Assembly (NCBI RefSeq): GCF_988243305.1
Contig: NZ_OZ547136.1
Direction: 5' to 3' (one strand)
Length of the DNA stretch: 64,000 nucleotides
Shown here: in pieces, positions 1 through 64,000 of the stretch
Numbering within the stretch: the stretch's first letter is position 1
How the letters are laid out: every line of letters begins with the position of its first letter
Program-made: the position numbers and the translations under genes
The notes under the pieces: model-generated
What the model was told of the DNA's origin: nothing
The model's input: the letters and a program-made list of their open reading frames with translations, nothing else
Databases searched by the model: none

Positions 1-579
1 TGACAGCAACTGATCCTGACCGAGCTTAAAGCCATAGGCTTTTTCAAACGCGGGTAACGCATCGGCGCGTTCGATAAACTCTGCTGAGGCAGCCAGTTTG
101 AAGGTGCCGCCCTCTTTCAGATAACGACTCAGGTCAGCAAGCGAAGTGAGTTTGTTTTTCTCTGCCACATCCTGACGCACGGCGATGGTCCAGGTGTTAT
201 TCGCAGGTGCGGGCGTCAGCCAGATTAACTTGTTTTGCTCTGCATCGAGCTTTTTGACTTTCTCGTAGCCCTGCCCGGCATTTTTCCATGCCGCATCGTT
301 TTCATCTTTAAAGAAAAACGCGCCATTGCCGGTATATTCCGGATAGATATCCAGTTCACCGGAAGTAATCGCCCCGCGCACCACGGGAGTCGTTCCCAGT
401 TGCACTTTATTTACCGTAGGAACACCGTGACTTTCCAGCACCTGCAAAATGATATTGCCGAGCAGCGCGCCTTCGGTATCGATTTTTGAACCGACCTTAA
501 CGGGGGAAGCCGCCTGTAGCGGCAGGCTCACGGCTGCCATCAGAACCAGTGAACCTGCCCAGACCTTTGAGAGTGGCAT
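1..579 (-). CDS. osmF: Glycine betaine/osmoprotectant ABC transporter periplasmic binding protein, 5-prime part only (C-terminus lies beyond window start)
   Basis: Minus-strand translation from the ATG at 577-579 gives MPLSKVWAGSLVLMAAVSLPLQAASPVKVGSKIDTEG..., matching OsmF/YehZ; ORF runs off the window edge. Confidence 0.85.
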   Translation of the reverse strand, partial: MPLSKVWAGSLVLMAAVSLPLQAASPVKVGSKIDTEGALLGNIILQVLESHGVPTVNKVQLGTTPVVRGAITSGELDIYPEYTGNGAFFFKDENDAAWKNAGQGYEKVKKLDAEQNKLIWLTPAPANNTWTIAVRQDVAEKNKLTSLADLSRYLKEGGTFKLAASAEFIERADALPAFEKAYGFKLGQDQLLS

Positions 580-704
580 GATGCTTTCCTCATTCTTTTA
601 CTGTTGTTTTCAGCGAATTAAGAGAAAAGCATAGTTGATAATGGCGGGGTTAGCCTGAGCGGAAGGATTCAGTTGCAGAATCAGATAAATACTTAAGAGG
701 CATA

Positions 705-760
705 TTCGGTCCGGCGTTTCCTGCCGGATGCGGCGCGAGCGCCTTATCCGGCCTACAAAG
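705..760. repeat. REP-type extragenic palindrome between osmF and bglX
   Basis: GC-rich imperfect palindrome tgccggatgcggcgcgagcgccttatccggcctaca in an intergenic gap. Confidence 0.6.
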
Positions 761-830
761 GGCGAAAATTCAGCAAGTTAAGATATGAACATCAGGCAAA
801 GGGCGCAAACGTCGCGCCCTTACTAAAGCA

Positions 831-3128
831 TTACAGCAACTCAAACTCGCCTTTCTTAACGCGTGCGGAATCAGTGCCGATAAAGACATTGAACTTGCCA
901 GGCTCGGCGTCATATTTCATCTGTTGATTCCAGAACTTCAGCGCCTCAATATCAATCGGGAAGCTGACGGTCTGGGTTTCGCCTGGTTTCAGGGTGATTT
1001 TCTCAAAGCCTTTCAGCTGCTTCACCGGACGACTCATGGAAGCCGTCACATCCTGCAAGTACATCTGCACTACCGTCGCCCCTTCGCGCTTACCGGTGTT
1101 CGTCACCTGCACACTGGCGGTCACTTTGCCGTCACGCTTCATGGTCGGCGCAGAAAGTTTCACATCAGAGACGGTGAAAGTGGTATAGCTCAGACCATAG
1201 CCGAACGGATAAAGCGCCCCGTTAGCTTCATCAAAATAACGCGAAGTGTATTTGTTCGGCTTGTCGGCATTATACGGACGCCCGGTGTTCAGATGGCTGT
1301 AGTACACCGGGATCTGCCCGACAGAACGCGGGAAGGACATCGGCAGCTTGCCGGACGGGTTGTAATCGCCAAACAATACATCGGCAATCGCATTCCCCCC
1401 TTCAGTCCCCGCAAACCAGGTTTCCAGAATCGCATCAGCCTGCTGATCTTCTTTCACCAGCGCCAGCGGACGCCCATTCATCAGCACCAGCACCAGCGGT
1501 TTACCGGTGGCTTTCAGCGCCGCAATCAAGTCACGTTGGCTTTGCGGAATAGTGATATCGGTACGGCTGGAAGCCTCGTGCGCCATCCCCTGTGCTTCAC
1601 CGACCACAGCCACCACCACATCAGATTGTTTCGCGGTTTGCACCGCTTCATCAATCATCTCTTGCGGCGAGCGCGGGTCGACTTTGACCGCCTCTTCATA
1701 CTGATTCAGGAAATCGATAATGCCTTTGTCACTGGTAACGTTCGCCCCTTTGGCGTACAGCACTTTACCGTTTTCACCGACGGCATTTTTAATCCCGGTC
1801 AGTACGGTCACGGATTGATCGGCAACACCGGCTGCGGACCAGCTGCCCATCACGTCACGTTTGCTGTCTGCCAGTGGCCCAACCACCGCAATGGTGGCTG
1901 ATTTTTTCAGCGGTAACGTTTCGAGACGGTTTTTCAGTAACACCAGGCTTTCGCGTGCCACTTCACGCGCTTCTTTACGGTGCAGGCGGCTTTCGGCATT
2001 GGTATCCACCGGGTCAGACTCTTTCGGACCGAGATGGCTGTACGGGTCGTTAAACAACCCCATATCATATTTAACGTTCAGTACATGACGGGCAGCGTCA
2101 TCCAGCTCTTCCATCGTCACTTTGCCGGATTTGATCAACCCAGGCAGATACTTCGAGTAATACTCGTCGCTCATACTCATGTTGATGCCGGATTTCAGCG
2201 CCACGCGCACCGCATCTTCCGGGTCTGCCGCCGTGCCATGTTTAATCAGCTCTTTGATTGCGCCGTGATCGGAAACGGTGATGCCTTTAAAGCCCCACTG
2301 GTCGCGCAGAACATCTTTCAGCAGCCAGGAGTCGGAGGTGGCTGGCGTACCGTTCAGCGAGTTCAGCGCCACCATCACCGCGCCGCTGCCTGCGTCCAGC
2401 CCCGCTTTGTACGGCGGCATATAATCATTAAACAGGCGCTGCGGACTCATATCGACGGTGTTGTACTCTTTACCGCCTTCTACCGCGCCGTATGCGGCAA
2501 AGTGTTTGACGCTGGTCATCACCGAGTAGCGATCTGCCGGGCTTTTACCCTGCATCGCTTCCACCATGGTTTTACCCATTGTTGAAGTGAGATACGTATC
2601 TTCGCCAAAACCTTCGGAAGCACGTCCCCAGCGCGGATCGCGCGAGACATCGACCATCGGTGCCCAGGTCATATTCAGGCCATCATCTGCCGCTTCATAA
2701 GCAGAGACACGTCCGACCGTTTTCACCGCATCGAGGTTAAAAGACGAGGCCAGACCGAGGCTAATCGGGAACACCGTGCGCTGACCGTGCAGCACGTCGT
2801 AAGCAAAGAAAAGAGGAATTTTCAGGCGGCTTAATTCCATCACCTGATCCTGCATGGCGCGGATATCCTGACGGGTTACGGTGTTGAAAATCGCCCCAAC
2901 CTGCCCGTCTTTGATCATCTCGCGGATCGCCTCTTTCGGATTATCCGGGCCGACGCTGATTAAGCGCAGCTGACCAATTTTCTCATCAACCGTCATTTTC
3001 TTAAGCAGTTCGGTGACGAACGCATCCCGCGCTTCAGGCGTTAAGGGATGGTTACCGAATAAATCATCCGCCAGTGCTGGCTGCAGGGCCAGACTCACCG
3101 CGATTCCTACTGAACATAGCCATTTCAT
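831..3128 (-). CDS. bglX: Periplasmic beta-D-glucoside glucohydrolase (GH3)
   Basis: 765-aa product starting MKWLCSVGIAVSLALQPALA (signal peptide); ORF-track N-terminal extension rejected. Confidence 0.95.
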   Translation of the reverse strand: MKWLCSVGIAVSLALQPALADDLFGNHPLTPEARDAFVTELLKKMTVDEKIGQLRLISVGPDNPKEAIREMIKDGQVGAIFNTVTRQDIRAMQDQVMELSRLKIPLFFAYDVLHGQRTVFPISLGLASSFNLDAVKTVGRVSAYEAADDGLNMTWAPMVDVSRDPRWGRASEGFGEDTYLTSTMGKTMVEAMQGKSPADRYSVMTSVKHFAAYGAVEGGKEYNTVDMSPQRLFNDYMPPYKAGLDAGSGAVMVALNSLNGTPATSDSWLLKDVLRDQWGFKGITVSDHGAIKELIKHGTAADPEDAVRVALKSGINMSMSDEYYSKYLPGLIKSGKVTMEELDDAARHVLNVKYDMGLFNDPYSHLGPKESDPVDTNAESRLHRKEAREVARESLVLLKNRLETLPLKKSATIAVVGPLADSKRDVMGSWSAAGVADQSVTVLTGIKNAVGENGKVLYAKGANVTSDKGIIDFLNQYEEAVKVDPRSPQEMIDEAVQTAKQSDVVVAVVGEAQGMAHEASSRTDITIPQSQRDLIAALKATGKPLVLVLMNGRPLALVKEDQQADAILETWFAGTEGGNAIADVLFGDYNPSGKLPMSFPRSVGQIPVYYSHLNTGRPYNADKPNKYTSRYFDEANGALYPFGYGLSYTTFTVSDVKLSAPTMKRDGKVTASVQVTNTGKREGATVVQMYLQDVTASMSRPVKQLKGFEKITLKPGETQTVSFPIDIEALKFWNQQMKYDAEPGKFNVFIGTDSARVKKGEFELL

Positions 3129-3323
3129 ATGGATTTTTCTTCCTCTGTTGCCCGACGAGGCAGCGAAAATGGTGCAAAAACCGTAGTTTGCCATAAGCAT
3201 GGTGGAGAGAGAAAAAGAATGCTCAGTTTATTGTCTGAATTTTCAAAATATTCACTCGCTGAATTGTCATACAAGGCGCTATTCTAGTTTGTGATATTTT
3301 TTCGCCACCACAAGGAGTGGAAA

Positions 3324-5039
3324 ATGTCTTCCATGACAACAACTGATAATAAAGCCTTTTTGAATGAACTTGCCCGACTGGTGGGTTCTTCACACCTGCT
3401 CACCGATCCCGCAAAAACGGCCCGCTATCGCAAGGGCTTCCGTTCTGGTCAGGGCGATGCACTGGCTGTCGTTTTCCCTGGCTCACTACTGGAATTGTGG
3501 CGGGTGCTGAAAGCCTGCGTCACCGCTGACAAAATTATTCTGATGCAGGCTGCCAATACAGGCCTGACCGAAGGATCGACGCCAAACGGTAACGATTATG
3601 ATCGCGATATCGTGATCATCAGCACCCTGCGTCTCGATAAGTTGCACGTCCTCGGTAAGGGCGAACAGGTGCTGGCCTATCCTGGCACCACGCTTTATTC
3701 GCTGGAAAAAGCCCTCAAACCTCTGGGACGCGAACCGCACTCAGTGATTGGATCATCGTGTATAGGCGCATCGGTCATCGGCGGTATTTGTAACAACTCC
3801 GGCGGCTCGCTGGTGCAACGTGGCCCGGCGTATACCGAAATGTCGTTATTCGCGCGTATAAATGAAGATGGCAAACTGACGCTGGTGAACCATCTGGGGA
3901 TTGATCTGGGCGAAACGCCGGAGCAGATCCTTAGCAAGCTGGATGACGATCGCATCAAAGATGACGATGTGCGCCACGATGGTCGTCACGCCCACGATTA
4001 TGACTATGTCCACCGCGTTCGTGATATTGAAGCCAACACGCCCGCACGTTATAACGCCGATCCGGATCGGTTATTTGAATCTTCTGGTTGCGCCGGGAAG
4101 CTGGCCGTCTTTGCGGTACGTCTTGATACCTTCGAAGCGGAAAAAAATCAGCAGGTGTTTTATATCGGCACCAACCAGCCGGAAGTACTGACCGAAATCC
4201 GCCGTCATATTCTGGCTAATTTCGAAAATCTGCCGGTTGCCGGGGAATATATGCACCGGGATATCTACGATATTGCGGAAAAATACGGCAAAGACACCTT
4301 CCTGATGATTGATAAGTTAGGCACCGACAAGATGCCGTTCTTCTTTAATCTCAAGGGGCGCACCGATGCGATGCTGGAGAAAGTGAAATTCTTCCGTCCG
4401 CATTTTACCGACCGTGCGATGCAAAAATTCGGTCACCTGTTCCCCAGCCATTTACCGCCGCGCATGAAAAACTGGCGCGATAAATACGAGCATCATCTGC
4501 TGTTAAAAATGGCGGGCGATGGCGTCGGTGAAGCCAAATCGTGGCTGGTGGATTATTTCAAACAGGCCGAAGGCGATTTCTTTGTCTGTACGCCGGAGGA
4601 AGGCAGCAAAGCGTTTTTACACCGTTTCGCCGCTGCGGGCGCAGCAATTCGTTATCAGGCGGTGCATTCCGATGAAGTCGAAGACATTCTGGCTCTGGAT
4701 ATTGCTCTCCGGCGTAATGACACCGAGTGGTATGAACATTTACCGCCGGAGATCGACAGCCAACTGGTGCACAAGCTCTATTACGGCCATTTTATGTGCT
4801 ATGTCTTCCATCAGGATTACATCGTTAAAAAAGGCGTGGATGTGCATGCGTTGAAAGAACAGATGCTGGAACTGCTACAGCAGCGCGGCGCGCAATACCC
4901 TGCCGAGCATAACGTCGGTCATTTGTATAAAGCACCGGAGACGTTGCAGAAGTTTTATCGCGAGAACGATCCGACCAACAGCATGAATCCGGGGATCGGT
5001 AAAACCAGTAAGCGGAAAAACTGGCAGGAAGTGGAGTAA
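3324..5039 (+). CDS. dld: FAD-dependent D-lactate dehydrogenase (quinone)
   Basis: 571-aa product starting MSSMTTTDNKAFLNELARLVG; ATG at 3324 is preceded by aaggagtgg RBS. Confidence 0.95.
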   Translation: MSSMTTTDNKAFLNELARLVGSSHLLTDPAKTARYRKGFRSGQGDALAVVFPGSLLELWRVLKACVTADKIILMQAANTGLTEGSTPNGNDYDRDIVIISTLRLDKLHVLGKGEQVLAYPGTTLYSLEKALKPLGREPHSVIGSSCIGASVIGGICNNSGGSLVQRGPAYTEMSLFARINEDGKLTLVNHLGIDLGETPEQILSKLDDDRIKDDDVRHDGRHAHDYDYVHRVRDIEANTPARYNADPDRLFESSGCAGKLAVFAVRLDTFEAEKNQQVFYIGTNQPEVLTEIRRHILANFENLPVAGEYMHRDIYDIAEKYGKDTFLMIDKLGTDKMPFFFNLKGRTDAMLEKVKFFRPHFTDRAMQKFGHLFPSHLPPRMKNWRDKYEHHLLLKMAGDGVGEAKSWLVDYFKQAEGDFFVCTPEEGSKAFLHRFAAAGAAIRYQAVHSDEVEDILALDIALRRNDTEWYEHLPPEIDSQLVHKLYYGHFMCYVFHQDYIVKKGVDVHALKEQMLELLQQRGAQYPAEHNVGHLYKAPETLQKFYRENDPTNSMNPGIGKTSKRKNWQEVE

Positions 5040-5044
5040 AAATT

Positions 5045-5070
5045 ACGGATGGCAGAGTATCGCCATCCGT
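5045..5070. terminator. Hairpin between convergent dld and pbpG, probable bidirectional terminator
   Basis: acggatggc-agagtatc-gccatccgt stem-loop immediately after the dld stop. Confidence 0.55.
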
Positions 5071-5077
5071 CATTCAT

Positions 5078-6010
5078 TTAATCGTTCTGTGCCGTCTGCC
5101 CCGCCGCCGCCATCTGGGCGGCTTTTTGTTTTTTATAGCTCAACGCTGCTGCCGGAACAGGCATCACTTTACCGGTTTCAATCCAGGTACGCAGGCGGCT
5201 GGCATCGGCAAAATGGGTATATTTGCCAAACGCGTCCATCACTACCAGCGCCACCGGTTTATTATTGATAACCGTACGCATCACCAGACAATGGCCCGCC
5301 GCATTGGTAAAGCCGGTTTTGGTTAACTGAATATTCCAGTTATCGCGATACACCAGATGGTTAGTATTGCGGAACGGCAGCGTATACGTCGGGTTAGAGA
5401 AGGTTGCCATATCTTCCCGGGTAGTACTTAACTGCCCGATCAACGGATATTGTTTGCTGGCAATGAGCAGTTTGGTTAAGTCACGGGCGGTTGAAACGTT
5501 ATGCACCGACAATCCGGTCGGTTCAACAAAGCGCGTGTTGTTCATTCCGAGCGATTTCGCTTTCGCATTCATCGCCTTAATAAAGGCTTTGTAACCACCG
5601 GGATAATGGTGCGCAAGGCTTGCCGCCGCGCGGTTTTCTGAAGACATCAGCGCCAACAACAGCATATCTTTACGGCTGATTTCGCTGTTCAGTCGTACGC
5701 GCGAATAGACCCCTTTCATCTCCGGCGTCTGGCTGATATCCACTTTTAGTTTTTCATCCAGCGGCAGTCGCGCATCCAGCACGACCATCGCGGTCATTAA
5801 TTTGCTGATAGACGCAATCGGACGCACCAGATCCGGGTGGTTCGAATAGATCACTTTGTTGGTATTCAGATCAACAATCATCGCGCTACCGGAGGCAATT
5901 TCCGGCTGTGAAGCGGTGGTAGCGGCTGCCGTTTTCGCAACGGCCTGCGGTGCCAAAGGCACAGCCAGCATCAGGGCCAGGCTAAATAAAGAAACTCGAA
6001 ATTTCGGCAT
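5078..6010 (-). CDS. pbpG: D-alanyl-D-alanine endopeptidase, penicillin-binding protein 7
   Basis: Product [18 protein letters not shown]... with signal peptide; 310 aa. Confidence 0.9.
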
Positions 6011-6183
6011 GATGAGCATTCAGATAGTGGTTCACGCGCACGGGTTGCGCACCGCCGGAGTAAGGATTTACTGAGGCTAGCGACGCCATCATAACGAGCA
6101 AAAAGTGCGATCGTCAAAGGAGAATCGTGAGGAAATGCTGCATTGCTGACATTTACGCCAGCAATGCAACACAAAAGAACTTT

Positions 6184-6771
6184 CTAGAACAAACGATAAC
6201 CGTAACCCCATAGTATAACGGTAAGGGCGAGCAGCACTTCCAGCACCAGCACGCCTATCGCCAGCGTCGAACTGGAGAAGCTAAGGCCTTCCTCTTTGTT
6301 GATATTCAGGAAGCTCGGAATACCGAGGTAAAGCAGGTAGCCGGTGTAAAACAGCGCCACCGTGCCGACCAGCGCACACAACCAGACCAGCGGATAAAGC
6401 GCCACCAGACCGCTTAAAAACAGCGGAGTTGCAACGTAGCCCGCGAAGACCATGCAGTGCGCAAGTGACGGACGCTGCGGATAATTACGCGCCATCCACC
6501 AGATGACCCGCCCCATCACCGCGACCCCAGCGAGCATAACGCCATAAAACAGGACAGCCAGCGCCAGTCCGGTAAACCAGGATAACTTCAGGATAGTGCC
6601 ATCGCCAAAATTCCAGCCAATTTGTGTGGTGCCAATGAAGGCGCAAATCACCGGAATCGCCGCCATCAGCAAAACGTGGTGGGTGTAGTGATGAGAAATC
6701 GTTTCGTTTTCGCGATTAATCACCTGCATTTCACGATCGGGATGGGAAAACAGTCCCCAGACATGGCTCAT
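6184..6771 (-). CDS. yohC: Inner membrane protein, Yip1-like
   Basis: Product MSHVWGLFSHPDREMQVINR..., multi-span hydrophobic, 195 aa. Confidence 0.85.
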   Translation of the reverse strand: MSHVWGLFSHPDREMQVINRENETISHHYTHHVLLMAAIPVICAFIGTTQIGWNFGDGTILKLSWFTGLALAVLFYGVMLAGVAVMGRVIWWMARNYPQRPSLAHCMVFAGYVATPLFLSGLVALYPLVWLCALVGTVALFYTGYLLYLGIPSFLNINKEEGLSFSSSTLAIGVLVLEVLLALTVILWGYGYRLF

Positions 6772-6940
6772 ACCGCCCCCTTGTTGTGAGTTCATGAACC
6801 TGACAGTTCAAGTATAAGTCAGCTTGTGATTATTTTTTGTTCACTCATGTAATTTGCACCGTCTGATGTACGTCCTTTTTCAGCGTGAACTATTCACAGG
6901 GTGTATGCTTACAGGCAAGCAAAGGGAGACAGACTGGCCT

Positions 6941-7519
6941 ATGGATCTCAATACACTCATCTCACAATATGGTTATGCCGCGCTGGTGATCGGTAGCCTG
7001 GCGGAAGGTGAAACCGTGACTTTGCTGGGAGGCGTTGCGGCACATCAGGGGCTATTAAAGTTCCCGCTGGTGGTACTTTCTGTGGCGCTTGGCGGCATGA
7101 TTGGCGACCAGGTGCTTTATCTGTGCGGGCGGCGGTTTGGCGGCAAGCTGTTACGCCGTTTCTCGAAACATCAGGATAAAATTGAGCGGGCGCAGAAACT
7201 TATCCAACGCCATCCGTATCTGTTTGTCATTGGTACGCGTTTTATGTATGGCTTTAGGGTGATTGGCCCGACGCTGATTGGTGCCAGCCAGCTGCCGCCG
7301 AAAATCTTTCTGCCACTGAATATCCTTGGCGCATTTGCCTGGGCGTTGATTTTTACCACTATCGGTTACGCTGGTGGTCAGGTGATTGCGCCGTGGTTGC
7401 ACAATCTCGACCAGCATTTGAAGCACTGGGTCTGGTTGATTCTGGTCGTGGTTCTGGTGGTAGGCGTGCGCTGGTGGCTGAAACGGCGCGGGAAGAAAAA
7501 GCCGGATAATCAGGCGTAA
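6941..7519 (+). CDS. yohD: DedA-family inner membrane protein
   Basis: Product MDLNTLISQYGYAALVIGSLAEGE...; ATG at 6941 is preceded by aaagggag RBS; 192 aa. Confidence 0.85.
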   Translation: MDLNTLISQYGYAALVIGSLAEGETVTLLGGVAAHQGLLKFPLVVLSVALGGMIGDQVLYLCGRRFGGKLLRRFSKHQDKIERAQKLIQRHPYLFVIGTRFMYGFRVIGPTLIGASQLPPKIFLPLNILGAFAWALIFTTIGYAGGQVIAPWLHNLDQHLKHWVWLILVVVLVVGVRWWLKRRGKKKPDNQA

Positions 7520-7524
7520 AGCAG

Positions 7525-7610
7525 TTGCCACAGATAAGCATTCACGCCACATCCGGCACCGGGTGTTCCATGCCTGATGCGACGCTGGCGTGTCTTATCT
7601 GGCCTAACCC
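7525..7610. repeat. REP element(s) between yohD and yohF
   Basis: Palindromic units ...cacgccacatccggcaccgg... and ...gcctgatgcgacgctggcgtgtcttatctggcc... Confidence 0.6.
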
Positions 7611-7637
7611 AATGAAATATCCACGCACCTCACTGCG

Positions 7638-8399
7638 CTATTCTGGGTTGAACTGCGGATTCGCCAACATAAAGCCGCCATCCACTATCAACGACTGCCC
7701 GGTGGTGTAATTTGCGCCCTCTGAGCACAGCCACGCTACCAGGCTGGCAATCTCATGCGTTGCGCCAAAACGCCGCAAGGGAATCGAAGGCTCCGCGCCG
7801 GGCTTCACGTCGCCATCATCCATGCCGTTCATTGGCGTGGCGATCGCCCCAGGTGCAACCGCATTCACCAAAATCTTATGCCTGACCAGCTCCAGCGCCA
7901 TCGCTTTGGTTAACCCGCCGAGCGCATGTTTAGCGGCTGTGTAGGCGCTGGCATCCGGCAACGGCGTATGTTCATGCACCGACGTAATGTTGATGATGCG
8001 ACCACCCTGCCCTTGTTTCACCATCTGGCGGGCAGCAATTTGCGAGCATAAAAATGCACCATCGACATCAACGGTAAAAATCTTGCGCCACTCATCGAAA
8101 GCCATATCAAGAAACGGCGCTTTGGTCATTGCGCCCGCATTATTCACCAGCACATCAATACGCCCCAGCCGTTGAATGAGTTTCTCCAGCGCCAGTGCCC
8201 CTTCTGGTAGATTGCCGAGATCCAGCTGCACGATCTCCGCACGTACGCCGTGGCTAACCACCTCACGCGCGGTATCTTTTGCCCCTTCTTCATCAGAGTG
8301 CCAGGTAATACCAATATCAAACCCCTGCTGCGCCAGTAATAACGCGCACTCTTTGCCGATCCCCGAATCGGAGGCGGTAATAATCGCGACCTGTGCCAT
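7638..8399 (-). CDS. yohF: Short-chain dehydrogenase/reductase family oxidoreductase
   Basis: Product MAQVAIITASDSGIGKECALLLAQQGFDIGITW... with the SDR TGxxxGxG and NNAG motifs. Confidence 0.9.
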   Translation of the reverse strand: MAQVAIITASDSGIGKECALLLAQQGFDIGITWHSDEEGAKDTAREVVSHGVRAEIVQLDLGNLPEGALALEKLIQRLGRIDVLVNNAGAMTKAPFLDMAFDEWRKIFTVDVDGAFLCSQIAARQMVKQGQGGRIINITSVHEHTPLPDASAYTAAKHALGGLTKAMALELVRHKILVNAVAPGAIATPMNGMDDGDVKPGAEPSIPLRRFGATHEIASLVAWLCSEGANYTTGQSLIVDGGFMLANPQFNPE

Positions 8400-8451
8400 C
8401 GAGTTCTCCACTTAACGCTGAATAAACGTTAAGTATAGAAGGCGCATATCA

Positions 8452-9888
8452 TCAACGTTTGTAACCCCCGCCCAACGCACCAGTGAGTTGAATGGAGGCA
8501 TCCAGCCACTGCCCTTGCAATAACAGGCCATTGGCCCGCTCACGCAGCGCGGGGATTCTGGCTTCGCTGACGCGGGAACCCGCAATGATGCCCGCGTTAA
8601 AGCGCGCCTGCGCAAGACCTACTACACGCAAGGCATCGCGCTCAATTTGCGCCTGATGCTGGTTTTTCTCCGCCAGTGTCTGAACCTGACTAGCTGCCCG
8701 CGCCACGTCATTCACCGCTTCAACCACCGCTTTGTTGTAGCTGGCGATAGACAAGTTGCTTTCGGCTTTTGCGATATCGAGGTTGGCGTTAAGACGGCCA
8801 CTATCGAAAATGGGTAGCGTCAGGCCTGCCGTAACGCCCATTTGCTGCGCGGAATGACGGAACAGATCGCTTAAGTGCAACGCATCCTGTTGCAGGAAGG
8901 CCATCAGGTTGATGTCAGGATAAAATGCCGCTTTTGCCGCATCAATAGTGCTTAACGATGACTCAACGTACCAGTGCGCCGCCTGCAAATCTGCCCGCCG
9001 GGCCAGTAAGGAGTACCCCAGTTCATCAGGAAGCTGGCTTGCCACTTTCGGCAACGCGACCGGATTAAGCTTCAATGCCTTTGTCTGGTGATTTGTAAGT
9101 GCGCTTAACCGTGCCTCAATAATTTTCATTTTCCCCGCGACATCGTTGAGCTGCTGCCGGGTTTTGCTGGCATTAATATCGGTTTCCACACCTTCAACTG
9201 AAGAAGTAATCCCGTTCTGATATAGCTGGCGATCGGTGGCGATAATGGTGTTCTGCTCTTTTTCGATTTGCTGTAAGACAGTGTTTAACGCCGCCTGGGT
9301 TTGCCACTCCCAGTACAGGCGGGCTACGCTGCCAGCCAGCAATTGGCGGGTTTGCTCGCGTTCCGCCGCTCGTGCTTTAACCGTACCCAGGCGAGCAGTA
9401 ACCTCCGCCCGATTCTTTCCCCAGATATCGAGATGCCAGCCCGCCGTTAAGCCAAAAGTACCGTTGGTGTACCACGGACCGGTCGTACCTGCGGCAGGAT
9501 CGTTCAGAGCAAACGGCCCCATTAACCCTTCTGCCGACATTTTTTGCCGCTCCATATCCGCAGAAAAGTCGATCTGCGGACCATCCTGAGTGGCAACTGC
9601 CTTCGCCTGGGCTTCAGCCAGCTGAATGCGCTGTTCAGCCACCTGCATATCCGGTGCGTTCTGTAGTGCATTGTTAATTAAGGAAGTGAGCTGATTATCG
9701 TGATACTTCAGCCACCATTGGCTGTCTGGCCAACCATTTTTCAGCGCCGTGGGTAATGCGGTGTCAACTTGCACAGCGGGCGTTTGCTGGCTTAACGCCT
9801 GGCGGGTTTCATGCATAGGCGCACACCCGGCCAGCATCAGTAACAGCGGAAAACAGGCGATGGCGGGATAAAAGGAATCACGATTCAT
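8452..9888 (-). CDS. mdtQ: Outer-membrane efflux lipoprotein (OprM/NodT family); reads as an intact 478-codon ORF here
   Basis: Product MNRDSFYPAIACFPLLLMLAGCAP... (lipobox LAGC), uninterrupted to ...LTGALGGGYKR; outer membrane factor family by similarity. Confidence 0.8.
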   Translation of the reverse strand: MNRDSFYPAIACFPLLLMLAGCAPMHETRQALSQQTPAVQVDTALPTALKNGWPDSQWWLKYHDNQLTSLINNALQNAPDMQVAEQRIQLAEAQAKAVATQDGPQIDFSADMERQKMSAEGLMGPFALNDPAAGTTGPWYTNGTFGLTAGWHLDIWGKNRAEVTARLGTVKARAAEREQTRQLLAGSVARLYWEWQTQAALNTVLQQIEKEQNTIIATDRQLYQNGITSSVEGVETDINASKTRQQLNDVAGKMKIIEARLSALTNHQTKALKLNPVALPKVASQLPDELGYSLLARRADLQAAHWYVESSLSTIDAAKAAFYPDINLMAFLQQDALHLSDLFRHSAQQMGVTAGLTLPIFDSGRLNANLDIAKAESNLSIASYNKAVVEAVNDVARAASQVQTLAEKNQHQAQIERDALRVVGLAQARFNAGIIAGSRVSEARIPALRERANGLLLQGQWLDASIQLTGALGGGYKR

Positions 9889-10111
9889 GGGGGAATAATC
9901 AGGTAAGAAAAGGTGCGCGGAGATTACCGTGTGTTGCGATATATTTTTTAGTTTCGCGTGGCAAAACATCAGTGGCAATAATATGACATATCCAGAAAAA
10001 TATACACTAAGTGAATGATATCTTCCGATTTATCTTAATCGTTTATGAATAACGGCAAAGGGCTTCGTTTTTTCCTATACTTATTCAGCACTCACAAATA
10101 AAGGAACGCCA

Positions 10112-10195
10112 ATGAAAATTATACTCTGGGCTGTATTGATTATTTTCCTGATTGGGCTACTGGTGGTGACTGGCGTATTTAAGATGATATTTTAA
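10112..10195 (+). CDS. yohP: Small hydrophobic membrane protein, 27 aa
   Basis: ATG at 10112 preceded by aaggaa RBS; product MKIILWAVLIIFLIGLLVVTGVFKMIF. Confidence 0.75.
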   Translation: MKIILWAVLIIFLIGLLVVTGVFKMIF

Positions 10196-10447
10196 AATTA
10201 ATTAATGTCATCAGATCCGAAAATAACGAGAATATTTCAGTCTCTCATCCTGTTGCGCTCCTGTCATGTGCATTGCTTCATATAATCACTGGCGCAAGGA
10301 GCGCGCAGGGGGCGACCAATCGCCGCTGCGCGGTGCCCTCGGCTTATCCCTTACGGCTACCGGGTCGGCGATTTTGACGCCACCAAACAACCGTGCGGCC
10401 TATTGATAAAGAGCTAACACATTGTCAAAAAACATCACTATGGTTTT

Positions 10448-11395
10448 TTAGAGTTTCTCGATATCAATTGCCTGAATAGCCCTTGCAATATCAGGGGAAT
10501 TATTCAACACCCGAACATGCTGAAATAATTCCGTTGCTTCATCGTATTCTTTACGCAAATAACTCAACCACTGTTTAATCCGCGCAACGTGATATAACCC
10601 GGTATCGCCCTGCTTTTCCAGACGGGTATATTTTTGCAGCAAAGCAACTACCTCCGGCCACGGCATTCGCGGTTCGTTATATTTTACCACCCGGCTCAGG
10701 TTGGGAATATTGAGCGCCCCGCGACCAATCATCACTGCGTCGCAGCCGCTGATCGCCATGCATTGTTGCGCGCTCTGCCAGTCCCAGATTTCACCGTTGG
10801 CAATCACCGGAATATTCAGCCGCTGGCGAATCTCGCCAATCGCCTGCCAGTCAATATGCTCCGCGCGGTAACCCTGCTCTTTTGTCCGCCCATGCACCAC
10901 CAGCTCCGTAGCGCCAGCCTGTTGAACCGCATCGGCGATTTCAAATTTCTTCTCACCGCTGTCCCAGCCCAGACGCACTTTTACGCTGACGGGCAAATGC
11001 GCTGGTACAGCTTCACGCATCGCTTTTGCACCCTGGTAGATGAGTTCAGGATCTTTGAGTAACGTCGCGCCGCCGCCGCTACCGTTAACCGTTTTCGACG
11101 GGCAGCCGCAATTGAGATCCACGCCCCAGGAACCTAACTCCACCGCACGGGCGGCGTTCTCTGCCAGCCATTGTGGGAACTGACCTAACAACTGCACGCG
11201 CACCAGCGTACCAGATGGTGTCCGGCTGGCGTTTTGTAGCTCAGGGCAAATGCGATGAAAGACTTTTACCGGCAGCAGTTGATCCACCACGCGGACAAAC
11301 TCGGTGATGCACAGATCGTAGTCGTTAACTTCGGTCAGCAATTCACGCACCAGAGAGTCAAGCACTCCCTCCATCGGTGCCAGTAACACACGCAT
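10448..11395 (-). CDS. dusC: tRNA-dihydrouridine(16) synthase
   Basis: Product [33 protein letters not shown]..., Dus family, 315 aa. Confidence 0.95.
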
Positions 11396-11597
11396 ATCAT
11401 CACCCGCAAAAAAATGAGGCGCTATGTTAGCGCCTATGGTCAGCGGATTAAAGGTCTGCAAAGAGGGATTGCTGCAAACTGCAATCCCTCTCTATGCTTG
11501 ATGTATGCCTGAGTTCGCTGCTCATTGCGTAATACCGGGGAGCGAAAAAATAAGCGCTGATTTCTTAATGTGATCGGTAGCACGTTTTACGAATTAA

Positions 11598-12724
<1,127 letters not shown>

Positions 12725-12853
12725 AATTTGCGATGCGTCGCGCATTTTTGATGTAAGTTTCACGCGTTGCATAATTAATGAGATTCAGATCACATATAAA
12801 GCCATAACGGGTTCGTAAACTGTTATCCCATTACATGATTATGAGGCAACGCC

Positions 12854-14849
<1,996 letters not shown>

Positions 14850-15042
14850 TATTTTCTCTTTTCTGTTAATTATTGAGAATAATTATTACTTCACTCAATA
14901 AGCTGCGGATATAACATTCTGAACCGCAGCTATTTGTGAATCCTTTCACAGTATAAATTTCCCCACGCGCATAGCCTTAATATCAGCACGCAATATTTAT
15001 TTAGCGTTCGCCTTAATTACTCATAGCATTAAGGAAGATCAC

Positions 15043-16281
15043 ATGCCGCAACAAAATTATCTGGATGAACTCACTCCGGCTTTTACACCGTTACTGGCGA
15101 TTAAAGAAGCCTCTCGCTGTTTATTATGCCATGACGCCCCCTGTAGTCAGGCTTGCCCGGCACAGACCGATCCGGGGAAATTTATTCGCTCAATCTACTT
15201 TCGTAATTTTAAAGGCGCTGCCGAAACAATTCGTGAAAATAATGCCCTCGGTGCCGTTTGTGCCAGAGTGTGCCCGACGGAGAAATTATGCCAAAGCGGT
15301 TGTACCCGTGCCGGTGTTGATACTCCCATTGATATCGGTCGCTTACAGCGTTTTGTTACTGATTTTGAACAACAAACTGGGATGGAAATTTATCAGCCCG
15401 GTACTAAAACGCTCGGCAAAGTCGCCATTATTGGCGCAGGTCCTGCCGGATTGCAGGCCAGTGTGACGCTGACAAACCAGGGTTATGACGTCACGATCTA
15501 TGAGAAAGAAGCACAACCCGGTGGCTGGTTGCGTAACGGCATTCCGCAATTCCGGTTACCGCAATCAGTACTGGATGCAGAAATCGCCCGTATTGAAAAA
15601 ATGGGCGTGACCATTAAGTGCAATAACGAAATCGGTAAAACACTCACCCTGGAGCAGCTGAAAGCGGAAAACCGCGCGGTACTGGTCACCGTGGGGTTAT
15701 CAAGCGGTTCGGGGCTACCACTGTTTGAGCATAGCGACGTTGAGATTGCCGTCGACTTCTTGCAACGTGCACGACAGGCGCAAGGCGATATCAGCATTCC
15801 ACAAAGCGCATTAATTATCGGCGGCGGTGATGTCGCGATGGACGTAGCCAGCACGCTGAAAGTTCTCGGCTGTCAGGCAGTAACTTGCGTAGCGCGTGAA
15901 GAGTTAGATGAGTTTCCGGCAAGCGAAAAAGAGTTTGCCAGCGCCCGGGAGCTGGGCGTTTCGATCATTGATGGATTCACGCCAGTAGCCGTGGAAGGCA
16001 ATAAAGTCACGTTTAAGCATGTACGGTTACCGGGCGAACTGACGATGGCGGCAGATAAAATTATTCTCGCCGTCGGTCAGCATGCCAGACTGGATGCCTT
16101 TGCGGAGTTAGAGCCGCAGCGTAACACCATCAATACACAAAATTACCAGACCCGCGATCCGCAAGTCTTTGCTGCTGGCGATATTGTTGAGGGGGACAAA
16201 ACCGTGGTCTATGCCGTGAAAACCGGGAAAGAAGCCGCCGAGGCGATTCATCACTATTTAGAGGGAGCTTGCTCATGTTAA
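15043..16281 (+). CDS. preT: NAD-dependent dihydropyrimidine dehydrogenase, subunit PreT
   Basis: 412-aa product with Fe-S cysteine cluster and FAD/NAD GAGPAG Rossmann motif. Confidence 0.95.
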
Positions 16282-17510
16282 CGAAAGATCTTTCGATTAC
16301 TTTTTGCGGCGTGAAGTTTCCCAACCCGTTCTGCCTCTCTTCTTCGCCGGTAGGCAACTGCTATGAGATGTGTGCCAAAGCCTACGACACAGGCTGGGGT
16401 GGCGTGGTGTTTAAAACGATCGGTTTTTTTATCGCCAACGAAGTCTCGCCGCGTTTTGATCATCTGGTGAAAGAAGATACCGGTTTTATCGGCTTCAAAA
16501 ATATGGAGCAGATTGCTGAACATCCGTTGGAAGAGAATCTGGCCGCCCTGCGTCGGCTGAAGGAAGATTACCCGGACAAAGTATTGATAGCTTCAATCAT
16601 GGGGGAAAATGAGCAGCAGTGGGAAGAGCTGGCGCGCCTGGTGCAAGAAGCTGGCGCGGATATGATCGAGTGTAACTTCTCCTGTCCGCAAATGACTTCT
16701 CATGCGATGGGTAGCGATGTCGGGCAAAGCCCGGAGCTGGTAGAAAAATATTGTCGGGCAGTGAAACGGGGTTCCACGCTGCCGATGCTGGCGAAGATGA
16801 CGCCGAATATCGGTGATATGTGCGAAGTGGCGCTGGCGGCGAAGCGCGGCGGCGCAGATGGCATTGCGGCGATTAACACCGTTAAATCCATCACCAATAT
16901 CGATCTTAATCAGAAAATCGGTATGCCGATCGTTAACGGTAAATCGAGTATTTCCGGATATTCCGGTAAAGCGGTAAAACCGATCGCCCTGCGCTTTATT
17001 CAGCAAATGCGCACCCATCCAGAGCTGCGCGATTTCCCGATCAGCGGTATCGGCGGTATCGAAACCTGGGAAGATGCGGCAGAGTTTTTATTGCTCGGTG
17101 CAGCGACGTTGCAGGTGACCACCGGCATTATGCAGTACGGCTATCGCATCGTAGAAGATATGGCGAGCGGGTTGTCGCATTATCTCGCCGATCAGGGATT
17201 TGATTCGTTGCAGGATATGGTAGGTCTGGCGAATAACAATATTGTCCCGGCGGAAGATTTAGACCGCAGTTATATTGTCTATCCCCATATCAATCTCGAT
17301 AAATGTGTTGGCTGTGGACGCTGTTATATTTCCTGTTACGACGGCGGTCACCAGGCGATGGAATGGAGCGAGAAAACACGCACGCCGCATTGTAATACCG
17401 AGAAATGTGTTGGTTGCCTGCTTTGTGGTCACGTCTGCCCGGTGGGTTGTATTGATCTCGGAGAAGTGAAGTTTAAGAAGGGAGAGAAAGAACACCCGGT
17501 AACGTTGTAA
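16275..17510 (+). CDS. preA: NAD-dependent dihydropyrimidine dehydrogenase, subunit PreA
   Basis: Product [19 protein letters not shown]..., dihydroorotate-dehydrogenase-like fold plus C-terminal ferredoxin-like cysteines; overlaps the preT stop. Confidence 0.95.
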
Positions 17511-17514
17511 AACC

Positions 17515-17575
17515 AGAGACGCATCCGGCATTTGGCACCGATTGCCGGATGCGGCGCATCCGGCAATACCCACAT
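17515..17575. repeat. REP element between preA and mglC
   Basis: gcatccggcatttggcaccgattgccggatgcggcgcatccggcaat palindromic units. Confidence 0.6.
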
Positions 17576-17580
17576 TCACA

Positions 17581-18591
17581 TCATTTCTTACGCGCGTATT
17601 TCAGTGAATCCAGCGCCACGGCGAAGATAATAATCGCCCCTTTGATGATGTACTGCCAGTATGGGTTTACGCCGATATACGTCAGGCCATAGTTGATGAC
17701 GGTAAAAATAATCACCCCGGTCACCACGCCAATCACCGTCCCTACACCACCGCTGAACGATACACCGCCTACCACACACGCCGCGATAGCATCCAGCTCA
17801 TACATAAAGCCGAGGTTGTTGGTGGCAGAGCCGATACGTCCGGCTTCTAACATCCCGCCGAAGGCATAGAACACACCAGACAACGCGTAGATCATCAGCA
17901 GGTTCAGGCCGACGTTGACACCAGATACTTTCGCCGCTTCCGGGTTACCGCCAATGGCAAAAATGTTCTTGCCGAAGCGGGTTTTGTTCCACAACACCCA
18001 GACGAACGCCACCGCAATCAACGCGTAGAAGGTGATGTAAGAGAGACGGAAACTCCCCAGCGCGACAAAGCCCTGAGCAAAGGTAGAGAAGCCACTGTCA
18101 AAACCAGAAATTGGCGACGCCCCGACAAAGTCGTAATAGAGCGAGTTGATGCCATAGACGATGATCATCGTGCCGAGCGTGGTAATGAACGGCGTCACGT
18201 TGAGATAAGCGATAATCAGGCCGTTGATCAAACCGATCACCGCACCAATGGCACAGACAATCAGAATAACCAGCGCAATCGGCATCGTCGCCATTTCCGG
18301 GAACACTTTGTTGGCGTTATCCATGGACTGCAATAACGTCGCCGCTACTACTGCCGCCAGCCCCACCTGGCGACCTGCAGAAAGGTCGGTCCCCTGGGTG
18401 ACAATTAACCCTGCCACACCGAGCGCGATAATAATACGCACCGATGACTGGGTGAGAATATTACTTAAGTTCAACAGACTTAAAAATGTTGGGTCCTGGA
18501 AAATAATAATCGCCAGCAAAACTAAAAGAACGACGTAAATACCGCCCTCTTTCAGGTAAGTAAGAAAACTTTTCTTATTTAACGCACTCAT
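17581..18591 (-). CDS. mglC: Galactose/methyl-galactoside ABC transporter permease
   Basis: 336-aa polytopic membrane protein at the end of the mglBAC operon. Confidence 0.97.
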   Translation of the reverse strand: MSALNKKSFLTYLKEGGIYVVLLVLLAIIIFQDPTFLSLLNLSNILTQSSVRIIIALGVAGLIVTQGTDLSAGRQVGLAAVVAATLLQSMDNANKVFPEMATMPIALVILIVCAIGAVIGLINGLIIAYLNVTPFITTLGTMIIVYGINSLYYDFVGASPISGFDSGFSTFAQGFVALGSFRLSYITFYALIAVAFVWVLWNKTRFGKNIFAIGGNPEAAKVSGVNVGLNLLMIYALSGVFYAFGGMLEAGRIGSATNNLGFMYELDAIAACVVGGVSFSGGVGTVIGVVTGVIIFTVINYGLTYIGVNPYWQYIIKGAIIIFAVALDSLKYARKK

Positions 18592-18606
18592 GGGAAGCCC
18601 CTAATC

Positions 18607-20127
18607 TTAAAGGTGCAAAGACGCAAGACGCAGAATTTCGTTTTGCGTTGTTGTTTTTGTATCGACAATTCCGGAAACGAGACCATTGCTCATGACCAGA
18701 ATACGGTCTGTTATCCCTAACAACTCAGGCATTTCAGAGGAGATAATAATAATCCCTTTGCCTTTCTTCGCCAGTTCGGCAATTAACTGATAGATCTCAA
18801 ACTTCGCTCCGACATCAATACCGCGCGTCGGTTCATCGAGCATTAATATTTCTGGTTGCGTTAGTAGCCAGCGACCAATAATCACCTTTTGCTGATTACC
18901 GCCGGAGAGCGAACCAATTTGCGTCCGATGCCCCGGTGTTTTTACCCGCATCGAATCAATCACCCACTGGGTATCGCTTTTCATCCGCGAGTTATCCAGT
19001 AAACCAACTTTATTTTTGTAGTTGCGAATATTGGAAATTAACGAGTTAAAACCGATATCCAGATAGGCATAAATTCCCGTTGAGCGGCGCTCCTCAGTTA
19101 CCAGAGCAAATCCGTGGTTTATGGCTTCGTTGGCATTATGGTTATTGATCTTTTTGCCGTGCAGCGTAATGGTGCCAGCCGATTTCTCGCGAATACCAAA
19201 TAACGTCTCAACAATATCGGTACGTTTCGCCCCCACCAGACCGGCAATACCGAGGATCTCCCCTTTATGCAGGTCAAACGAGACATCGCGAATCGACGGC
19301 TGGCGCAGTGACGTCAGGTTACGCACTTCGAGGATCACTTCGCCCGGCTTGTTTTCTTTATCCGGGAAACGCTGGTTAAGAGAACGACCAACCATCATGG
19401 CGATGATCTTGTCCATCGTCAGCCCTGCCAGCGGTTCGGTAGCGATCCACTGACCGTCGCGCAATACGGTAACTTCATCACATAACTGGAAGATTTCTTC
19501 CATTTTATGCGAGATATAAACAATACCGCAGCCGCGCTCTTTTAATTTACGGATAATAGTGAACAGATGATTGACCTCTTTTTCGGTTAACGAAGAAGTC
19601 GGTTCATCCATAATCACAATTTTCGCGTTATAGGAAAACGCTTTGGCGATTTCGATCATCTGCATTTGCGAAACGGATAATGTGCCGACGCGCGCACGCG
19701 GATCGATATCAATATCCAGTTCATCAAAAATCGCTTTGGTTTCGCGGTACATTTTGTCCTGATCGACAAACATGCCTTTGGTGGGATATCGCCCCAGCCA
19801 CATGTTATCCATCACCGAACGTTGTAATACCAGGTTTAACTCCTGGTGTACCATCGAAATACCATTTTCCAGGGCTTCTTTTGCAGAATGGAAATCGATC
19901 TCTTTACCCTGGAATAAAATGGTGCCGGAGTCTTTTTGATAAATACCAAACAGGCATTTTAATAATGTTGATTTTCCTGCGCCGTTTTCCCCCATTAATG
20001 CATGGATAGAATGTGGCCGGACTTTTAAATTAACGTTATCAAGTGCCTTAACACCAGGAAAAGACTTGTTGATACCGCTCATTTCCAACAAGTATTCCCC
20101 GGAAGACGGAGTCGTTGAGCTGACCAT
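18607..20127 (-). CDS. mglA: Galactose/methyl-galactoside ABC transporter ATP-binding protein
   Basis: 506-aa duplicated ABC ATPase (Walker [10 protein letters not shown]). Confidence 0.97.
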
Positions 20128-20187
20128 ATAATTTTACCTTGTTGGCCATACAATAAGGGCGCAGTAAACGACTGCGCCCAATCAGTC

Positions 20188-21186
20188 TTATTTCTTGCTG
20201 AATTCAGCCAGGTTGTCTTTATCTACGCCAACATAAGGTACGCGGACCACTTTGTTGTCGATTTTCCAGTTGGTGCCATCAGCCGCACCTTTGCCATCGG
20301 CCAGGTTTTTCGCCAAATCAAAGGTCGCTTTCGCCTGGTTGTTAGCATCGTTCAGTACGGTGCCCGCCAGTGCACCGGATTTCACCAGCGCCAGCGCTTC
20401 TGGCAGCGCATCGACGCCAAACACCGGAATGCTGGACTTGTTGTGTGCTTTCAGTGCTTCTACCGCGCCCATTGCCATCGCATCGTTGTTGGCGATAACC
20501 ACTTCGATTTTGTTGGCGTTCGGGCCAGACAGCCAGGCGTCCATCTTATCTTTCGCCTGAGCGGTATCCCACATAGCGGTATCTAACTGTAACTGTTCAG
20601 TTTTGATGCCTTTGTCGTTTAATTCTTTAATCACGTAAGTGGTACGTGCTTCTGCATCCGGATGGCCCGGCTCACCTTTCAGCAGTACGAACTGAATCTG
20701 ACCGTCTTTGTTCAGATCCCAACCCTGATTCGCCGCCCAGTGTTTAGCAATCAAATCGCCCTGAATAATGCCGGACTCTTTGGAGTCAGTGCCAACGTAG
20801 TAGGCTTTGTCGTAGCTATCCAGCGCCTTACGAGACGGTTCTTTGTTGAAGAAAACCACCGGCACATTTTGCCCACGCGCTTTCTCAATCACCGTACCCG
20901 CAGCTGCCGGGTCAACCAGGTTGATTGCCAGTGCCTTCACCCCTTTCGCCAGCAATACGTCGATCTGATCGTTCTGCTTGGACTGGTCATTCTGAGAATC
21001 ATTCATCAGCAGCTGAACATCTGGCGCGGCTTTCGCATCTTGCTCAATAGCCTTGCGCACTACAGACATAAAGTTATCGTCGTACTTATAGATTGTTACA
21101 CCAATGCGAGTATCAGCAGCGTGTGCAGCGGCACCGAATAACATGCTGGCCATCACAGCAGACAGGGTTAACACCTTCTTATTCAT
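20188..21186 (-). CDS. mglB: D-galactose/D-glucose periplasmic binding protein
   Basis: 332-aa product [45 protein letters not shown]... Confidence 0.97.
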
Positions 21187-21437
21187 GGTATCTCCGGTTT
21201 TTCTTATGCAGGGTAGTGCTTGAGATAAATGCTCGGCGGGGCAGTAGAGTTAATGAAGTGTTACTGAACGCCGAAGCTCACTTTTTAAAATTCGTTCTTC
21301 CATGCCCGGTAACGCTCCAGAAAACGGCTTTAATTGTTGTTATGACGCTATTACCTCGGTGAAAGTGATTATTCACTGTTACATACGGGTTACAACGTTA
21401 AAACGGTGCAATCATAGCTATCACATTGTTAAGATAC

Positions 21438-21453
21438 TGTGAAATCACTCACA
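21438..21453. promoter_or_regulatory. CRP-like binding site upstream of mglB
   Basis: tgtgaaatcactcaca matches the CRP consensus TGTGA-N6-TCACA. Confidence 0.6.
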
Positions 21454-21455
21454 GA

Positions 21456-21471
21456 TTGAAAGCGGTTACAT
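21456..21471. promoter_or_regulatory. GalR/GalS operator-like sequence upstream of mglB
   Basis: ttgaaagcggttacat resembles gal operator half-sites (..agcggttacat); overlaps the galS stop codon. Confidence 0.45.
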
Positions 21472-22506
21472 CGCCTGATTTGTTGAGTTAGTGATCGCCG
21501 CCGCATTCTGGCGCGTTGCGACAGAATGGCGACGCACTAACGTCGGCATAAAACAGTGGCTAGCACGAGGATCAATATTGCCTGCTGCCCCCTGCAAGGC
21601 CAGTTCGGTGGCTAATTTAGCCATTGAAGCAATGGGATAGCGCACAGTCGTTAATTGCGGGTCGGTGTAACGGGCGATGGGAATATCATCGAAACCGATG
21701 ATTGAGAGATGTAACGGAATCGCAATGCCATTATCTTTTAATGCTGTCAGTGCGCCAGCGGCCATATTGTCGTTATAAGCAAATACAGCGGTAAGTTGTA
21801 GATTGCGCCCCAGCAGTTCAACCATCGCCGCCTCACCGCCCGGCATGTCCGGCGTGCCAGTGCCAATCCAGCTTTCCGGCGGAATAATATCCTGCTCTTT
21901 CAACGCACTCATCCAGCCTGCTTTACGCATGGCGTCATCTTCAATGCCGTGACTGGAAGAAAGATAACCAATACGTTGATGACCGTTATTCAGCAACATG
22001 CGCGTCGCCATTCGGGCACCGCTGAGATTATCCAGGCAAACGCAACGATGGGCGTACCCCGGCACAACGCGGTTGATTAACACCATACCGGGAATGTTAT
22101 CCATAAATTGTGCCAGTTCATCGTCACTCAATGCTTTTGAGTGAACAATCAATGCATTACAACGCTGGCGAATTAACACCTCAATGGCGTGACGCTCTTT
22201 TTCCGCTTCATGATAGCTATTGCCGATTAGCACGTATTTCTGATGCTGCTGGGCGACCAGATCCACCGCTTTTACCAGCGCGCCGAAAAACGCATCAGAA
22301 ACGTCCATCACCACCACGCCAATGGTGTCGCTAACCTGAGTTGCCAGCGCCTGGGCATTGGCATTTGGTCGATAATCCAGCTCACTAACGGCTTTCATTA
22401 CTGCTTCACGCGTGTCGGCACTGACCAGCGTGCTGTTATTGAGCACTCGAGAAACCGTTGCCACAGAGACGCCAGCCTGACGCGCTACATCACGAATGGT
22501 GATCAT
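21466..22506 (-). CDS. galS: Galactose isorepressor, LacI/GalR family
   Basis: Product [23 protein letters not shown]... with N-terminal HTH; 346 aa. Confidence 0.95.
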
Positions 22507-22647
22507 ATTCACTACCTGTTATGAGATTGCAGTAAATGACTGCTTGCTGGCGGCTATTTTGTCAGCACTGAATACAGGACTTCGTGAATCGAGTCACAGC
22601 AATGGAAACGGTTACAGCCGTTTTGTTAACGAATGTGATCCAGATCG

Positions 22648-23805
22648 TTATCTTGATGTTTTAGATATTGCCGGTCCGGCAGCACGCAAAGTTAACTGAC
22701 GCCAGAGCCATTCCACCGGCCCCTGGCGGAAGTAACGCAGCCAGATAACAGAGAAGAGGATATTCGCCAGCCATACCGGAATAACAAACGCCAGCAGCTC
22801 CAGACGGTCAAACAGCATAAACAAACCGAGGTGGTAAAAAAGCGTGGTACAAATCAGCGTTTGCAATAGATAGTTGGTTAGTGCCATCCGTCCGACGCAG
22901 GCGATTGCCAGTACCAGCTTAAAGCGGCTTAATTGCGGCCAGAAGCCATAAAACAGCGACGCATAGCCAATCGCCTGAAACGGCGCACTCAGTTCCCGCG
23001 GCATCTGAAGTAAGAAGGCGCACCAGCGATACGCCCAGTCCAGCCGCCATTGCAGGGCGATAGCAGGAAGGTTAATGATCACCCCAATCGCCACCAGCAC
23101 AAAACCAGTACGACGATAGTGACGTAAGCTGAACTGCCCTTTCAGCCAGCCGCTGCGCATCAGCGCCGCACCAATGAGCATCATCCCTGCCAGTTGCCAG
23201 CCATACTGTGCGCCCAGTGCCAGTAAACTGTTTCCAACACCATCGGCACGATTACTGATCGCTTCAACGCCGCCGTGAAGCTTCCAGTATTTTTCATACA
23301 AAATAGCCGATGCATCCGGCGTCCAGGCGCGGCTGGTCTGGCTGTCGGAAATCAGCCCCAATAACATCAAAACGCCAAGCCCCACCAGATAAAGCATGAC
23401 GCCTGTATTAAACAGGCTTTTTACCGATGGCGCATCGCGCACCAGCCGCCAGCAGATTAAGCCCACCAGCCCGTAAGCCAGCAGAATATCGCCGTCCCAG
23501 AACAATAAACCGTGAATAAAGCCCAGCAAGACTAACAGCGTTAACCGCGACTGGATCCAGCGTCTGCCACGGGGCAGCAACATTTGCAGGCCAGCACCAA
23601 ACAGCAGCGCAAAAAGCGTGAGGAATTTCACCTGGCCGATGAGATCGAGAAATGCCCAGGTCCATGCATCCTGCGGCGTAATAGCGCCGTACCAGGCGGG
23701 ATTAAGATAAGCCGCCTTTGGTAGCCCAAAGGCGCTGATGTTTAATAGCAGGATCCCCAGAATGGCGACGCCGCGAACAAAATCGAGCGTGACGTTGCGC
23801 TCCAT
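22648..23805 (-). CDS. yeiB: DUF418-family inner membrane protein
   Basis: 385-aa polytopic protein MERNVTLDFVRGVAILGILLLNISAFGLP... Confidence 0.85.
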   Translation of the reverse strand: MERNVTLDFVRGVAILGILLLNISAFGLPKAAYLNPAWYGAITPQDAWTWAFLDLIGQVKFLTLFALLFGAGLQMLLPRGRRWIQSRLTLLVLLGFIHGLLFWDGDILLAYGLVGLICWRLVRDAPSVKSLFNTGVMLYLVGLGVLMLLGLISDSQTSRAWTPDASAILYEKYWKLHGGVEAISNRADGVGNSLLALGAQYGWQLAGMMLIGAALMRSGWLKGQFSLRHYRRTGFVLVAIGVIINLPAIALQWRLDWAYRWCAFLLQMPRELSAPFQAIGYASLFYGFWPQLSRFKLVLAIACVGRMALTNYLLQTLICTTLFYHLGLFMLFDRLELLAFVIPVWLANILFSVIWLRYFRQGPVEWLWRQLTLRAAGPAISKTSR

Positions 23806-23821
23806 GGTTCCTGCCTTTTAA

Positions 23822-24490
23822 TCAGTTGTGATGACGCACAGCGCGCAGAAATTCGTGGCGCGTATTCTGACTGGATTTGAACAATCCACCAAGAGAGGTC
23901 GTTGTTGTGGCACTGGTTGCGTCGCGGATGCCACGCGCTTTCACGCAGTAATGCACCGCGTCGATAGAGACAGCCACGTTATTGGTGCCCAGCAGCGTTT
24001 GTAGCGCAATGAGAATTTGCTGGGTCAGACGTTCCTGCACCTGCGGACGCTGGGCAAAGAACTGCACGATGCGGTTAATTTTTGACAGACCGATCACCGA
24101 ATCTTTCGGGATATAAGCCACCGTCGCTTTGCCATCTATGGTAACAAAATGGTGTTCACAGGTGCTGGTCAGGGTGATATCGCGCACGGTGACCATTTCA
24201 TCGACCTTCATTTTGTTTTCAATGAGGGTGATTTTCGGGAAATTGGCGTAATCCAGACCGGAGAAAATTTCATCGACATACATTTTAGCGATGCGATGCG
24301 GCGTTTCCATCAAACTGTCATCAGCCAGGTCGAGATTCAGCAGCTGCATGATTTCGGTCATATGACCAGCAATAAGGCTTTTGCGCGTTTCGTTATCCAT
24401 TTCATGCACGGGCGGGCGCAGCGGTGTTTCCAGTCCTCGCGCAACTAACGCTTCATGAACCAGGGCCGCTTCTTTACTGAGTGATGGCAT
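23822..24490 (-). CDS. folE: GTP cyclohydrolase I
   Basis: 222-aa product [27 protein letters not shown]... Confidence 0.97.
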
Positions 24491-24714
24491 TTATGATTTC
24501 TCCTGCAGGTGTGACGCCTCCGCCCTGCGTGGGGGCAAAGTTATTAAGCTGATTTACAGCCTGATTATTGTGCGTGAGGCGGCGCACATAATCCAGTATT
24601 CACAGCGATAATTATTGTAATTGCCGCTGCCTTTCATCAGCAGATGTTAAAACATCGTTATGCAAATACGGAAGTGAAAGTTACTCACAGCACATTGAAT
24701 AAACGGTATGATGA

Positions 24715-25584
<870 letters not shown>

Positions 25585-25589
25585 AGTCT

Positions 25590-25605
25590 GCCCGGTTCGC
25601 CGGGC
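25590..25605. terminator. Hairpin between convergent yeiG and cirA
   Basis: gcccggttcgccgggc perfect stem-loop in a 30-bp gap. Confidence 0.55.
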
Positions 25606-25614
25606 ATCTTCCTG

Positions 25615-27594
25615 TCAGAAGCGATAATCCACTGCCATAAAGTAACGACGTCCGTCTTCGTTATAGCTGTAGTCGTCACGACTGAGATCCTTGTCGCCAA
25701 GGTTCAGCACGCCTGCGCGCAGTTTGACGTCTTTAGTCACCTGCCAGGCCGCACCGGTATTCCAGATGGTATAACCGCCCGGTGTTTTAGCCGTCGCGCT
25801 GTCGGCGCGTTTCTGCCCGGTATAGTGACCAGAAACATAGAATGACCAGTCTTCCAGCGCCAGCGGTTTCCAGTCCAGCGTACCGTTAGCGGTATGGAAC
25901 GGCAGATCGGATAAAGGTTTATTTTCGCCGTTGCTGACATCACGACCATCGTTGTAGGTGTAGTTGAGTGACAGTTTCCATTCATCGTTGAACGGAATTT
26001 TCAGTTCGGTTTCCACGCCCTGAATACGAGCTTTGTTAACGTTGTAGTAGCTAAATACCGGCACACCGTTCGCTGTAAAACCAACAAAGTTTTGGTAGCC
26101 TGGTGCAGCATTGACGTCAGACGTACGGCTGATGCTGATACGATCTTTCACATCGTTACGGAAAACGGTAACGCTGGATTCAACCCCTTCCAGCCAGCCT
26201 TCTTCACCCATGTAGTAAAGCCCCAGCTCCCAACTTTCGCTCGTTTCTGGTTTCAGATCCGGGCTACCCACAATCTTACATGCGCCACGGCAAGAATTGC
26301 TCGTCCAGTCAGGGCTAAGTTGCAACAGAGAAGGTGCTTTAAATGCCGTCGCCCAGCCCCCTTTTACCGTTACGGTGTCGGTGGCGTTATAAACCAGGTA
26401 GGCACGCGGACTCCAGTGTTCACCGTAGGTTTCATGATCGTCCATACGTACGCCGGTCGTCAGCGCCAGCGGCTCGAAGATCCGCCATTCATCTTCCACA
26501 AACAGCGCGTACTGGCTGGCAGACGTTTTGGAGCTGGTTCCCCCAGTCAGGTTCACCGCATCGCTAAGTTTGTCGTGACGCCATTCACCGCCAACCGTGA
26601 GAAACTGATTAATCGCCGTCAGCGGCAACGTGTATTTGCCGTCGACCGTATTGCTTTCGGAAGTTATCGGGCTGCTGTTGCCAGGGTTTTTGTTCTCGAC
26701 TTTCTCACCGTAGTATTTCAGTTCGCTGGTGCCGTAATCCCAACGCCCATTATGGCTGACGGATTAGTTCTGGCGTTCCAGGCGGTTTTTGTCCAGCGAG
26801 TCGGAATCACGATCCTGACGGTCGAAACCGTATCCGGCAGTAAAATCGTGATTTTGATTCGGTGTCCAGGCAAATTCGACATTGCCGTCGCGGCTGGAGA
26901 ATCCTTCAATACGCGGCGTTTCTCCGGTATCGGTGGTCGTTGAGTTTTGCGGGTCATCCTTTTCACGTTTTGCCAGGCTGCCGTAAGCTTTCATTCCCAG
27001 CACACCGTCAATTAATGGTCCGCTGGTAAAGAACTGACCGTTATAGGTATCACCGCGATCGCGATGTTCCTGAATGGTGGTATCGACGGTAACGGTACCC
27101 GACCATTTCTGACCGATTTTTTTGGTGATGATATTCACTACACCGCCGAGCGCATCGGAACCGTACAGCGACGACATCGGGCCACGGACCACTTCAATAC
27201 GTTCGATGGAATCGACCGGGATCCAGTTCAGATCGAAATCATTGTGGCGGAAGACGGCATTGCGGGAGTTAACGCGTTTACCGTCGACGAGAATCAGGGT
27301 GTAGCTGCTGTCCAGACCACGAATACTAACGCCCTTACGGTTATCCCCTTCGTTCGTCAGTTGTACGCCAGGCACTTCTTTGAGGACATCCTTCAGATTC
27401 TGTACCGGTTTTCGCTGCAGGTCTTCCTGGGTAATGACGCTGATACTGGCAGGTGCATCTTTAAGGTTTTGTTCAACGGAAGATGCAGTGACAACCATCG
27501 TTTCGCCATCATCATCGACCGCTAACACAGGCCATGCACAAGAAATAGCGGACAAACACAGCCCGACCCGTACGAAAGGGTTCAACCTAAACAT
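25615..27594 (-). pseudogene. cirA: TonB-dependent catecholate siderophore / colicin Ia-Ib receptor CirA, interrupted by an in-frame TAA stop (plus-strand tta at 26764-26766)
   Basis: N-terminus [35 protein letters not shown]... (signal peptide, TonB box) runs to ...DKNRLERQN, then TAA; the same frame continues without further stops ([21 protein letters not shown]...) to the TonB-dependent-receptor C-terminus ...[11 protein letters not shown]. Confidence 0.8.
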
Positions 27595-27762
27595 TCCATA
27601 TCTCCATGAGGTAACTACGAAAATAAAATGGGTATCGCTCACATCTTCTTTACGTCCCCTTGCGTACGGCAGCATCGCGGTGGACTTATTTGTATGCAGG
27701 TGATCATCCCAGAAAGCCGGAACAGCCTCTGATTTGTCAGCCTTTTTTGATTGCGGCGTAAC

Positions 27763-27787
27763 GATAATGCAAACGATAACAATTATC
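27763..27787 (-). promoter_or_regulatory. Fur box in the cirA upstream region
   Basis: gataatgcaaacgataacaattatc resembles the Fur consensus GATAATGATAATCATTATC. Confidence 0.5.
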
Positions 27788-27840
27788 AATCCAAATGATA
27801 AATTTTATATCCGCATGATTTGTCAGGGAAATGGAATTGA

Positions 27841-27864
27841 AAAAGCCCTCTCGGTTGAGAGGGC
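27841..27864 (-). terminator. Intrinsic terminator downstream of lysP
   Basis: gccctctc-ggtt-gagagggc hairpin followed by a T-run on the minus strand. Confidence 0.7.
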
Positions 27865-27885
27865 TTAGCAAGGAAGGGAGGAAAC

Positions 27886-29355
27886 TTATTTCTTATCGTT
27901 CTGCGGGAACTTCATTTCGCTGTAACGTACGAAGTGTGTTCCTTTAATCAGCTTGTAGCCGAACCAAATAATCAGGAACAGCGGGATACCAATATACGTT
28001 GCCGCTACGCCGCCCCAGTCAATGGTATCTTTCAGGAACGCTTCGTAGTTCTGGCCTAAAGTGATAATCAGACACAGAATGAATGCGAAGATCGGCCCCA
28101 GTGGGAAGAAACCTGAACGGTACGGCAGATCGTTAATGTCGTGTCCCTGCAATACGTAACCGCGACGGAAGCGATAGTGGCTAATGGCAATCCCCAGCCA
28201 GGCGATAAAACCGGTCATCCCGGAGGTGTTCAGCAGCCACAGGTATACCGTCTGGTTGCCAAACATGGAGGTCAGGAAGCACAGACCGGCAATCACCGTC
28301 GTCGCATACAGCGCATTACGCGGCACGCCACCACGCGACAGTTTAGCGAAAATGCGCGGCGCTTTACCGTCACACGCCAGGGTGTACAGCATACGAGTAG
28401 ACGCATACATACCGGAGTTACCCGCTGACAGCACCGCCGTCAGAATAACTGCATTCATCACCGCCGCCGCAGAGAGCAGACCCGCGTGCTGGAACACCAG
28501 GGTGAACGGACTAACGCTGATGTCTTTAACATCGTTACGCAGCAGGCTCGGATCGGTGTACGGAATAATCAGGCTGATAATCAGGATCGCGAACACATAG
28601 AACAACAGGATTCGCCAGAACACCTGACGTACCGCGCGTGGAATGTTTTTCGCCGGATCTTCGGACTCGCCTGCAGCAATACCGATCAGCTCGGTTCCCT
28701 GGAAAGAGAAGCCGACAATCATAGCTACGCCGATCATCGCCGCAAAACCACCAGCAAACGGCGCTTCGCCGATTGTCCAGTTGCTCCAGCCCGCAGGCTG
28801 CGCGCCTTTGAAGATACCGATAATCATCAGCACGCCAACGATGATAAAGACAATAACTGTCGTGACTTTGATCAGTGAGAACCAGTATTCCGCTTCACCA
28901 AAGCCGCGAACTGAGATGTAGTTCAGCAGGAAGATAACGCCGAGGAACAGCGCACTCCAGATCCAGCCCGGTGTATCCGGGAACCACCAGCTCATGACCA
29001 GCTGAGCTGCAACCAGGTCAACGGCGATAGTCACCGCCCAGTTGTACCAGTAGTTCCAGCCCAGCGCGAAGCCAAAGCCTTCTTCAACATAGTTCTGACC
29101 GTAAGTGGCAAACGAACCGGAAACCGGCATATATGCAGCCAGTTCACCGAGACTGGTCATCAGGAAGTAAACCATCAGGCCAATCAACATATACGAGAGC
29201 AATGCCCCGCCCGGACCTGCCTGAGAAATCGTTGCGCCAGAGGCAACAAAAAGACCTGTACCGATGGAACCGCCAATGGCAATCATCGTCAGGTGACGCG
29301 CCTTTAATTCACGGCGTAAGCCCGGCGCTTCTGTAGTTTTAGTTTCGGAACCCAT
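27886..29355 (-). CDS. lysP: Lysine-specific permease (APC family)
   Basis: 489-aa product MGSETKTTEAPGLRRELKARHLTMIAIGGSIGTGLFVASG... Confidence 0.97.
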   Translation of the reverse strand: MGSETKTTEAPGLRRELKARHLTMIAIGGSIGTGLFVASGATISQAGPGGALLSYMLIGLMVYFLMTSLGELAAYMPVSGSFATYGQNYVEEGFGFALGWNYWYNWAVTIAVDLVAAQLVMSWWFPDTPGWIWSALFLGVIFLLNYISVRGFGEAEYWFSLIKVTTVIVFIIVGVLMIIGIFKGAQPAGWSNWTIGEAPFAGGFAAMIGVAMIVGFSFQGTELIGIAAGESEDPAKNIPRAVRQVFWRILLFYVFAILIISLIIPYTDPSLLRNDVKDISVSPFTLVFQHAGLLSAAAVMNAVILTAVLSAGNSGMYASTRMLYTLACDGKAPRIFAKLSRGGVPRNALYATTVIAGLCFLTSMFGNQTVYLWLLNTSGMTGFIAWLGIAISHYRFRRGYVLQGHDINDLPYRSGFFPLGPIFAFILCLIITLGQNYEAFLKDTIDWGGVAATYIGIPLFLIIWFGYKLIKGTHFVRYSEMKFPQNDKK

Positions 29356-29559
29356 ACAAAAATGCTATCCATCTTAAAAATGAGGCGCGATTGTAGCAGA
29401 CGATTGGCAATCCTTCCGGCAGAAATACACGGTTATAAGACACCTTCATGATCGCCCAGGGATTATAAGTAAAGCAGCCAATCTCTTTTCTGGCGAATGC
29501 ATGCTGAGGGCGCTGCGTCACGAAATCGACACAGCACCAGCATGTTCTTGTACAGCAAC

Positions 29560-30441
29560 TTAACGCGGTACATTCGCGGGATCGCAATAGTCCAGAAAGC
29601 GCCGTAGCGCGTTGGAAAGGTGTTTTTGCCGATGATGTATACGCCACAACGTACGCATCAGGCGCGGCAGAGGGACCGCAACTTCACTTAATGTGCCTGC
29701 CTGCAATTGATCTTCAATCACCCGCCGCGACAGGCAACTAATTCCCAACCCATGACGCACCGCATGTTTGATTGCCTCGGAGTTACCTAATTCCATCGCC
29801 ATCTCAAACTTCGGTAAATGTGACAGCAACAGATAATCGACAATCTCCCGCGTGCCGGAGCCGCGTTCACGCAGGATCCACGGCGCAGCGGCCAGCTGTT
29901 CTAAGGTGACAGGTCCACGAGCCAATGGCGAAGTCGGCGCGGCGAAAACCACCAGCTCGTCTTCCAGCCACGGTTCAGAAATGATTTCAGTGCTGTGGCA
30001 CGGTCCTTCAATAAAGCCAATATCAACGCGGAAATCCAGCACCGCTTGCATCACGTCCTGGCTGTTCCCAACGCTAAGTTCAATCGGCAACTGCGGATAA
30101 TCATGGCGATAACGGGCAATGACTGCAGGCAGAATGTAGTTACCGATAGTACTACTGGCATAGATACGAATCGCGCCGTTGTCTTCGCGAAACAGTTGTT
30201 CGATTTCAACCGCCTGTTCAAGCAGTGCCAACGCGCGCGGATAGAGCAGCCGCCCGTGTTCATTAACAACCAGTCTTTTCCCCACGCGATCAAACAGTTG
30301 CACGCCAAGCTGCCCTTCCAGGTCGGTCAAGGCTGCGCTCACTGCTGATTGCGACAACGCCAGCATCACCGACGCCTGGGTGGTTGATCCACTTTTCAAT
30401 ACTTCTGCAAAAACTTCCAACTGCCGGAGGGTGATGTGCAT
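29560..30441 (-). CDS. yeiE: LysR-type transcriptional regulator
   Basis: 293-aa product [42 protein letters not shown]... (HTH). Confidence 0.9.
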
Positions 30442-30539
30442 AGTCGCTTACCACTTATAAAGATTAATTATAAATATATAATCAATTTTATTTTTAAACC
30501 AGTTAGTCGTAACCTTATGCCCGGTTAAAGGAGAGGGTT

Positions 30540-31589
30540 ATGACGAATATCACCTTACAGAAACAACATCGTACACTGTGGCATTTTATTCCGGGGTTAG
30601 CCCTGAGTGCAGTTATCACCGGGGTCGCCCTGTGGGGTGGTTCCATTCCCGCGGTTGCGGGTGCCGGGTTTAGTGCCCTCACCCTCGCAATCTTGTTGGG
30701 GATGGTTTTAGGCAACACCATCTATCCGCACATCTGGAAAAGCTGTGACGGTGGCGTGCTGTTTGCCAAGCAATATTTATTACGTCTGGGTATCATTCTT
30801 TATGGCTTCCGTCTGACGTTCTCGCAAATTGCCGATGTCGGTATCAGTGGGATCATCATTGACGTGTTGACGCTGTCCAGTACCTTCCTGCTGGCTTGCT
30901 TCCTGGGGCAGAAAGTGTTTGGTCTGGATAAGCACACCAGCTGGTTGATCGGTGCCGGTAGCAGTATTTGTGGTGCTGCCGCGGTACTGGCGACTGAGCC
31001 GGTAGTGAAAGCGGAAGCCAGTAAAGTAACCGTGGCTGTTGCAACCGTTGTTATCTTCGGGACCGTGGCGATTTTCCTCTACCCGGCGATATATCCGCTG
31101 ATGTCTCAATGGTTTAGTCCGGAAACTTTCGGTATCTACATTGGTTCTACTGTGCACGAAGTGGCGCAGGTGGTGGCGGCAGGTCATGCCATCAGCCCGG
31201 ATGCAGAAAACGCAGCAGTTATTTCCAAAATGCTGCGCGTGATGATGCTGGCTCCGTTCCTCATCCTGCTGGCGGCGCGTGTTAAACAGCTGTCTGGGGC
31301 GAACAGCGGCGAGAAAAGCAAAATCACTATTCCGTGGTTTGCCATCTTGTTCATCGTAGTTGCCATCTTTAACTCGTTCCACCTGTTACCGCAGAGCGTG
31401 GTGAACATGCTGGTAACGCTGGATACCTTCCTGCTGGCAATGGCGATGGCGGCGCTGGGTCTGACCACTCACGTCAGCGCGCTGAAAAAAGCCGGGGCGA
31501 AACCTCTGCTGATGGCACTGGTACTGTTTGCCTGGCTGATTGTTGGTGGTGGTGCGATTAACTATGTGATTCAAAGCGTCATCGCATAA
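30540..31589 (+). CDS. yeiH: Inner membrane protein, UPF0324/YeiH family
   Basis: 349-aa polytopic protein, divergent from yeiE. Confidence 0.9.
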
Positions 31590-31603
31590 ACCACTACATC
31601 TTG

Positions 31604-31655
31604 CTCCTGTTAACCCGCTATCATTACCGTTTTCCTCCAGCGGGTTTAACAGGAG
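31604..31655 (+). promoter_or_regulatory. Long hairpin between yeiH and nfo whose 3-prime arm contains the nfo Shine-Dalgarno
   Basis: ctcctgttaacccgct ... agcgggtttaacaggag (about 16-bp arms, one bulge, 19-nt loop), ending 7 nt before the nfo ATG. Confidence 0.5.
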
Positions 31656-31662
31656 TCCTCGC

Positions 31663-32520
31663 ATGAAATACATTGGAGCGCACGTTAGTGCTGCTGGCGG
31701 TCTGGCAAATGCCGCAATTCGCGCCGCCGAAATCGACGCAACCGCGTTTGCCTTGTTCACCAAAAACCAACGTCAGTGGCGTGCCGCACCGCTCACGACG
31801 CAAACCATCGATGAATTCAAAGCCGCCTGTGAAAAATATCACTACACATCGGCGCAAATTCTTCCCCACGACAGTTATCTGATTAACCTCGGACATCCGG
31901 TCGCTGAAGCTCTGGAAAAATCGCGCGATGCGTTTATAGATGAAATGCAGCGTTGCGAACAGCTGGGGCTTTCTTTGCTCAACTTCCACCCTGGCAGCCA
32001 TCTGATGCAGATTTCAGAAGAGGATTGCCTTGCGCGTATTGCCGAATCCATCAACATTGCGCTGGATAAAACTCATGGTGTGACAGCGGTGATTGAAAAC
32101 ACCGCCGGTCAGGGCAGTAACTTAGGGTTTAAATTCGAACATCTCGCGGCGATTATCGACGGCGTTGAAGATAAATCCCGCGTCGGCGTCTGCATTGATA
32201 CCTGCCATGCTTTCGCTGCCGGGTATGATTTGCGTACTCCAGCCGAATGCGAGAAAACGTTCGCGGATTTTGCCCGTATTGTCGGCTTTAAGTATCTGCG
32301 CGGGATGCACCTTAACGATGCGAAAAGCACCTTTGGCAGCCGCGTTGACCGCCATCATAGCCTCGGTGAAGGCAATATCGGTCATGATGCGTTCCGCTGG
32401 ATCATGCAGGACGACCGTTTCGACGGCATTCCGCTGATCCTTGAAACCATCAACCCGGATATCTGGGCAGAAGAGATCGCCTGGCTGAAAGCGCAACAAA
32501 CTGAAAAAGCGGTAGCCTGA
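31663..32520 (+). CDS. nfo: Endonuclease IV (AP endonuclease)
   Basis: 285-aa product [39 protein letters not shown]... Confidence 0.97.
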
Positions 32521-32522
32521 AG

Positions 32523-33611
32523 ATGAACAACCGGGAGAAGGAGATCCTTGCAATTTTACGGCGTAACCCGCTGATTCAGCAGAACGAAATTGCGGATATG
32601 CTGCAAATCAGCCGTTCGCGCGTTGCGGCGCATATTATGGATTTAATGCGCAAAGGCCGGATTAAAGGCAAAGGTTACATTCTCACCGAGCAGGAATACT
32701 GCGTAGTGGTGGGGACAATCAATATGGATATTCGCGGGATGGCGGATATCCGTTACCCGCAAGCGGCTTCTCATCCCGGTACCATTCATTGCTCGGCAGG
32801 CGGCGTTGGACGCAATATCGCCCACAATCTGGCGCTGTTAGGCCGCGACGTCCATTTGCTTTCAGTGATTGGCGATGACTTTTATGGCGAAATGCTCCTG
32901 GAAGAAACGCGCCGCGCCGGCGTGAATGTCTCCGGCTGCGTTCGTTTACATGGCCAAAGCACATCGACGTATCTGGCAATTGCCGATCGAGACGATCAAA
33001 TCGTGCTGGCGATTAACGATACCCATCTGCTGGATCAGTTGACACCGCAACTACTGAACGGGTCGCGCGATTTACTTCGTCATGCGGGCGTGGTACTGGC
33101 TGATTGCAACCTGACAGCCGAGGCGCTGGAGTGGGTCTTTACCCTCGCTGATGAAATCCCGGTGTTTGTCGATACCGTTTCAGAATTCAAAGCGGGCAAA
33201 ATCAAACACTGGCTGGCGCATATTCACACCCTGAAACCCACTTTACCGGAGCTGGAAATTTTATGGGGACAGGCGATCACCAGCGATGCTGACCGTAATG
33301 CCGCAGTGAATGCGTTGCATCAGCAAGGCGTTCAGCAACTGTTTGTTTATTTGCCCGATGAGTCTGTTTATTGCAGCGAAAAGGATGGAGAACAATTTTT
33401 GCTGACAGCGCCAGCGCATACGACAGTAGACAGTTTTGGTGCTGACGATGGTTTTATGGCGGGCCTGGTATATAGCTTTCTGGAGGGAAACAATTTCCGT
33501 GACAGCGCCCGTTTTGCGATGGCCTGCGCGGCAATTTCACGCGCCAGCGGCAGCTTAAACAACCCTACCCTGTCTGCCGATAATGCGCTGTCATTAGTGC
33601 CAATGGTGTAA
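32523..33611 (+). CDS. yeiI: PfkB-family carbohydrate/nucleoside kinase with N-terminal winged-helix DNA-binding domain
   Basis: 362-aa product; N-terminus MNNREKEILAILRRNPLIQQNEIADMLQISRSRVAAHIMDLMRKG, then ribokinase-like domain. Confidence 0.9.
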   Translation: MNNREKEILAILRRNPLIQQNEIADMLQISRSRVAAHIMDLMRKGRIKGKGYILTEQEYCVVVGTINMDIRGMADIRYPQAASHPGTIHCSAGGVGRNIAHNLALLGRDVHLLSVIGDDFYGEMLLEETRRAGVNVSGCVRLHGQSTSTYLAIADRDDQIVLAINDTHLLDQLTPQLLNGSRDLLRHAGVVLADCNLTAEALEWVFTLADEIPVFVDTVSEFKAGKIKHWLAHIHTLKPTLPELEILWGQAITSDADRNAAVNALHQQGVQQLFVYLPDESVYCSEKDGEQFLLTAPAHTTVDSFGADDGFMAGLVYSFLEGNNFRDSARFAMACAAISRASGSLNNPTLSADNALSLVPMV

Positions 33612-33616
33612 CAATG

Positions 33617-33652
33617 TTGCCGGATTCGACGCTTGACCGCATCTAATCCGGC
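33617..33652. repeat. Palindromic element between yeiI and nupX
   Basis: ttgccggattcgacgcttgaccgcatctaatccggc imperfect inverted repeat. Confidence 0.5.
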
Positions 33653-33666
33653 TCATAAATTGCACA

Positions 33667-34917
33667 CTACGCTAAACCAATAAAGAACCCGGCAATGGTG
33701 GCACTCATCAGATTAGAAAGTGTCGCCGCCGCCAGCGCGCGTAAACCAAGCTGGGCGATTTCCGGCGCACGGTGTGGCGCAACCGCAGAAAACGCCCCCA
33801 CCACCACCCCGATAGAACCAAAGTTAGCGAAACCGCACAACGCGAAAGAAATAATCGCCACGGTTTTAGCATCCAGAGTGCCAGCTGTTTGCAGATAAGG
33901 TGAGAAATTGAGGTAAGCGACAAATTCATTAATCGCCAGTTTCTGTCCAATCAAACTCCCGGCAAGATTCGCATCACTCCAGTCAACCCCCATCACCCAC
34001 GCCAGCGGGGCCAGCAGGTAACCTAAAATGGACTCCAGCGAGGCATGTTCAAAACCAAACCAGCCGCCAACGCCGCCGATAATACCGTTAATTAACGCAA
34101 TGATGGCGACAAATGCCATCACTACTGTCGCCACACCTGCGGCGATTTTCAGCCCGGTCATTGCCCCTGTAGCGGCGGCTTCAATAATGCTTTTTGGCGG
34201 TGTTTCGGTGAAAGAGAGGTTATTAAAGGAAACCTGCGAAGATTCGGTAGCCGGGCTTAACAGGCGGGCAAACAAGATCCCGCCAGGGATCGCCATTAAC
34301 GATGCCGCCAGCAGATATTCCACAGGCACGCCCAGTGCAGCGTAACCAATCATTGTCGAACCAGCAATCGAGGCCATGCCACTACAAATCGCTGTAAATA
34401 ATTCATTGCGATTCAGCCGATCGATAAAGGGTTTGACGATTGCCGGAATTTCGTTTTGCCCGAGGAAAATGGTAGTGACCGCGACGAATGACTCGATCTT
34501 GCTGATATTTAATGCTTTCTGGAAGATACCGCCGAGAATGCGAATTAAGATCCCCATCACACCGATGTAGTAGAGAATACTCACCAGTGCTGTAACGAAG
34601 ATAATTGCCGGTAATACCCTGAAACCAAAGATAAATCCTGCGCCATCAAATAAGGTATCCATTTTCGGTCCGACCAGAGAACCAAAGATAAATGCGCTAC
34701 CTGCATCGCTGTACGCCATCACTTTATGCACGCCAAAAGCGACTTTTTCTGCGACCCAACGCCCTGGTGGTAACCAAAGCATAATGCCGCCAATCACGAC
34801 CTGTAACACTAACGCCGCGCCAACGGTACGCAGGCTGATCTTCTTCTTGTTTACTGACAGCAAAAACGCAATTGCCAGTAATACCACCATTCCCAGAACA
34901 CTTCTCATGACATCCAT
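33667..34917 (-). CDS. nupX: Concentrative nucleoside transporter (CNT/NupC family)
   Basis: 416-aa product MDVMRSVLGMVVLLAIAFLLSVNKK...; close paralogue of psuT in this window. Confidence 0.9.
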   Translation of the reverse strand: MDVMRSVLGMVVLLAIAFLLSVNKKKISLRTVGAALVLQVVIGGIMLWLPPGRWVAEKVAFGVHKVMAYSDAGSAFIFGSLVGPKMDTLFDGAGFIFGFRVLPAIIFVTALVSILYYIGVMGILIRILGGIFQKALNISKIESFVAVTTIFLGQNEIPAIVKPFIDRLNRNELFTAICSGMASIAGSTMIGYAALGVPVEYLLAASLMAIPGGILFARLLSPATESSQVSFNNLSFTETPPKSIIEAAATGAMTGLKIAAGVATVVMAFVAIIALINGIIGGVGGWFGFEHASLESILGYLLAPLAWVMGVDWSDANLAGSLIGQKLAINEFVAYLNFSPYLQTAGTLDAKTVAIISFALCGFANFGSIGVVVGAFSAVAPHRAPEIAQLGLRALAAATLSNLMSATIAGFFIGLA

Positions 34918-35016
34918 AGTTATTATCTCTTCATGTCATTTTGGGCGACGGCTTTCTGCCCATCAGAAATAGCCGGGCCTGCATCTTGCGATACTGTCCC
35001 GGCTTGTTATCAACAC

Positions 35017-35958
35017 TTAATGGGTTTTGATGTAGCCGCGCACGCACTCTTCGACTAATCCCCAGAACCAGTCGGTATCAATAGTGATGCCGACTTTGGT
35101 ATTGGCGGGCTTGCCAAGAACGCCCAGCTCGTCGCAGACGGTACGCCCATAGCAAGGGCCACTGTTAACGTCCACGTCGACGTACATCTCCTGGGTTTTA
35201 ATGCCATCAGGGTTAATCAGATAACCGATGCAGGTGGCGTCATGCACCGGGCCGCCAGCAAGGCCGTAGTTTTCGAACTGCGTTTTGAGAGTGAAGTTCA
35301 TGATGTCGCTGAACAGCTCTCCGGCGGGGCCGCCTGCCCTTTCCATCCGTGCAATCACGTCCGGGGTGCAAACGGTCTGGTTGGTGAGATCGAGGCCCAT
35401 CATCACTAATGGAACGCCGGAGGTGAACACCACGCGTGCCGCTTCCGGGTCAGCAAAGATGTTGAACTCGGCGGATGGCGTAAAGTTGCCAGTACCGTAA
35501 GCGCCGCCCATCAGCACAATTTCACGGATTTTCGGCAGGATCGCGGGTTGCATACGCATTGCCACCGCGATGTTTGAAAGTGGACCAACCGGCACCAGAG
35601 TGATATCGCCATCGCTTGCCATCAGGGTATCGATGATATATTTCACCGCATGAGTGCTTTCTGCCTGGCGGGTCAGCGGCCCGAATACCGGGCCATCAAG
35701 TCCGGTTTCACCGTGAATATTATCGGCAACGATTTGTTGACGCATAATGGGCTGTGGCATCCCCGCATAAACCGGAACATTAATCTCCAGTTTCTGGCAA
35801 ACATTCAGGCCATTAATTAATGTTTTATCGAGGGTTTGATTACCCGCTACAATGGTGATACCTAATAAATCTATTGCCGGATGTTTCGCTGCCATCATTA
35901 TTGCAATAGCATCATCATGACCCGGATCACAATCCAGGATAATTTTTCTTTTTTCCAT
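35017..35958 (-). CDS. rihB: Pyrimidine-specific ribonucleoside hydrolase
   Basis: 313-aa product [27 protein letters not shown]... (IU-nucleoside hydrolase DxDxxxDD motif). Confidence 0.95.
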
Positions 35959-36126
35959 TGTTTATTTCCTCTGTTTCCAGTTGCGTTATTTTTTCTACAG
36001 CAAAGAAAATTCGACCGGGCCGATGATTGAATCTTAACAACAGCGTACGTATGCTAAATATGAGAAATCTCATAGCGGATAAACATCGTGAAAGAAATCC
36101 ACAATAATGATCTTAAGCAGCAATTG

Positions 36127-36786
36127 ATGAGTGAATCAGCGTTTAAGGATTGCTTTTCAACGGATGTTTCAGCCGATACGCGGCTGTTTCATTTTTTAGC
36201 GCGTGACTACATTGTGAAGGAAGGGCAACAGCCGTCCTGGCTGTTTTACCTGACGCGAGGCCGCGCCAGGCTTTACGCCACGCTTGCTAATGGTCGCGTG
36301 TCGCTGATCGATTTCTTTGCCGCGCCCTGTTTTATTGGCGAGATTGAGTTAATCGATAAAGACCATGAACCGCGTGCGGTGCAGGCTATTGAAGAGTGTT
36401 GGTGTCTTGCGCTCCCTATGAAACATTACCGCCCGCTGTTATTAAACGACACACTATTTTTACGAAAACTCTGCGTTAGTTTAAGCCATAAAAATTATCG
36501 CAATATTGTTTCTTTAACTCAGAATCAATCATTTCCGTTAGTGAATCGCCTGGCAGCTTTTATATTACTCTCACAAGAAGGTGATCTTTATCACGAAAAG
36601 CATACGCAAGCGGCAGAGTATTTAGGCGTTTCTTATCGACATCTTTTATATGTTCTCGCGCAATTCATTCACGACGGTTTATTAATTAAAAGCAAGAAAG
36701 GATATCTAATTAAAAACAGAAAGCAGTTGTCAGGACTGGCGCTGGAGATGGACCCGGAGAATAAATTCTCCGGGATGATGCAGTAA
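36127..36786 (+). CDS. yeiL: CRP/FNR-family transcriptional regulator
   Basis: Product [37 protein letters not shown]..., cNMP-binding-like domain plus C-terminal HTH; 219 aa. Confidence 0.85.
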
Positions 36787-36807
36787 AAAATAATCTGCAA
36801 TAGCACG

Positions 36808-36849
36808 ATTGCCGGATGTGACGCTTAATAAGCGCGTACATCCGGCAAT
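36808..36849. repeat. Palindromic REP-like element between yeiL and psuT
   Basis: attgccggatgt...acatccggcaat inverted repeat. Confidence 0.55.
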
Positions 36850-36854
36850 GACAC

Positions 36855-38105
36855 TCAAGCTAAACCAATAAAGAACCCGGCAATGGTCGCGCTCATCAGG
36901 TTGGAAAGCGTTGCTGCTGCCAGCGCCCTTAAACCAAGCTGAGCGATTTCCGGAGCACGTTTTGGCGAAATAGCCGAAAATGCCCCAACGACAACACCGA
37001 TAGAACCAAAGTTAGCAAAACCACAAAGCGCAAAGGAGATAATCGCAATGGTTTTCACTTCCAGCGTGCCGCCCGTTTGCAGGTATGGGGAGAAACTCAG
37101 GTAAGCGACGAATTCGTTAATCGCCAGTTTCTGCCCAATCAGGCTACCCGCAAGGTTGGCATCACTCCAGTCCACACCCATGATCCACGCCAGCGGTGCC
37201 AGCACATAGCCAAAAATACTTTCCAGAGAGGCATTGGCGAAACCAAACCAGCCGCCAATTCCGCCGATAATGCCGTTGATCAGCGCAATAATTGCGACAA
37301 ACGCCATTACCACCGTCGCTACACCAGCGGCGATTTTCAGCCCGGTCATCGCACCGCTCGCCGCCGCTTCGATAAAGCTTTTTGGCGGCGTTTCGCTGAA
37401 CGACAGATTTTCAAATGTCACCTGCGAAGGCTCGGTGGCTGGGCTAAGAATACGTGCAAACAAAATACCACCAGGGATCGCCATCAGCGATGCCGCTAAC
37501 AGGTAGTCAATTGGTACGCCCATTCCGGCATAACCAATCATCATCGAACCAGCAATGGACGCCATCCCGCTACAAATTGCGGTAAACAACTCGTTGCGAT
37601 TCATGCGATCGATAAACGGTTTAACGATCGCAGGGATCTCATTTTGCCCGAGGAAAATAGTGGTAACCGCAACAAAAGATTCGATTTTGCTGATGTTGAG
37701 GGCTTTCTGGAAAATGCTGCCAAGGATGCGGATTAGCAGCCCCATCACGCCAATGTAGTACAGCAGGCTGATGAGCGCAGTGACGAAGATAATCGCCGGG
37801 AGTACGCGAAAGGCGAAGATAAAGCCCGCGCCATCAAACAGGACATCCATTTTCGGCCCGACCAATGAACCAAAAATAAAGGCACTACCGGCATCACTGT
37901 AAGACATCACTTTATGAACGCCTAATGCCGCCTGCTCTACCGCCCATTTTCCTGGTGGAAAATAGAGCATGATGCCGCCAATGGCGATTTGTAGCAGCAG
38001 CGCGGCTCCAACCGTGCGCAAACTGATGCTCTTTTTATTCACTGACAACAAAAATGCTATTGCCAGTAACACCACCATCCCCACAACACTTCTCATTATA
38101 TCCAT
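36855..38105 (-). CDS. psuT: Putative pseudouridine/nucleoside transporter (CNT family)
   Basis: 416-aa product MDIMRSVVGMVVLLAIAFLLSVNKK...; paralogue of nupX. Confidence 0.9.
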   Translation of the reverse strand: MDIMRSVVGMVVLLAIAFLLSVNKKSISLRTVGAALLLQIAIGGIMLYFPPGKWAVEQAALGVHKVMSYSDAGSAFIFGSLVGPKMDVLFDGAGFIFAFRVLPAIIFVTALISLLYYIGVMGLLIRILGSIFQKALNISKIESFVAVTTIFLGQNEIPAIVKPFIDRMNRNELFTAICSGMASIAGSMMIGYAGMGVPIDYLLAASLMAIPGGILFARILSPATEPSQVTFENLSFSETPPKSFIEAAASGAMTGLKIAAGVATVVMAFVAIIALINGIIGGIGGWFGFANASLESIFGYVLAPLAWIMGVDWSDANLAGSLIGQKLAINEFVAYLSFSPYLQTGGTLEVKTIAIISFALCGFANFGSIGVVVGAFSAISPKRAPEIAQLGLRALAAATLSNLMSATIAGFFIGLA

Positions 38106-38198
38106 AATGATTTTCCCTTCATGCCAGTAAACCCGGCGTCAGCGCCAGGTTTTGGTATGTATGATCAGTACGGGCGACGGCTTTCTGCCCGTCAGAAA

Positions 38199-39137
38199 TT
38201 AACCCGCGAGACGCTGGTATTCTTTGGCAATTTCACTCGCCAGAATGGCGTTGTTGAACACCAGTTGGATGTTGGATTTCAGGCTGTCACCGCCAGTCAG
38301 TTCAGCAACACGAGCCAGCAGGAACGGTGTGCTTTCTTTACCAATAACGCCCTGCTCTTCGGCTTCGGCAACGGCTTGATCTATGGCTGCATTGATAGAT
38401 TCCTCCGGCATCGCAAACTGTTCCGGGATCGGATTTGCCACCACCAGGCCACCGTTCAGCCCGCTTTGCCATTTCACCGCCATTGCATGGGCAATTTCAC
38501 TGGCGCTGTCGAGACGAATACTGACGTCAAACGGGCTGGTACGGCAGAAAAACGCAGGCAGCGCTTTGGTCTGATAGCCAATTAACGGCACACCGAAGGT
38601 TTCTAAATACTCAGTGGTTAATCCTAAATCGAGAATAGATTTCGCCCCGGCACAAACAACGGTGACATTAGTATTTGCCAGTTCTTGCAAATCGGCAGAA
38701 ATATCGAAGGTATGTTCCGCCCCGCGATGCACACCACCAATTCCCCCTGTGGCAAATACTTTAATTCCGGCAAGCGCCGCAATAATCATCGTTGAAGCAA
38801 CGGTAGTTGCGCCATTTTTTCCGGCGGCAACAACAAAAGGTAAATCGCGACGACTAACTTTGGTCACGTTATGCCCTTCACGACCCAGCAATTCAATTTC
38901 TTCTTTGCTTAAACCCACTTTCATCACGCCGCCAATAATGGCGATAGTGGCAGGTACAGCGCCCTGTTTACGAATAGTTTCTTCAACTTCAATTGCGGTC
39001 TGGGCATTTTGTGGGAACGGCATCCCGTGAGAAATAATGGTCGATTCCAGCGCCACAACCGGTTTTTTGTTTTTTAAAGCGTCCTGCACTTCCGGGGAAA
39101 TTTGTAATAATTCAGGGGAAATTTTTAATTCAGACAT
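38199..39137 (-). CDS. psuG: Pseudouridine-5-prime-phosphate glycosidase
   Basis: 312-aa product MSELKISPELLQISPEVQDALKNKKPVVALESTIISHGMPFPQN... Confidence 0.95.
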   Translation of the reverse strand: MSELKISPELLQISPEVQDALKNKKPVVALESTIISHGMPFPQNAQTAIEVEETIRKQGAVPATIAIIGGVMKVGLSKEEIELLGREGHNVTKVSRRDLPFVVAAGKNGATTVASTMIIAALAGIKVFATGGIGGVHRGAEHTFDISADLQELANTNVTVVCAGAKSILDLGLTTEYLETFGVPLIGYQTKALPAFFCRTSPFDVSIRLDSASEIAHAMAVKWQSGLNGGLVVANPIPEQFAMPEESINAAIDQAVAEAEEQGVIGKESTPFLLARVAELTGGDSLKSNIQLVFNNAILASEIAKEYQRLAG

Positions 39138-40066
39138 TCTGCGTTCTCCACTAACGATATAACGTTGGCAATCGATAAATCGGGGTTATTGGTGTATTCA
39201 CAGGAGAGCGCCATTGACGAACATCCCTGTGCGAAACGAACAGATTCGGCAAACGGCATTCCGTCTACCCAACACGAAGCAAGCCCCGCCATCATGGCAT
39301 CGCCCGCTCCGGTAACATTAATAACATTGGTTTTGATCGGCGCAGACCAGCCACTTTCACCGCTGATATCACTGTAATAAACGCCATCGCCGCCCATGCT
39401 CAATACCAGTCGGTTCAGGCCATGTTGATGGAACCAGGCAGCAACTTTTGCCACATCTTCACGCCCTGACAGCGCAATCCCACTCAGGGTTTCCGCTTCA
39501 AGGCGGTTTGGCTTGAGAGTGTGGATTTGATTTAGACGGTCGCGCACTTTGACACATTTCCATGCGGAAACCGGATCGACAAATACGGGTACGTTGGCGG
39601 CATTATCCAGAATCCATGCCAGTGCCTCTTCACTGATATTACAGTCTGCGACAATGACCTTTGCCCTCTGAATAAATTCACGGTGCTGTGCGAGATATTC
39701 AGCTGTAATAGCGTTGCTAATATTCATGTCATTTATAGCAACCAGCATTTCACCGGTATTATCGAGTAATGATAAATAGCTTGACGTATTTTCTCCCGGC
39801 ACAATCAGGCATTTATCGACATAAACGCCAGATTGATTGGTTTGCGTTAGCAGCGATTGACCATAAAAATCACTGCCTACGGCGCTCAGTAGCCAGGCTT
39901 TGTTCTCCAGCAACGCCAGGTTTTGTGCAATATTGCGCCCGACTCCACCAGGCGTAAATTTTATTTTACCTGGATTTGAATCCGCATAATTTAATGATTC
40001 ATGTGAATATCCGGCGACATCAATATTCGCCGAACCTATAATTACGACATAATCCTTTTCGCGCAT
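39125..40066 (-). CDS. psuK: Pseudouridine kinase (PfkB family)
   Basis: 313-aa product MREKDYVVIIGSANIDVAGYS...; 13-nt overlap with psuG. Confidence 0.95.
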   Translation of the reverse strand: MREKDYVVIIGSANIDVAGYSHESLNYADSNPGKIKFTPGGVGRNIAQNLALLENKAWLLSAVGSDFYGQSLLTQTNQSGVYVDKCLIVPGENTSSYLSLLDNTGEMLVAINDMNISNAITAEYLAQHREFIQRAKVIVADCNISEEALAWILDNAANVPVFVDPVSAWKCVKVRDRLNQIHTLKPNRLEAETLSGIALSGREDVAKVAAWFHQHGLNRLVLSMGGDGVYYSDISGESGWSAPIKTNVINVTGAGDAMMAGLASCWVDGMPFAESVRFAQGCSSMALSCEYTNNPDLSIANVISLVENAECLN

Positions 40067-40305
40067 AGCACGTCCTCTGGTAAAAAATTACCACCCCTGT
40101 CAATCCACAAGAATATTGATACTGCAAAGACGGTTTAAACATGTGTTCATATTTAAACATGTGCTCATAGTATGCATGTTTTACGTAAAGTAAATTACCG
40201 CCAGAGAGGCAAAATGGGCAGATTTGAGCAGGCTCACAAAACGCGATTAAATGCCTGAATTATAAAAACGGGGAATTTGTGACGGGATGCACAGAACAGG
40301 AACAA

Positions 40306-40333
40306 TAAAAAAGGGCAGAAATTAATCTGCCCT
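40306..40333 (-). terminator. Intrinsic terminator downstream of fruA (fruBKA operon end)
   Basis: agggcagaaattaatctgccct hairpin followed by a T6 run on the minus strand; a second hairpin acagggcaggaaatttctgccctgt lies at about 40452-40476. Confidence 0.6.
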
Positions 40334-40489
40334 TGAGGAAATAACCTTAGTGTTTGATGAAGGTTTCAGGTTTCTACTAAAAGATAAAACCATTTAAATT
40401 CATAAAATTACATTCACAAACCGGTCATTCTCTTTGCGCGCATCAAATGTTACAGGGCAGGAAATTTCTGCCCTGTAACACACCTTTTA

Positions 40490-42181
40490 TTACGCTGCTT
40501 TCGCTACTGCGTCCACTTCCGGACGTTTCAGGAAGGCATAGGCCAGACCCGCCACCAGCGTACCGGCAATAATGGCTACCAGGTAACCCAATACCGGCGT
40601 AATCGCGCCAGGGATCAGCAGAACAAACAGACCACCGTGCGGTGCCATCAGTTTCGCACCAATCGCCATTGAGATTGCGCCAGTCAGCGCCCCACCCACG
40701 ATACAGCACGGCAGCACACGCATCGGATCACGGGCAGCAAACGGAATTGCACCTTCCGAAATAAAGCACAGTCCCAGTACCAGAGCGGCTTTGCCCCCTT
40801 CCTGCTGCGCTTTGTCGAATTTGCGACGCGCCACCATTGTTGCCAGGCCCATTGCCAGCGGTGGCACCATACCTGCCGCCATAATCGCCGCCATCGGGCC
40901 ATAGGTTTGAGTACTCAGCAGACCCACACCGAACGCGTACGCTGCTTTGTTTACCGGACCGCCCATGTCAGTACACATCATGCCACCGAGGATCGCCCCC
41001 AGCAGAACCGCATTCGCAGTCCCCATGGTCTGCAGCCAGTGAGTCAACCCTTCGAGAATGCCAGCAACCGGTTTACCGATCAGATAGATCATCGCCAGAC
41101 CGACCACCAGACTGGAAATTAGCGGAATGATCAGAATCGGTTTCAGCGCCTCCATACTCTGCGGCAGTTTCAATTGCGTACTGATTAACTTCGCAATGTA
41201 ACCAGCCAGGAAGCCCGCAATAATACCGCCAATGAAGCCAGAACCGGTGCTGACCGCCAGCATACCGCCAATCAGACCCGGCGTGAGACCCGGACGATCG
41301 GCAATGGAAAAGGCAATATAACCTGCCAGTACCGGCACCATCAACGCAAAGGCTGAACCACCACCAATCTGCATCAGCGCCGCAGCCAACGTACCCGGCT
41401 CTTTAAACGCTTCGATACCAAAAGCAAAAGAAAGCGCGATACACAGACCACCTGCAACGACCATCGGCAGCATGTAAGAGACGCCCGTCAGCAAGTGACG
41501 GTAAGCGCCTGCACTCTCTTTCTTACCTTCAGTGGTCGCTGTTTGAGTTTTGCCCGCCGGTTCATACGGCGTTGCTTCAGCAACCGCTTTATCCAGTTCC
41601 TGCGCGGTTTTCTTCAGCGCCAGACCGGTAGAGGTGCGATACATCGGTTTACCAGCAAATTTCGCCAGATCCACTTCAATATCTGCCGCCACAATCACCA
41701 GATCCGCTGCGGCTACTTCTTCAGGGGTGATTGCATTACCCGCGCCAACCGAACCACGGGTTTCAACTTTCACCCACCAGCCACGTTTTTTCGCTTCGGT
41801 TTCAATGGCTTCAGCCGCCATAAAGGTGTGTGCTACGCCAGTCGGGCAAGCAGTCACCGCAACTACGCGTTTCGGACCGCTGGCGGCAACCGGTGCTGTC
41901 GCAGCGACCGGCGCAGTGTAAGGTTTCGCATGGCCTTTGGCTTCACTCAGGAACAGCTCAGGGTGCGCAACTGCCCGGGAAATATCGCCCAGCCAGACAT
42001 TTTTACCGTTCAGCGCGCTGTCGTTCGGGATGGAATCACCGAGAACAATCGCCATTTCAGCGTCGTTCGGATTGTCGATGATTTCCAGTTTTGCTTTTCG
42101 CGCCGCCGCGCCCAGCAGGGTCTTCGCCATATAGGCGCGTGCCTGACCGAGATTAGCGTCAATAATCAGCAGCGTTTTCAT
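40490..42181 (-). CDS. fruA: Fructose PTS enzyme IIB'BC
   Basis: 563-aa product MKTLLIIDANLGQARAYMAKTLLGAAARKAKLEII... Confidence 0.97.
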   Translation of the reverse strand: MKTLLIIDANLGQARAYMAKTLLGAAARKAKLEIIDNPNDAEMAIVLGDSIPNDSALNGKNVWLGDISRAVAHPELFLSEAKGHAKPYTAPVAATAPVAASGPKRVVAVTACPTGVAHTFMAAEAIETEAKKRGWWVKVETRGSVGAGNAITPEEVAAADLVIVAADIEVDLAKFAGKPMYRTSTGLALKKTAQELDKAVAEATPYEPAGKTQTATTEGKKESAGAYRHLLTGVSYMLPMVVAGGLCIALSFAFGIEAFKEPGTLAAALMQIGGGSAFALMVPVLAGYIAFSIADRPGLTPGLIGGMLAVSTGSGFIGGIIAGFLAGYIAKLISTQLKLPQSMEALKPILIIPLISSLVVGLAMIYLIGKPVAGILEGLTHWLQTMGTANAVLLGAILGGMMCTDMGGPVNKAAYAFGVGLLSTQTYGPMAAIMAAGMVPPLAMGLATMVARRKFDKAQQEGGKAALVLGLCFISEGAIPFAARDPMRVLPCCIVGGALTGAISMAIGAKLMAPHGGLFVLLIPGAITPVLGYLVAIIAGTLVAGLAYAFLKRPEVDAVAKAA

Positions 42182-42197
42182 TATGCCTCTCCTGCTG

Positions 42198-43136
42198 TCA
42201 GTTAAAAGGTTGTAAGTCGACGCGCGCCATCATTGCGGCCAACTGCGGACGATCGGTAATACCCACATTGCTTTGACTTACCGCCAGGGCTGCAACAGCT
42301 GTCGCCAGACGCAGTGTGTGTTCACTGGATTCACGCATCAGCAAGCCATAAATCAGGCCACCAACCATAGAATCCCCTGCGCCAACGGTGCTTACGACAT
42401 CGACTGACGGTGGTTTGGCGATCCATTCGCCGGAGGCATTAACCCAAAGCGCGCCTTCGGCACCCAGTGAAATAACGACATGCGCGATACCCTGTTCACG
42501 CAGCGCATGCGCAGCTTCAATCACATCTTTCATTTCAGGCAGTTTACGGCCCGCCCAGATTTCCAGCTCGCGGCGGTTAGGTTTCACCAGCCACGGTGCC
42601 GCTTTCAAACCTGCTACTAACGCTTCACGGCTACTATCAAAGATAATGCAAGGACACTGACTACGCAGGCGAGTCATCCAGTCGGTGAACGCTTCCGGGC
42701 TGACGCCTGACGGTAAGCTTCCGCTGACACAGACCATATCGAACTGACCGAGCCAGCTCAGAGAATCAGTCACAAAGCGTTCCCAGTCGGCGGGAGTGAC
42801 TTCAAAACCCGAGAAGTTGAAGTCGGTCACTTCGCCGTCTTTTTCCGTCAGCTTAACGTTAATTCGGGTGCGCCCCTGTACAACCTGGAAACGGTTGGCA
42901 ATGCCCAGCTCGCTGAACAGTTGCTGAAAACCATCCTGATTGTCTTTACCGAGGAAGCCGCCAACGGTGACATCAATTCCCAGGTCTTTTAATACTTTGG
43001 CCACGTTGATGCCTTTACCCGCCGCATGCAGACCGGTGGTTTTCACCAGGTTCACTTCGCCGCGTTCAATTTCCGGGCAGAAACCAACAAGGTCATAAGC
43101 CGGATTAAGGGTGATAGTAGCAACACGTCTGCTCAT
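42198..43136 (-). CDS. fruK: 1-phosphofructokinase
   Basis: 312-aa product [49 protein letters not shown]... Confidence 0.97.
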   Translation of the reverse strand: MSRRVATITLNPAYDLVGFCPEIERGEVNLVKTTGLHAAGKGINVAKVLKDLGIDVTVGGFLGKDNQDGFQQLFSELGIANRFQVVQGRTRINVKLTEKDGEVTDFNFSGFEVTPADWERFVTDSLSWLGQFDMVCVSGSLPSGVSPEAFTDWMTRLRSQCPCIIFDSSREALVAGLKAAPWLVKPNRRELEIWAGRKLPEMKDVIEAAHALREQGIAHVVISLGAEGALWVNASGEWIAKPPSVDVVSTVGAGDSMVGGLIYGLLMRESSEHTLRLATAVAALAVSQSNVGITDRPQLAAMMARVDLQPFN

Positions 43137-44266
43137 TATGCGCCCTCCCCAAGACCAGCAGCGATAGCGTCGCCAATGGCTTTCAGCGCCTGTTCAGCAT
43201 CTGCACCCTGGGCGGTAAAGCGTAGGCGATGACCTTTCTTAACGCCAAGTGCCACAACTTTCATCAGACTACGTCCGTTTGCCGGTTTGCCGGTGCCATC
43301 AAGGTTTGTCACGGTAATATCACTGTTAAATTGTTTAATGGTATTGACCAGCATGGTACCTGGACGAGCATGCAGGCCGTGTTCATTGCGCACCACAAAC
43401 TCCGCGCTTAACACGTCGTCGGTCGGCGCATCATCGCTGGTCAGCAGCGCCAGCAACGTTGCCGCATCCGCTTTCAGCAAGCGGTCAGCTTTATTGTCGA
43501 GTAACAAATCAGCGAGACGCTTAAGAACCGCAATGGGCTGATCGTCATTCATCGCCACACTCACCAGCATGGCTGCCGTTTCGCCGTCCACATCAAAAGC
43601 ATTTGCCGCACGGCTTACCGCAATCGCGCTACGCAGATTGCCTTCGGCGCTATCGCTCAGCCAGATACCCTGTCCGAGGTTCAGCGGTTGTTCATTGATA
43701 GCTTTGGTGACGAAAGTGGCGTCAACTGCCCCCGCCTCTTTCAGACGAGCAGCGTTCAGCGCCTGAAGAGTCAGCAGATCGCTGGCGACGATATCCAGCG
43801 TCAGCATTTCGTTGTCGAGCTTCAGCTGCTCACTCTGCTTTTCGCCCATCAGCAATGCGCGAAGTTCTTCTGCTGTTGTTGCTGACTTCAGTTGTTCAGC
43901 AACGGAATCATCGCTCAGTACGTGGGTCAGCTGGCGTAGCAGGCCCAGATGTTCATCCGAGCTGGCAGCAATACCGATCGCCACGTACGCTACCTGGCCG
44001 TCACCCCAGGTGACGCCTTCCGGGAACTGAAATACCTGAACGCCGGTTTTCAGCACCTGATCGCGGGTGTCGGTAGTGCCGTGTGGAATAGCAATACCAT
44101 TGCCGAGGAACGTAGAGGTTTGCTGTTCGCGCGCCAGCATGCCATTGACGTAGCCTTCAGCTACATTACCGGCCTGCACCAGCGCCGCAGCGACATGGCG
44201 AATCGCCTCTTCTTTGTCTCCGGCCTTTTCGCCCGGATGGATGTCCTGTACGGATAACTGGAACAT
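43136..44266 (-). CDS. fruB: Fructose PTS diphosphoryl transfer protein (FPr; EIIA-M-HPr fusion)
   Basis: 376-aa product [35 protein letters not shown]... Confidence 0.97.
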
Positions 44267-44280
44267 AGTTCTCCTCTCTT

Positions 44281-44301
44281 GCTGAATTGAAACGATTCAG
44301 C
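44281..44301. promoter_or_regulatory. Cra (FruR) operator-like palindrome upstream of fruB
   Basis: gctgaattgaaacgattcagc, palindromic, matches the Cra half-site GCTGAA..TTCAGC. Confidence 0.6.
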
Positions 44302-44352
44302 TTCTATGAGAAAAAAAGCGCCAACCTGGCTTAGGGTTAAAGACAAGATCGC

Positions 44353-44368
44353 GCTGAAACGTTTCAAG
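44353..44368. promoter_or_regulatory. Cra (FruR) operator upstream of fruB
   Basis: gctgaaacgtttcaag matches the Cra consensus GCTGAAACGTTTCA. Confidence 0.7.
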
Positions 44369-44633
44369 AAAGCATAATACTTCTGTTTCAGCACGCAAGG
44401 AAAGCCGTAAAGTTATGAGCAAAAGTTTGATGTGCTGCACAATTTTTTGTCATTTTTCCTAATTGCTGATGGGAAAATCCGTTATCAGCAATTTCATTTC
44501 AGCAGCGTCAGCAGCCAATCAGCAACAGTGAAATGGCATTTTGATTATTCGTGGCGCTTTTGATTTCGCTGTCTGTTTATTTTCTGACAAGCAGCGTAAA
44601 CTCCGCGTCTTCCTCTTCCAGTGATCGACCAGC

Positions 44634-45815
44634 ATGCATAACTCCCCCGCAGTCTCCAGCGCGAAATCGTTTGACCTGACCTCGACGGCGTTTTTAATCG
44701 TTGCTTTTCTCACCGGTATTGCGGGCGCTCTGCAAACCCCGACACTCAGTATTTTTCTTACTGATGAAGTACATGCCCGCCCGGCGATGGTGGGATTCTT
44801 CTTTACCGGCAGCGCTGTCATTGGGATTCTGGTAAGTCAGTTTCTCGCCGGGCGCTCTGATAAGCGCGGCGATCGCAAATCGCTGATTGTCTTTTGCTGC
44901 CTGTTAGGCGTGCTGGCCTGCACTCTTTTTGCCTGGAATCGCAACTACTTTGTTTTGCTATTCGTTGGCGTCTTTCTTAGCAGCTTTGGCTCGACTGCTA
45001 ACCCGCAAATGTTTGCCCTCGCCCGTGAACATGCTGACAAAACCGGACGTGAAGCGGTGATGTTCAGCTCTTTTTTACGCGCTCAGGTTTCACTGGCATG
45101 GGTCATTGGCCCGCCGCTGGCTTATGCCTTAGCGATGGGTTTCAGCTTTACGGTAATGTATCTGAGCGCAGCGGTAGCGTTTATTGTTTGCGGCGTGATG
45201 GTGTGGCTGTTTTTACCGTCGATGCAAAAAGAACTTCCACTGGCGACCGGCACGGTTGAAGCGCCGCGCCGTAACCGTCGCGATACGCTGCTGCTGTTTG
45301 TCATTTGTACATTGATGTGGGGCTCGAACAGCCTGTACATCATCAACATGCCGCTATTTATTATCAACGAACTGCATCTTCCCGAGAAACTGGCCGGTGT
45401 GATGATGGGGACCGCCGCCGGGCTGGAAATCCCGACCATGTTGATTGCCGGATATTTCGCCAAACGTCTGGGTAAGCGTTTCTTAATGCGCGTTGCTGCC
45501 GTGGGTGGCGTCTGTTTTTACGCAGGAATGCTGATGGCGCATTCACCTGTCATTCTGTTGGGCTTGCAGCTGCTAAATGCTATTTTTATTGGCATTCTGG
45601 GTGGCATCGGGATGCTCTATTTTCAGGATTTGATGCCCGGTCAGGCAGGTTCAGCCACCACGCTCTATACCAACACTTCGCGCGTGGGCTGGATCATCGC
45701 AGGATCAGTGGCGGGCATCGTCGCCGAGATCTGGAATTATCACGCTGTGTTCTGGTTTGCGATGGTGATGATTATCGCCACTCTGTTTTGCTTACTACGG
45801 ATTAAAGATGTTTAA
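44634..45815 (+). CDS. setB: MFS sugar efflux transporter
   Basis: 393-aa product [36 protein letters not shown]... Confidence 0.9.
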
Positions 45816-46066
45816 GGCGCGGTCAGGATTTCCAGATCGATAAGCCAGGTCATCGCCTGCTGACGCGAGTTACCGCACATTTCAGCGCTGGCTTGTAAGC
45901 CTGCACAGACTTTCGGTCGCAGTGGCGAGGTGAAAATTTTACAGCGTTGCTGTTCATCAAGCTGAATGCAGGGCGTATTGGCGGGCTTGCCATCTGGCAT
46001 ACCGGGAATAGGGCTGGAAATTGAAGGGGCAGTGCAACACGCCCCGCAACCCGGACGGCATTCCAT
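45812..46066 (-). CDS. yeiW: Small cysteine-rich protein (UPF0153-like)
   Basis: 84-aa product [45 protein letters not shown]...; its stop codon overlaps the setB stop on the opposite strand. Confidence 0.8.
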
Positions 46067-46220
46067 ACGTTGTTCTCTTAAGGTTAACCACCGGATTGAT
46101 GAGCGCGCACAGTACCACCTTTTTTGCACCAGCAAAAGTGCGAATACCACTTGCCCGAAAGGCCCGTCGCGAGTACTTTGTCGCGATATTTTTGACATTT
46201 TCGACTACAGGAATTTTTCG

Positions 46221-46793
46221 ATGCCAAGAGCGAACGAAATTAAAAAAGGTATGGTACTGAATTACAACGGCAAACTGCTGCTGGTTAAGGATATTGATAT
46301 TCAGTCGCCCACTGCCCGCGGTGCCGCTACGCTGTACAAAATGCGTTTTTCTGATGTCCGTACCGGGCTGAAAGTAGAAGAGCGTTTCAAAGGAGATGAT
46401 ATCGTTGACACCGTGACGCTGACCCGCCGTTACGTTGACTTCTCCTATGTCGATGGCAACGAATATGTCTTTATGGATAAAGAAGACTATACCCCGTATA
46501 CCTTCACCAAAGATCAGATTGAAGAAGAGTTGCTGTTTATGCCAGAGGGCGGCATGCCGGACATGCAGGTGCTGACCTGGGACGGTCAACTGCTGGCGCT
46601 TGAGCTGCCGCAGACCGTTGATCTGGAAATCGTTGAAACCGCACCTGGCATCAAAGGGGCATCTGCCAGCGCCCGTAACAAACCGGCGACATTGAGCACT
46701 GGTCTGGTGATTCAGGTACCAGAATACTTAAGCCCGGGCGAAAAAATTCGTATCCATATCGAAGAACGCCGTTATATGGGTCGTGCTGACTAA
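46221..46793 (+). CDS. yeiP: Elongation factor P-like protein
   Basis: 190-aa product [30 protein letters not shown]... Confidence 0.95.
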
Positions 46794-46809
46794 CTTCAGC
46801 CGCATGCAG

Positions 46810-46838
46810 AAAAGGGATAGCTCAGGCTGTCCCTTTTT
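46810..46838 (+). terminator. Intrinsic terminator after yeiP
   Basis: aaagggatagctcaggctgtccctttttt hairpin plus T-run. Confidence 0.65.
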
Positions 46839-47015
46839 TAATTTATTATACCAATCTTCTATTTTGCGCTTCCTGAACACCTTACGTCCTCAATTTTCAC
46901 TCGTTGATTGATCGCCCTCACACTTCATCGCATTAACAATCCAGACCAATTTCAATTGCTGTCATATAACTTTACACTGTCATTGTTAATTAATCGTTAC
47001 TAAGACGTGACTCCT

Positions 47016-48482
47016 ATGAATACAATCGCCTCCGTTACGCTCCCGCATCATGTACACGCTCCACGCTACGATCGCCAGCAGTTGCAATCACGTATCGTTC
47101 ATTTTGGCTTTGGAGCCTTTCACCGCGCACATCAGGCGTTACTGACCGATCGTGTGCTGAATGCCCAGGGCGGTGACTGGGGGATCTGTGAAATCAGCTT
47201 GTTCAGCGGTGATCAACTGATGAGCCAGCTCCGCGCACAGAACCATTTATATACCGTGCTGGAGAAAGGGGCGGACGGCAATCAGGCGATAATTGTCGGT
47301 GCCGTTCACGAATGCCTTAATGCAAAACTGGATTCCTTAGCGGCAATTATTGAGAAATTTTGCGAGCCACAGGTGGCAATTGTTTCCCTGACGATTACCG
47401 AAAAAGGCTATTGTATTGACCCGGCCACCGGTGCACTCGACACCAGCAATCCGCGGATTATTCACGATCTACAAAACCCTGAAGAACCTCACTCCGCGCC
47501 GGGTATTCTCGTCGAAGCACTGAAACGACGCCGTGAACGCGGCCTTGCACCGTTTACCGTACTCTCCTGCGACAATATTCCCGACAATGGCCATGTGGTG
47601 AAAAACGCGGTGCTGGGGATGGCGGAAAAACGTTCACCAGAACTCGCCGGGTGGATAAAAGAACACGTCAGTTTTCCGGGAACCATGGTCGACCGTATTG
47701 TTCCGGCAGCAACCGACGAATCACTGGCGGAAATCAGCCAGCATCTGGGGGTGAATGATCCCTGCGCGATTAGCTGCGAACCGTTTATCCAGTGGGTGGT
47801 GGAAGATAACTTCGTCGCTGGGCGTCCTGCCTGGGAAGTCGCAGGTGTACAAATGGTGAATGATGTCCTGCCATGGGAAGAGATGAAACTGCGTATGCTT
47901 AATGGCAGCCACTCTTTTCTCGCTTATCTGGGTTACCTCTCAGGATTCGCCCATATCAGTGATTGCATGCAGGATCGCGCATTTCGCCATGCCTCCAGAA
48001 CATTAATGCTGGATGAGCAAGCGCCAACACTGCGAATTAAAGATGTCGATTTAACACAATATGCGGATAAGTTAATTGCACGTTTTGCTAATCCGGCGCT
48101 GAAACATAAGACCTGGCAAATCGCAATGGATGGTAGCCAGAAATTACCGCAACGCATGCTGGCAGGTATTCGCATACATCTGGGGCGCGAAACGGACTGG
48201 TCGATGCTGGCATTAGGCGTTGCAGGCTGGATGCGTTACGTCAGCGGCGTTGATGATGCCGGAAATGCCATTGATGTTCGCGATCCGCTTAGCGATAAAA
48301 TTCGCGAACTTGTTGCGGGCAGTAGCAGTGAACAACGCGTAACCGCCCTGCTTTCCCTGCGTGAAGTTTTCGGTGATGATCTGCCAGATAACCCGCATTT
48401 TGTGCAGGCTATCGAACAAGCCTGGCAACAAATCGCACAATTCGGCGCGCATCAGGCGCTATTAAACACCCTCAAAATTTAA
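47016..48482 (+). CDS. yeiQ: Mannitol-dehydrogenase-family oxidoreductase
   Basis: Product MNTIASVTLPHHVHAPRYDRQQLQSRIVHFGFGAFHRAHQA...; 488 aa. Confidence 0.9.
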   Translation: MNTIASVTLPHHVHAPRYDRQQLQSRIVHFGFGAFHRAHQALLTDRVLNAQGGDWGICEISLFSGDQLMSQLRAQNHLYTVLEKGADGNQAIIVGAVHECLNAKLDSLAAIIEKFCEPQVAIVSLTITEKGYCIDPATGALDTSNPRIIHDLQNPEEPHSAPGILVEALKRRRERGLAPFTVLSCDNIPDNGHVVKNAVLGMAEKRSPELAGWIKEHVSFPGTMVDRIVPAATDESLAEISQHLGVNDPCAISCEPFIQWVVEDNFVAGRPAWEVAGVQMVNDVLPWEEMKLRMLNGSHSFLAYLGYLSGFAHISDCMQDRAFRHASRTLMLDEQAPTLRIKDVDLTQYADKLIARFANPALKHKTWQIAMDGSQKLPQRMLAGIRIHLGRETDWSMLALGVAGWMRYVSGVDDAGNAIDVRDPLSDKIRELVAGSSSEQRVTALLSLREVFGDDLPDNPHFVQAIEQAWQQIAQFGAHQALLNTLKI

Positions 48483-48599
48483 CGATTTCTGCGGTTAAAG
48501 CGGATGAAGCTCGCCTTCGTCCGCTCCCCCCTTCTCTTTTCTGCCTTTTTTAGCCAGGATTAACGCTCAGTTAACTTTTAAGAGTATTGCGGAGCCGTT

Positions 48600-49586
48600 G
48601 TGACCAGGACCAACCTCATCACCGGTTTTCTCGGCAGCGGGAAAACTACGTCGATTCTTCATCTTTTAGCCCATAAAGATCCCAACGAAAAATGGGCGGT
48701 ACTGGTTAATGAATTTGGGGAAGTCGGAATTGATGGTGCTTTGCTCGCCGATAGCGGCGCATTGCTGAAAGAGATCCCCGGCGGCTGCATGTGCTGCGTT
48801 AATGGTTTACCCATGCAGGTAGGGTTGAATACCTTACTGCGTCAGGGAAAACCAGACCGCTTGTTGATAGAGCCGACCGGACTGGGTCATCCGAAACAGA
48901 TCCTAGATCTCTTAACCGCGCCCGTGTATGAACCGTGGATAGATCTGCGCGCCACGTTGTGCATTCTCGATCCACGCCTGCTGCTGGACGAAAAAAGCGC
49001 CAGCAATGAAAACTTCCGTGACCAGCTGGCTGCCGCAGACATTATTGTCGCCAATAAATCCGACCGTGCGACGCCCGAAAGTGAGCAAGCGCTACAGCGC
49101 TGGTGGCAGCAAAATGGTGGCGATCGGCAATTAATTCACAGCGAGCATGGGAAAATTGACGGTCATCTTCTGGATTTGCCGCGTCGCAATTTAGCCGAGT
49201 TGCCCGCCAGCGCCGCACATTCTCATCATCATAGCGTGAAAAAAGGGTTAGCAGCGTTAAGCCTGCCAGAGCATCAACGCTGGCGTCGCAGTCTGAACAG
49301 CGGGCAAGGATATCAGGCCTGCGGCTGGATATTCGACGCTGATACGGTATTCGACACCATTGGCATTCTGGAATGGGCGCGACTTGCATCGGTAGAACGC
49401 GTCAAAGGCGTGCTGCGTATTCCCGAAGGGCTGGTGCGAATCAACCGTCAGGGCGATGACCTGCACATTGAAACGCAAAACATTGCGCCACCGGACAGCC
49501 GTATTGAGCTGATTTCCAGCAGCGAAGCTGACTGGAATGCCTTGCAGAGCGCGCTGTTGAAGCTTCGTTTAGCGACTACCGCGTAA
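48600..49586 (+). CDS. yeiR: COG0523/CobW-family GTPase (putative zinc metallochaperone)
   Basis: 328-aa product with GTG start; GFLGSGKTT P-loop and GCMCC motif. Confidence 0.9.
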   Translation: MTRTNLITGFLGSGKTTSILHLLAHKDPNEKWAVLVNEFGEVGIDGALLADSGALLKEIPGGCMCCVNGLPMQVGLNTLLRQGKPDRLLIEPTGLGHPKQILDLLTAPVYEPWIDLRATLCILDPRLLLDEKSASNENFRDQLAAADIIVANKSDRATPESEQALQRWWQQNGGDRQLIHSEHGKIDGHLLDLPRRNLAELPASAAHSHHHSVKKGLAALSLPEHQRWRRSLNSGQGYQACGWIFDADTVFDTIGILEWARLASVERVKGVLRIPEGLVRINRQGDDLHIETQNIAPPDSRIELISSSEADWNALQSALLKLRLATTA

Positions 49587-49624
49587 GGTTGCCTGCGTTT
49601 TTCAGTAAGATAATTAGAGAAAAT

Positions 49625-50338
49625 ATGATTAAAAATTTGCCGCAAATAGTGTTGTTGAATATTGTCGGCCTCGCGCTGTTTCTTTCCTGGTATATACCCG
49701 TTAATCATGGATTCTGGTTGCCGATTGATGCGGATATTTTTTATTTCTTTAATCAGAAACTGGTCGAAAGTAAGGCCTTTTTGTGGCTGGTTGCATTGAC
49801 CAACAATCGCGCTTTCGACGGTTGTTCACTGCTGGCGATGGGAATGTTGATGCTGAGTTTCTGGCTGAAAGAACACGCCCCAGGCAGACGACGTATCGTG
49901 ATTATTGGTCTGGTCATGCTATTAACTGCAGTGGTATTAAACCAGCTGGGTCAGGCATTAATTCCTGTAAAACGGGCCAGCCCAACATTGACTTTTACCG
50001 ATATTAACCGCGTCAGCGAACTGCTCTCTGTTCCCACGAAAGATGCCTCACGAGATAGCTTTCCCGGCGATCACGGTATGATGCTGCTTATTTTTTCGGC
50101 ATTCATGTGGCGTTATTTCGGCAAAGTTGCAGGCCTTATCGCCCTTATTATTTTTGTGGTTTTTGCGTTTCCCAGAGTAATGATTGGCGCACACTGGTTT
50201 ACTGACATCATTGTCGGTTCGATGACCGTGATATTGATCGGTTTGCCCTGGGTGTTGCTGACGCCATTAAGTGATCGATTAATCACCTTTTTTGACAAAT
50301 CACTACCGGGAAAAAACAAACATTTCCAAAACAAATAA
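49625..50338 (+). CDS. lpxT: Lipid A 1-diphosphate synthase (undecaprenyl-pyrophosphate phosphotransferase)
   Basis: Product MIKNLPQIVLLNIVGLALFLSWYIPVNHGFWLPIDADIFYFF..., PAP2 family; 237 aa. Confidence 0.9.
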   Translation: MIKNLPQIVLLNIVGLALFLSWYIPVNHGFWLPIDADIFYFFNQKLVESKAFLWLVALTNNRAFDGCSLLAMGMLMLSFWLKEHAPGRRRIVIIGLVMLLTAVVLNQLGQALIPVKRASPTLTFTDINRVSELLSVPTKDASRDSFPGDHGMMLLIFSAFMWRYFGKVAGLIALIIFVVFAFPRVMIGAHWFTDIIVGSMTVILIGLPWVLLTPLSDRLITFFDKSLPGKNKHFQNK

Positions 50339-50749
50339 CTCACAGTAATTAACATCATCAGGGTTATTTTTATAGTGAGGATAATCCTGATGATGCGCAC
50401 CGTGCTTTCATCTATCGAACGCAAAAATCATTCTCTAAGTAAATGAATGGATTGCATGCGTTTCACTCAATCGTACTTTAATTGACCAATCCCGCTTATT
50501 AACTTTCTGTATCACTTTTTCTTATAAAAAATCATGTAAAACCGCTCGCCAAGACCGCACCAATCGGGTAATCTCGAACTCGTTTTGCCTCGGCGGTAGA
50601 TTATCCTCACAGCATATAATTTTGTGCGTTAGTCCACAGATTTGGCCTTAAGGAATTGTTTCAACATGCCCAGGTAATTAGTCTCGTGTCGCTTGGCATT
50701 TTTTTATAACGATATTTGTCGTTAAGGACTTCAAGGGAAAACAAACAAC

Positions 50750-51316
50750 ATGGTCAAATCTCAACCGATTTTGAGATATATCTTGCGCGGGATCCCCGCG
50801 ATTGCAGTAGCGGTTCTGCTTTCTGCATGTAGTGCAAATAACACCGCAAAGAATATGCATCCTGAGACACGTGCAGTGGGTAGTGAAACATCATCACTGC
50901 AAGCTTCTCAGGATGAATTTGAAAACCTGGTTCGTAATGTCGACGTAAAATCGCGAATTATGGATCAGTATGCTGACTGGAAAGGCGTACGCTATCGTCT
51001 GGGCGGCAGCACTAAAAAAGGTATCGATTGTTCTGGTTTCGTACAGCGTACATTCCGTGAGCAATTTGGCTTAGAACTTCCGCGTTCGACTTACGAACAG
51101 CAGGAAATGGGTAAATCTGTTTCCCGCAGTAATTTGCGTACGGGTGATTTAGTTCTGTTCCGTGCCGGTTCAACAGGACGCCATGTCGGTATTTATATCG
51201 GCAACAATCAGTTTGTCCATGCTTCCACCAGCAGTGGTGTTATTATTTCCAGCATGAATGAACCGTACTGGAAGAAGCGTTACAACGAAGCACGCCGGGT
51301 TCTCAGCCGCAGCTAA
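50750..51316 (+). CDS. mepS: Murein DD-endopeptidase MepS (Spr), NlpC/P60 lipoprotein
   Basis: 188-aa product [30 protein letters not shown]... (lipobox). Confidence 0.95.
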
Positions 51317-51362
51317 TAAACCGTTTGGATGCAATCCCTTGGCTATCCTGACGAGTTAACTG

Positions 51363-51390
51363 AAAGCACTGCTTAGGCAGTGCTTTTTTG
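51363..51390 (+). terminator. Intrinsic terminator after mepS
   Basis: aaagcactgcttaggcagtgcttttttg hairpin plus T-run. Confidence 0.75.
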
Positions 51391-51496
51391 TTTTCATTCA
51401 TCAGAGAAAATGATGTTTCCGCGTCTTGATCCAGGCTATAGTCCGGTCATTGTTATCTTTTAAATGTTGTCGTAATTTCAGGAAATTAACGGAATC

Positions 51497-53053
51497 ATGT
51501 TCATACGCGCTCCCAATTCTGGACGTAAGCTCCTGCTTACCTGCATTGTTGCAGGCGTGATGATTGCGATACTGGTGAGCTGCCTTCAGTTTTTAGTGGC
51601 CTGGCATAAGCACGAAGTCAAATACGACACACTGATTACCGACGTACAAAAGTATCTCGATACCTATTTTGCCGACCTGAAATCCACTACTGACCGGCTC
51701 CAGCCGCTGACCTTAGATACCTGCCAGCAGGCTAACCCCGAACTGACTGCCCGCGCGGCGTTTAGCATGAATGTCCGTACGTTTGTGCTGGTAAAAGATA
51801 AAAAAACATTCTGTTCATCTGCGACTGGTGAGATGGACATTCCACTCAATGAATTGATTCCGGCGCTCGACATTAATAAAAACGTCGATATGGCGATCTT
51901 ACCCGGTACGCCGATGGTGCCGAACAAACCCGCAATCGTCATCTGGTATCGCAACCCGTTGTTGAAAAATAGCGGCGTCTTTGCCGCGCTGAATCTCAAC
52001 CTGACGCCTTCACTCTTTTATAGTTCACGGCAGGAAGATTACGATGGCGTCGCCCTCATTATTGGCAATACTGCGCTATCTACCTTTTCTTCACGTTTGA
52101 TGAACGTTAATGAATTAACCGACATGCCGGTCCGTGAAACTAAAATTGCGGGCATTCCTCTGACCGTTCGGCTTTATGCGGATGACTGGACATGGAACGA
52201 TGTGTGGTACGCATTTTTACTGGGCGGCATGAGTGGAACTGTCGTTGGCCTGCTTTGCTATTACCTGATGAGCGTACGTATGCGCCCCGGCAGAGAAATC
52301 ATGACCGCCATCAAGCGCGAACAATTTTACGTGGCGTATCAACCGGTGGTGGATACACAAGCTTTGCGGGTAACGGGCCTGGAAGTACTGCTACGCTGGC
52401 GGCATCCTGTAGCGGGAGAAATTCCCCCGGATGCCTTCATTAACTTTGCCGAATCGCAAAAGATGATTGTGCCGCTGACTCAGCACCTGTTTGAGTTAAT
52501 TGCCCGCGATGCCGCAGAATTAGAAAAAGTACTGCCGGTAGGCGTCAAATTTGGCATTAACATTGCGCCGGACCATCTGCACAGCGAAAGCTTTAAAGCA
52601 GATATCCAGAAACTGCTCACTTCCCTGCCCGCACACCATTTCCAGATTGTGCTGGAAATTACCGAGCGCGATATGCTGAAAGAGCAAGAAGCCACGCAAC
52701 TCTTTGCCTGGCTACACTCGGTCGGCGTAGAAATTGCTATTGATGACTTCGGTACCGGGCACAGCGCGCTTATCTACCTTGAGCGTTTTACGCTCGATTA
52801 TCTGAAAATTGACCGTGGATTTATCAACGCCATCGGTACGGAAACGATCACTTCACCCGTACTTGACGCGGTGCTGACGCTGGCGAAACGTCTCAATATG
52901 CTGACGGTTGCTGAAGGGGTCGAAACGCCGGAACAGGCGCGATGGCTAAACGAACGCGGCGTTAATTTCATGCAAGGCTACTGGATTAGTCGCCCGTTAC
53001 CGCTGGACGATTTTGTCCGCTGGCTGAAGAAACCGTATACGCCGCAGTGGTAA
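51497..53053 (+). CDS. rtn: c-di-GMP phosphodiesterase (CSS-motif sensor plus EAL domain)
   Basis: 518-aa product MFIRAPNSGRKLLLTCIVAGVMIAILVSCLQFLVAWHKHEV...; EAL-type C-terminal domain. Confidence 0.9.
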   Translation: MFIRAPNSGRKLLLTCIVAGVMIAILVSCLQFLVAWHKHEVKYDTLITDVQKYLDTYFADLKSTTDRLQPLTLDTCQQANPELTARAAFSMNVRTFVLVKDKKTFCSSATGEMDIPLNELIPALDINKNVDMAILPGTPMVPNKPAIVIWYRNPLLKNSGVFAALNLNLTPSLFYSSRQEDYDGVALIIGNTALSTFSSRLMNVNELTDMPVRETKIAGIPLTVRLYADDWTWNDVWYAFLLGGMSGTVVGLLCYYLMSVRMRPGREIMTAIKREQFYVAYQPVVDTQALRVTGLEVLLRWRHPVAGEIPPDAFINFAESQKMIVPLTQHLFELIARDAAELEKVLPVGVKFGINIAPDHLHSESFKADIQKLLTSLPAHHFQIVLEITERDMLKEQEATQLFAWLHSVGVEIAIDDFGTGHSALIYLERFTLDYLKIDRGFINAIGTETITSPVLDAVLTLAKRLNMLTVAEGVETPEQARWLNERGVNFMQGYWISRPLPLDDFVRWLKKPYTPQW

Positions 53054-53134
53054 GGTGTGCTTACGTCCCTTATTATTCATAGTGAAAGCATGCCGGATTG
53101 CGGCTAATGATGAGTAAAAGGAAATCCGTTGCAG

Positions 53135-54949
53135 ATGATTGTGCGCATACTGCTGCTGTTTATCGCTCTGTTCACCTTCGGTGCGCAGGCGCAGGCTATC
53201 AAGGAAAGCTATGCCTTTGCCGTGCTGGGCGAACCCCGGTACGCGTTTAATTTCAACCATTTTGATTATGTGAACCCCGCCGCGCCAAAAGGGGGGCAGA
53301 TAACGTTGTCAGCCCTCGGCACCTTCGATAATTTCAACCGCTATGCACTGCGCGGCAACCCGGGCGCACGCACCGAGCAGCTGTACGACACGCTATTTAC
53401 AACTTCCGATGACGAACCAGGCAGTTATTACCCGCTGATTGCCGAAAGCGCACGCTATGCTGACGATTATTCCTGGGTGGAGGTCGCTATTAATCCGCGC
53501 GCCCGTTTTCATGATGGTTCGCCCATTACTGCCCGCGATGTAGAGTTTACTTTTCAAAAATTTATGACCGAAGGCGTGCCGCAATTTCGTCTGGTCTACA
53601 AAGGCACCACCGTCAAAGCCATTGCACCATTAACCGTGCGTATTGAGTTAGCGAAACCCGGCAAAGAAGATATGCTGAGCCTGTTTTCGCTGCCGGTCTT
53701 TCCAGAAAAGTACTGGAAGGATCACAAACTTAGCGACCCGCTCGCCACGCCTCCGCTTGCCAGTGGTCCGTACCGAATTACGTCCTGGAAAATGGGGCAA
53801 AATATTGTCTATTCCCGCGTGAAAGATTACTGGGCAGCAAACTTACCAGTAAACCGTGGACGCTGGAATTTCGACACCATTCGCTACGATTATTACCTCG
53901 ATGATAATGTCGCCTTTGAAGCGTTTAAAGCCGGTGCCTTTGATTTGCGTATGGAAAACGACGCCAAAAACTGGGCCACGCGCTATACCGGTAAAAATTT
54001 CGATAAGAAATACATCATCAAAGATGAGCAAAAGAACGAATCAGCCCAGGATACGCGCTGGCTGGCGTTTAATATCCAACGTCCGGTATTCAGCGATCGC
54101 CGGGTGCGGGAAGCGATCACCCTCGCCTTTGACTTTGAATGGATGAACAAGGCGTTGTTTTACAACGCCTGGAGTCGCACGAACAGTTATTTTCAGAATA
54201 CCGAATACGCGGCCAGAAATTACCCCGACGCCGCGGAGCTTGTGCTTCTGGCACCAATGAAAAAAGATCTACCGCCAGAAGTCTTCACGCAAATCTACCA
54301 GCCGCCGGTATCCAAAGGCGATGGCTACGATCGTGACAACCTGTTAAAAGCCGACAAACTTCTCAACGAAGCGGGCTGGGTGCTGAAGGGTCAGCAACGC
54401 GTAAATGCCACAACGGGTCAGCCGCTCAGCTTTGAGTTATTGCTACCTTCGAGCAGCAATAGTCAGTGGGTATTGCCGTTCCAGCACAGCCTGCAACGGC
54501 TGGGTATCAACATGGACATTCGCAAAGTGGATAACTCGCAAATCACCAACCGCATGCGCAGTCGCGACTATGACATGATGCCGCGCGTATGGCGGGCGAT
54601 GCCGTGGCCCAGTTCCGATTTACAGATTTCCTGGTCATCGGAATATATCAATTCCACTTATAATGCCCCCGGCGTGCAAAGCCCGGTTATCGACTCGCTG
54701 ATCAACCAAATTATTGCCGCGCAGGGAAATAAAGAAAAATTACTGCCGTTGGGGCGAGCACTGGATCGCGTATTAACGTGGAATTATTACATGCTGCCAA
54801 TGTGGTACATGGCGGAAGACCGTCTCGCCTGGTGGGATAAATTCTCCCAACCCGCTGTACGCCCTGTTTACAGCCTGGGTATCGATACCTGGTGGTATGA
54901 CGTTAATAAAGCGGCCAAACTGCCGTCAGCCAGACAACAGGGAGAGTAG
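53135..54949 (+). CDS. yejA: Oligopeptide/microcin C ABC transporter periplasmic binding protein
   Basis: Product [21 protein letters not shown]...; 604 aa. Confidence 0.95.
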
Positions 54950-56044
54950 ATGGGCGCTTATCTGATTCGCCGTCTGTTGCTGGTGATCCCAACGTTATGG
55001 GCGATTATCACTATCAACTTTTTCATCGTGCAAATTGCGCCTGGCGGTCCGGTCGACCAGGCCATCGCCGCCATTGAGTTTGGTAATGCCGGAGTATTAC
55101 CCGGCGCAGGCGGTGAAGGTGTTCGCGCCAGCCATGCGCAAACGGGCGTCGGCAATATCAGCGACAGTAATTACCGTGGCGGACGCGGATTAGATCCAGA
55201 AGTGATCGCCGAGATCACTCATCGCTACGGTTTCGATAAGCCGATCCACGAACGTTACTTCAAAATGCTCTGGGACTACATCCGCTTTGATTTTGGCGAC
55301 AGCCTTTTTCGCAGCGCCTCGGTACTGACGCTGATTAAAGATAGTCTGCCGGTTTCCATCACCCTCGGATTATGGAGCACGCTGATTATCTATCTGGTGT
55401 CGATTCCGTTAGGCATTCGCAAAGCTGTTTATAATGGTAGCCGCTTTGACGTCTGGAGTAGTGCATTTATCATCATCGGCTACGCCATTCCGGCCTTTTT
55501 GTTTGCCATCCTGCTGATTGTCTTCTTCGCGGGCGGCAGCTATTTCGACCTGTTCCCTCTACGCGGCCTGGTTTCCGCTAACTTTGATTCGCTGCCGTGG
55601 TATCAGAAAATCACCGATTATCTGTGGCATATCACGCTGCCGGTGCTGGCGACAGTGATTGGCGGCTTTGCGGCGCTGACCATGCTGACAAAAAACTCAT
55701 TCCTTGATGAAGTGCGCAAGCAATACGTGGTGACCGCCCGTGCGAAAGGGGTAAGTGAAAAAAATATTCTCTGGAAACATGTGTTCCGCAACGCCATGCT
55801 GCTGGTGATTGCCGGTTTTCCGGCGACGTTTATCAGCATGTTTTTTACCGGCTCGCTGCTGATTGAGGTGATGTTTTCACTCAATGGTCTTGGCTTACTG
55901 GGCTACGAAGCGACCGTCTCGCGCGATTATCCTGTAATGTTTGGTACCTTGTATATTTTCACCCTGATTGGCCTGCTGCTGAATATTGTCAGTGATATCA
56001 GCTATACGCTGGTCGATCCGCGTATAGATTTTGAGGGACGTTAA
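54950..56044 (+). CDS. yejB: ABC transporter permease
   Basis: 364-aa permease immediately after yejA. Confidence 0.95.
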
Positions 56045-57069
56045 TGTCGCGACTCAGCCCCGTCAATCAGGCCCGTTGGGCGCGTTTTCGTCATAACCGT
56101 CGCGGCTACTGGTCGTTATGGATTTTCCTCGTTTTGTTTGGTTTGAGTTTGTGTTCTGAACTGATCGCCAACGATAAACCGTTGCTGGTACGTTATGACG
56201 GCAGTTGGTATTTCCCGTTGTTGAAAAACTACAGCGAAAGCGATTTTGGCGGCCCGCTGGCAAGCCAGGCTGATTATCAGGACCCGTGGCTGAAACAGCG
56301 GTTGGAAGATAAAGGCTGGGTACTGTGGGCACCGATTCGCTTTGGCGCTACCAGTATCAACTTTTCTACTGACAAGCCCTTCCCCTCCCCACCCTCCCGG
56401 CAAAACTGGCTGGGAACGGATGCCAATGGCGGCGATGTGCTGGCGCGCATTCTCTATGGCACGCGGATCTCAGTTCTGTTTGGCCTGATGCTGACCCTCT
56501 GCTCCAGCGTGATGGGCGTGCTGGCGGGGGCGCTACAAGGCTATTACGGCGGTAAAGTCGATCTCTGGGGGCAACGTTTTATTGAAGTATGGTCGGGGAT
56601 GCCGACGCTGTTTTTGATTATTTTACTTTCCAGCGTCGTACAGCCTAACTTCTGGTGGCTGTTGGCAATTACCGTCTTGTTTGGCTGGATGAGTCTGGTC
56701 GGCGTGGTGCGGGCGGAGTTTTTACGTACCCGTAATTTCGACTACATCCGCGCGGCGCAGGCGCTTGGCGTCAGCGATCGCAGTATCATCCTGCGTCATA
56801 TGTTGCCAAATGCCATGGTCGCTACCCTCACTTTTTTACCGTTTATTTTATGTAGTTCGATCACCACCCTGACCTCACTCGATTTCCTCGGCTTCGGTCT
56901 GCCGCTCGGTTCACCGTCACTCGGCGAACTGCTGTTACAAGGGAAAAATAACCTTCAGGCCCCGTGGCTTGGGATCACCGCCTTCTTGTCGGTGGCGATA
57001 TTGTTGTCTTTGCTGATCTTTATTGGTGAAGCCGTCCGCGACGCATTTGATCCTAATAAGGCGGTGTAG
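56044..57069 (+). CDS. yejE: ABC transporter permease
   Basis: 341-aa permease overlapping the yejB stop. Confidence 0.95.
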   Translation: MSRLSPVNQARWARFRHNRRGYWSLWIFLVLFGLSLCSELIANDKPLLVRYDGSWYFPLLKNYSESDFGGPLASQADYQDPWLKQRLEDKGWVLWAPIRFGATSINFSTDKPFPSPPSRQNWLGTDANGGDVLARILYGTRISVLFGLMLTLCSSVMGVLAGALQGYYGGKVDLWGQRFIEVWSGMPTLFLIILLSSVVQPNFWWLLAITVLFGWMSLVGVVRAEFLRTRNFDYIRAAQALGVSDRSIILRHMLPNAMVATLTFLPFILCSSITTLTSLDFLGFGLPLGSPSLGELLLQGKNNLQAPWLGITAFLSVAILLSLLIFIGEAVRDAFDPNKAV

Positions 57070-57070
57070 C

Positions 57071-58660
57071 ATGACGCAAACTCTGTTAGCGATTGAAAAT
57101 TTGTCGGTGGGTTTTCGCCATCAGCAAACCGTACGTACAGTAGTCAATGATGTTTCACTTCAGATTGAGGCTGGCGAAACGCTGGCGCTGGTGGGTGAGT
57201 CTGGTTCAGGTAAGAGCGTTACCGCGCTGTCAATTTTACGCCTGCTCCCTTCCCCGCCGGTTGAATATCTCTCCGGCGATATTCGTTTTCATGGCGAATC
57301 GCTGCTTCATGCCAGCGATCAAACGTTGCGCGGTGTACGCGGTAATAAGATCGCCATGATTTTTCAGGAGCCGATGGTGTCATTAAATCCATTGCATACC
57401 CTGGAAAAACAGCTTTATGAAGTGCTTTCACTCCACCGCGGGATGCGTCGGGAAGCGGCTCGTGGCGAAATTCTTAACTGCCTTGATCGCGTCGGTATCC
57501 GCCAGGCGGCAAAACGGCTGACAGATTATCCGCATCAGCTCTCCGGCGGCGAACGCCAGCGGGTGATGATTGCGATGGCGCTGTTAACGCGACCGGAATT
57601 ATTAATTGCCGATGAACCAACCACCGCACTGGACGTCTCTGTTCAGGCGCAGATTTTACAGCTGTTGCGCGAACTGCAAGGCGAGCTGAATATGGGTATG
57701 CTGTTTATTACTCATAACCTCAGCATTGTCAGAAAACTGGCCCATCGCGTGGCGGTAATGCAAAACGGTCGCTGTGTCGAGCAAAATAACGCCGCTACGC
57801 TATTTGCCTCACCCACTCATCCTTACACACAAAAGCTACTCAACAGTGAACCGTCAGGCGACCCGGTACCATTGCCAGAACCTGCCTCAACGTTGCTGGA
57901 TGTTGAACAGCTTCAGGTTGCCTTCCCCATTCGCAAAGGGATTTTGAAGCGCATTGTGGATCATAATGTGGTGGTGAAAAACATCAGTTTTACGCTACGA
58001 GCGGGTGAAACACTGGGTTTAGTAGGCGAGTCAGGTTCCGGGAAAAGCACGACGGGACTGGCGCTGCTGCGACTGATTAACTCTCAGGGCAGCATTATCT
58101 TTGACGGTCAGCCACTGCAAAATTTAAATCGTCGCCAGCTGTTACCTATTCGTCATCGCATTCAGGTGGTATTTCAGGATCCAAACTCCTCGCTCAACCC
58201 ACGACTCAACGTTTTGCAGATTATTGAGGAAGGCTTACGGGTTCACCAGCCGACGCTTTCTGCCGCACAACGCGAACAACAAGTGATAGCCGTGATGCAT
58301 GAAGTGGGATTAGATCCTGAAACACGCCACCGTTATCCGGCGGAGTTCTCTGGTGGTCAGCGGCAACGTATTGCGATTGCCAGGGCGTTAATTCTTAAGC
58401 CCTCGCTGATCATTCTTGATGAACCAACATCATCGCTCGACAAAACGGTACAGGCGCAAATATTGACGCTATTGAAATCATTGCAACAAAAGCATCAACT
58501 GGCCTATTTGTTTATCAGTCACGATTTGCACGTTGTCCGCGCGTTATGTCATCAGGTTATCGTACTGCGACAAGGGGAAGTAGTGGAACAAGGACCGTGC
58601 GCGCGCGTGTTTGCCGCACCGCAGCAGGAGTATACGCGTCAGCTACTGGCGTTGAGCTGA
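57071..58660 (+). CDS. yejF: ABC transporter ATP-binding protein (duplicated ATPase)
   Basis: Product [15 protein letters not shown]...; two Walker A motifs (GESGSGKS twice); 529 aa. Confidence 0.95.
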
Positions 58661-58663
58661 CGC

Positions 58664-59008
58664 TTAAAAAGGATTGTAGTTTGAGAAGGGTTCGGCAATT
58701 GCCACACCAAAATTTTTCAATCGGCATGTTGCAGCAAACTCGTCCTGGCGATTTACAAACAGGCACGGCTCACCTTCACACTCCAGTACCGAACATGGAA
58801 CTTCGATGTCGCTTAACGCCTGGCTGAGTTTGTACATCACCGACCATGCATTATCACCATCCGGGCTAAGCAATTTAAGCGCCACCAGGCTGTTGTCACC
58901 GCACGGTCCATTTTGCGGAATCGGTTCAACCTTCGAACCTGCGAAACCAGCAGACCAGCGATAGTTCTGCGGCAGTCGATGGACGATTGAGAGTTGTAAT
59001 GAAGTCAC
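58664..59008 (-). CDS. yejG: Uncharacterized protein YejG
   Basis: 114-aa product [35 protein letters not shown]... Confidence 0.85.
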
Positions 59009-59299
59009 TTATTTTCCCCGGAAGCACATTTACTTCACAATTTGTTTACATCAATTTTAACACATCATCAACAATCCGTCTTTATACAGATCGTAAAGAT
59101 TGATGCCTCGCCAGCGTGGCCTCTATGGCTCTGATTTAAATAATATCTGCGGGCGTGGTCACGTTTGCGGGGCTATATGTACCCGTTTCTGCGATCTAAC
59201 TCAACCTTTTTAACTACAATGATGTGACTTTTTACATAAATTGATTTTACATAAAATAAACATATATCGGGGGAATGATGGATTTATGGTTGACATGCA

Positions 59300-59326
59300 T
59301 CAACAAAGGAAGCCTTTTAGCTTCCT
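59300..59326 (-). terminator. Intrinsic terminator downstream of bcr
   Basis: aggaagc-cttttag-gcttcct hairpin followed by a T-rich tract on the minus strand. Confidence 0.6.
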
Positions 59327-59340
59327 CGTTGTGCAATAGA

Positions 59341-60531
59341 TCACCGTTTTTTCGGCCGACTGGCGTACAGACAGAAGAGAATGGAGCTGGTTGCGCAGAA
59401 TGCAATTGACCAAATCATCGGCCATGCAGAGTTAAAGGTCGCAAGAGAAAGCAATGCGCCAACAATTGCCCCTATGCCGAAACGGAAGGTTCCTGCCAGC
59501 GAAGATGCCGTTCCCGCCATATGGGGAAACTCATCCAGAATGACCGCCATCGCATTGGATGACACCATCGACACGCAGCCCACAAACGCCGCAACGCCAA
59601 CCACCAGCGACCAGAATCCCAGCCCCAGCAGCGCACTGATGACCATCCACGCCGCCATAATAAACTGTATCCACAACCCCGAGCGGAACATATTTAACGC
59701 GCCAATTCGGCGGACAAAGCGGCTGTTAAAGATGGTCATCACGAACAGGAAAACAATGTTTAGCGCAAAGTAATAACCAAAGTTTTCCGGCGCGACGTGG
59801 TTAATTTCAATGTAGACAAACGGTCCGGCGCTTAAGAACGAGAACATCCCGGCAAAGCTGAAACCACTGGCAAGCATATAACTCAGGACACGCTTATGAC
59901 GGAACAGCGCCGCAAAGTTACCAATAGTAGTACGAATGTGAAAAGGCTGGCGACGCTCCGGTGGTAAGGTTTCTTTGATCAGAAAGAAGATCATTGCCGA
60001 AGCCAGAATCGCCGCCACAGCGAGGATCCAGAAGATGTAATGCCAGCTCAGCCACACCAGCACCCAGCCGCCAACTATCGGTGCCATCAGCGGTGCAATG
60101 GTCGTCACCAGCATGACAAACGACATCATCCGCGAGAACTCTTCTTTCGGGTAGATATCACGCATCAAAGCGTTGATAACCACGCTGGCCGCAGCCGCAG
60201 CCAGACCGTGGAAGAAACGCATCACAATCAGCTGATCGATGGTTTGTGCCAGCGCACACGCCACCGCGGCGGCGGCAAACACCAGCGTACCGCCAAGAAC
60301 CACCGGCTTACGCCCGAAACTGTCTGCCATCGGCCCGTAGATTAACTGCCCCAACGCAAAGCCCAGAATATAAGTACTGAGGGTCATCTGCGTACTGCCC
60401 GCCGGTACGCCAAACTGCGCTGAAATTACCGGTAGCGCGGGCAGATACATATCAATCGACAGCGGCATCAACATGGCCAGCAGGCCAAGGATAAAAACAA
60501 TAGCAAACGACGAATGCTGTCGGGTGGTCAC
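59341..60531 (-). CDS. bcr: MFS multidrug efflux transporter (bicyclomycin resistance)
   Basis: 396-aa product [40 protein letters not shown]... Confidence 0.95.
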
Positions 60532-60558
60532 AACGGGCTCCTGAAAGTCATTAAAAAG

Positions 60559-61254
60559 TTAGACGACGCTGGCAATTTCTTCTTCAGTTAACGGACGATA
60601 TTCACCGGGGGCTAAATCAGCATCCAGCGTAATGCCGCCAATACGTTCACGATGCAGCTCAACCACATGGTTACCCACGGCGGCGAACATACGTTTCACC
60701 TGATGATAACGCCCTTCGCTGATGGTCAAACGAACCTGCGTTGGGGTAATCACTTCCAGCACCGCCGGCTTAGTGAGATCTTTTTCGTTATGCAGCTGCA
60801 CGCCTTTAGCAAATTGCTCTGCCGTATCGTCAGCTACGGGTGATTCCAGCGTCACCAGATAGGTCTTCTCGCAATGATGGCGCGGAGAAGTAATGCGGTG
60901 CGACCACTGACCATCATCTGTCATTAGTACCAGACCGGTGGTATCGATATCCAGACGCCCTGCGGCGTGCAGTTTCCACGCTACCGGTTCATCCAGAAAA
61001 TAGAGCACCGTTGGGTGATCAGGGTCGTCCGTGGAGCAAACATAGCCCTGAGGCTTATTGAGCATGAAGTAACGTGGACCGTGTTGCTGCGCCAGCGGGT
61101 TGCCATCGTAAGCGACATCATGTTCAGGGAGCAGTTTGAACGCTGCATTACGGACGATTTCGCCATCGACGGTGACACGATTGCCGCGGATTTCACGCCC
61201 GGCAATAGCACGGCTAACGCCGAGTTGCTGTGCGATAAATTTATCAAGTCGCAT
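60559..61254 (-). CDS. rsuA: 16S rRNA pseudouridine(516) synthase
   Basis: Product [36 protein letters not shown]... (S4 domain plus PSU synthase); 231 aa. Confidence 0.95.
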
Positions 61255-61403
61255 GTGTGTGATTTTGCCTGTAAAAAACGGAGGTCGGGTAATGACCCGA
61301 AAATCTGAACTGTTGTCTGCCCAGTATAGCGGTCTAATAACTTCCCTCAAGGGAAAAAGATCCGTGGCATACTATTAGCAGAATAATCTACCTACGCGAG
61401 ACC

Positions 61404-63164
61404 ATGATTTTTACACTCCGCCCATATCAGCAAGAAGCCGTGGATGCCACGCTCAACCATTTTCGTCGTCATAAAACCCCTGCCGTTATCGTGCTGCCCA
61501 CCGGTGCAGGTAAAAGCCTGGTGATAGCGGAACTGGCACGGCTGGCTCGTGGTCGCGTGCTGGTGCTGGCACACGTTAAAGAACTGGTGGCGCAAAACCA
61601 TGCAAAATATCAGGCGCTGGGGCTGGAAGCCGATATTTTTGCCGCCGGGCTAAAGCGCAAAGAGAGCCACGGTAAAGTGGTATTTGGCAGCGTGCAGTCG
61701 GTCGCCCGTAATCTTGATGCCTTTCAGGGTGAATTTTCGCTGTTGATTGTCGATGAATGTCACCGTATTGGTGACGATGAAGAGAGCCAGTATCAGCAAA
61801 TCCTCACTCACCTGACCAAAGTGAATCCCCACTTACGCCTGCTGGGGCTGACTGCCACGCCTTTTCGACTGGGCAAAGGCTGGATTTATCAGTTCCATTA
61901 TCACGGCATGGTACGCGGGGATGAGAAAGCCCTTTTCCGTGACTGCATTTATGAGCTGCCGCTGCGTTATATGATTAAACACGGCTATCTGACGCCGCCA
62001 GAACGGCTGGATATGCCGGTAGTGCAATACGATTTCAGCCGCTTGCAGGCACAGAGTAACGGGCTTTTCAGCGAAGCCGATCTCAACCGCGAGCTGAAAA
62101 AACAACAACGTATTACCCCGCACATCATCAGCCAGATTATGGAGTTTGCTGTAACGCGCAAAGGGGTGATGATTTTCGCCGCCACCGTTGAACACGCCAA
62201 GGAGATAGTGGGACTGCTGCCTGCCGAAGATGCAGCACTAATTACTGGCGACACACCCGGCGCTGAGCGCGATGTGTTAATTGAAGATTTTAAAGCCCAG
62301 CGTTTTCGCTATCTGGTCAACGTCGCGGTACTGACCACTGGATTTGACGCCCCGCACGTCGATCTTATTGCTATTCTGCGCCCTACCGAATCGGTGAGTC
62401 TTTACCAACAAATTGTCGGGCGCGGTCTGCGTCTCGCTCCAGGCAAGACTGATTGCTTAATTCTTGATTATGCGGGTAACCCTCACGATCTCTACGCGCC
62501 GGAAGTTGGTACACCGAAAGGCAAAAGTGACAACGTCCCGGTACAAGTTTTCTGCCCTGCCTGCGGTTTTGCCAACACCTTTTGGGGGAAAACGACCGCC
62601 GACGGGACATTGATTGAACACTTTGGTCGTCGTTGTCAGGGATGGTTTGAAGATGACGACGGTCATCGCGAACAATGTGACTTCCGTTTCCGTTTTAAAA
62701 ATTGCCCGCAATGTAACGCGGAAAACGATATTGCCGCCCGCCGCTGCCGCGAATGTGACACCGTACTGGTTGATCCGGATGATATGTTAAAAGCGGCGCT
62801 ACGACTGAAAGACGCGCTGGTATTACGCTGTAGCGGCATGTCTTTGCAGCATGGGCACGACGAGAAAGGCGAATGGTTGAAAATCACCTATTACGATGAA
62901 GACGGCGCGGATGTGAGTGAGCGTTTCCGTCTGCAAACGCCCGCCCAGCGTACCGCCTTCGAGCAGCTTTTTATCCGCCCGCATACGCGCACACCGGGCA
63001 TCCCTCTGCGCTGGATCACCGCCGCTGATATCCTCGCCCAGCAAGCATTACTGCGACACCCGGATTTTGTCGTCGCCCGCATGAAAGGTCAGTACTGGCA
63101 AGTGCGTGAAAAAGTGTTCGATTACGAAGGTCGTTTTCGTCGGGCGCACGAATTACGCGGTTAA
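61404..63164 (+). CDS. radD: Superfamily-2 DNA helicase/ATPase RadD (YejH)
   Basis: 586-aa product [38 protein letters not shown]... with DECH box and C-terminal zinc-finger cysteines. Confidence 0.95.
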
Positions 63165-63180
63165 TGGTAGTTTTGATTGA

Positions 63181-63573
<393 letters not shown>

Positions 63574-63589
63574 TTGCTGAATAAGTTGT

Positions 63590-63618
63590 AAAAAACCCCG
63601 CTCCGGCGGGGTTTTTTG
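63590..63618 (+). terminator. Intrinsic terminator after rplY
   Basis: aaaaaccccgctccggcggggttttttg hairpin plus T-run. Confidence 0.85.
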
Positions 63619-63654
63619 TCTCTGCAAATTATGCCTGATTACGGTATTGCTATT

Positions 63655-63700
63655 TTTTGCAGGCCAGATAAGGCGTTCACGCCGCATCTGGCATTCAGAA
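63655..63700. repeat. REP element between rplY and yejK
   Basis: gccagataaggcgttcacgccgcatctggc palindrome. Confidence 0.6.
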
Positions 63701-63711
63701 CACAAAACCGA

Positions 63712-64000
63712 TTAATTGCCGCCAGACGTCCGGCGCTGCAATTGATCGCGCAAATTCGGCGGCGTGCCTTTAATGGTCAAGGTATCGGTTGCTGGATCCC
63801 AGAAGATGCGTTCACCTAACAGCATCGCATCAAAATTAATAGTCAAGCCACCGCCGCTACCGGCAAACTTCGTCAACTGACGCAGTGTGCTACGGTCTGC
63901 CGGGAAGCTCTCTTCCAGTTCGTAGCCTTTTTCAGCCGCAAACTCCGTGAAGCTCACTTCGCTGACGCCTGCCAGCTCTTTCGACAGCGACTCCAGCTCA
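63712..64000 (-). CDS. yejK: Nucleoid-associated protein NdpA (YejK), 3-prime part only (N-terminus beyond window end)
   Basis: Minus-strand C-terminus ...[23 protein letters not shown]; ORF runs off the window edge. Confidence 0.9.

Follow-up and report, generated by a model that had tools for sequence, protein, structure and literature searches.

The open reading frame at positions 8452..9888 of the 64 kb window (the whole stretch of 64,000 nucleotides that was analysed) raises the question of whether it is an intact copy of mdtQ (formerly yohG), a gene labelled as a pseudogene in Escherichia coli K-12, and, if it is, whether the intact state is peculiar to this strain. Four TolC-like outer membrane factors are known in E. 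coli: TolC, CusC, MdtP and MdtQ. A preliminary description of the locus had read the frame as an intact gene for an outer-membrane efflux lipoprotein. On the premise that the gene is a pseudogene in K-12, it had proposed that the window either carries a functional allele or differs from K-12 at the lesion.

The mdtQ coding sequence is on the minus strand, with its ATG at 9888 and its TGA at 8452..8454; the preliminary description had given no strand. The gene is 1437 nt long and has 478 codons plus the stop codon. Translation of 8452..9888 reveals no internal stop codons in this frame, so that the uninterrupted 478-codon gene had been described correctly in both its coordinates and its length. 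The probability that a frame of 478 codons stays open by chance is (61/64)^478, or roughly 1e-10, and the homology scores given below make chance irrelevant in any case. A mdtQ gene of 1437 nt has also been called by PGAP in another E. coli genome. In a mechanical list of open reading frames the mdtQ frame reaches upstream to a TTG at 9978, which would give a protein of 508 aa. We rejected this start because the profile of the MdtQ model NF008524 begins at the ATG at 9888 (MNRDSF…) and because it would leave the signal peptide inside the protein. Several NCBI records give MdtQ as 508 aa, the length obtained from the TTG at 9978, with 30 residues (window 9889..9978, minus strand) ahead of the signal peptide. 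The start in these records is probably over-extended.

The identity of the product is indicated by a series of profile matches. The NCBIfam equivalog model for MdtQ, NF008524, was taken to identify MdtQ when its curated cut-off of 650 bits is reached or exceeded in an end-to-end alignment; the window protein scores 1020.7 bits, with residues 1-478 aligned to positions 1-478 of the 478 in the profile. The model for the NodT subfamily, TIGR01845 (subfamily cut-off 210.05 bits), gives 272.7 bits, residues 16-475 being aligned to positions 4-460 of 460. The C-terminus, …LTGALGGGYKR, reaches the last positions of this profile, which bears out the earlier remark that it is typical of OprM/NodT-family factors. 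The Pfam family PF02321 (OEP) matches two stretches of the protein (E=1.7e-30, 106.6 bits, cut-off 22), the first being an OEP repeat at residues 69-266 (9091..9684, minus strand; profile positions 3-187 of 187) and the second lying in the C-terminal half. The MdtP model NF007390 and the TolC subfamily model TIGR01844, on the other hand, give scores below their cut-offs (353.6 bits against 597 and 54.5 bits against 225.15, respectively). The window protein is a paralogue of MdtP and not MdtP itself.

The exact 478-residue protein is already in NCBI as MdtQ [Escherichia coli], where it is found on 106 contigs, and the cluster of MdtQ proteins at 90% identity has 11,156 members, including a 479-residue protein of E. 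albertii. The gene at 8452..9888 is the same as that for MdtQ / YohG (NF008524; UniProt Q8X659 in O157:H7). Nothing of substance separates its product from deposited MdtQ, and it differs by five residues from the frame-corrected K-12 protein. Taken together, these matches and the open frame make it almost certain that 8452..9888 is an ordinary intact allele of mdtQ. The sequence of the protein, its name and the contrast with K-12 are already known from deposited sequences, the reference annotation and the literature.

A sequence search showed homology between the whole mature part of MdtQ and 15 chains of outer membrane factors with solved structures, VceC of Vibrio cholerae (1yc9, 7e-40) being the best match, followed by OprM of Pseudomonas aeruginosa (1wp1, 3e-23), SilC, CusC of E. 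coli (3pik, 2e-21), CmeC, MtrE, OprN and OprJ. VceC, OprM and CusC share this full-length homology but are distant from MdtQ in sequence, and they differ from it in having a known adaptor or pump partner encoded alongside. The closest E. coli paralogue is MdtP (YjcP; E=1.7e-105), which belongs to the same NodT lipoprotein subfamily and is the outer membrane factor encoded by mdtNOP. Whereas mdtP is in an operon with its adaptor and pump, mdtQ is alone (PMC11762307). TolC differs from MdtQ: it is not a lipoprotein, unlike MdtQ, which is predicted to be one, and the two have 12% sequence identity (PMC11762307).

Read from the translation, codons 1-22 (9823..9888, minus strand) encode a lipoprotein signal peptide, MNRDSFYPAIACFPLLLMLAGC, with a charged n-region, a hydrophobic core and the lipobox L-A-G-C at codons 19-22 (9823..9834, minus strand). 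The lipobox ends in Cys22, which is followed by Ala, so that the pattern MNRDSFYPAIACFPLLLMLAG-C, LAGC, Cys22, Ala is that of a lipoprotein signal; the preliminary description was right in pointing out both the signal and its LAGC. Lipoboxes of this kind are processed by the enzymes Lgt, LspA and Lnt, and an Ala at position +2 is read by the Lol pathway as a signal for sorting to the outer membrane. Mature MdtQ would begin with Cys22, and this residue would carry the lipid.

The membership of MdtQ in the NodT/OprM family suggests a mechanism in which lipidation, localisation, the formation of a trimeric channel, expression and a role in efflux are all predicted from its relatives. The precursor would be exported, Cys22 would be modified with a diacylglyceryl group, signal peptidase II would cleave before it and the new N-terminus would be acylated. 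The Lol system would then take the protein to the outer membrane, since residue +2 is Ala and not Asp. By homology to the structures of VceC, OprM and CusC, MdtQ is expected to form a trimer with a β-barrel pore and a long α-helical periplasmic tunnel, to which each protomer would contribute four strands of a 12-strand barrel as well as tunnel helices. The tunnel would dock on an adaptor in the periplasm and a transporter in the inner membrane, completing a tripartite efflux pump as its exit duct, and it would open once engaged by an adaptor bound to the energised transporter.

In MG1655 (NC_000913.3) the orthologous locus, b2139, is annotated as a mdtQ pseudogene at 2227323..2228758, as the preliminary description had stated. 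It is 1436 bp long, one base short of mdtQ in the window, and has 98.0% nucleotide identity to it. When the window gene is aligned with those of K-12 and a pig isolate, there is a single indel: one A is absent from the K-12 run GCTGAAAAATGG, which changes A5 to A4 at codon 50. In the window the run is A5 on the gene strand (T5 on the plus strand) at nt 148-152 of the gene, codons 49-51 (9737..9741, minus strand), in the context GCTG-AAAAA-TGG. The preliminary description had allowed that K-12 might have exactly the same open frame; the alignment shows that it does not, as it has A4 and not A5, and mdtQ in the window is without such a lesion. After the lesion the K-12 frame reads …ALPTALKMVGQTANGG… and stops near codon 70 (~69 residues), while the shifted frame stays open over the remaining ~430 codons. 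The K-12 lineage lost one A, probably by replication slippage. The change from A5 to A4 gives a truncated product of 69 residues and accounts for the annotation of b2139 as a pseudogene.

With the missing A put back, K-12 mdtQ is 478 codons long, and 28 of its positions are different in the window gene, 23 by synonymous and five by non-synonymous changes (from K-12 to the window: A39V, E61K, N267H, S271A and K275N). These differences correspond to a dS of 0.071 and a dN of 0.0046. The resulting dN/dS of 0.064 shows that purifying selection has acted on mdtQ while these lineages diverged. Additionally, there are no secondary lesions in K-12 mdtQ, and the K-12 lesion is therefore young.

We surveyed both forms of the run among 5,426 complete RefSeq E. 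coli genomes. The A4 allele was probed with a 45-mer centred on the K-12 run, for which a megablast match requires the exact run, and was found in 355 genomes. Of the 355 carriers we inspected 60, taken at even spacing, and 59 look like K-12 laboratory derivatives or K-12-sized chromosomes. Examples in the sample are MG1655, BW25113, DH5alpha, DH1, JM109, MC4100, C600, J53, TG1, HMS174, EPI300 and O16:H48 mouse-gut evolution lines. At least 4,942 of the 5,426 genomes have the A5 46-mer (4,626 of them exact), and 5,423 have the mdtQ gene region. These results clearly show that the intact A5 site is the norm in E. coli and the K-12 lineage the exception. The two-part proposal of the preliminary description can now be separated: the window does differ from K-12 at the lesion (A5 versus A4), but it does not carry a functional allele special to this strain. 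The same conclusion is already in the literature, as a 2025 review describes mdtQ as conserved in the E. coli core genome, in the phylogroups examined, despite its pseudogene label (PMC11762307). The term 'mdtQ pseudogene' is used for K-12 in the paper on YohP, which places yohP between the pseudogene and dusC (PMC12719787).

The exception among the 60 sampled A4 carriers is EcN_Sk (NZ_CP172017.1, 5.06 Mb, human stool), in which mdtQ, at 1877..3312, is flagged as frameshifted. A second, independent slip to A4 outside K-12 was considered for this strain and rejected, because its mdtQ is 100% identical to that of K-12 over all 1436 nt. This suggests that the EcN_Sk locus is derived from K-12, the strain being, for example, a hybrid, engineered or mislabelled. 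E. coli AVS0051 (NZ_CP124429.1), isolated from a river or lake, has an IS1-family transposase that divides the match to the mdtQ region into two pieces, an independent inactivation of another kind. Independent truncation of mdtQ has also been described in some isolates of Salmonella Typhi and Paratyphi A (PMC9241588). mdtQ is dispensable in some lineages: K-12, these Typhi and Paratyphi A isolates and the E. coli isolate with IS1 in the gene.

An intact frame could also be found if the window were K-12 itself or a derivative in which the frameshift had reverted, or if the lesion were a sequencing error in the reference. In accordance with a K-12 origin, all 57 K-12 genes compared, from osmF to yejK, have the same order and orientation in the window, 56 of them being intact and cirA broken, and there are no IS elements in the 64 kb. 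However, the per-gene identity to K-12 ranges from 94% (the osmF fragment) to 100% (yohP), a mosaic pattern that is typical of recombination, and the 5.2 kb around mdtQ are 97.2% identical to K-12. The 28 substitutions within mdtQ alone, together with this range of identities, led us to reject a K-12 strain with a reverted frameshift; the spacer between yohP and dusC, which is 120 bp shorter than in K-12, and a nonsense codon plus a 12-nt indel in cirA also speak against it. The nearest sequence that we found is not K-12 but a draft E. coli genome, GCA_047678995.1, with 1 mismatch in 7,437 bp. An error in the reference is countered by the A4 run itself, which has been reproduced in 355 independently sequenced genomes. 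The alignments and the 355 genomes with A4 together refute this explanation, and we give it practically no weight. The statement in the preliminary description that the window is not the MG1655 sequence is therefore upheld by the lesion, by the 28 differences in mdtQ and by the 97.2% identity over 5.2 kb.

The relatives of the window can be described further. Over its first 25 kb no complete RefSeq E. coli genome (of 5,426) is above 98.8% identity, so that the source is a natural E. coli lineage without a close relative among these genomes. In the mdtQ region only two complete genomes reach 99.6%, and both are from pig isolates. Shigella was considered as the source, in view of the cirA stop and of the fragmented contigs on which that allele occurs, but it is unlikely: the 64 kb contain no IS element, the genes are fully collinear with those of K-12, and the records that match are labelled E. 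coli.

The nonsense codon in cirA (25615..27594, minus strand), which had been noted in the preliminary description, is real: TAC is changed to TAA at codon 277, placing the stop at 26764..26766. The product of cirA is the receptor for catecholate siderophores, colicins Ia/Ib and cefiderocol. The 12-nt indel relative to K-12 is in frame and lies near nt 1529 of the gene. None of the 5,426 complete RefSeq E. coli genomes contains the 51-mer with the TAA. Nevertheless, the public assembly collection has 137 blocks with precisely the 276-residue N-terminal product of CirA, and over 4.8 kb the SRA assembly ERR15422816 matches the window at 100% identity. Other carriers of a stop at codon 277 are only 98.2-99% identical, and in these the stop arises by TAA, TAG or a short deletion. 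These differing routes to the same stop, in carriers that are only 98.2-99% identical, suggest repeated independent loss of cirA.

The gene order yohD, yohF, mdtQ, yohP, dusC is common to the window, K-12 and other E. coli. The window gene thus has the position expected of mdtQ, between yohF and yohP/dusC, and is monocistronic with respect to efflux genes; there is no adaptor, RND, MFS or ABC partner gene adjoining it. mdtQ has been described as a gene that 'is encoded independently' and whose transport partner is not established (PMC11762307). Downstream and on the same strand is yohF (7638..8399, minus strand), which is intact, has 96.3% identity to its K-12 counterpart and encodes an SDR-family oxidoreductase rather than an efflux component. 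It starts 52 bp downstream of mdtQ, and a scan of the minus strand gave no terminator-like site in this interval. mdtQ and yohF may be co-transcribed.

Upstream of mdtQ there is a 223 bp spacer (9889..10111), followed by the divergent yohP (10112..10195, plus strand), which has the same sequence as K-12 yohP (100% identity) and encodes a small membrane protein of 27 residues. The spacer must hold the promoter and the 5' UTR of mdtQ. The upstream region of mdtQ has 3 mismatches to K-12 in the 112 nt compared. The 15 nt that lead up to the ATG (9889..9903, minus strand; …CTGATTATTCCCCC-ATG) lack a Shine-Dalgarno-like sequence, and CTGATTATTCCCCC is identical in the window and in K-12. A scan of 8300..10500 for σ70 promoters and terminators did not exceed the level of shuffled sequence; it gave 2 promoter sites, compared with 2.3 expected, and the only site on the minus strand falls inside yohP. 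An Rfam scan of the whole window gave no match at or near mdtQ. The mdtQ promoter has no experimental confirmation (PMC11762307). The lack of a Shine-Dalgarno-like sequence, a promoter scan at the level of chance and the lack of an Rfam match suggest that the expression signals of mdtQ are weak or of an unrecognised kind, and expression of the gene appears doubtful from these signals.

The same Rfam scan gave two matches above the gathering score, each in its expected place: a Peptidase-S11 RNA motif (6015..6095, minus strand, 72.8 bits) upstream of pbpG and an L25 ribosomal-protein leader (63242..63267, plus strand, 46.9 bits) upstream of rplY. On the far side of yohP, the shortening of the yohP-dusC spacer (10196..10447) relative to K-12 is due to gaps of 41 and 79 bp. 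These gaps lie inside the GC-rich repeat TRIP1c, which has been implicated in chromosomal rearrangements (PMC10888264), and the window carries a shorter variant of this repeat.

The features of the promoter region raise the possibility that mdtQ, although open, is effectively cryptic, that is, a silent or barely expressed orphan which is intact only for lack of time to decay. The lack of a Shine-Dalgarno-like sequence and of a promoter signal above chance (with none mapped experimentally; PMC11762307) fits this explanation, as does the lack of an adjoining adaptor or pump gene, and the loss of mdtQ has been tolerated in K-12, in some Typhi and Paratyphi A isolates and in the E. coli isolate with IS1 in the gene. 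Over a synonymous divergence of ~7%, however, a dN/dS of 0.064 is unlike that of unselected sequence. Additionally, the A5 run is retained in at least 4,942 of 5,426 genomes, mdtQ is a core gene in the phylogroups examined (PMC11762307), and the large protein cluster at 90% identity extends to E. albertii. We consider it improbable, therefore, that mdtQ is a cryptic gene. A drug-susceptibility phenotype has been ascribed to null mutants whose strain is given simply as 'E. coli' (PMC11762307). These mutants were reportedly made in K-12. If they were, mdtQ was already frameshifted there, which would weaken the evidence for a function that their phenotype offers.

In summary, the data show that mdtQ in the window has the intact form that is usual in E. 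coli. The label 'mdtQ pseudogene' fits the K-12 lineage and not the species, and the value of this result is mainly one of annotation hygiene. Nearly all E. coli efflux genetics has been done in K-12, where mdtQ is frameshifted, and for this reason the standing of TolC as a near-universal exit duct could be partly an artefact of K-12. We put forward, tentatively and as less likely to be true than not, that in wild strains a particular pump or exporter uses MdtQ as its outer-membrane channel, or that MdtQ stands in for TolC under some condition. The intact gene, its dN/dS of 0.064 and its near-universal conservation are compatible with either role. If MdtQ does have such a role, its effects on the export of drugs, bile or toxins would be hidden in K-12. 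For work on outer-membrane efflux channels, TolC-independent export or vaccines based on outer membrane proteins, a strain with the intact allele should be used.

Follow-up and report, generated by a model that had tools for sequence, protein, structure and literature searches.

The mglBAC control region of Escherichia coli at the 3' end of galS: a known operator and CRP block, its conservation, and a lineage-specific stop-codon overlap

Related control regions

Transcription of the mglBAC operon is activated by the cAMP receptor protein (CRP), repressed by GalS and GalR and induced by galactose, as described in a 2011 mBio paper, by Kinnersley (2021) and by Kaplan et al. A close counterpart among described systems is the P1 promoter of galETKM, which answers to the same repressors and the same inducer and in which a sigma-70 promoter is activated from a CRP site immediately preceded by a 16-bp GalR/GalS operator. 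The galE operator and CRP site are centred 19 bp apart, at -60.5 and -41.5, whereas the corresponding spacing in mgl is 18 bp. Kaplan et al. give the position of galE OE as 'around -60'. The mgl region differs further in having a single ChIP-supported operator, with neither an internal OI/HU loop nor a second promoter, and in relying on GalS, not GalR, as its main repressor (Kinnersley 2021).

The promoter of galS itself provides another point of comparison. Read on the minus strand, it follows the same order as mgl, from operator to CRP site to promoter, with the operator ATGGAAACGGTTACAG at 22602-22617 and a CRP-like sequence, CGTGAATCGAGTCACA, at 22583-22598 (unless marked as K-12, coordinates are those of the window, the whole 64,000-nucleotide stretch of contig NZ_OZ547136.1 that was analysed). 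It departs from mgl in the gap between the two elements, which is 3 nt rather than 2 nt, and in a CRP core that carries one mismatch. A GalR ChIP-chip peak reported for the galS promoter at K-12 position 2241771 (Qian 2016) converts to 22609. The same study lists a second, internal galS operator at K-12 2241611-2241626, and the Reg-Seq authors describe a site for an unidentified activator near -95 of galSp.

The lac locus shares with mgl a gene order in which the gene for a LacI-family repressor immediately precedes its target operon and is transcribed in the same direction (lacI-lacZYA). A further likeness, which for galS holds in Escherichia, is a repressor stop codon placed inside an operator that abuts a CRP site. 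At the K-12 lac locus the lacI stop codon TGA falls inside GGCAGTGAGCGCAACGCAATT, the operator O3, and the CRP site follows directly. O3 is an auxiliary operator, the main operator O1 being situated at the transcription start site (TSS), and CRP binds at the class I position -61.5 in lac, whereas the mgl site is of class II.

The mgl operator and CRP site

The window comes from the chromosome of E. coli. Of 5426 complete E. coli genomes, 5425 contain a match to a 501-bp query taken around the site, with galS and mglB as the annotated genes. K-12 NC_000913.3 is collinear with it, such that window position x corresponds to K-12 position x + 2,219,162; coordinates published on NC_000913.2 were carried to the later K-12 version by an offset of +1978, verified from the mglB coordinates. 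The minus strand encodes mglC, mglA, mglB, galS, yeiB and folE. According to the open reading frames and the K-12 annotation, the coding sequence of galS, the LacI-family gal isorepressor, occupies 21466-22506 (K-12 2240628-2241668), and that of mglB, which encodes the periplasmic galactose/glucose-binding protein and is gene 1 of mglBAC, occupies 20188-21186. The interval between them, 21187-21465, measures 279 bp. From 21100 to 21600, K-12 and the window differ by 5 SNPs only, none of them in the motifs, and the 34-bp block considered here is found unchanged at K-12 2240600-2240633.

In this block an earlier note, made from the sequence of the window, had placed a near-consensus CRP site and, 2 bp further on, an operator-like 16-mer. 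Direct reading returns exactly these coordinates, with tgtgaaatcactcaca at 21438-21453, 'ga' at 21454-21455 and ttgaaagcggttacat at 21456-21471. Read on the minus strand, from the end of galS toward mglB, the region consists of AAT CAG GCG ATG TAA, CCGCTTTCAA, tc, TGTGAGTGATTTCACA, gtatcttaacaatgtgatagc, TATGAT, tgcacc and G.

The sequence TGTGAAATCACTCACA at 21438-21453, or TGTGAGTGATTTCACA on the minus strand, is an exact match to the CRP core, agreeing at 10 of 10 positions with TGTGA-N6-TCACA, a core of which 2 exact copies occur in 64 kb against 0.01 expected. The composite of CRP site and operator is rarer still: CRP-N3-TGNAANCGNTTNCA occurs once in the window even when 2 mismatches are allowed, with 0.00 expected from 100 shuffles. 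Between the end of the CRP core and the mglB start codon (ATG at 21186) lie 251 nt, in agreement with the roughly 250 bp given in the earlier note. The centre of the site, at 21445.5, stands at -41.5 relative to the TSS at 21404, a class II position computed here from a single genome-wide TSS dataset in which this start has 6 reads.

Published genetics point to the same element. A C>A change at 2,238,630, reported to have risen alongside an operator change during adaptation (Kinnersley et al. 2021), converts to 21446, inside the CRP spacer, where the plus strand carries C; the element that bears this adaptive change at mglB has been published under the name CRP activator site. In the Reg-Seq papers, mglBp is treated as a confirmed CRP-activated promoter. 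The other exact TGTGA-N6-TCACA in the window, TGTGAATCCTTTCACA at 14935-14950, is located 93 bp upstream of a plus-strand ORF of 412 aa (15043-16281) and is, on sequence, a candidate CRP site.

The adjoining GalS/GalR site, here termed O_mgl, reads ATGTAACCGCTTTCAA on the minus strand (21456-21471) and is centred at -59.5 from the mglB TSS, again as computed from the start with 6 reads. Its identification as a GalR/GalS-type operator is borne out by Qian et al. (2016), who list TTGAAAGCGGTTACAT at K-12 2240618-2240633, coordinates that convert to 21456-21471, and who find a GalR ChIP-chip peak at 2240625 that they assign to mglB, inferring the site TTGAAAGCGGTTACA; the peak position converts to 21463. 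Their operator consensus, GTGNAANC.GNTTNCAC, is a 16-bp hyphenated dyad with critical positions 3, 5, 9 and 15. Of the 12 positions specified by this consensus, GTGNAANCGNTTNCAC, the mgl operator ATGTAACCGCTTTCAA matches 10, among them the four critical ones; it departs from the consensus only at its two ends, positions 1 and 16. A degenerate operator core with 1 mismatch is not rare by itself (4 found in the window, 3.4 expected). Exact matches to the core TGNAANCGNTTNCA number two, one being the mgl operator and the other the operator of the galS promoter (22603-22616).

The operator has also been a repeated target of selection. Kinnersley et al. describe a G>T change located 3 bp beyond the end of galS that renders mglBAC semi-constitutive, and the 2021 study found that the operator change C>A at 2,238,647 swept all three chemostats. 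This coordinate converts to 21463, that is, to the central G at operator position 9 (C on the plus strand), so that the position-9 G>T is a change selected repeatedly under glucose limitation. One table of Qian 2016 labels the mgl operator 'OE (galS)' and not mglB. The label 'O (mglB)' is given there to GTGCACCGGATTTCAC, at 20370-20385 within the mglB coding sequence, a site based on in-silico and 3C data and absent from the ChIP-chip peaks of that study. A plus-strand terminator-like match at 21462-21474 was rejected, as it is the operator dyad read antisense.

The mglB promoter

The mglB TSS at 21404 on the minus strand derives from the supplement of Kim et al. (2012), which gives NC_000913.2 2238588(-), a 5'UTR of 218 nt and 6 reads, and the conversion of its coordinate was checked. 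The sequence reported upstream of this start is CTGTGAGTGATTTCACAGTATCTTAACAATGTGATAGCTATGATTGCACCG (CTGTGAGTGATTTCACAG...TATGATTGCACCG). Although its reads are only 6, the start falls exactly where the CRP site and the -10 element would place it. The latter, TATGAT at 21411-21416 on the minus strand, occupies -12 to -7 from the mapped start, and the conservation of CTATGAT exceeds 90% in 80 species. The long mglB leader that the earlier note had deduced is thus real, at 218 nt, and comparison with the mapped positions disclosed no mglB operator or CRP site elsewhere in 21187-21465.

A consensus promoter scan did not report the native mglBp, which is no surprise given that class II CRP promoters of this kind lack a -35 element. 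It returned instead a downstream match, TTGTAA-16-AATAAT, which is not the native start. The AATAAT of this match (21368-21373, minus strand), preceded at 16 nt by TTGTAA, is a cryptic -10 one mutation away from consensus. It apparently corresponds to the cryptic -10 of the Reg-Seq papers, in which a mutation at about '+30' of mglBp creates a new TSS.

Another 5' end in the data of Kim et al. (2012), with 9 reads, lies at +79 (window 21326). As a second promoter it is disfavoured, having no credible -10 and lying 10 nt downstream of a 3' end seen by Term-seq; a processing site would be more likely.

Conservation of the control region and the end of galS

Across the mglB loci gathered from 80 Enterobacteriaceae species, the arrangement of operator and CRP site is strictly maintained. 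All 80 carry ATGTAACCGnTTyCAA, 2 nt and TGTGAGTrAwTTCACA upstream of mglB with zero mismatches to this degenerate pattern; the operator half-site ATGTAA and both CRP half-sites are invariant. From the CRP core to the mglB ATG, 77 loci have 239-252 nt, while two have 221 nt and one has 445 nt. A highly similar mgl regulatory region is reported for Yersinia, which has no galS (the 2011 mBio paper), and the operator is therefore independent of galS.

The claim that the operator overlaps the galS stop codon is literally correct for the window. The last codons of the galS reading frame, ATG (Met) at 21471-21469 and the stop TAA at 21468-21466, both fall inside the operator 16-mer at 21456-21471, where the stop takes up operator positions 4-6. 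This overlap is the exception among the species compared. A stop inside the operator is found in 6 of 80 scorable galS ORFs, namely those of the window, four Escherichia loci and one Cedecea, in a count that comprises the window and 79 loci and leaves out L009, where galS is frameshifted. In the other loci the stop codon precedes the operator, at a distance of 12-15 nt in 73 of them and of 3 nt in the remaining one. The close approach of galS to the operator is general, a distance of at most 15 nt being seen in 79 of 79 loci with a scorable galS ORF. In the locus left out (L009 1-2215, Citrobacter amalonaticus AUH_CA_2023_1), galS is split across three reading frames, through pseudogene formation or assembly frameshifts.

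Comparison of the codons accounts for the difference. E. coli reads TCA ACA AAT CAG GCG ATG TAA where Citrobacter reads TCA TAA AGT TGG GCT ATG TAA, with identical spacing to the operator, and the ACA at 21481-21483 takes the place of the Citrobacter TAA. The Escherichia lineage having lost its original stop 12 nt upstream, the ORF ran on to the operator's own in-frame TAA. An ancestral C-terminus ending in ITN[S/L] was thereby replaced by ITNS-TNQAM in E. coli, an Escherichia-specific extension of 5 codons, T-N-Q-A-M, at 21469-21483 on the minus strand. Absent from most of the species compared, the literal overlap cannot be a design feature on which the system depends. On these sequence comparisons, the overlap is a derived, lineage-specific accident, a by-product of the operator's in-frame TAA, and it is probably inconsequential.

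No minus-strand terminator is predicted between the galS stop and the mglB promoter, and there is no room for one before the operator, from which it follows that galS transcription must enter the block of operator, CRP site and promoter. The 3' coding region of galS contains a strong local hairpin, CGCCAUUCUG-N11-CAGAAUGCGGCG, at approximately 21497-21530 on the minus strand. The 70-nt segment 21475-21544 of this region has a minimum free energy (MFE) z of -5.8 here, and its structure is weaker or absent in most other genera.

Regulatory model and alternative readings

Taken together, the published operator of Qian 2016, the adaptive mutations at 21463 and 21446 and the TSS of Kim 2012 identify the 34-bp block, at a probability of about 95%, as the core of cis-regulation at the mglBAC promoter of E. 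coli, the already known region that the earlier note had considered probable. The minus strand is ordered as galS ATG-TAA, operator, 2 nt, CRP site, -10 TATGAT, TSS 21404, 218-nt leader and mglB. From its class II position, cAMP-CRP would activate RNA polymerase; with galactose absent, GalS, and more weakly GalR, would sit on the adjoining operator and block activation, and D-galactose would bring about release of the repressor. The block may operate by crowding out CRP or by contact with the polymerase alpha-CTD, as made by GalR at galE OE. The 16-mers lie only 2 nt apart, so that bound repressor would overlap the full 22-bp footprint of CRP, as is also stated by Kaplan et al. from EcoCyc. 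The operator and the CRP site of mgl are textbook components of the gal regulon and therefore matter little as a finding; their bases are well known for the adaptive mutations that they acquire under glucose limitation. What is added here is a coordinate map (TSS 21404, CRP -41.5, operator -59.5, 218-nt leader) and the recognition of the stop-codon overlap as a recent, lineage-specific accident and not a design principle.

Two readings that would deny the block its function at mglB carry little weight. Chance matches to short consensus sequences would suit the frequency in the window of degenerate operator cores with 1 mismatch, which is about that expected, but the composite motif, with 0.00 expected, is invariant in 80 species and coincides with published binding and genetics (Qian 2016; Kinnersley et al.), so that coincidence can for practical purposes be dismissed. 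The idea that the operator serves mainly galS, as a distal looping partner of the galS promoter operators ~1.1 kb upstream, and not mglB, draws on the 'OE (galS)' label in Table 1 of Qian 2016 and on 3C contacts among GalR operators. The ChIP table of the same study, however, assigns the peak to mglB, operator mutations de-repress mglBAC, the operator stands 2 nt from the class II CRP site of mglB in 80 of 80 species, and it is reported in Yersinia, where galS is lacking; this role is accordingly very improbable.

A further proposal, which bears on the coupling of galS transcription to mgl regulation that the earlier note thought possible, leaves the control of mglBAC intact and assigns the operator an additional effect, whereby bound repressor would also act as a roadblock to polymerase finishing galS, giving rise to stop-less galS mRNA, tmRNA-tagged GalS and extra negative feedback. 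By analogy with lac this might be envisaged, as galS transcription must run into the operator block, with no terminator or room for one before it, the two abut within 15 nt in all 79 scorable loci, and the K-12 lac locus has the same layout. LacI autoregulation through a roadblock at O3 is described in PMC3711431. The proposal is nevertheless unlikely, given that the literal stop-in-operator overlap is not conserved, that galS already controls its own expression through the operators at its promoter and that neither an experiment on galS nor data on tagging of GalS were found. Also counted against it, GalR at galE OI is reportedly a poor roadblock in its native context. A search of the Term-seq supplements of Adams 2021 for RNA 3' ends assigned to galS gave 0 occurrences of 'galS'. 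If such a roadblock did operate, it would constitute a second galactose-sensitive autoregulatory loop for GalS, equivalent to that of LacI at O3, and polymerases that passed it would enter the mglB leader, whose 5' hairpin could cap and stabilise the galS 3' end. Two side questions are now amenable to experiment, the one concerning roadblock feedback on galS like that on lacI, the other the role of the mglB leader hairpin and a ~69-nt RNA.

The mglB leader

The 5' untranslated leader of mglB, 21187-21404 on the minus strand, has a length of 218 nt (Kim et al. 2012) that is conserved in 77 of 80 species; the 2011 mBio paper describes it as 'about 250 bp'. Its first ~66 nt (+1 to +66, 21339-21404, minus strand) are predicted to form a single long hairpin in nearly all species. 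MFE z-scores for the first 70 nt, calculated against dinucleotide shuffles, average -2.16 over 80 sequences and -1.82 over 24 representatives less than 75% identical (p = 3e-5), and folding is stronger than that of the reverse complement (-0.84; paired p = 5e-4). The same measure shows no structure in the segment +71 to +140 (z +0.29) or in the last 70 nt (+0.73), and the z of the whole leader in E. coli, -0.54, is unremarkable.

A covariance model built on 18 sequences gives one match per locus, starting from the predicted +1, in 62 of 68 sources; the match in the window is 21334-21404(-). In the hairpin alignment, 88.6% of cells pair, compared with 85.0 +/- 0.5 after shuffling (0 of 500 shuffles reached the observed value) and with 40-51% when the partners are slid. 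Double-sided changes amount to 37 cells against 14.9 +/- 3.2, and the closing helix, +1 to +4 with about +63 to +66, is 99.2% paired and shows switches from U-A to C-G. Since these counts come from related sequences and lean towards the model, covariation support for the hairpin is moderate rather than decisive. The three SNPs between K-12 and the window in the hairpin segment all preserve pairs. RNAalifold on MAFFT alignments of the whole leader and of +1 to +80 found essentially no structure, a result attributable to the middle stems, which shift register between lineages and are misaligned, so that the covariance model was needed to recover the fold. In two loci (L061 and L067), deletions of ~28 nt remove part of the hairpin region.

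An abundant RNA 3' end maps to leader position +69 (21336, minus strand), 3 nt beyond the base of the hairpin. In the Term-seq supplements of Adams et al. (2021) it appears at K-12 2240498(-) with 92,182 reads, a Rho score of 0.44 ('No') and an intrinsic terminator score of 1.47, and is called as neither type. Together with the 5' end at +79, it suggests cleavage in the A-rich linker that leaves a stable fragment of ~69 nt, or a protected galS 3' end. The hairpin could cap the mRNA at its 5' end and so stabilise it, give rise to a stable 5'UTR RNA of ~69 nt, or form the protected 3' terminus of galS transcripts.

Further downstream, the leader contains a likely Spot 42 pairing core, UACCCUGC, within an invariant block at 21208-21215 on the minus strand, located by duplex prediction with nt 1-8 of K-12 Spot 42. 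This block, ACUACCCUGCA, and the upstream UUAUCUC (21222-21228, minus strand) are complementary to Spot 42 nt 1-18, and the duplex predicted between these nucleotides and leader positions 176-198 has an energy of -18 kcal/mol. The CCCTGC block is invariant or nearly so across species. Work in Salmonella has established, with compensatory mutants, that Spot 42 represses mglB via its 5'UTR, and predicted seed pairing of ACUACCCUGCA with Spot 42 is consistent with this validated repression. One locus, that of Citrobacter amalonaticus S646 (L024 2089-2500), carries an insertion of ~195 nt between the hairpin region and the Spot 42 block.

Searched against Rfam, the leader of the window gave no match at the gathering score, and only noise at E<=10. 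Matches at the gathering score occur in the window at the Peptidase-S11 RNA, 6015-6095 (-), with 72.8 bits, and at the L25 ribosomal protein leader, 63242-63267 (+), with 46.9 bits.

Follow-up and report, generated by a model that had tools for sequence, protein, structure and literature searches.

The window, a 64-kb stretch of E. coli chromosome, is colinear with K-12 from osmF to yejK and carries cirA, the gene for the catecholate siderophore and colicin I receptor, on the minus strand between lysP and yeiG. K-12 and E. coli AST215 share the gene order yeiE, lysP, cirA, yeiG, folE with the window. The cirA frame runs from an ATG at 27594 (MFRLNPF...) to a TGA at 25617-25615 (...AVDYRF), and its 659 sense positions include exactly one internal stop, a TAA located directly after ...DKNRLERQN (Table 1). 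In precursor numbering, this codon corresponds to Tyr277, which is Tyr252 of mature CirA. Past codon 277, the same frame continues for 382 codons with zero additional stops. The initial annotation had placed a single nonsense codon at about codon 277, with about 380 open codons beyond it and 659 codons in the read-through product. The frame, the coordinates, and the length agree with our translation, and the open part counts exactly 382 codons. In the list of open reading frames (ORFs), cirA is broken in two, a 5' ORF ending at 26764 and a downstream ORF of 337 aa starting with TTG. This split explains the two adjacent 'TonB-dependent receptor' genes obtained from gene callers.

Table 1 Features of the cirA locus, with positions in the 64-kb window.
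Feature	Position	Strand	Basis or remark
cirA pseudogene (catecholate siderophore / colicin I receptor)	25615..27594	minus	659-codon allele, one internal stop
Premature ochre stop TAA, codon 277, next base T (TAAT)	26764..26766	minus	plus-strand tta
Translated 5' part, codons 1-276: signal peptide, TonB box, plug, first barrel part including loop 2	26767..27594	minus	translation
Signal peptide, codons 1-25	27520..27594	minus	predicted cleavage, from the mature start of 2HDF
TonB box ETMVVTA, residues 31-37	27484..27504	minus	read from translation
Plug domain, Pfam PF07715, residues 44-152	27139..27465	minus	Pfam on intact AST215 allele
Untranslated 3' part, codons 278-659 and TGA: about 80% of barrel, loops 7 and 8, ...AVDYRF	25615..26763	minus	translation and Pfam
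Loop-8 segment, residues 505-514	26053..26082	minus	4 residues shorter than K-12 GFETGANGRRIPVF
Mechanical downstream ORF, TTG start, 337 aa, without signal peptide	25615..26628	minus	ORF list
cirA promoter / 5' leader (lysP-cirA intergenic region)	27595..27885	minus	291 bp
Fur-box-like 19-mer GATAATTGTTATCGTTTGC	27769-27787	minus	candidate, by eye, 13/19 to consensus

As the comparison set for cirA, we used complete E. coli genomes (n = 5,426), and the 1,980-bp frame matches an annotated cirA in 5,425 of them. The closest intact allele is that of AST215, which shares 99.6% nucleotide identity with the window and likewise has 659 codons. The identity of the gene is supported by the score of this near-identical allele on the NCBIfam CirA equivalog NF007478 (1444 bits), and the conceptual read-through product shows 98.8% amino-acid identity to K-12 CirA. 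Base-by-base alignment reveals TAC (Tyr) at codon 277 in AST215 and TAA in the window. The lesion is one C-to-A transversion on the coding strand, that is, G to T at plus-strand position 26764. The nearest allele and the other complete genomes, which also read TAC at this codon, bear out the earlier suggestion that the TAA lies one base from a Tyr codon. In total, 9 of the 1,980 nucleotides differ from AST215, namely the nonsense change and 8 others, and the alignment contains no indel; neither a frameshift nor an indel plays a part in the interruption. The first 276 residues are identical between the two alleles, and codons 278-659 show six synonymous changes and one non-synonymous change. 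This lone downstream non-synonymous difference is private to AST215, whose CirA departs from the conceptual read-through product at residue 277, where it has Tyr, and at residue 645, where Ser takes the place of Asn. No extra decay is visible in the 382 downstream codons relative to AST215. Since cirA carries no second lesion, the nonsense change seems to be a recent event. We are highly confident that cirA here is a genuine, recent loss-of-function allele in an otherwise ordinary E. coli chromosome.

If the TAA were a sequencing or assembly error, the isolate would truly carry TAC and an intact cirA. A one-base difference is the smallest possible error, and the 61-mer centred on the stop has no exact match in the complete E. 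coli genomes, with at least one mismatch in all 5,422 matching genomes, none of which has the TAA. However, the same base is present in the Logan assembly of run ERR15423954 (locus L005), which agrees with the window at every base of a 10,831-bp stretch that includes the TAA; this assembly was produced independently, though possibly from reads of the same isolate. The stop lies in the context AACTAATCC, which contains no homopolymer and no repeat, and the identical change is found on other haplotypes from unrelated runs. Moreover, nonsense alleles of cirA are found frequently, and consensus assemblies seldom contain substitution errors. We consider an error at this base very unlikely. The exact 276-aa product is encoded on 95 public contigs, found in NCBI nr (HBN2696293.1) and in Logan assemblies; the Y277* allele is not new, being already in public sequence data. 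In the literature, a search for 'Y277' with cirA found no relevant mention of a stop at codon 277.

The translated part of the gene keeps the N-terminal features of a TonB-dependent transporter, namely the signal peptide, the Plug domain PF07715, and ETMVVTA, the putative TonB box. The mature chain of 2HDF begins at precursor residue 26. In the intact allele, the Pfam barrel spans residues 221-632, and the stop cuts it after about 56 of its about 412 residues; Plug is the sole family recorded for the 276-aa product. These boundaries are as the initial annotation had predicted, with the signal peptide and plug retained and most of the barrel gone. On NF007478, for which the curated whole-protein cutoff is 745 bits, the 276-aa product scores 610 bits over profile positions 1-276 and the 337-aa downstream ORF scores 721 bits, both below the cutoff. 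The locus is cirA by descent, yet no encoded polypeptide qualifies as CirA, and none of the products of the window's cirA has an uninterrupted plug followed by all 22 strands of the barrel and a terminal aromatic residue.

The colicin I receptor structures 2HDF, 2HDI, and 9NN6 align end to end, and precursor residue 277 corresponds to chain position 253. In the cryo-EM study of the receptor, colicin Ia and microcin V (MccV) share one Cir pocket consisting of R116 in the plug, R436 in loop 7, and R490 in loop 8; R490A abolishes binding, and MccV requires loops 7 and 8 (PMC12511343). The residue numbers in that study are precursor numbers. All three Arg residues are encoded by the window's cirA, and R436 and R490 are located downstream of the stop and are untranslated. 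In comparison with intact K-12 CirA (P17315; 2HDF, 2HDI, 9NN6), the window shares the synteny, the TonB box, the plug, and the codons for R116, R436, and R490, whereas its gene is interrupted at 277 and its loop 8 is shorter by four residues. Without the C-terminal Phe, loops 7 and 8, and some 80% of its barrel, the truncated product is almost certainly non-functional.

The shorter loop 8 accounts for the length of the frame. K-12 cirA has 663 codons, and its loop-8 sequence GFETGANGRRIPVF spans precursor residues 505-518. The short form of loop 8, which is without R513 and R514, is also present in the intact AST215 allele, and cirA is at least 99% identical to the window's allele in 279 of the 5,425 complete genomes (~5%). 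Judging from these alleles, the difference between 659 and 663 aa is a natural four-residue polymorphism of loop 8 and not a lesion. The initial annotation had wondered whether a small indel or imperfect recall lay behind the two lengths; both lengths were right, and the difference reflects neither a lesion indel nor faulty recall. We also considered whether the short loop 8 removes the contact residue R490. This was rejected, since R490 is retained (ISR490TSD) and the indel takes R513 and R514. R513 is only a predicted minor contact of microcin V (PMC12511343).

Upstream of the gene, cirA is under Fur control (PMC3879352), and a candidate Fur box is visible in the promoter region (Table 1). 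Three positions in this region differ from K-12, AST215, and the Logan loci: A to T at 27798, just upstream of the Fur-box-like sequence, G to A at 27651, and a 1-bp deletion at 27633/27634 in the leader. These changes were examined as possible private extra damage and rejected, since the 291-bp region is 100% identical in six complete genomes, including LR778147, in which cirA is annotated as a normal CDS. The three changes are lineage polymorphisms, as the identical genomes indicate, and not additional lesions.

The rest of the window resembles an ordinary E. coli chromosome. In a tblastn comparison with 58 K-12 proteins, 55 of the 55 other K-12 genes that lie wholly in the window are full-length and stop-free, and cirA alone contains a stop. 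No IS elements were found in the window. A Shigella-like or generally decaying genome was rejected on these grounds, with 55 other genes full-length and colinear. The locus is only 98.2% identical to that of K-12, the sole phylogroup-A reference compared. Over 24-kb segments, the best identity among the 5,426 complete genomes is 98.9% for positions 14000-38000 and 99.6% for 40001-64000, and the best-matching strains differ between the two segments. It appears that either the lineage is absent from the complete E. coli genome set or the region is a recombination mosaic.

Several other differences from K-12 were observed in the window. The mdtQ gene (8452-9978, minus strand), a pseudogene in the annotation of K-12 MG1655, has an open frame throughout in the window. 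The ORF list gives it 508 aa with a TTG start, although translation probably begins further in, at MNRDSF.... Ribosomal protein L25, encoded by rplY (63289-63573, plus strand), differs from that of K-12 at I40V, A52V, and Q87L, and the gene has one synonymous change. The idea that this rplY allele is unusual was rejected, since many complete E. coli genomes carry it with 100% identity, which makes it a common natural variant. Compared with K-12, the window lacks about 120 bp between yohP and dusC (~10329-10365) and about 170 bp between preA and mglC (~17555-17570). These missing intergenic stretches are probably small repeat elements that are present in K-12 and absent here.

The following course of events would connect the nonsense change with a loss of the receptor. 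The C-to-A transversion converts the Tyr277 codon TAC to the ochre codon TAA. Under iron limitation, transcription of cirA would go on from a Fur-regulated promoter that appears intact, translation would stop behind residue 276, and the signal peptide would export a fragment in which the plug is followed by only the beginning of the 22-strand barrel. Since the fragment is without the C-terminal beta-signal, assembly into the outer membrane would not be possible, and the fragment would presumably be degraded. Such a fragment cannot fold into a barrel, and unassembled pieces of outer-membrane proteins are usually broken down in the periplasm.

This course of events would not apply if the stop were read through or suppressed, by an ochre suppressor tRNA or by leaky termination, so that enough full-length CirA is made. 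The downstream 382 codons are undamaged, and a full-length protein would be functional if made, although the intact downstream sequence is equally expected of a recent mutation. The 64-kb window contains no tRNA gene. In addition, the TAA is followed by T, and TAAT is a strong terminator in E. coli at which read-through should be negligible; ochre suppressors are rare in natural isolates. Rescue of full-length CirA in this manner seems extremely improbable.

The codon-277 stop is one of many truncations of cirA in public sequences. Among the loci with the exact 276-aa product, TAA at codon 277 occurs on four cirA haplotypes, the first shared by the window and L005 and the others represented by L006, L003, and L008. 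Locus L004 has TAG at codon 277, and an 8-bp deletion creates a TAG in L007. All of these loci were chosen by querying the exact 276-aa product, and their apparent convergence on codon 277 is an effect of this selection. Two further loci, L009 (GCA_021501335.1, DAFMLF010000027.1) and L010 (human gut metagenome ERZ920202), end inside codon 277 (...AACTA and ...AACT, respectively). Their 'partial' 276-aa products are most likely an artefact of the look-up by exact product; alternatively, the contig ends may reflect within-sample polymorphism that breaks the assembly graph.

To place the 95 contigs of Y277* in context, ten other stops on the same N-terminal sequence were counted. The numbers of contigs were 271 for Y98, 191 for W124, 156 for Y144, 195 for W164, 436 for Y184, 41 for Y204, at least 1000 for W243, 27 for Y255, 66 for Q260, and 109 for Q275, and some of these counts include clonal expansion and partial genes at contig ends. 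Codon 277 was considered as a mutational hotspot and rejected, since all ten comparator stops at other Tyr, Trp, and Gln codons were found, on 27 to at least 1000 contigs. The 242-aa product of W243*, carried by at least 1000 contigs, goes under the names 'colicin I receptor [Shigella flexneri]' and 'E. coli MS 69-1', which suggests that W243* is a cirA pseudogene fixed in large clones. Disruption of cirA is recurrent across E. coli, and codon 277 is one ordinary site among many.

A similar picture is obtained from the downstream side of the stop. The public collection has 1,185 blocks in which the exact, allele-specific 337-aa downstream product is indexed, and this ORF adjoins N-terminal fragments of 242, 259, 262, 284, 293, and 301 aa, although this range of 242-301 aa is an artefact of querying with the 337-aa ORF. 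The lesions behind these fragments are W243*, Q260*, a +1 insertion, W285*, a 5-bp insertion, and others. Shorter products of 60-143 aa, from stops upstream of or within the plug, are as frequent as later truncations.

These distributions bear on whether the 276-residue fragment could itself be active. Exported with its plug and TonB box and strongly induced at low iron, it might compete for TonB and dampen other TonB-dependent uptake. The signal peptide, the TonB box, and the whole plug are kept, the promoter appears intact, and in many of the split cirA alleles in public data the truncation falls downstream of the plug. However, the clustering of N-terminal fragments after the plug arises from the choice of query, and the equal frequency of truncations before or inside the plug indicates that the plug is not being preserved. 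Unassembled fragments are also usually degraded in the periplasm. We consider an active fragment highly improbable. If such a TonB decoy existed, a cirA nonsense allele would give broader tolerance to bacteriocins, phages, and siderophore drugs than a clean deletion.

For a cell without CirA, the published knockouts point to resistance to colicins Ia and Ib and to microcin V. The MG1655 ΔcirA strain is resistant to colicin Ib and is complemented by plasmid-borne cirA (PMC3879352). Resistance of a strain with Y277* to colicins Ia and Ib is well supported by such ΔcirA data. One of three catecholate uptake routes would also be lost, leaving FepA and Fiu, and the entry of cefiderocol would be reduced, with clinical relevance mainly in combination with NDM-type enzymes and PBP3 insertions. 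In a Chinese collection of carbapenem-resistant isolates, 22 of 26 cefiderocol-resistant NDM-5 E. coli had a stop codon in cirA, and complementation with wild-type cirA lowered the cefiderocol MIC 8-16-fold; deletion of cirA raised the MIC 64-fold in an NDM-5 isolate and left it unchanged in ATCC 25922 (PMC9241927). European ST167 isolates combine a cirA frameshift with NDM and a YRIN insertion in PBP3 (PMC12457464). In both studies, cirA stop codons contribute to resistance to cefiderocol, and the resistance genotype joins loss of cirA to the metallo-beta-lactamase NDM and a four-residue PBP3 insertion (YRIN or YRIK). The effect of Y277* on cefiderocol would depend on the background (NDM, PBP3 insertion) and may be nil in a strain without a carbapenemase or PBP3 change. 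The initial annotation had expected both colicin resistance and reduced uptake of catechol-conjugated drugs; the first is in line with the ΔcirA strains, and for the second the effect on the cefiderocol MIC depends on the background. ftsI and any plasmids, which would show the NDM and PBP3 status, lie outside the 64-kb window.

Compared with known cases, the window's allele resembles the premature-stop and frameshift alleles of cefiderocol-resistant, NDM-producing E. coli such as ST167 (PMC9241927, PMC12457464) in gene, species, and type of truncation by point mutation, and the same loss of an entry route would be expected; in the ST167 isolates of PMC12457464, however, the lesion is a frameshift at residue 90 and not a stop at 277, and the genetic background is different. 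Other natural cirA nonsense alleles of E. coli and Shigella, such as W243*, share the N-terminal sequence, the single-base mechanism, and the split-gene annotation. W243* differs in the affected codon and is apparently fixed in large clones. Y277*, by contrast, has a sporadic occurrence, with its 95 contigs spread over several haplotypes, and unlike Shigella the window is without other gene decay or IS elements. As in the laboratory knockouts (MG1655 ΔcirA, PMC3879352; C7310 ΔcirA and ATCC 25922 ΔcirA, PMC9241927), no functional receptor is expected. Those strains carry engineered deletions, whereas the window's allele could make a 276-aa fragment and can revert by a single base.

Y277* is a known kind of event, and it is of practical use solely for flagging the genotype of this isolate, for which it predicts resistance to colicins Ia and Ib and to microcin V. 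One entry route for cefiderocol and other catechol-conjugated beta-lactams would be lost, which would merit attention if the strain also had a PBP3 insertion and an enzyme of the NDM type. All of the one-step nonsense sites tested in cirA already have representatives among public sequences, and this fits recurrent loss of the receptor in natural E. coli.

Follow-up and report, generated by a model that had tools for sequence, protein, structure and literature searches.

The window, that is, the whole 64-kb stretch of DNA that was analysed, belongs to the chromosome of E. coli. It contains yeiH and nfo on the same strand, separated by a 73-nt spacer whose sequence is identical in MG1655 (a window position is the MG1655 position minus 2,219,177; MG1655 2250780 is window 31603). 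The upstream gene, yeiH, is presumably under the control of YeiE, and transcripts from it can carry both arms of a hairpin that lies in the spacer. The downstream gene, nfo, codes for endonuclease IV and has been named as a member of the mar/sox/rob regulon (PMC3709825). The genes and the parts of the hairpin are the following:

30540–31589, + strand: yeiH coding sequence (PF03601-family inner membrane protein), from the list of open reading frames and the RefSeq annotation of E. coli, including MG1655
31603–31619, + strand: 5′ arm of the hairpin, GCTCCTGTTAACCCGCT, from the RNA folds, an inverted-repeat finder and the conserved ACCCGC core
31620–31638, + strand: hairpin loop of 19 nt, from the RNA fold; its length and sequence differ among genera
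31639–31656, + strand: 3′ arm of the hairpin, AGCGGGTTTAACAGGAGT, with U31645 bulged, from the RNA folds and the inverted-repeat finder; conserved parts are the GCGGGT core and ACAGGAG
31651–31655, + strand: Shine-Dalgarno (SD) sequence of nfo, AGGAG, from the sequence; 7 nt (TCCTCGC) before the ATG
31663–32520, + strand: nfo coding sequence (endonuclease IV) with its ATG at 31663, from the list of open reading frames and the RefSeq annotation of E. coli

The hairpin in the yeiH–nfo spacer

An earlier note on this DNA had described a near-perfect inverted repeat with one bulge and a 19-nt loop, whose 3′ arm carries the SD of nfo 7 nt before the start codon. Both points are borne out by the present analysis. 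The arms of the repeat are ctcctgttaacccgct (31604–31619) and agcgggtttaacaggag (31639–31655), and the RNA fold extends the stem to 17 pairs, formed between 31603–31619 and 31639–31656 with a closing G-U pair included and U31645 bulged. Over 61 nt, the minimum free energy is −25.8 kcal/mol (z = −7.3), a stability reached by none of 200 dinucleotide shuffles. Folding in a 91-nt context gives the same stem (z = −5.2). The hairpin begins 14 nt past the stop codon of yeiH.

Of 5426 complete E. coli genomes, 5425 carry the element as a single copy, and in 5257 the spacer is identical. Two spacer variants were read, namely G31629A in the loop and a 2-nt deletion in the 5′ arm in one strain. In the latter, E. 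coli Es_ST80_L1_NDM_10_2017, the TG at the equivalent of 31608–31609 is missing; this loss would destabilise the hairpin and bring the marbox closer to the −10 element discussed below. Either the strain carries a rare natural variant or the assembly is in error here.

A search of Rfam gave no match to the hairpin, and a covariance-model search found no further copy in the window or in 80 Enterobacterales loci. These loci were obtained by a scan for the Nfo protein; yeiH is directly upstream of nfo in most of them, and Salmonella, Klebsiella and Cronobacter are absent from the set. A dispersed repeat (REP/BIME, ERIC or MITE) and a curated RNA family were considered as identities of the element and rejected, because it occupies one place per genome and has no Rfam match. 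Elsewhere in the window, overlapping near-perfect palindromes with GCCGGATGCG and CGCATCCGGC at 17520–17567 are REP-like, and a 16-nt inverted repeat at 40448–40480 (TGTTACAGGGCAGGAA and TTTCTGCCCTGTAACA, the arms being 94% complementary and 1 nt apart) is a possible terminator or operator. In the literature searched, to which the classic nfo promoter papers do not belong, no description of the hairpin was found, and the spacer sequence itself, when searched in papers, gave no match.

Proposed promoter elements of nfo and predicted accessibility of its SD

The spacers of 31 Enterobacteriaceae sequences, with lengths of 59–106 nt, were aligned. They include Escherichia, Citrobacter, Kluyvera, Enterobacter, Leclercia, Lelliottia, Pluralibacter and Pseudocitrobacter, and also Phytobacter, Kosakonia, Cedecea, Shimwellia, Superficieibacter, Pseudescherichia and Siccibacter. 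The promoter elements proposed for nfo on this basis, and by comparison with micF, are:

31581–31600, + strand (forward orientation): putative SoxS/MarA/Rob site (marbox), ATCGCATAAACCACTACATC, from a consensus match; overlaps the yeiH stop codon
31619–31624, + strand: candidate −10 hexamer of nfo, TATCAT, from the invariant TATnnT in the 31 Enterobacteriaceae; at the 5′ edge of the loop
31629–31633 (MG1655 2250806–2250810), + strand: predicted region of the nfo transcription start, GTTTT, by analogy with micF; inside the loop

The hexamer TATnnT is the sole invariant block of the spacer in this alignment, and it is preceded by a nearly invariant ACCCGC (at least 90% conserved). It occurs as TATCAT, TATGAT, TATACT and TATTAT, a set of variants that looks like the signature of a −10 element. 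Its distance from a marbox block of the form ATnGCATAAAC..., which overlaps the yeiH stop codon, is 18 ± 1 bp throughout the 31 sequences, while between 29 and 71 nt separate the hexamer from the ATG. A spacing that is fixed relative to the marbox and variable relative to the start codon is the pattern expected of a promoter from which transcription starts in between.

The promoter geometry was calibrated on micF, a mar/sox/rob target with an annotated RNA start, where the marbox ACAGCACTGAATGTCAAAAC is followed by 18 bp, the hexamer TAGAAT, 7 nt and then +1. The 18-bp spacing from marbox to −10 is shared by nfo, and a −35 hexamer is absent in both. By this analogy, the start of nfo is predicted at ca 31630–31632, within the loop of the hairpin, and the promoter resembles the SoxS/MarA/Rob class II type, with a marbox, no −35 and TATCAT as the −10 hexamer. 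As DNA, the 5′ arm of the hairpin then serves as promoter spacer, with the marbox on one side and the −10 hexamer on the other; in the nfo mRNA, the 3′ arm is 5′ UTR. A run of T residues 6–9 nt past the hexamer is nearly universal in the 31 sequences (T57 is at least 90% conserved). As pure speculation, a start in this U-run (31629–31633; G/C and then TTT) could permit slippage of the transcript, that is, reiterative transcription.

As to the marbox itself, the consensus given in PMC3709825, AYnGCACnnWnnRYYAAAY, specifies 13 positions, 11 of which are matched by ATCGCATAAACCACTACATC, and this is the sole + strand match with at most two mismatches in the 600 bp upstream of nfo. Taken alone, this match is not significant because the consensus is highly degenerate: 18 matches were found in the window for 18.3 expected, which places ATCGCATAAACCACTACATC at chance level. 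The GCATAA core of the marbox is kept in 27 of the 31 Enterobacteriaceae sequences, at a fixed distance from the −10 hexamer. The only perfect match to the consensus in the 64 kb is ATTGCACACTACGCTAAAC at 33659–33677 (+ strand). The open reading frames 32523–33611 (+) and 33667–34917 (−) converge there with their 3′ ends, so this is not a promoter position, and the match is probably due to chance.

In a SELEX study with the sigma-70 holoenzyme, a promoter peak in the yeiH–nfo spacer was assigned to nfo, with no hexamers assigned to it (PMC3946193). Our promoter scan of 31200–31600 revealed no sigma-70-like promoter. The promoter-like TTAACA-17-TACATT (31646–31674) was rejected, as the start would fall within the nfo coding sequence and the second hexamer is codons 3–4. 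No start or 3′ end of nfo or yeiH was found in the supplements of Cappable-seq (PMC4782308), the preprint of Adams et al., the Shigella M90T start-site map, ROSE and Romero 2014. An entry named RVS_(I)-2248859, which in U00096.2 coordinates seemed to be a start at a distance of 4 nt from the ATG of nfo, was also rejected, since it comes from a Streptomyces coelicolor table.

The position of the start matters for what the RNA can fold into. If transcription begins inside the loop, the 5′ arm is missing from the SoxS-driven nfo mRNA, and the complete hairpin is possible only in RNA that comes from yeiH or from further upstream. In silico, the nfo SD is fully paired in RNAs that start upstream of 31603 (P(unpaired) ca 0). 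In RNAs starting at 31625–31633, P(unpaired) for the A, G, G and A of the SD is 0.99, 0.29, 0.86 and 0.99, respectively. The short nfo RNA that starts in the loop has no structure beyond that of shuffles (z = −0.64), and a pairing of the 3′ arm with nfo codons 9–12 in this transcript was rejected on the same ground. An alternative conformer or a sensor element was not evident. According to this modelling, the SoxS-driven nfo mRNA should have a largely free SD.

These results divide the claims of the earlier note on expression. That RNA initiated upstream of the hairpin hides the SD agrees with the folds, and occlusion is plausible for read-through RNA from yeiH, more than for the transcript of nfo itself, whose SD is predicted to be largely open. 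The note had further placed the hairpin within the leader of the SoxS-regulated nfo mRNA, and had stated that a start downstream of 31620 would speak against this. The start predicted from the −10/marbox geometry lies there, and the placement in the leader thus finds no support.

Orthologous spacers and the probable relation to a yeiH terminator

All of the 31 Enterobacteriaceae spacers can form at least 7 pairs that span the −10 hexamer and the predicted start, with a median z of −4.5 and loops of 9 to about 55 nt. The stem is built in different ways. In Citrobacter and Kluyvera, ACAGGAG is lost and the −10 element itself is paired (TATACTC with GAGTATG), while in Cedecea the stem is extended by TATC/GATA. 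Shimwellia has a perfect 14-bp stem through changes from U-A to C-G, Kosakonia has a change from A-U to G-C, and in Siccibacter the polarity of the arms is swapped, the 5′ arm being G-rich and the 3′ arm C-rich. That lineages keep a stable stem made of different sequence suggests that the stem as such matters, beyond the masking of the SD.

It can be added that the three Citrobacter loci (L005, L006 and L012) and the one Kluyvera locus (L014) that lack AGGAG have GGCGGGTTTAATTTATG before the ATG, in a region ca 30 nt upstream of nfo. Translation of nfo in these loci must consequently use a weak SD of the GGCGGG type or none.

On fixed alignment columns, covariation is weak and not significant. 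Double changes occur in 4–5 pairs only, a level equalled by 45 of 500 and 247 of 500 shuffles, and RNAalifold returned no consensus pairs for either of the two alignments. The paired columns are mostly conserved and not co-varying, with 79–81% of the cells able to pair vs 36–49% when the partners are slid. Since the pairing is conserved rather than co-varying, each arm could also have been kept on its own account, the 5′ arm because it spaces the promoter elements and the 3′ arm because it is UTR and holds the SD.

Concerning termination, the E. coli hairpin has a stable, GC-containing stem of 17 pairs just downstream of yeiH. Its loop of 19 nt is longer than the about 3–8 nt of intrinsic terminators, there is no U-tract after the stem (the tail is UCCUCGCA), and the terminator scan called nothing at this position. 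From the long loop and the missing U-tract, it is probably a poor intrinsic terminator, and the view of the earlier note that it is not a classical one can be retained. At least four U residues follow the hairpin in 12 of the 31 Enterobacteriaceae orthologues, as for example in GGAGTTTTTTATG.

A link to a terminator is found in Edwardsiella. In two species of this genus (positions 2408–2438 of locus L064, and locus L074), yeiH is followed by a canonical terminator with 14 pairs, a 3-nt loop and the tail TTTTATTTTA, and its 5′ arm is formed by CCTGTTAACC, a 10-mer that also occurs in the 5′ arm of the E. coli hairpin. Elsewhere, the 10-mer occurs only twice in 914 kb searched on both strands. 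The sharing of a sequence that is otherwise this rare indicates that the E. coli hairpin and the Edwardsiella terminator are probably homologous. The loop of the terminator in L064 is TAT where E. coli has TATCAT, which hints at how the promoter may have entered the loop.

In Serratia, Yersinia, Edwardsiella and Providencia, a canonical, separate terminator follows yeiH and no hairpin pairs the SD. The pairing of the SD there is at the level of shuffled controls, a comparison that is indicative only, as the background in shuffles is high, about 0.7. The absence of the hairpin from these terminator-bearing families, together with the shared CCTGTTAACC and the U-tails in 12 of 31 orthologues, is the reason for assigning the hairpin to the 3′ end of yeiH, and it looks like a terminator-derived structure nested over the nfo promoter. 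In most Erwiniaceae whose spacers are as short, no such hairpin is present. In Mixta (L054) and Pantoea (L035 and L049), a small GC hairpin is seen ca 20–45 nt upstream of nfo, for example ATGGCCTGCC...GGCGGGCCAT. It begins at the 3′ end of a −10-like hexamer, and a start 7 nt past the hexamer would truncate it.

Proposed function, alternatives and known systems

On balance, we lean slightly towards a picture in which a conserved RNA hairpin of yeiH-derived transcripts is nested over the core promoter and the 5′ UTR of nfo. Transcription from yeiH would cross the nfo promoter, and the hairpin would form once 31656 has been transcribed, marking or stabilising the 3′ end of the yeiH RNA. In the genera with a U-tract it probably terminates transcription, while in E. 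coli it is more likely to act as a weak terminator or pause, as a barrier to 3′-exonucleases, or as both. RNA that continues into nfo would have its SD locked in a stem of −26 kcal/mol, and no endonuclease IV would be made from it. SoxS-activated transcription would instead start in the loop, giving a leader of ca 32 nt with only the 3′ arm and a free SD. With read-through RNA silent for nfo, expression of the gene would depend on its own promoter.

A more specific proposal, which we regard as possible though rather doubtful, is that a yeiH terminator has been exapted in Enterobacteriaceae. Its loop would have come to hold the −10 hexamer and start of nfo, and its 3′ arm to serve as the nfo ribosome-binding site, such that the choice of promoter decides whether the RNA is translatable; RNA entering from yeiH would be terminated or stabilised, and silent for nfo.

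In considering the hairpin as part of the leader of nfo itself, the starting point is that the SD sits in the 3′ arm and is fully paired whenever both arms are present. If nfo transcription started upstream of 31603, the structure could thus be a translational control that masks the SD, or a processing site, and the SELEX peak in the spacer, which has no hexamers assigned, would leave room for such a start. We find this unlikely, however. There is no sigma-70-like promoter in 31200–31600, and the invariant TATnnT in the loop, with its fixed distance to the marbox and variable distance to the ATG, agrees with transcription starting in the loop. Furthermore, the hairpins of Citrobacter, Kluyvera and Siccibacter are retained without AGGAG inside, and neither an alternative conformer nor a sensor element is evident. 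Cleavage by an RNase III-type enzyme, which would split yeiH and nfo in a bicistronic transcript, was considered as well, as the long, nearly perfect 17-bp stem lies between co-directional genes and has no U-tract. Typical RNase III substrates comprise about two helical turns, though, and the stem is shorter than this; some orthologues have only 7–13 pairs spanning the −10 hexamer. This is the least probable of the explanations considered here.

It is also conceivable that the hairpin has no present function in RNA, being a relic of a former yeiH terminator in which the complementarity of the arms is merely inherited. This would account for a covariation that does not exceed the shuffle controls, for arms that are mostly conserved and not co-varying, for the lack of an RNAalifold consensus, for the E. 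coli copy without a U-tract and for the homology to the arm of the Edwardsiella terminator. Against it, ACCCGC is at least 90% conserved, although class II promoter spacers are, to our knowledge, not normally conserved in sequence. Moreover, several lineages have rebuilt a stable stem from other sequence at −20 to −31 kcal/mol, and compensatory changes are seen in Shimwellia and Kosakonia. To a relic we therefore assign a low probability, similar to that of a hairpin in the nfo leader. Lower still is that of a palindrome acting at the DNA level, as an operator for a dimeric protein or as a cruciform that brackets the −10 hexamer and the start and modulates the promoter. The two arms, at about −28 to −12 and +8 to +25, do lie symmetrically around these elements; each contains a GTTAAC-like sequence, and both DNA strands of the region fold equally well. 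Yet the distance between the arms varies from ca 17 to 59 nt among genera, which means that helical phasing is not kept, and in some lineages the stem has moved into the −10 element or has swapped polarity, which a hairpin can accommodate but a protein site of fixed geometry cannot. Nor is there a known protein that would be a candidate for binding.

Returning to the hairpin nested over the nfo promoter, the proposal would, if correct, describe how two differently regulated genes that are 73 bp apart stay independent. The upstream message would end at a hairpin that also renders any leak-through untranslatable, while the stress promoter escapes by starting in the loop. It would also explain that nfo is a clean member of the SoxS regulon despite its position directly behind yeiH. 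If true, it would be an example of a promoter nested within a terminator hairpin, and compact insulators for synthetic operons could take such a nested arrangement as a natural model. All of the parts, namely a terminator-like hairpin, masking of an SD and a class II promoter, are of known kinds, and their nesting is a neat new instance and not a new principle. The arrangement is tidy and fairly ordinary, and does not touch a long-standing open question.

Of the systems to which the locus can be compared, the class II SoxS/MarA/Rob promoters, represented by micF, share with nfo the forward marbox, the 18 bp to the −10 hexamer and the absence of a recognisable −35. What sets nfo apart is that its spacer and initially transcribed region make up the arms of a hairpin, a kind of repeat that was not noticed when the micF promoter sequence was read. 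Hairpins in 5′ UTRs that sequester the SD, such as translational operators and RNA thermometers, likewise pair the SD in a stable stem near the start codon. They lie wholly within their own mRNA, whereas the predicted start of nfo is between the arms and its own mRNA cannot form the stem. Features prone to melting or suited to ligand binding were not seen in the nfo hairpin. The yeiH terminator of Edwardsiella (L064) also has a GC-containing stem directly after yeiH and shares its 5′ arm CCTGTTAACC with E. coli, but the 19-nt loop of the latter holds the −10 hexamer and the predicted start, and a U-tract is missing.

The likeness to IS10 concerns the logic of the whole arrangement. In IS10, an inverted repeat reportedly brackets the element's own start, so that its own transcripts lack the 5′ arm and are translatable, while transcripts from outside bury the translation initiation region. 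By analogy, the inverted repeat at nfo brackets the predicted start of the gene, and read-through RNA would carry both arms; the 3′ arm lies over the translation initiation region and the 5′ arm would be present only in externally initiated RNA. For IS10/Tn10, and for IS50, PMC13181058 describes fold-back inhibition, citing Davis, Simons and Kleckner (1985), as a protection from external promoters. Unlike the transposase gene of IS10, nfo is a chromosomal stress-repair gene, and it is a defined neighbour, yeiH, from which outside transcription would enter. The nfo hairpin also differs in that it seems to be derived from the terminator of that neighbour. If this holds true, the exapted yeiH terminator would be a conserved, chromosomal equivalent of the way in which IS10 fends off transcription from outside.

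Follow-up and report, generated by a model that had tools for sequence, protein, structure and literature searches.

Several transcription regulators are fused to enzymes or derived from them, including BirA, NadR and the repressors Mlc and NagC of the ROK family, as opposed to the ROK sugar kinases. The ROK family contains regulator paralogues without catalysis. RbkR, a riboflavin kinase/regulator, is a further enzyme-fused transcription regulator (PMC5397151). Like YeiI from Escherichia coli, these regulators combine a DNA-binding domain with a kinase or ligase domain that acts on a small molecule in the same pathway. Their signal is the substrate of the enzyme, and by analogy this may apply to YeiI as well. 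YeiI differs from them in its PfkB enzyme fold and in the proposed signal, a modified nucleoside. The protein is still classed as uncharacterized (PMC9061257, 2022; PMC12506659, 2025), and no paper giving it the role of a pseudouridine repressor was found.

The E. coli pseudouridine kinase PsuK (YeiC; PDB 7VKP, 7VTD, and 7VVA) shows the same fold as YeiI, the same ribose- and base-contacting residues, the Ser/Asn/Lys triad and the catalytic Asp. In contrast to PsuK, YeiI carries an additional winged-helix domain of 53 residues, shows TXXE for NXXE and GADD for GAGD, and no longer contains the small ATP loop GXXG. The triad Ser/Thr30-Asn143-Lys170 was defined as the base-recognition element of pseudouridine kinases, and the conformation of PsuK changes upon binding of pseudouridine in a manner that depends on Ser30 (PMC9061257). 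N187 is located at a putative Mg2+ site, and G225 and G228 belong to the GXXG loop (PMC9247573). HTH-fused PsuK enzymes of Yersinia, Serratia, Pasteurella, Shewanella, Clostridia, and others show the two-domain architecture of YeiI, share its near-invariant HTH residues R31, S32, A35, K44, and G45, and have a predicted operator of identical type in front of their psu genes. These enzymes keep all catalytic motifs and are cotranscribed with psuG, whereas yeiI stands apart from the operon in convergent orientation, has altered motifs, and coexists with an HTH-less PsuK. No paper characterizing the HTH-fused enzymes encoded at the head of psuK-psuG(-psuT) operons was found.

The window analyzed here comprises 64,000 nucleotides (NZ_OZ547136.1), and the block at positions 32523 to 40066 contains seven ORFs, whose identities and positions in the first-pass annotation hold. 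The plus-strand gene yeiI (32523-33611) starts 2 bp past nfo and encodes HTH_24 (amino acids 1 to 48; bases 32523-32666) and PfkB (amino acids 58 to 348; bases 32694-33566) domains. It is convergent with nupX (33667-34917, minus strand), which encodes a CNT-family nucleoside transporter. The first gene of the rihB-nupX unit, rihB (35017-35958, minus strand), codes for a pyrimidine-specific ribonucleoside hydrolase, and yeiL (36088-36786, plus strand) codes for a CRP/FNR-family regulator with the Pfam domains cNMP_binding and HTH_Crp_2. The psuKGT genes follow on the minus strand, with psuT (36855-38105; CNT-family transporter) as the last gene, psuG (39137 to 38199; pseudouridine-5'-phosphate glycosidase), and psuK (39125-40066), which overlaps psuG by 13 bp and encodes a pseudouridine kinase without HTH and with canonical NXXE, GXXG, and GAGD motifs. 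Identity of the block to annotated E. coli chromosomes reaches 99.0%, and it is present at a coverage of at least 80% in 5,361 of 5,426 complete genomes; the seven E. coli genes themselves are already known. The pyrimidine genes cdd, preT, preA, and dusC, also named in the annotation, are located in the window with 98 to 99% identity to an annotated genome. The same applies to rsuA.

The block had been read as two paralogous modules, yeiI-nupX-rihB and yeiL-psuT-psuG-psuK. As transcription units, these modules are not supported: yeiL is transcribed away from rihB and toward psuT, and yeiI faces nupX. Gene-for-gene homology holds for the transporters and the kinases but fails for RihB (Pfam IU_nuc_hydro) and PsuG (Indigoidine_A), which belong to unrelated families. 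The psu genes do represent the known pseudouridine pathway (psuKGT), but the idea of one nucleoside-cleaving enzyme per module does not apply to PsuG, whose substrate is the nucleotide pseudouridine 5'-phosphate and not a nucleoside. Gene orientation, the lack of homology between RihB and PsuG, and the synteny of yeiI in other lineages speak against two matching modules.

The similarities among the genes of the block are not chance effects. NupX and PsuT show 88% identity across all 416 amino acids without a gap, and each contains three CNT Pfam domains. Both belong to the CNT (NupC-type) transporters, with TIGR00804 scores of 500 and 518 bits against a cutoff of 442, and differ in their reported substrates. 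With a dS of about 1.27 and a dN of 0.076, nupX is, judged by sequence divergence, an old duplicate of psuT. NupX is reported to carry uridine and cytidine, weakly, and PsuT neither of them (PMC11241209), while a psuT knockout blocks pseudouridine uptake (PMC13090712). Transport of uridine and cytidine by NupX is consistent with the activity of RihB, for which a kinase is not required. The kinases are more distant paralogues, with 40% identity (E = 2e-77) between amino acids 54 to 359 of YeiI and PsuK.

Outside E. coli, yeiI is convergent with psuT-psuG-psuK in all nine YeiI-clade loci, eight of which lack rihB, nupX, and yeiL. Direct adjacency of yeiI and psuT-psuG-psuK, with a single transporter and neither rihB nor yeiL, is found in nine other lineages or mobile elements, including Escherichia albertii, Citrobacter, Enterobacter, Leclercia, Affinibrenneria, a Salmonella island, and an E. 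coli plasmid. On both the plasmid and the island, yeiI and psuTGK travel together. The members of the supposed first module hence do not co-occur across genomes: yeiI goes with psuTGK and not with rihB-nupX. Wherever rihB-nupX is missing, yeiL is missing as well. The rihB-nupX genes and the divergent regulator gene yeiL probably represent an inserted unit with which uridine and cytidine are taken up and hydrolyzed, and which would now separate yeiI from the psu operon and place two systems of different origin side by side.

The synteny also bears on the proposal of a self-regulating kinase, in which YeiI would act on an undefined nucleoside and constitute, together with NupX and RihB, a second module of nucleoside catabolism, the paralogue of psuKGT. 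The three genes are neighbors in E. coli, the substrate range of NupX is unlike that of PsuT (PMC11241209), and the exchanges D29A and M114T near the base pocket might shift the specificity of YeiI. Nevertheless, this proposal is very improbable, since yeiI lies downstream of nfo and points toward nupX, and eight lineages or elements have yeiI but neither rihB nor nupX, each time beside psuTGK. A haplotype of 80 to 90% identity is present in ∼989 E. coli genomes, of which the genome of strain NE88 was examined; nupX is lost there and yeiI kept. Furthermore, RihB yields base and ribose, making a nucleoside kinase unnecessary, an operator-like site is absent near yeiI, nupX, and rihB, and the phosphotransfer motifs of YeiI are degraded.

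Outside the YeiI clade, ∼66 loci from beta- and gammaproteobacteria, Clostridia, Spirochaetes, and Lutibacter show an HTH-PfkB gene directly followed by psuG, and the operon thus begins with the gene of an HTH-fused PsuK. The YeiI clade is recovered in 200 of 200 bootstrap replicates and the clade of HTH-less PsuK in 195, and both nest with the HTH-PsuK proteins of Enterobacterales and Pasteurellales (190/200). The internal topologies of YeiI and PsuK have 6 of 8 clades in common, which indicates coinheritance. YeiI as the direct sister of PsuK appears in 0 of 200 neighbor-joining trees, leaving the timing of the duplication uncertain.

The N-terminal winged helix claimed for YeiI is confirmed by Pfam HTH_24 (residues 1 to 48; E = 1.2e-10; 41.2 bits against a cutoff of 21.9), and the PfkB fold is recognized by PF00294 (residues 58 to 348; E = 3.4e-67). 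The AlphaFold2 model (pLDDT of 90.9) places helices at residues 3 to 14, 20 to 27, and 31 to 43, followed by a β-hairpin (wing), ahead of the kinase fold, and superimposes on PsuK with a TM score of 0.95 and an rmsd of 1.8 Å. Of 49 family-conserved positions, 39 are unchanged in the YeiI clade and 7 are consistently replaced (N187T, A191L, G225, G228, G255D, D29, and M114). N14, D16, S30, Y97, N112, N143, K170, and D256 (PsuK numbering) are kept, and with them all residues contacting pseudouridine; the triad and the ribose contacts N14 and D16 correspond to S83, N196, K223, N67, and D69 of YeiI and are conserved clade-wide. The phosphotransfer motifs are altered: the GXGD motif reads GADD, with the Asp kept and the anion-hole glycine changed to Asp in all 23 members of the clade, a change not seen in any of the ∼110 other cluster representatives with an HTH. 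The NXXE Mg2+/phosphate motif reads TLPE, with Asn changed to Thr in 22 of 23 members and the Glu kept, and in the GXXG loop G225 is replaced by E, D, or K and G228 by S or A across the clade. YeiI reaches 261 bits with the PsuK equivalog model NF007355, below the cutoff of 540, and is instead recognized by a separate equivalog model, NF007416 ("sugar kinase"). The idea of a kinase with an undefined substrate is refined in that all pseudouridine contacts are in place, next to changed phosphotransfer motifs. D29 and M114 are changed near the base pocket, so the ligand could also be a relative of pseudouridine.

These residue patterns, together with the operators described below, suggest that YeiI is probably a pseudouridine-responsive repressor of psuKGT whose kinase activity is weakened or lost. 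The stricter version, in which the duplication of a bifunctional HTH-PsuK enzyme-repressor produced the enzyme PsuK and, in YeiI, a catalytically silenced pseudokinase acting purely as a pseudouridine sensor-repressor, is tentative and somewhat less likely than not. By sequence, yeiI is under strong purifying selection, with a dN/dS of 0.05 to 0.08 for the gene and 0.02 to 0.04 for its HTH. YeiI retains the catalytic Asp, E190, and D164, and its kinase-like domain is constrained like psuK, a pattern equally expected of an active enzyme. Alternatively, YeiI could have remained bifunctional, as the ancestral HTH-PsuK would have been, and serve both as the psuKGT repressor and as a second pseudouridine kinase that is active, perhaps at low flux. 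The retention of D256, E190, D164, and all nucleoside contacts, the purifying selection on the kinase-like domain, and the fully canonical HTH-PsuK fusions heading psu operons in most taxa speak for this alternative. It is unlikely in view of the clade-fixed changes at N187, both GXXG glycines, and G255, the last without a counterpart among the other HTH-bearing representatives, and of the HTH-less, fully canonical PsuK that always accompanies YeiI. In addition, a psuK mutant is unable to use pseudouridine (PMC12506659), which argues that YeiI is no replacement for PsuK.

Reading YeiI as a repressor of psuKGT draws on the region upstream of psuK. The predicted psuK promoter (40167-40194, minus strand) consists of a -35 hexamer TTTACT (40189-40194), a 16-nt spacer, and a -10 hexamer TACTAT (40167-40172); a simple promoter scan made no call at this position. 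Predicted operator 1 (40155-40166, minus strand; GAGCACATGTTT) lies directly past the -10 hexamer, 18 bp from predicted operator 2 (40137-40148, minus strand), which reads GAACACATGTTT on the gene strand and is located 71 to 82 nt before the psuK start codon. The -35 and -10 elements and, directly after them, the tandem pair of palindromes 18 bp apart are conserved in nine Enterobacteriaceae with HTH-less psuK. The palindrome AAACAnnTGTTT precedes HTH-psuK operons as well as the HTH-less psuK of YeiI-carrying genomes. It is the best de novo palindrome in five of five lineages, a count reached by none of 200 shuffles. With one mismatch or none, it is present in 31 of the 69 regions upstream (expected, 1.1; maximum, 4). 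Sites of this type were looked for and are absent before yeiI, rihB, nupX, and yeiL. The notion of a self-regulating YeiI is refined in this respect rather than confirmed, as the conserved sites precede psuK and none precedes yeiI. Proteins with the recognition helix xHIM go with AAACA sites in 17 of 21 cases and with AAGCA sites in 0 of 21, and those with VHI[ST] show AAGCAnnTGCTT in 13 of 35; in these sequences, the operator variant tracks the recognition helix of the HTH.

Another factor could bind the psuK palindromes, or YeiI could be an activator or a regulator elsewhere, with the linkage of yeiI and psuKGT reflecting only shared ancestry. The -35 hexamer of psuK is weak (TTTACT), and a recurrent adaptive A>C mutation in the mouse gut, most likely at this hexamer, gives TTGACT, so that adaptation would proceed through a -35 up-mutation and not through loss of yeiI. 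During evolution in the mouse gut, repressor genes such as frlR, dgoR, and srlR are repeatedly inactivated, while the psu locus shows only one recurrent promoter SNP and yeiI knockouts are not reported (PMC9509342). A simple repressor is an expected frequent target of loss-of-function mutations, and the absence of yeiI knockouts therefore counts against the repressor reading. On the other hand, the HTH of the kinase is the only DNA-binding domain conserved beside the sites across phyla, the site variant follows its recognition helix, yeiI and psuTGK are comobile, and the candidate sites lie just downstream of the -10 hexamer, a position typical of repressors. Involvement of another factor, or a different role of YeiI, is on this evidence quite improbable.

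For YeiI as the repressor, a four-gene pseudouridine system made up of the psuK-psuG-psuT operon and yeiI can be proposed. In most bacteria, a pseudouridine kinase with an N-terminal winged helix heads a psuK-psuG(-psuT) operon behind a putative palindromic operator. The HTH-kinase gene was probably duplicated in an ancestor common to Enterobacteriaceae and some Pectobacteriaceae, after which one duplicate would have lost the HTH and remained the enzyme psuK. The other, yeiI, would have retained the HTH and the nucleoside pocket, undergone fixed changes in its phosphotransfer machinery, and been relocated to the far end of the operon. A YeiI dimer bound to the two AAACAnnTGTTT-type sites over the psuK transcription start, itself a prediction, would block transcription. 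Pseudouridine in the kinase-like domain would then cause a Ser-mediated domain closure as in the E. coli PsuK crystals, altering the spacing of the two HTHs and releasing the DNA. Expression of yeiI is probably constitutive from the nfo region; an RpoD holoenzyme site is located between nfo and yeiI (PMC3946193). If the stricter version, with YeiI as a silenced pseudokinase, holds true, the HTH-PsuK proteins, several hundred clusters at 50% identity from Proteobacteria, Clostridia, and Spirochaetes, would form a large uncharacterized family of one-component regulators, and the catabolism of a modified RNA nucleoside would be coupled to its own availability via the AAACAnnTGTTT or AAGCAnnTGCTT operator.

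The spacers of the block contain further inverted repeats. Hairpin 1 is common to the psuG-psuT spacer (38171-38191, minus strand; CGGGC, a conserved 11-nt loop, and GCCCG) and the rihB-nupX spacer (34942-34962, minus strand; TGGGC, an 11-nt loop, and GCCCA). Hairpin 2 of the psuG-psuT spacer (38129-38152, minus strand; AAACCTGGCG CTGA CGCCGGGTTT) looks from its sequence like a terminator or attenuator. A REP-like inverted repeat (33619-33652, no strand assigned) lies between the convergent genes yeiI and nupX, and a terminator-like hairpin 3' of fruA (40311-40334, minus strand) separates fruBKA from the psuK promoter.

The seven open reading frames of the block at 32523-40066 (yeiI, nupX, rihB, yeiL, psuT, psuG and psuK) lie exactly where the first-pass annotation placed them and match annotated Escherichia coli chromosomes with at most 99.0% identity. 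The block is found in 5361 of 5426 complete E. coli genomes. Pfam and NCBIfam assign NupX and PsuT to the CNT proteins, RihB to the IU-type nucleoside hydrolases, PsuG to the Indigoidine_A-type proteins, and YeiL to the CRP/FNR-type regulators. The winged helix described for YeiI is borne out by an HTH_24 domain at residues 1 to 48, followed by the PfkB domain. An AlphaFold2 model of YeiI (pLDDT of 90.9) shows three helices and a β-wing preceding the kinase domain, which superimposes on the crystal structures of E. coli PsuK with a TM score of 0.95. Residues 54 to 359 of YeiI share 40% identity with PsuK (38% in the comparison with the Yersinia kinase below), as befits the distant paralogues that they had been called, and NupX and PsuT are indeed highly similar, with 88% identity over 416 residues without gaps. 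The grouping into two modules is contradicted by the gene order: yeiI, on the plus strand and 2 bp past nfo, converges on nupX; rihB and nupX lie on the minus strand; yeiL points away from rihB and toward psuT; and psuK-psuG-psuT form a tight unit in which psuK and psuG overlap by 13 bp. The supposed gene-for-gene paralogy breaks down at RihB and PsuG, which are not homologous. A nucleoside-cleaving enzyme had been proposed for each module, which is true of the uridine/cytidine hydrolase RihB and not of PsuG, whose substrate is a nucleotide. The modular interpretation is thus right only in part, and the gene-level content, all known and annotated, is ordinary. What is new here is a specific, testable function proposed for yeiI.

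The original identification of PsuK and PsuG is reportedly that of Preumont in 2008. YeiI was termed uncharacterized in 2022 (PMC9061257) and again in 2025 (PMC12506659); a 2025 survey rejected a machine-learning label of "pseudouridine kinase" for yeiI and put nothing in its place. A literature search yielded no paper connecting YeiI or HTH-fused PsuK with regulation. In PMC6698644, a LysR-type regulator is called "YeiI," evidently by mistake for YeiE.

The architecture of YeiI is widespread. Searches with YeiI and PsuK as queries yield 768 representatives of winged-helix and PfkB proteins (E < 1e-30), with the N-terminal domain present on ∼110 of the top 150. The fused gene heads an operon with psuG in Yersinia, Pasteurella, and Shewanella, where a CNT transporter gene usually comes next. 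A neighborhood scan with one genome per species gave 80 loci, and psuG directly follows the fused gene at all ∼66 loci outside the YeiI clade with sufficient flanking DNA, covering beta- and gammaproteobacteria, Clostridia, Spirochaetes, and Lutibacter. Pseudouridine kinase thus commonly takes the fused form, with E. coli PsuK as the version without an HTH. The HTH-PfkB family also seems to have departed from the enzyme role repeatedly. Some relatives, for example, the Phytobacter protein P0052 and a further family member, P0103, have lost even the residues that contact the nucleoside, or the catalytic Asp, and Xenorhabdus (loci L027 and L028) carries a second HTH-PfkB copy with no adjoining psuG.

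The order nfo-yeiI followed by convergent psuT-psuG-psuK is found in E. albertii, three Citrobacter species, Enterobacter, and Leclercia, with a single transporter gene and neither rihB nor yeiL. The yeiI-psuTGK block occurs without nfo in Affinibrenneria, in a Salmonella island with transposases at its flanks, and on an E. coli plasmid. One Klebsiella-like contig has all seven genes in the E. coli order. In E. coli NE88, the one genome of the 80 to 90% haplotype examined, all that remains of nupX is 66 bp (positions 3692-3757 of that locus, L093), with yeiI, rihB, yeiL, and psuTGK all intact. Since yeiI lies beside psuTGK elsewhere and is kept in NE88 despite the loss of nupX, it travels with psuTGK and not with rihB-nupX. 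A role of YeiL as the psu regulator was ruled out, as most yeiI-psuTGK loci lack yeiL. As a side observation, yeiI and psuT-psuG-psuK form a compact four-gene cassette on plasmid p98228 (L095, 3878-8188) and in Salmonella (L009, 10001-14315), with transposase, toxin-antitoxin, and phage-like genes around it; the predicted psuK promoter and tandem sites recur in the cassette.

The position of YeiI was ambiguous in a midpoint-rooted tree, and a bootstrap analysis of 200 replicates with Clostridia and Spirochaetes as the outgroup was used instead. The YeiI clade is recovered in 200 of 200 replicates and the HTH-less PsuK clade in 195 of 200, both nesting with the fused kinases of Enterobacterales, Pasteurellales, and Gilliamella (190/200). 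Not one of the 200 trees places YeiI as the direct sister of PsuK, a result in which long-branch effects are possible. The internal branching of the two clades has 6 of 8 clades in common, a pattern expected from coinheritance of yeiI and psuK since a single duplication. The fused kinase of Yersinia shows 59% identity with PsuK, compared to 48% with YeiI; thus, YeiI is the faster-evolving copy.

All pseudouridine contacts defined in PsuK crystals (PMC9061257) are retained in YeiI, namely, N14 and D16 for the ribose and S30, Y97, N112, N143, and K170 for the base (PsuK numbering), as is the catalytic D256. At 49 positions, 177 canonical family members show ≥85% conservation; the YeiI clade matches them at 39 and has systematic replacements at 7 (D29, M114, N187, A191, G225, G228, and G255). 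Within the GXGD motif of the PfkB family, G255 is the glycine of the anion hole, and its replacement by Asp is found in no other representative. N187 is part of the putative Mg2+ site, and G225 and G228 form the GXXG small ATP-binding loop (PMC9247573). Retention of the ligand contacts alongside an altered phosphotransfer machinery is what would be expected if an enzyme had become a sensor; motif loss has also occurred independently in a few other family members. The survival of the catalytic Asp makes residual kinase activity of YeiI possible, and, with D29 and M114 near the pocket replaced, it might bind a pseudouridine relative instead. The dN/dS ratio of yeiI is 0.05 to 0.08 (0.02 to 0.04 in the HTH part), similar to that of psuK; these low values show that YeiI is not decaying.

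The regions 5′ of psuK or the fused gene carry the palindrome AAACAnnTGTTT. In an unbiased enumeration of 5-n-5 palindromes, it ranks best in five of five independent lineages, a number reached in 0 of 200 shuffles, and with at most one mismatch it occurs in 31 of 69 upstream regions, compared to 1.1 expected and a shuffle maximum of 4. In fused operons, it lies 20 to 35 bp 5′ of the start codon, often paired at a distance of 18 to 19 bp. Upstream of the HTH-less psuK of nine YeiI-carrying Enterobacteriaceae, a −35 element (TTTACT) and a −10 element (TAnnAT) are followed by two sites 18 bp apart, with variable sequence flanking the promoter and sites. This phylogenetic footprinting places the predicted psuK promoter at 40167-40194, and the predicted operator sites lie at 40155-40166 and 40137-40148, both of the form GAxCACATGTTT. 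A consensus promoter scan did not call the psuK promoter (8 of 12 positions, with a threshold of 9). Across the whole window, the palindrome is not enriched (6 sites versus 2.8 expected); the operator signal is one of position and conservation, not of abundance. No operator-like site was found before yeiI, rihB, nupX, or yeiL, and the self-regulation suggested for YeiI thus finds no such site 5′ of yeiI, even where the gene has its own upstream region.

The operator variant follows the recognition helix. Where this helix is of the xHIM type, as in YeiI, 17 of 21 cases show AAACA-type sites and 0 of 21 show AAGCA-type sites; where it is VHI(S/T), in clostridial proteins, 13 of 35 show AAGCAnnTGCTT. 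Because the kinase HTH is the sole DNA-binding domain conserved beside the sites, we infer that it is the binder and that, in E. coli, the predicted psuK sites would be bound by YeiI. The predicted operator sequence at psuK, GAACACATGTTT, has a second exact copy at 55775-55786 within the yejB coding region, probably by chance. A separate palindrome, TATGAGAAATCTCATA, at 36059-36074 just 5′ of the yeiL start in the divergent rihB-yeiL region, is a candidate regulator site.

In the proposed mechanism, yeiI would be expressed constitutively; binding of RNA polymerase holoenzyme between nfo and yeiI was detected by genomic SELEX (PMC3946193). Pseudouridine would trigger in YeiI a Ser30-type domain closure, as documented for PsuK (PMC9061257), releasing the DNA. 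Without this ligand, a YeiI dimer on the tandem sites over the psuK start would repress psuKGT. BirA, NadR, and the ROK repressors are among the known kinds closest to such a YeiI. Enzyme-fused regulators such as RbkR (PMC5397151) are likewise among them.

During evolution in the mouse gut, the same A-to-C change arose in the psuK/fruA spacer in 5 of 7 mice, at position 2257444 of an older K-12 sequence (PMC9509342). With an estimated offset of ∼1,978 bp between the older and current K-12 sequences, the change likely falls in the −35 hexamer (40189-40194; NC_000913.3 2259419-2259424), converting TTTACT to TTGACT, a classic up-mutation, and likely provides independent support for the predicted promoter position. 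Those experiments did not report yeiI mutations (PMC9509342), which speaks against YeiI as a repressor: gut-adapted lineages often inactivate repressors and never showed yeiI knockouts. A possible reason is that the gut already contains pseudouridine and that the limiting factor is promoter strength.

If YeiI is such a repressor, it would be the first regulator for modified-nucleoside catabolism in bacteria and a clean case of an enzyme-repressor split into enzyme and sensor, and it would explain the psuK promoter as a recurrent target of mouse-gut adaptation. A gene of E. coli K-12 still without a function would thereby receive a concrete assignment, with a 30-bp target and a candidate ligand. 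A pseudouridine-responsive repressor/operator pair could also serve as a biosensor in strains engineered for pseudouridine used in mRNA production.

The transporter genes nupX and psuT show 79% DNA identity, with 53.5% at third codon positions, a dS of ∼1.27, a dN of 0.076, and even divergence over the gene length. The third-position identity, dS, and evenness exclude recent duplication or gene conversion, and the pair is an old, strongly constrained duplication. Where other genomes have one transporter, it clusters with PsuT, and the duplication falls within the Enterobacteriaceae. NupX weakly carries uridine and cytidine, and PsuT carries neither (PMC11241209); pseudouridine uptake is blocked when psuT is deleted (PMC13090712). 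NupX thus matches RihB, which hydrolyzes uridine and cytidine with no need of a kinase.

Two conserved hairpins occupy the psuG-psuT spacer (38129-38191). Hairpin 1, with a 5-bp stem and a conserved 11-nucleotide loop (CGGGC AGAAAGCCGTC GCCCG), has a copy in the rihB-nupX spacer (34942-34962), where hairpin 2 is absent; the duplication that gave nupX thus took hairpin 1 along. Hairpin 2 has a longer GC-rich stem between A and T runs, resembling an internal terminator or attenuator. Compensatory changes affect four pairs of the psuG-psuT hairpins across ten Enterobacteriaceae. No Rfam match was found for these hairpins, and an RNA-family search of 31500-41000 gave a single subthreshold chance match. 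A peak of RpoS holoenzyme from genomic SELEX inside psuG, upstream of psuT (older K-12 coordinate 2255672; PMC5493296), hints at an internal stationary-phase promoter for psuT.

The block is unusually polymorphic in E. coli: among the 5426 genomes compared, 2584 show 95 to 99% identity, 1857 show 90 to 95%, and ∼989 show 80 to 90%, and certain yeiI alleles have diverged beyond the reach of megablast. Compared to E. albertii, Nfo of the window shows 98.6% identity and YeiI only 84%; such a drop at the nfo/yeiI junction suggests that recombination has replaced the allele. Between dusC and yohJ, the E. coli genome closest to the window, GMF065, has a 6-kb gentisate/3-hydroxybenzoate cluster (L008, 21272-27346), which is missing at 11453-11562 of the window. 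The pyrimidine genes cdd, preTA, and dusC lie within the window as first reported, with unrelated genes interspersed. The gene rsuA (60559-61254), absent from that list and encoding the 16S rRNA pseudouridine-516 synthase, is located ∼20 kb from the pseudouridine catabolic operon.

Follow-up and report, generated by a model that had tools for sequence, protein, structure and literature searches.

Rare deletion of rihB and yeiL by fusion of the tandem transporter paralogs nupX and psuT in Escherichia coli

Do two transporter genes that lie a few kilobases apart on the same strand, and have diverged to 79% nucleotide identity, still recombine with each other in nature and delete the genes between them? 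The question is raised by nupX and psuT in a 64,000-nucleotide stretch of DNA (hereafter the window; contig NZ_OZ547136.1, RefSeq assembly GCF_988243305.1), to which all coordinates refer. An initial annotation had described the two genes as same-strand, equally long direct repeats about 3.2 kb apart with closely similar proteins. It predicted that homologous recombination between them would delete rihB and yeiL and leave a chimeric transporter gene, which would make the locus a plausible hotspot of structural variation.

The geometry is as described. nupX (33667-34917) and psuT (36855-38105) are both minus-strand open reading frames of 1251 nt (416 aa). They align in register and without gaps over 1251 of 1251 nt, of which 992 are identical (79.3%), and their products share 88.5% of residues. 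The start-to-start spacing is 3188 nt. Both copies are members of the NupC/CNT family of concentrative nucleoside transporters, with matches to TIGR00804 over profile positions 1-401 of 401 at 500.2 bits (nupX) and 517.6 bits (psuT), above the curated cutoff of 442 bits. nupX forms the distal copy; psuT is the proximal copy and the last gene after psuK-psuG. Between the repeats lie the ribosylpyrimidine nucleosidase gene rihB (35017-35958, minus strand; NF007417, 724 bits) and yeiL (36088-36786, plus strand; NF007707, 418 bits), which encodes a CRP/FNR-family regulator. The pair is framed by yeiI on the left (32523-33611, plus strand; HTH and PfkB sugar kinase) and psuG on the right (38199-39137, minus strand).

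Compared in register, the sequences flanking the two genes are unrelated (14-35% identity). nupX and psuT are long direct repeats, colinear over their full length on one strand. The homology reaches into the upstream leaders, where a 35-nt block at 34936-34970 (minus strand) has its partner upstream of psuT at 38165-38199, offset by a 41-nt indel. This block contains the motif TTTCTG-N5-CAGAAA and marks how far upstream the duplicated unit extends; a comparison with Rfam gave no match. At the other end, similarity runs about 20 nt beyond the stop codon in some lineages. The yeiI-nupX spacer (33612-33666) holds a REP-like element. It is 55 nt long in the window and 106 nt long in K-12-type lineages; in the latter, the portion next to the stop codon is of the type found downstream of psuT. 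The yeiL-psuT spacer (36787-36854) also holds a REP-like element, and in K-12 its stop-proximal type is swapped with that of the nupX spacer. Neither transposase genes nor terminal inverted repeats were found at the repeat ends; the repeated unit is simply the transporter gene. Insertions of IS1 and ISKpn26 at the locus are sporadic and confined to individual strains.

nupX and psuT are ancient tandem CNT paralogs (dS ~1.3), both under purifying selection, with 46, 19 and 194 differences at the three codon positions. Their divergence is uneven: identity in 100-nt windows ranges from 0.71 to 0.86, with the top values toward the 3' ends, and dS is 0.87 in the 3' 40% and 1.7-1.9 in the rest. Recombination by RecBCD and RecA reportedly depends on a minimal efficient processing segment (MEPS), which is ~23-27 bp. 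The longest perfect runs shared by the window alleles are 29, 23, 20, 19, 17 and 17 nt, and other lineages have identical tracts of up to 36-38 nt.

To look for the predicted product, we surveyed 5,426 complete E. coli genomes. In five of them (strains SY019, E203449, 11PC, CFSAN004176 and EH10-18-47) one intact hybrid gene of 1251 nt lies between yeiI and psuG; its 3' part derives from nupX and its 5' part from psuT. rihB and yeiL are absent from all five (loci L001-L005). The yeiI-psuG gap has shrunk to ~1.4 kb, namely 1399 nt, or 1450 nt where the lineage carries the additional 51-nt spacer. Exactly one repeat period is thus missing and one in-frame hybrid is left, as in a Lepore-type ectopic deletion. 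The hybrid proteins match the Pfam domains Nucleos_tra2_N, Gate and Nucleos_tra2_C. Altogether, eight genomes lack rihB-yeiL, of which five are the paralog fusions and at least two are IS-mediated. Low or patchy nucleotide identity had been named in advance as an argument against recombination at this locus; the identity is indeed low and patchy, with longest runs of 20-29 nt, and the recombination products exist nonetheless. In the literature, we found no earlier description of recombination at the nupX/psuT locus.

The parentage of the hybrids can be read with precision. At 149 fixed sites, where no base is common to any nupX and any psuT allele, they show one clean switch from nupX to psuT and no reversals, and a single parental switch along the gene was seen in all 25 hybrid genes examined. 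Breakpoints were mapped with a 13/15-allele panel together with these fixed differences. Breakpoints drawn from the window alleles alone were discarded; they gave false 'psuT-like' 3' ends in three strains, because the 3' ends have been swapped between the paralogs in a lineage-specific manner. Locus L019, whose 1269-nt nupX is homopolymer junk in its assembly, was left out. Parents were found by matching flank protein accessions, as whole deletion loci used as queries ranked poorly when homeologous overlaps distorted the mean identity. Three of the complete-genome hybrids and the draft fusions L021 and L023, together four haplotypes, are recombinants of intact relatives' alleles without a single mismatch, and these relatives carry the same flank proteins.

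Among the five complete genomes, several are WGS records at chromosome level (CM accessions), which might point to paralog collapse during sequencing or assembly; alternatively, a single hybrid gene might be the ancestral state. Both ideas are exceedingly improbable. Separate projects have yielded many independent assemblies, of isolates and of metagenomes, with identical hybrids in the fusion context; copies at 79% identity are not collapsed by assemblers, and synthetic reciprocal junctions used as controls match nothing. We therefore rejected an assembly artefact. An ancestral hybrid was likewise rejected, since the nupX and psuT segments of each hybrid match lineage-specific alleles found in its intact relatives.

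The deletion has arisen repeatedly. The junction differs in each of the five complete fusion genomes; with draft and metagenome assemblies included, the number of junction classes rises to six and more haplotypes appear. Dozens of independent assemblies, from isolates and from metagenomes, encode the same hybrid proteins, with 9 to more than 24 independent contigs per hybrid. This amounts to at least six junction classes and roughly 9-10 distinct fusion haplotypes, with 5 of 5,426 complete genomes affected. The prevalence of fusions is ~0.1% of genomes; with 79% identity, unevenly spread, and perfect runs of 20-29 nt at most, such events are rare. The mechanism put forward in the initial annotation is thus confirmed; its 'hotspot' holds only for the recurrence of independent events and overstates their frequency.

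A much larger class of shorter loci has a different origin. In about 18% of genomes (973 records, mainly with B2-type alleles) the repeat pair is missing, as an unrelated internal deletion has removed nupX. The class of shorter loci (~980 records), which at first sight resembles another paralog-mediated event, is this internal nupX deletion with a 3-nt microhomology.

Where do the crossovers fall? Listed from the 3' end of the gene, class 1 lies at 33716-33720 (partner 36904-36908; offsets 49-54) and is represented by strain 11PC, whose hybrid is a zero-mismatch recombinant of panel alleles and encodes a protein identical to PsuT. Class 2, seen in L021 and L023, falls within 33809-33828 (partner 36997-37016), the 20-nt identical tract CCGATAGAACCAAAGTTAGC. 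Class 3 at 33830-33834 (partner 37018-37022; offsets 163-168) is found in E203449 and identical draft assemblies, and class 4 at 33941-33953 (partner 37129-37141; offsets 274-287) in CFSAN004176 and at least 24 further contigs. Class 5 at 33971-33993 (partner 37159-37181; offsets 304-327) occurs in EH10-18-47 and others. Its tract is identical over 23 nt in K-12-type alleles and over 14 nt in the window, and the hybrid is a zero-mismatch recombinant of K-12 nupX and K-12 psuT. Class 6 at 34139-34161 (partner 37327-37349; offsets 472-495) uses the 23-nt identical tract GCGGCGATTTTCAGCCCGGTCAT and is a zero-mismatch recombinant of the alleles of the intact locus L017. Three haplotypes have their junction in this tract; they are distinct from one another to its left and right within the gene, as well as in each flank.

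The junction intervals thus measure 5, 5, 13, 20, 23 and 23 nt and lie in identical tracts that are at or below the MEPS. All six classes fall at offsets of 495 or less, which corresponds to the 3'-terminal 40% of the gene, or the C-terminal 165 residues of the protein (P ~0.004). Three of the six use tracts of at least 20 nt, which cover at most 10% of the gene (P ~0.015). No junctions were found at the universally conserved 17-nt tract at offset 787 or at the 19-20-nt tracts at offsets 385 and 610; therefore, tract length alone does not predict where a junction forms. Chi sites are ruled out as the cause of the 3' bias, as the locus contains none.

Gene conversion without crossover, which the initial annotation had not considered, also affects the two genes. 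In ten complete genomes of the ABWA45/ST536/0H lineage, nupX carries an internal psuT-type patch of 103-131 nt with nupX-type sequence on both sides. The patch spans offsets 162-264 and includes nine consecutive fixed sites of psuT type (offsets 162-216), so that this nupX and the psuT of the same genome are identical over a 131-nt tract. Conversely, the psuT of locus L022 carries a nupX-type patch at offsets 64-161, which yields a 98-nt identical tract. The class 2 tract edges both patches. In addition, the extreme 3' ends are swapped between nupX and psuT in a manner that varies by lineage. Alongside these footprints, dS is about halved in the 3' region.

How might the deletions and patches come about? 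Very probably, a single process accounts for all of them: old, diverged paralogs in direct repeat recombine ectopically and give rise to deletions, a hybrid gene and conversion patches. In natural E. coli populations, nupX and psuT would occasionally pair out of register as homeologous direct repeats. A crossover, by intrachromosomal pop-out or unequal sister-chromatid exchange, would then remove exactly one repeat period, made up of the 5' part of nupX, rihB, yeiL and the 3' part of psuT. One in-frame hybrid with a psuT 5' end and a nupX 3' end would remain to close the psuK-psuG operon. When the same pairing ends without a crossover, conversion patches would be left in either gene. As to the enzymology, RecA-dependent homeologous recombination seeded at a few perfect tracts of 13-38 nt would be the most likely route. 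That junctions are limited to the 3' 40% would be due to the greater identity of the copies in this part, and selection for a protein that is mostly PsuT may add to the effect.

Some observations run counter to this explanation, namely the 79% identity with window runs of 20-29 nt, at or below the MEPS for RecBCD/RecA, and the low frequency of ~0.1%. A reciprocal duplication, with three CNT genes and rihB-yeiL present twice, was sought with synthetic junctions at the tracts 472-495 and 142-162, and neither of these two found a match above 92.8% in the 5,426 genomes. Intrachromosomal pop-out would not be expected to yield such a duplication, and duplications in tandem are unstable.

The two 5-nt junction intervals could also be explained by slippage or template switching. 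Might all of the deletions then have arisen by RecA-independent replication slippage or template switching at microhomologies of 5-23 nt, for which extended homology is unneeded? The shortness of all six intervals would fit, and the B2-type nupX deletion at 3 nt demonstrates that microhomology-mediated deletion does occur at this locus. We nevertheless regard this route as unlikely. All events are exactly in register (3188 nt) and preserve frame and gene length, whereas most deletions at random microhomologies would miss the register. A patch with a boundary on each side would need heteroduplex or a double template switch. Moreover, RecA-independent deletion is said to fall steeply with repeat separation and to be inefficient at ~3 kb.

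The conversion patches raise a second possibility, in which the deletion takes two steps. Conversion would first copy the 3' region between the paralogs and create ~100-500 nt of perfect identity; ordinary recombination within this identity would then delete the interval, and the apparent junction would be the old conversion boundary instead of the crossover site. This would explain why all junctions are at the 3' side, where conversion footprints and reduced dS are found, and intact converted loci do exist, such as that of the ABWA45 lineage with its 131-nt tract, although this patch matches none of the observed fusions. The edge of the L022 tract (offset 161/162) coincides with the junction of fusions L021 and L023, and L021 is a zero-mismatch recombinant of K-12 nupX and the L022 psuT; L022, however, is a single draft assembly (GCA_029471425.1) and one of 14 contigs carrying that protein. 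In L038, an intact locus of the L017 lineage, psuT is of nupX type at offsets 36-471, which ends at the tract used by the L001 fusion, and the converted gene is 1 nt from the L001 fusion gene. Yet L038 is a short metagenome scaffold (ERZ28644420), and the swapped segment begins and ends precisely at the two longest shared tracts, as could also result from a 'bubble swap' in a de Bruijn graph. No complete genome has a converted, intact locus that matches junction classes 5 or 6. Two steps are therefore conceivable, though not what we favour. We are more doubtful still that deletion proceeds mainly via a converted intermediate, in which short conversions anchored at selectively frozen tracts of 20-38 nt would create 100-500 nt of identity and license efficient RecA-mediated deletion. 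If so, the junctions would be fossil conversion boundaries, L022 and L038 would be intermediates caught in nature, and conversion frequency, rather than identity as such, would set the rate of deletion between old paralogs.

The locus constitutes a naturally replicated record of ectopic recombination at 79% identity, with several independent deletions, junctions resolved to the base pair, known parental alleles and conversion patches in both directions at the same place. Set in K-12, it offers a convenient natural and experimental system for studying how far sequences can diverge and still recombine, and how this limit depends on short identical tracts, on mismatch repair and on earlier conversion. 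There are also practical consequences. In strain comparisons and pangenome tools, rihB and yeiL will appear 'accessory' and hybrids will be mis-called nupX or psuT; PGAP gives the hybrid genes no name. The hybrid transporters carry between 0 and 15 NupX-type residues within a PsuT background. Uridine and cytidine are weakly transported by NupX but not by PsuT (PMC11241209), so the hybrids are ready-made chimeras for mapping substrate specificity.

In laboratory crosses, homeologous recombination is reportedly limited by the MEPS and by mismatch repair. In line with this, nupX/psuT junctions are enriched in the longest perfect tracts (20-23 nt) and are rare, as expected at ~20% divergence; unlike the products of such crosses, they are natural variants. 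The babA/babB genes of Helicobacter pylori are likewise paralogous membrane-protein genes that form intragenomic chimeras as part of natural strain variation. The bab loci differ in that they are dispersed, undergo mostly conversion with phase-variation-like functional effects, and lose no intervening genes.

Conversion and recombination are also reported for tufA and tufB of Salmonella and E. coli, and for rrn operons and rhs elements. As in tuf, non-reciprocal conversion acts between chromosomal paralogs, and its footprints keep part of nupX/psuT more similar than expected, as seen in the dS gradient. The tuf genes are ~99% identical, far apart and inverted, so that conversion dominates and a crossover produces an inversion. 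In contrast, nupX and psuT, at 79% identity, are direct repeats separated by 3.2 kb; a crossover produces a small deletion, and the two copies are homogenised only weakly and locally.

Close parallels are also known from humans. Haemoglobin Lepore (the delta-beta fusion), the alpha-globin -alpha3.7 deletion and the red/green opsin hybrids arise by unequal crossover between tandem paralogs that leaves one hybrid gene. The bacterial, haploid nupX/psuT case differs from these in its 79% identity, compared with more than 90-99% in the human homology boxes, in its crossover tracts of at most 23 nt, and in that no reciprocal 'anti-Lepore' product was observed at the two tracts tested. The likeness lies in the rest: direct paralogs a few kilobases apart exchange in register, the intervening DNA is lost, one in-frame hybrid takes its promoter-proximal part from the upstream copy, and the fusions recur independently with differing breakpoints. 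Taken together, the nupX/psuT fusions are a clear but rare case of a well-known process.

nupX (33667-34917, minus strand) and psuT (36855-38105, minus strand) are both open reading frames of 416 codons and encode full-length NupC/CNT transporters (TIGR00804, 500 and 518 bits; cutoff 442 bits). The initial annotation described them as same-strand direct repeats of equal length, and this holds: the reading frames lie at exactly the coordinates it gave, and in an ungapped, in-register alignment 992 of 1251 nucleotides (79.3%) and 88.5% of residues are identical. They enclose rihB (35017-35958, minus strand) and yeiL (36088-36786, plus strand); yeiI (32523-33611) and psuG/psuK lie outside the pair, and the flanks of the two genes are unrelated. 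Identity per 100-nt window ranges from 0.71 to 0.86, with its maximum toward the 3' ends, and the longest perfect runs measure 29, 23, 20, 19, 17 and 17 nt. Differences fall at codon positions 1, 2 and 3 in the numbers 46, 19 and 194, with a dS of 1.27 and a dN/dS of ~0.06. The repeats are thus real but old. In a panel of reference alleles taken from varied intact loci (13 of nupX, 15 of psuT), the two paralogs of any one strain are always 77-80% identical.

Recombination between the two genes had been predicted to delete rihB-yeiL and to leave a chimeric transporter gene. This product exists in five of 5,426 complete E. coli genomes. The genomes were searched with yeiI and psuG joined head to tail, and two matches were merged into one place only if at most 1.6 kb apart, so that only genomes without the ~3.2-kb interval rank as full-length. 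SY019, E203449, 11PC, CFSAN004176 and EH10-18-47 did so, and in each the RefSeq annotation shows one intact 1251-nt CNT gene between yeiI and psuG, without rihB or yeiL. The yeiI-psuG gap is 1399 nt, exactly 4587 minus 3188, or 1450 nt in lineages with a 51-nt-longer yeiI-nupX spacer. By exact-protein look-up, the hybrid proteins were located on 14, 9, at least 24 and 15 contigs. These come from isolate and metagenome projects unrelated to one another, and the great majority show the fusion order psuK-psuG-hybrid-yeiI; an assembly artefact is thereby excluded as their source.

At 149 fixed sites, no base is common to any nupX and any psuT allele of the panel. Across these sites all five fusions switch once and cleanly from nupX-type (3') to psuT-type (5'), with zero reversals and each at a different position. 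Offsets are counted here in window orientation from the 3' end of each gene. Parent matching found exact parent pairs for three of the five. The SY019 hybrid is reproduced with 0 mismatches by recombining the two alleles of strain 2017C-4173W12, with which SY019 also has its yeiI, psuG, psuK, fruA and nfo proteins in common; a 23-nt identical tract at offsets 472-495 (window 34139-34161 and 37327-37349) contains the crossover. For EH10-18-47 the 0-mismatch parents are K-12 nupX and K-12 psuT, joined within a 23-nt tract at offsets 304-327. The 11PC hybrid, likewise without mismatch, switches at offsets 49-54 and therefore encodes a protein identical to PsuT (WP_000353878.1). In E203449 (offsets 163-168) and CFSAN004176 (274-287) the nupX side is matched perfectly; most of the mismatches left in the psuT part correspond to known psuT polymorphisms, and CFSAN004176 carries two substitutions private to it. 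A sixth junction class is formed by two further loci (L021 and L023), exact K-12-type recombinants in a 20-nt tract at offsets 142-161. Three haplotypes carry the 472-495 junction; between them, the sequence on either side of it differs by 30-41 nt, yeiI by 11-20 nt and psuG by 26-32 nt. The junction near offset 304 is found in two or more backgrounds. In total, we count six junction classes and about 9-10 haplotype-distinct fusions.

Paralog exchange has also occurred without deletion. A 221-nt query centred on a fusion junction matched, besides the fusion strain, ten complete-genome records of one lineage: ABWA45, two ST536 mussel records, six of the 0H series (0H15-0H26) and 2021CK-01361. 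Here the locus is intact, and nupX is psuT-type at nine consecutive fixed sites (offsets 162-216), giving 131 nt of perfect identity with the strain's own psuT, a pseudogene with a stop at codon 48. This patch is a classical conversion in the direction psuT to nupX. The opposite direction is seen in draft GCA_029471425.1 (L022), whose psuT carries a nupX-identical patch at offsets 64-161. Both patches have an edge at the 20-nt tract at 142-161, where one fusion class also has its junction; the junction of another class lies directly beside it. A metagenome scaffold (L038) resembles an intact locus of the lineage (L017) that donated the alleles of the SY019 fusion, with psuT offsets 36-471 nupX-type. 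As the ends of this segment coincide exactly with the two longest tracts that the genes share, it may be a real conversion or, equally, an assembly 'bubble swap'.

The spacers downstream of both genes (33612-33666 and 36787-36854) contain REP-like elements (TTGCCGGATGCGACGCTT...). Together with the stop-proximal gene ends they come in two types, a and b, which have been swapped between the paralogs among lineages (nupX/psuT: a/b in the window, b/a in K-12, b/b in the donor lineage L017). In the window the yeiI-nupX spacer is 55 nt long; in K-12-type lineages it reaches 106 nt, and the extra 51 nt resemble window sequence downstream of psuT. Paralog dS is 0.87 in the 3' 40% of the genes and 1.7-1.9 elsewhere. 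The end swaps and the lower 3' dS support long-term local homogenisation of the 3' region.

The data thus show that the paralogs exchange sequence in register, both by crossover, which deletes the interval and leaves a hybrid gene, and without crossover, which leaves patches. We infer that these exchanges would most likely arise by RecA-mediated homeologous recombination seeded at rare identical tracts. In favour of this route, none of the events departs from exact register, patches bounded on both sides imply heteroduplex, and the longest tracts are enriched for junctions: half of the junctions fall in tracts of at least 20 nt, which cover at most 10% of the gene (P ~0.015). Template switching at microhomology, independent of RecA, would be compatible with the 5-nt junction intervals, but hardly explains the strict register and the 3.2-kb spacing. 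Alternatively, conversion might first create 100-500 nt of perfect identity, within which recombination is then efficient. Boundaries of patch and fusion coincide in L022 and L021, and in L038 and SY019, which supports such a two-step route, but the two intermediates rest on one draft and one metagenome assembly. Identical tracts at offsets 385, 610 and 787 never served as a junction, so tract length alone is insufficient to set junction location. All junctions are confined to the 3'-terminal 40% of the genes, at offsets 0-495 (P ~0.004 if uniform), and the hybrids differ from PsuT at only 0-15 of 49 paralog-distinguishing residues. This bias may reflect the higher local identity (82% versus 77%) or selection for a mostly-PsuT protein, which is conceivable because the substrate profiles of NupX and PsuT differ (PMC11241209). 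A scan of the whole window found 17 Chi sites (GCTGGTGG), with about 2 expected from shuffles, and none between 29957 and 40551, leaving the nupX-psuT locus Chi-free. Such an excess over shuffles is usual for E. coli.

Eight complete genomes lack rihB-yeiL altogether: five through paralog fusion, at least two through insertion sequences (IS1 in ET734, ISKpn26 in TUM2820) and one without the entire region. Paralog recombination is thus the leading cause of this loss among complete genomes. The proposed hotspot stands as far as events recur, but at a prevalence of ~0.1% of genomes 'recurrent' fits better than 'hot'. For the two tracts used most often, synthetic queries representing the reciprocal junction (psuT-type followed by nupX-type) gave no match above 92.8%; no tandem-duplication product is therefore seen at these tracts, and the junction-query method is specific. 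nupX is present at ≥95% identity in about 4,440 records. In 973 records (~18% of complete E. coli genomes) the nupX probe matches only psuT, at about 78.7%, and these therefore lack nupX. In this class (e.g. ST131 uk_P46212, A0 34/86) a 1,136-nt internal deletion with 3-nt microhomology (window 33716-34850) has spared just 49 nt at the 3' end of the gene and 67 nt at its 5' end (L006 2290-2556 compared with L016 1390-2794), an event unrelated to psuT. GN06667 carries the flank alleles of this class, yet its nupX is intact.

The nucleoside-utilisation cluster frequently decays independently in E. coli genomes (L008, L009, L014, L018, L040-L045): IS1 lies inside nupX in 210205630, and in rihB and between psuG and psuK in 2017-19-1CC; psuT has internal stops in NIPH17_0036 and the ABWA45 lineage; O111:H8 combines a nupX internal stop with a yeiI frameshift; and TUM2820 has a psuG internal stop. 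A 1269-nt nupX annotation in NZ_CP067342.1 (L019) was rejected as spurious, stemming from assembly error: the nupX 3' end and spacer of this 'complete' genome (L019 2600-2905) are made up of extended low-complexity and homopolymer stretches (poly-C, poly-A/T).

A block (34936-34970 and 38165-38199, minus strand) recurs in the intercistronic leader of each transporter gene, upstream of the coding sequence; its 28-nt core, TTTCTGAYGGGCAGAAAGCCGTCGCCC, contains the palindrome TTTCTG-N5-CAGAAA. The core is nearly invariant across lineages, far more conserved than the coding sequence (79%), and has no Rfam match. Compared with shuffled sequences, each of the leaders folds better (z = -2.7 and -2.9), and the core may be an operator or RNA element common to the rihB-nupX and psuKG-psuT units. 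yeiI (HTH plus PfkB kinase) is a paralog of psuK (39125-40066) and scores 261 bits against a pseudouridine-kinase model, which yields two parallel sets, yeiI/rihB/nupX and psuK/psuG/psuT, each with a kinase, a glycosidase/hydrolase and a CNT transporter.

The window's locus is identical to none of the 5,426 complete genomes (best match GMF065, 98.6%), and compared with the B2-type locus it displays a deep allelic dimorphism within one species. Identity is only 68-88% in yeiI and 85-92% in psuT-psuG (36855-39137; psuT dS 0.60), versus 93-99% in nupX-rihB-yeiL (33667-36786), with boundaries at the two REP-containing spacers. This pattern suggests introgression or a separate history of flanks and central cassette. 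Six plasmid records also matched the rihB-yeiL and transporter probes. Plasmid NZ_CP173464.1 (H100; 64.9 kb; strain 98228) carries a CNT transporter-psuG-psuK cluster at 48048-50307 that is only 77% identical to the chromosomal one and presumably comes from another species.

No paper on recombination, fusions or conversion at nupX/psuT turned up in full-text literature searches, and the pair could be used as a model locus. The fusions are a functional bacterial counterpart of the Lepore-type and -alpha3.7-type unequal crossovers between tandem paralogs, and the patches parallel interparalog conversion of the tufA/tufB type. Recombination at this locus operates in the homeologous range that laboratory work on MEPS and mismatch repair has defined. 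nupX/psuT does not represent a new type of system, but it is a clean natural case that is well resolved.
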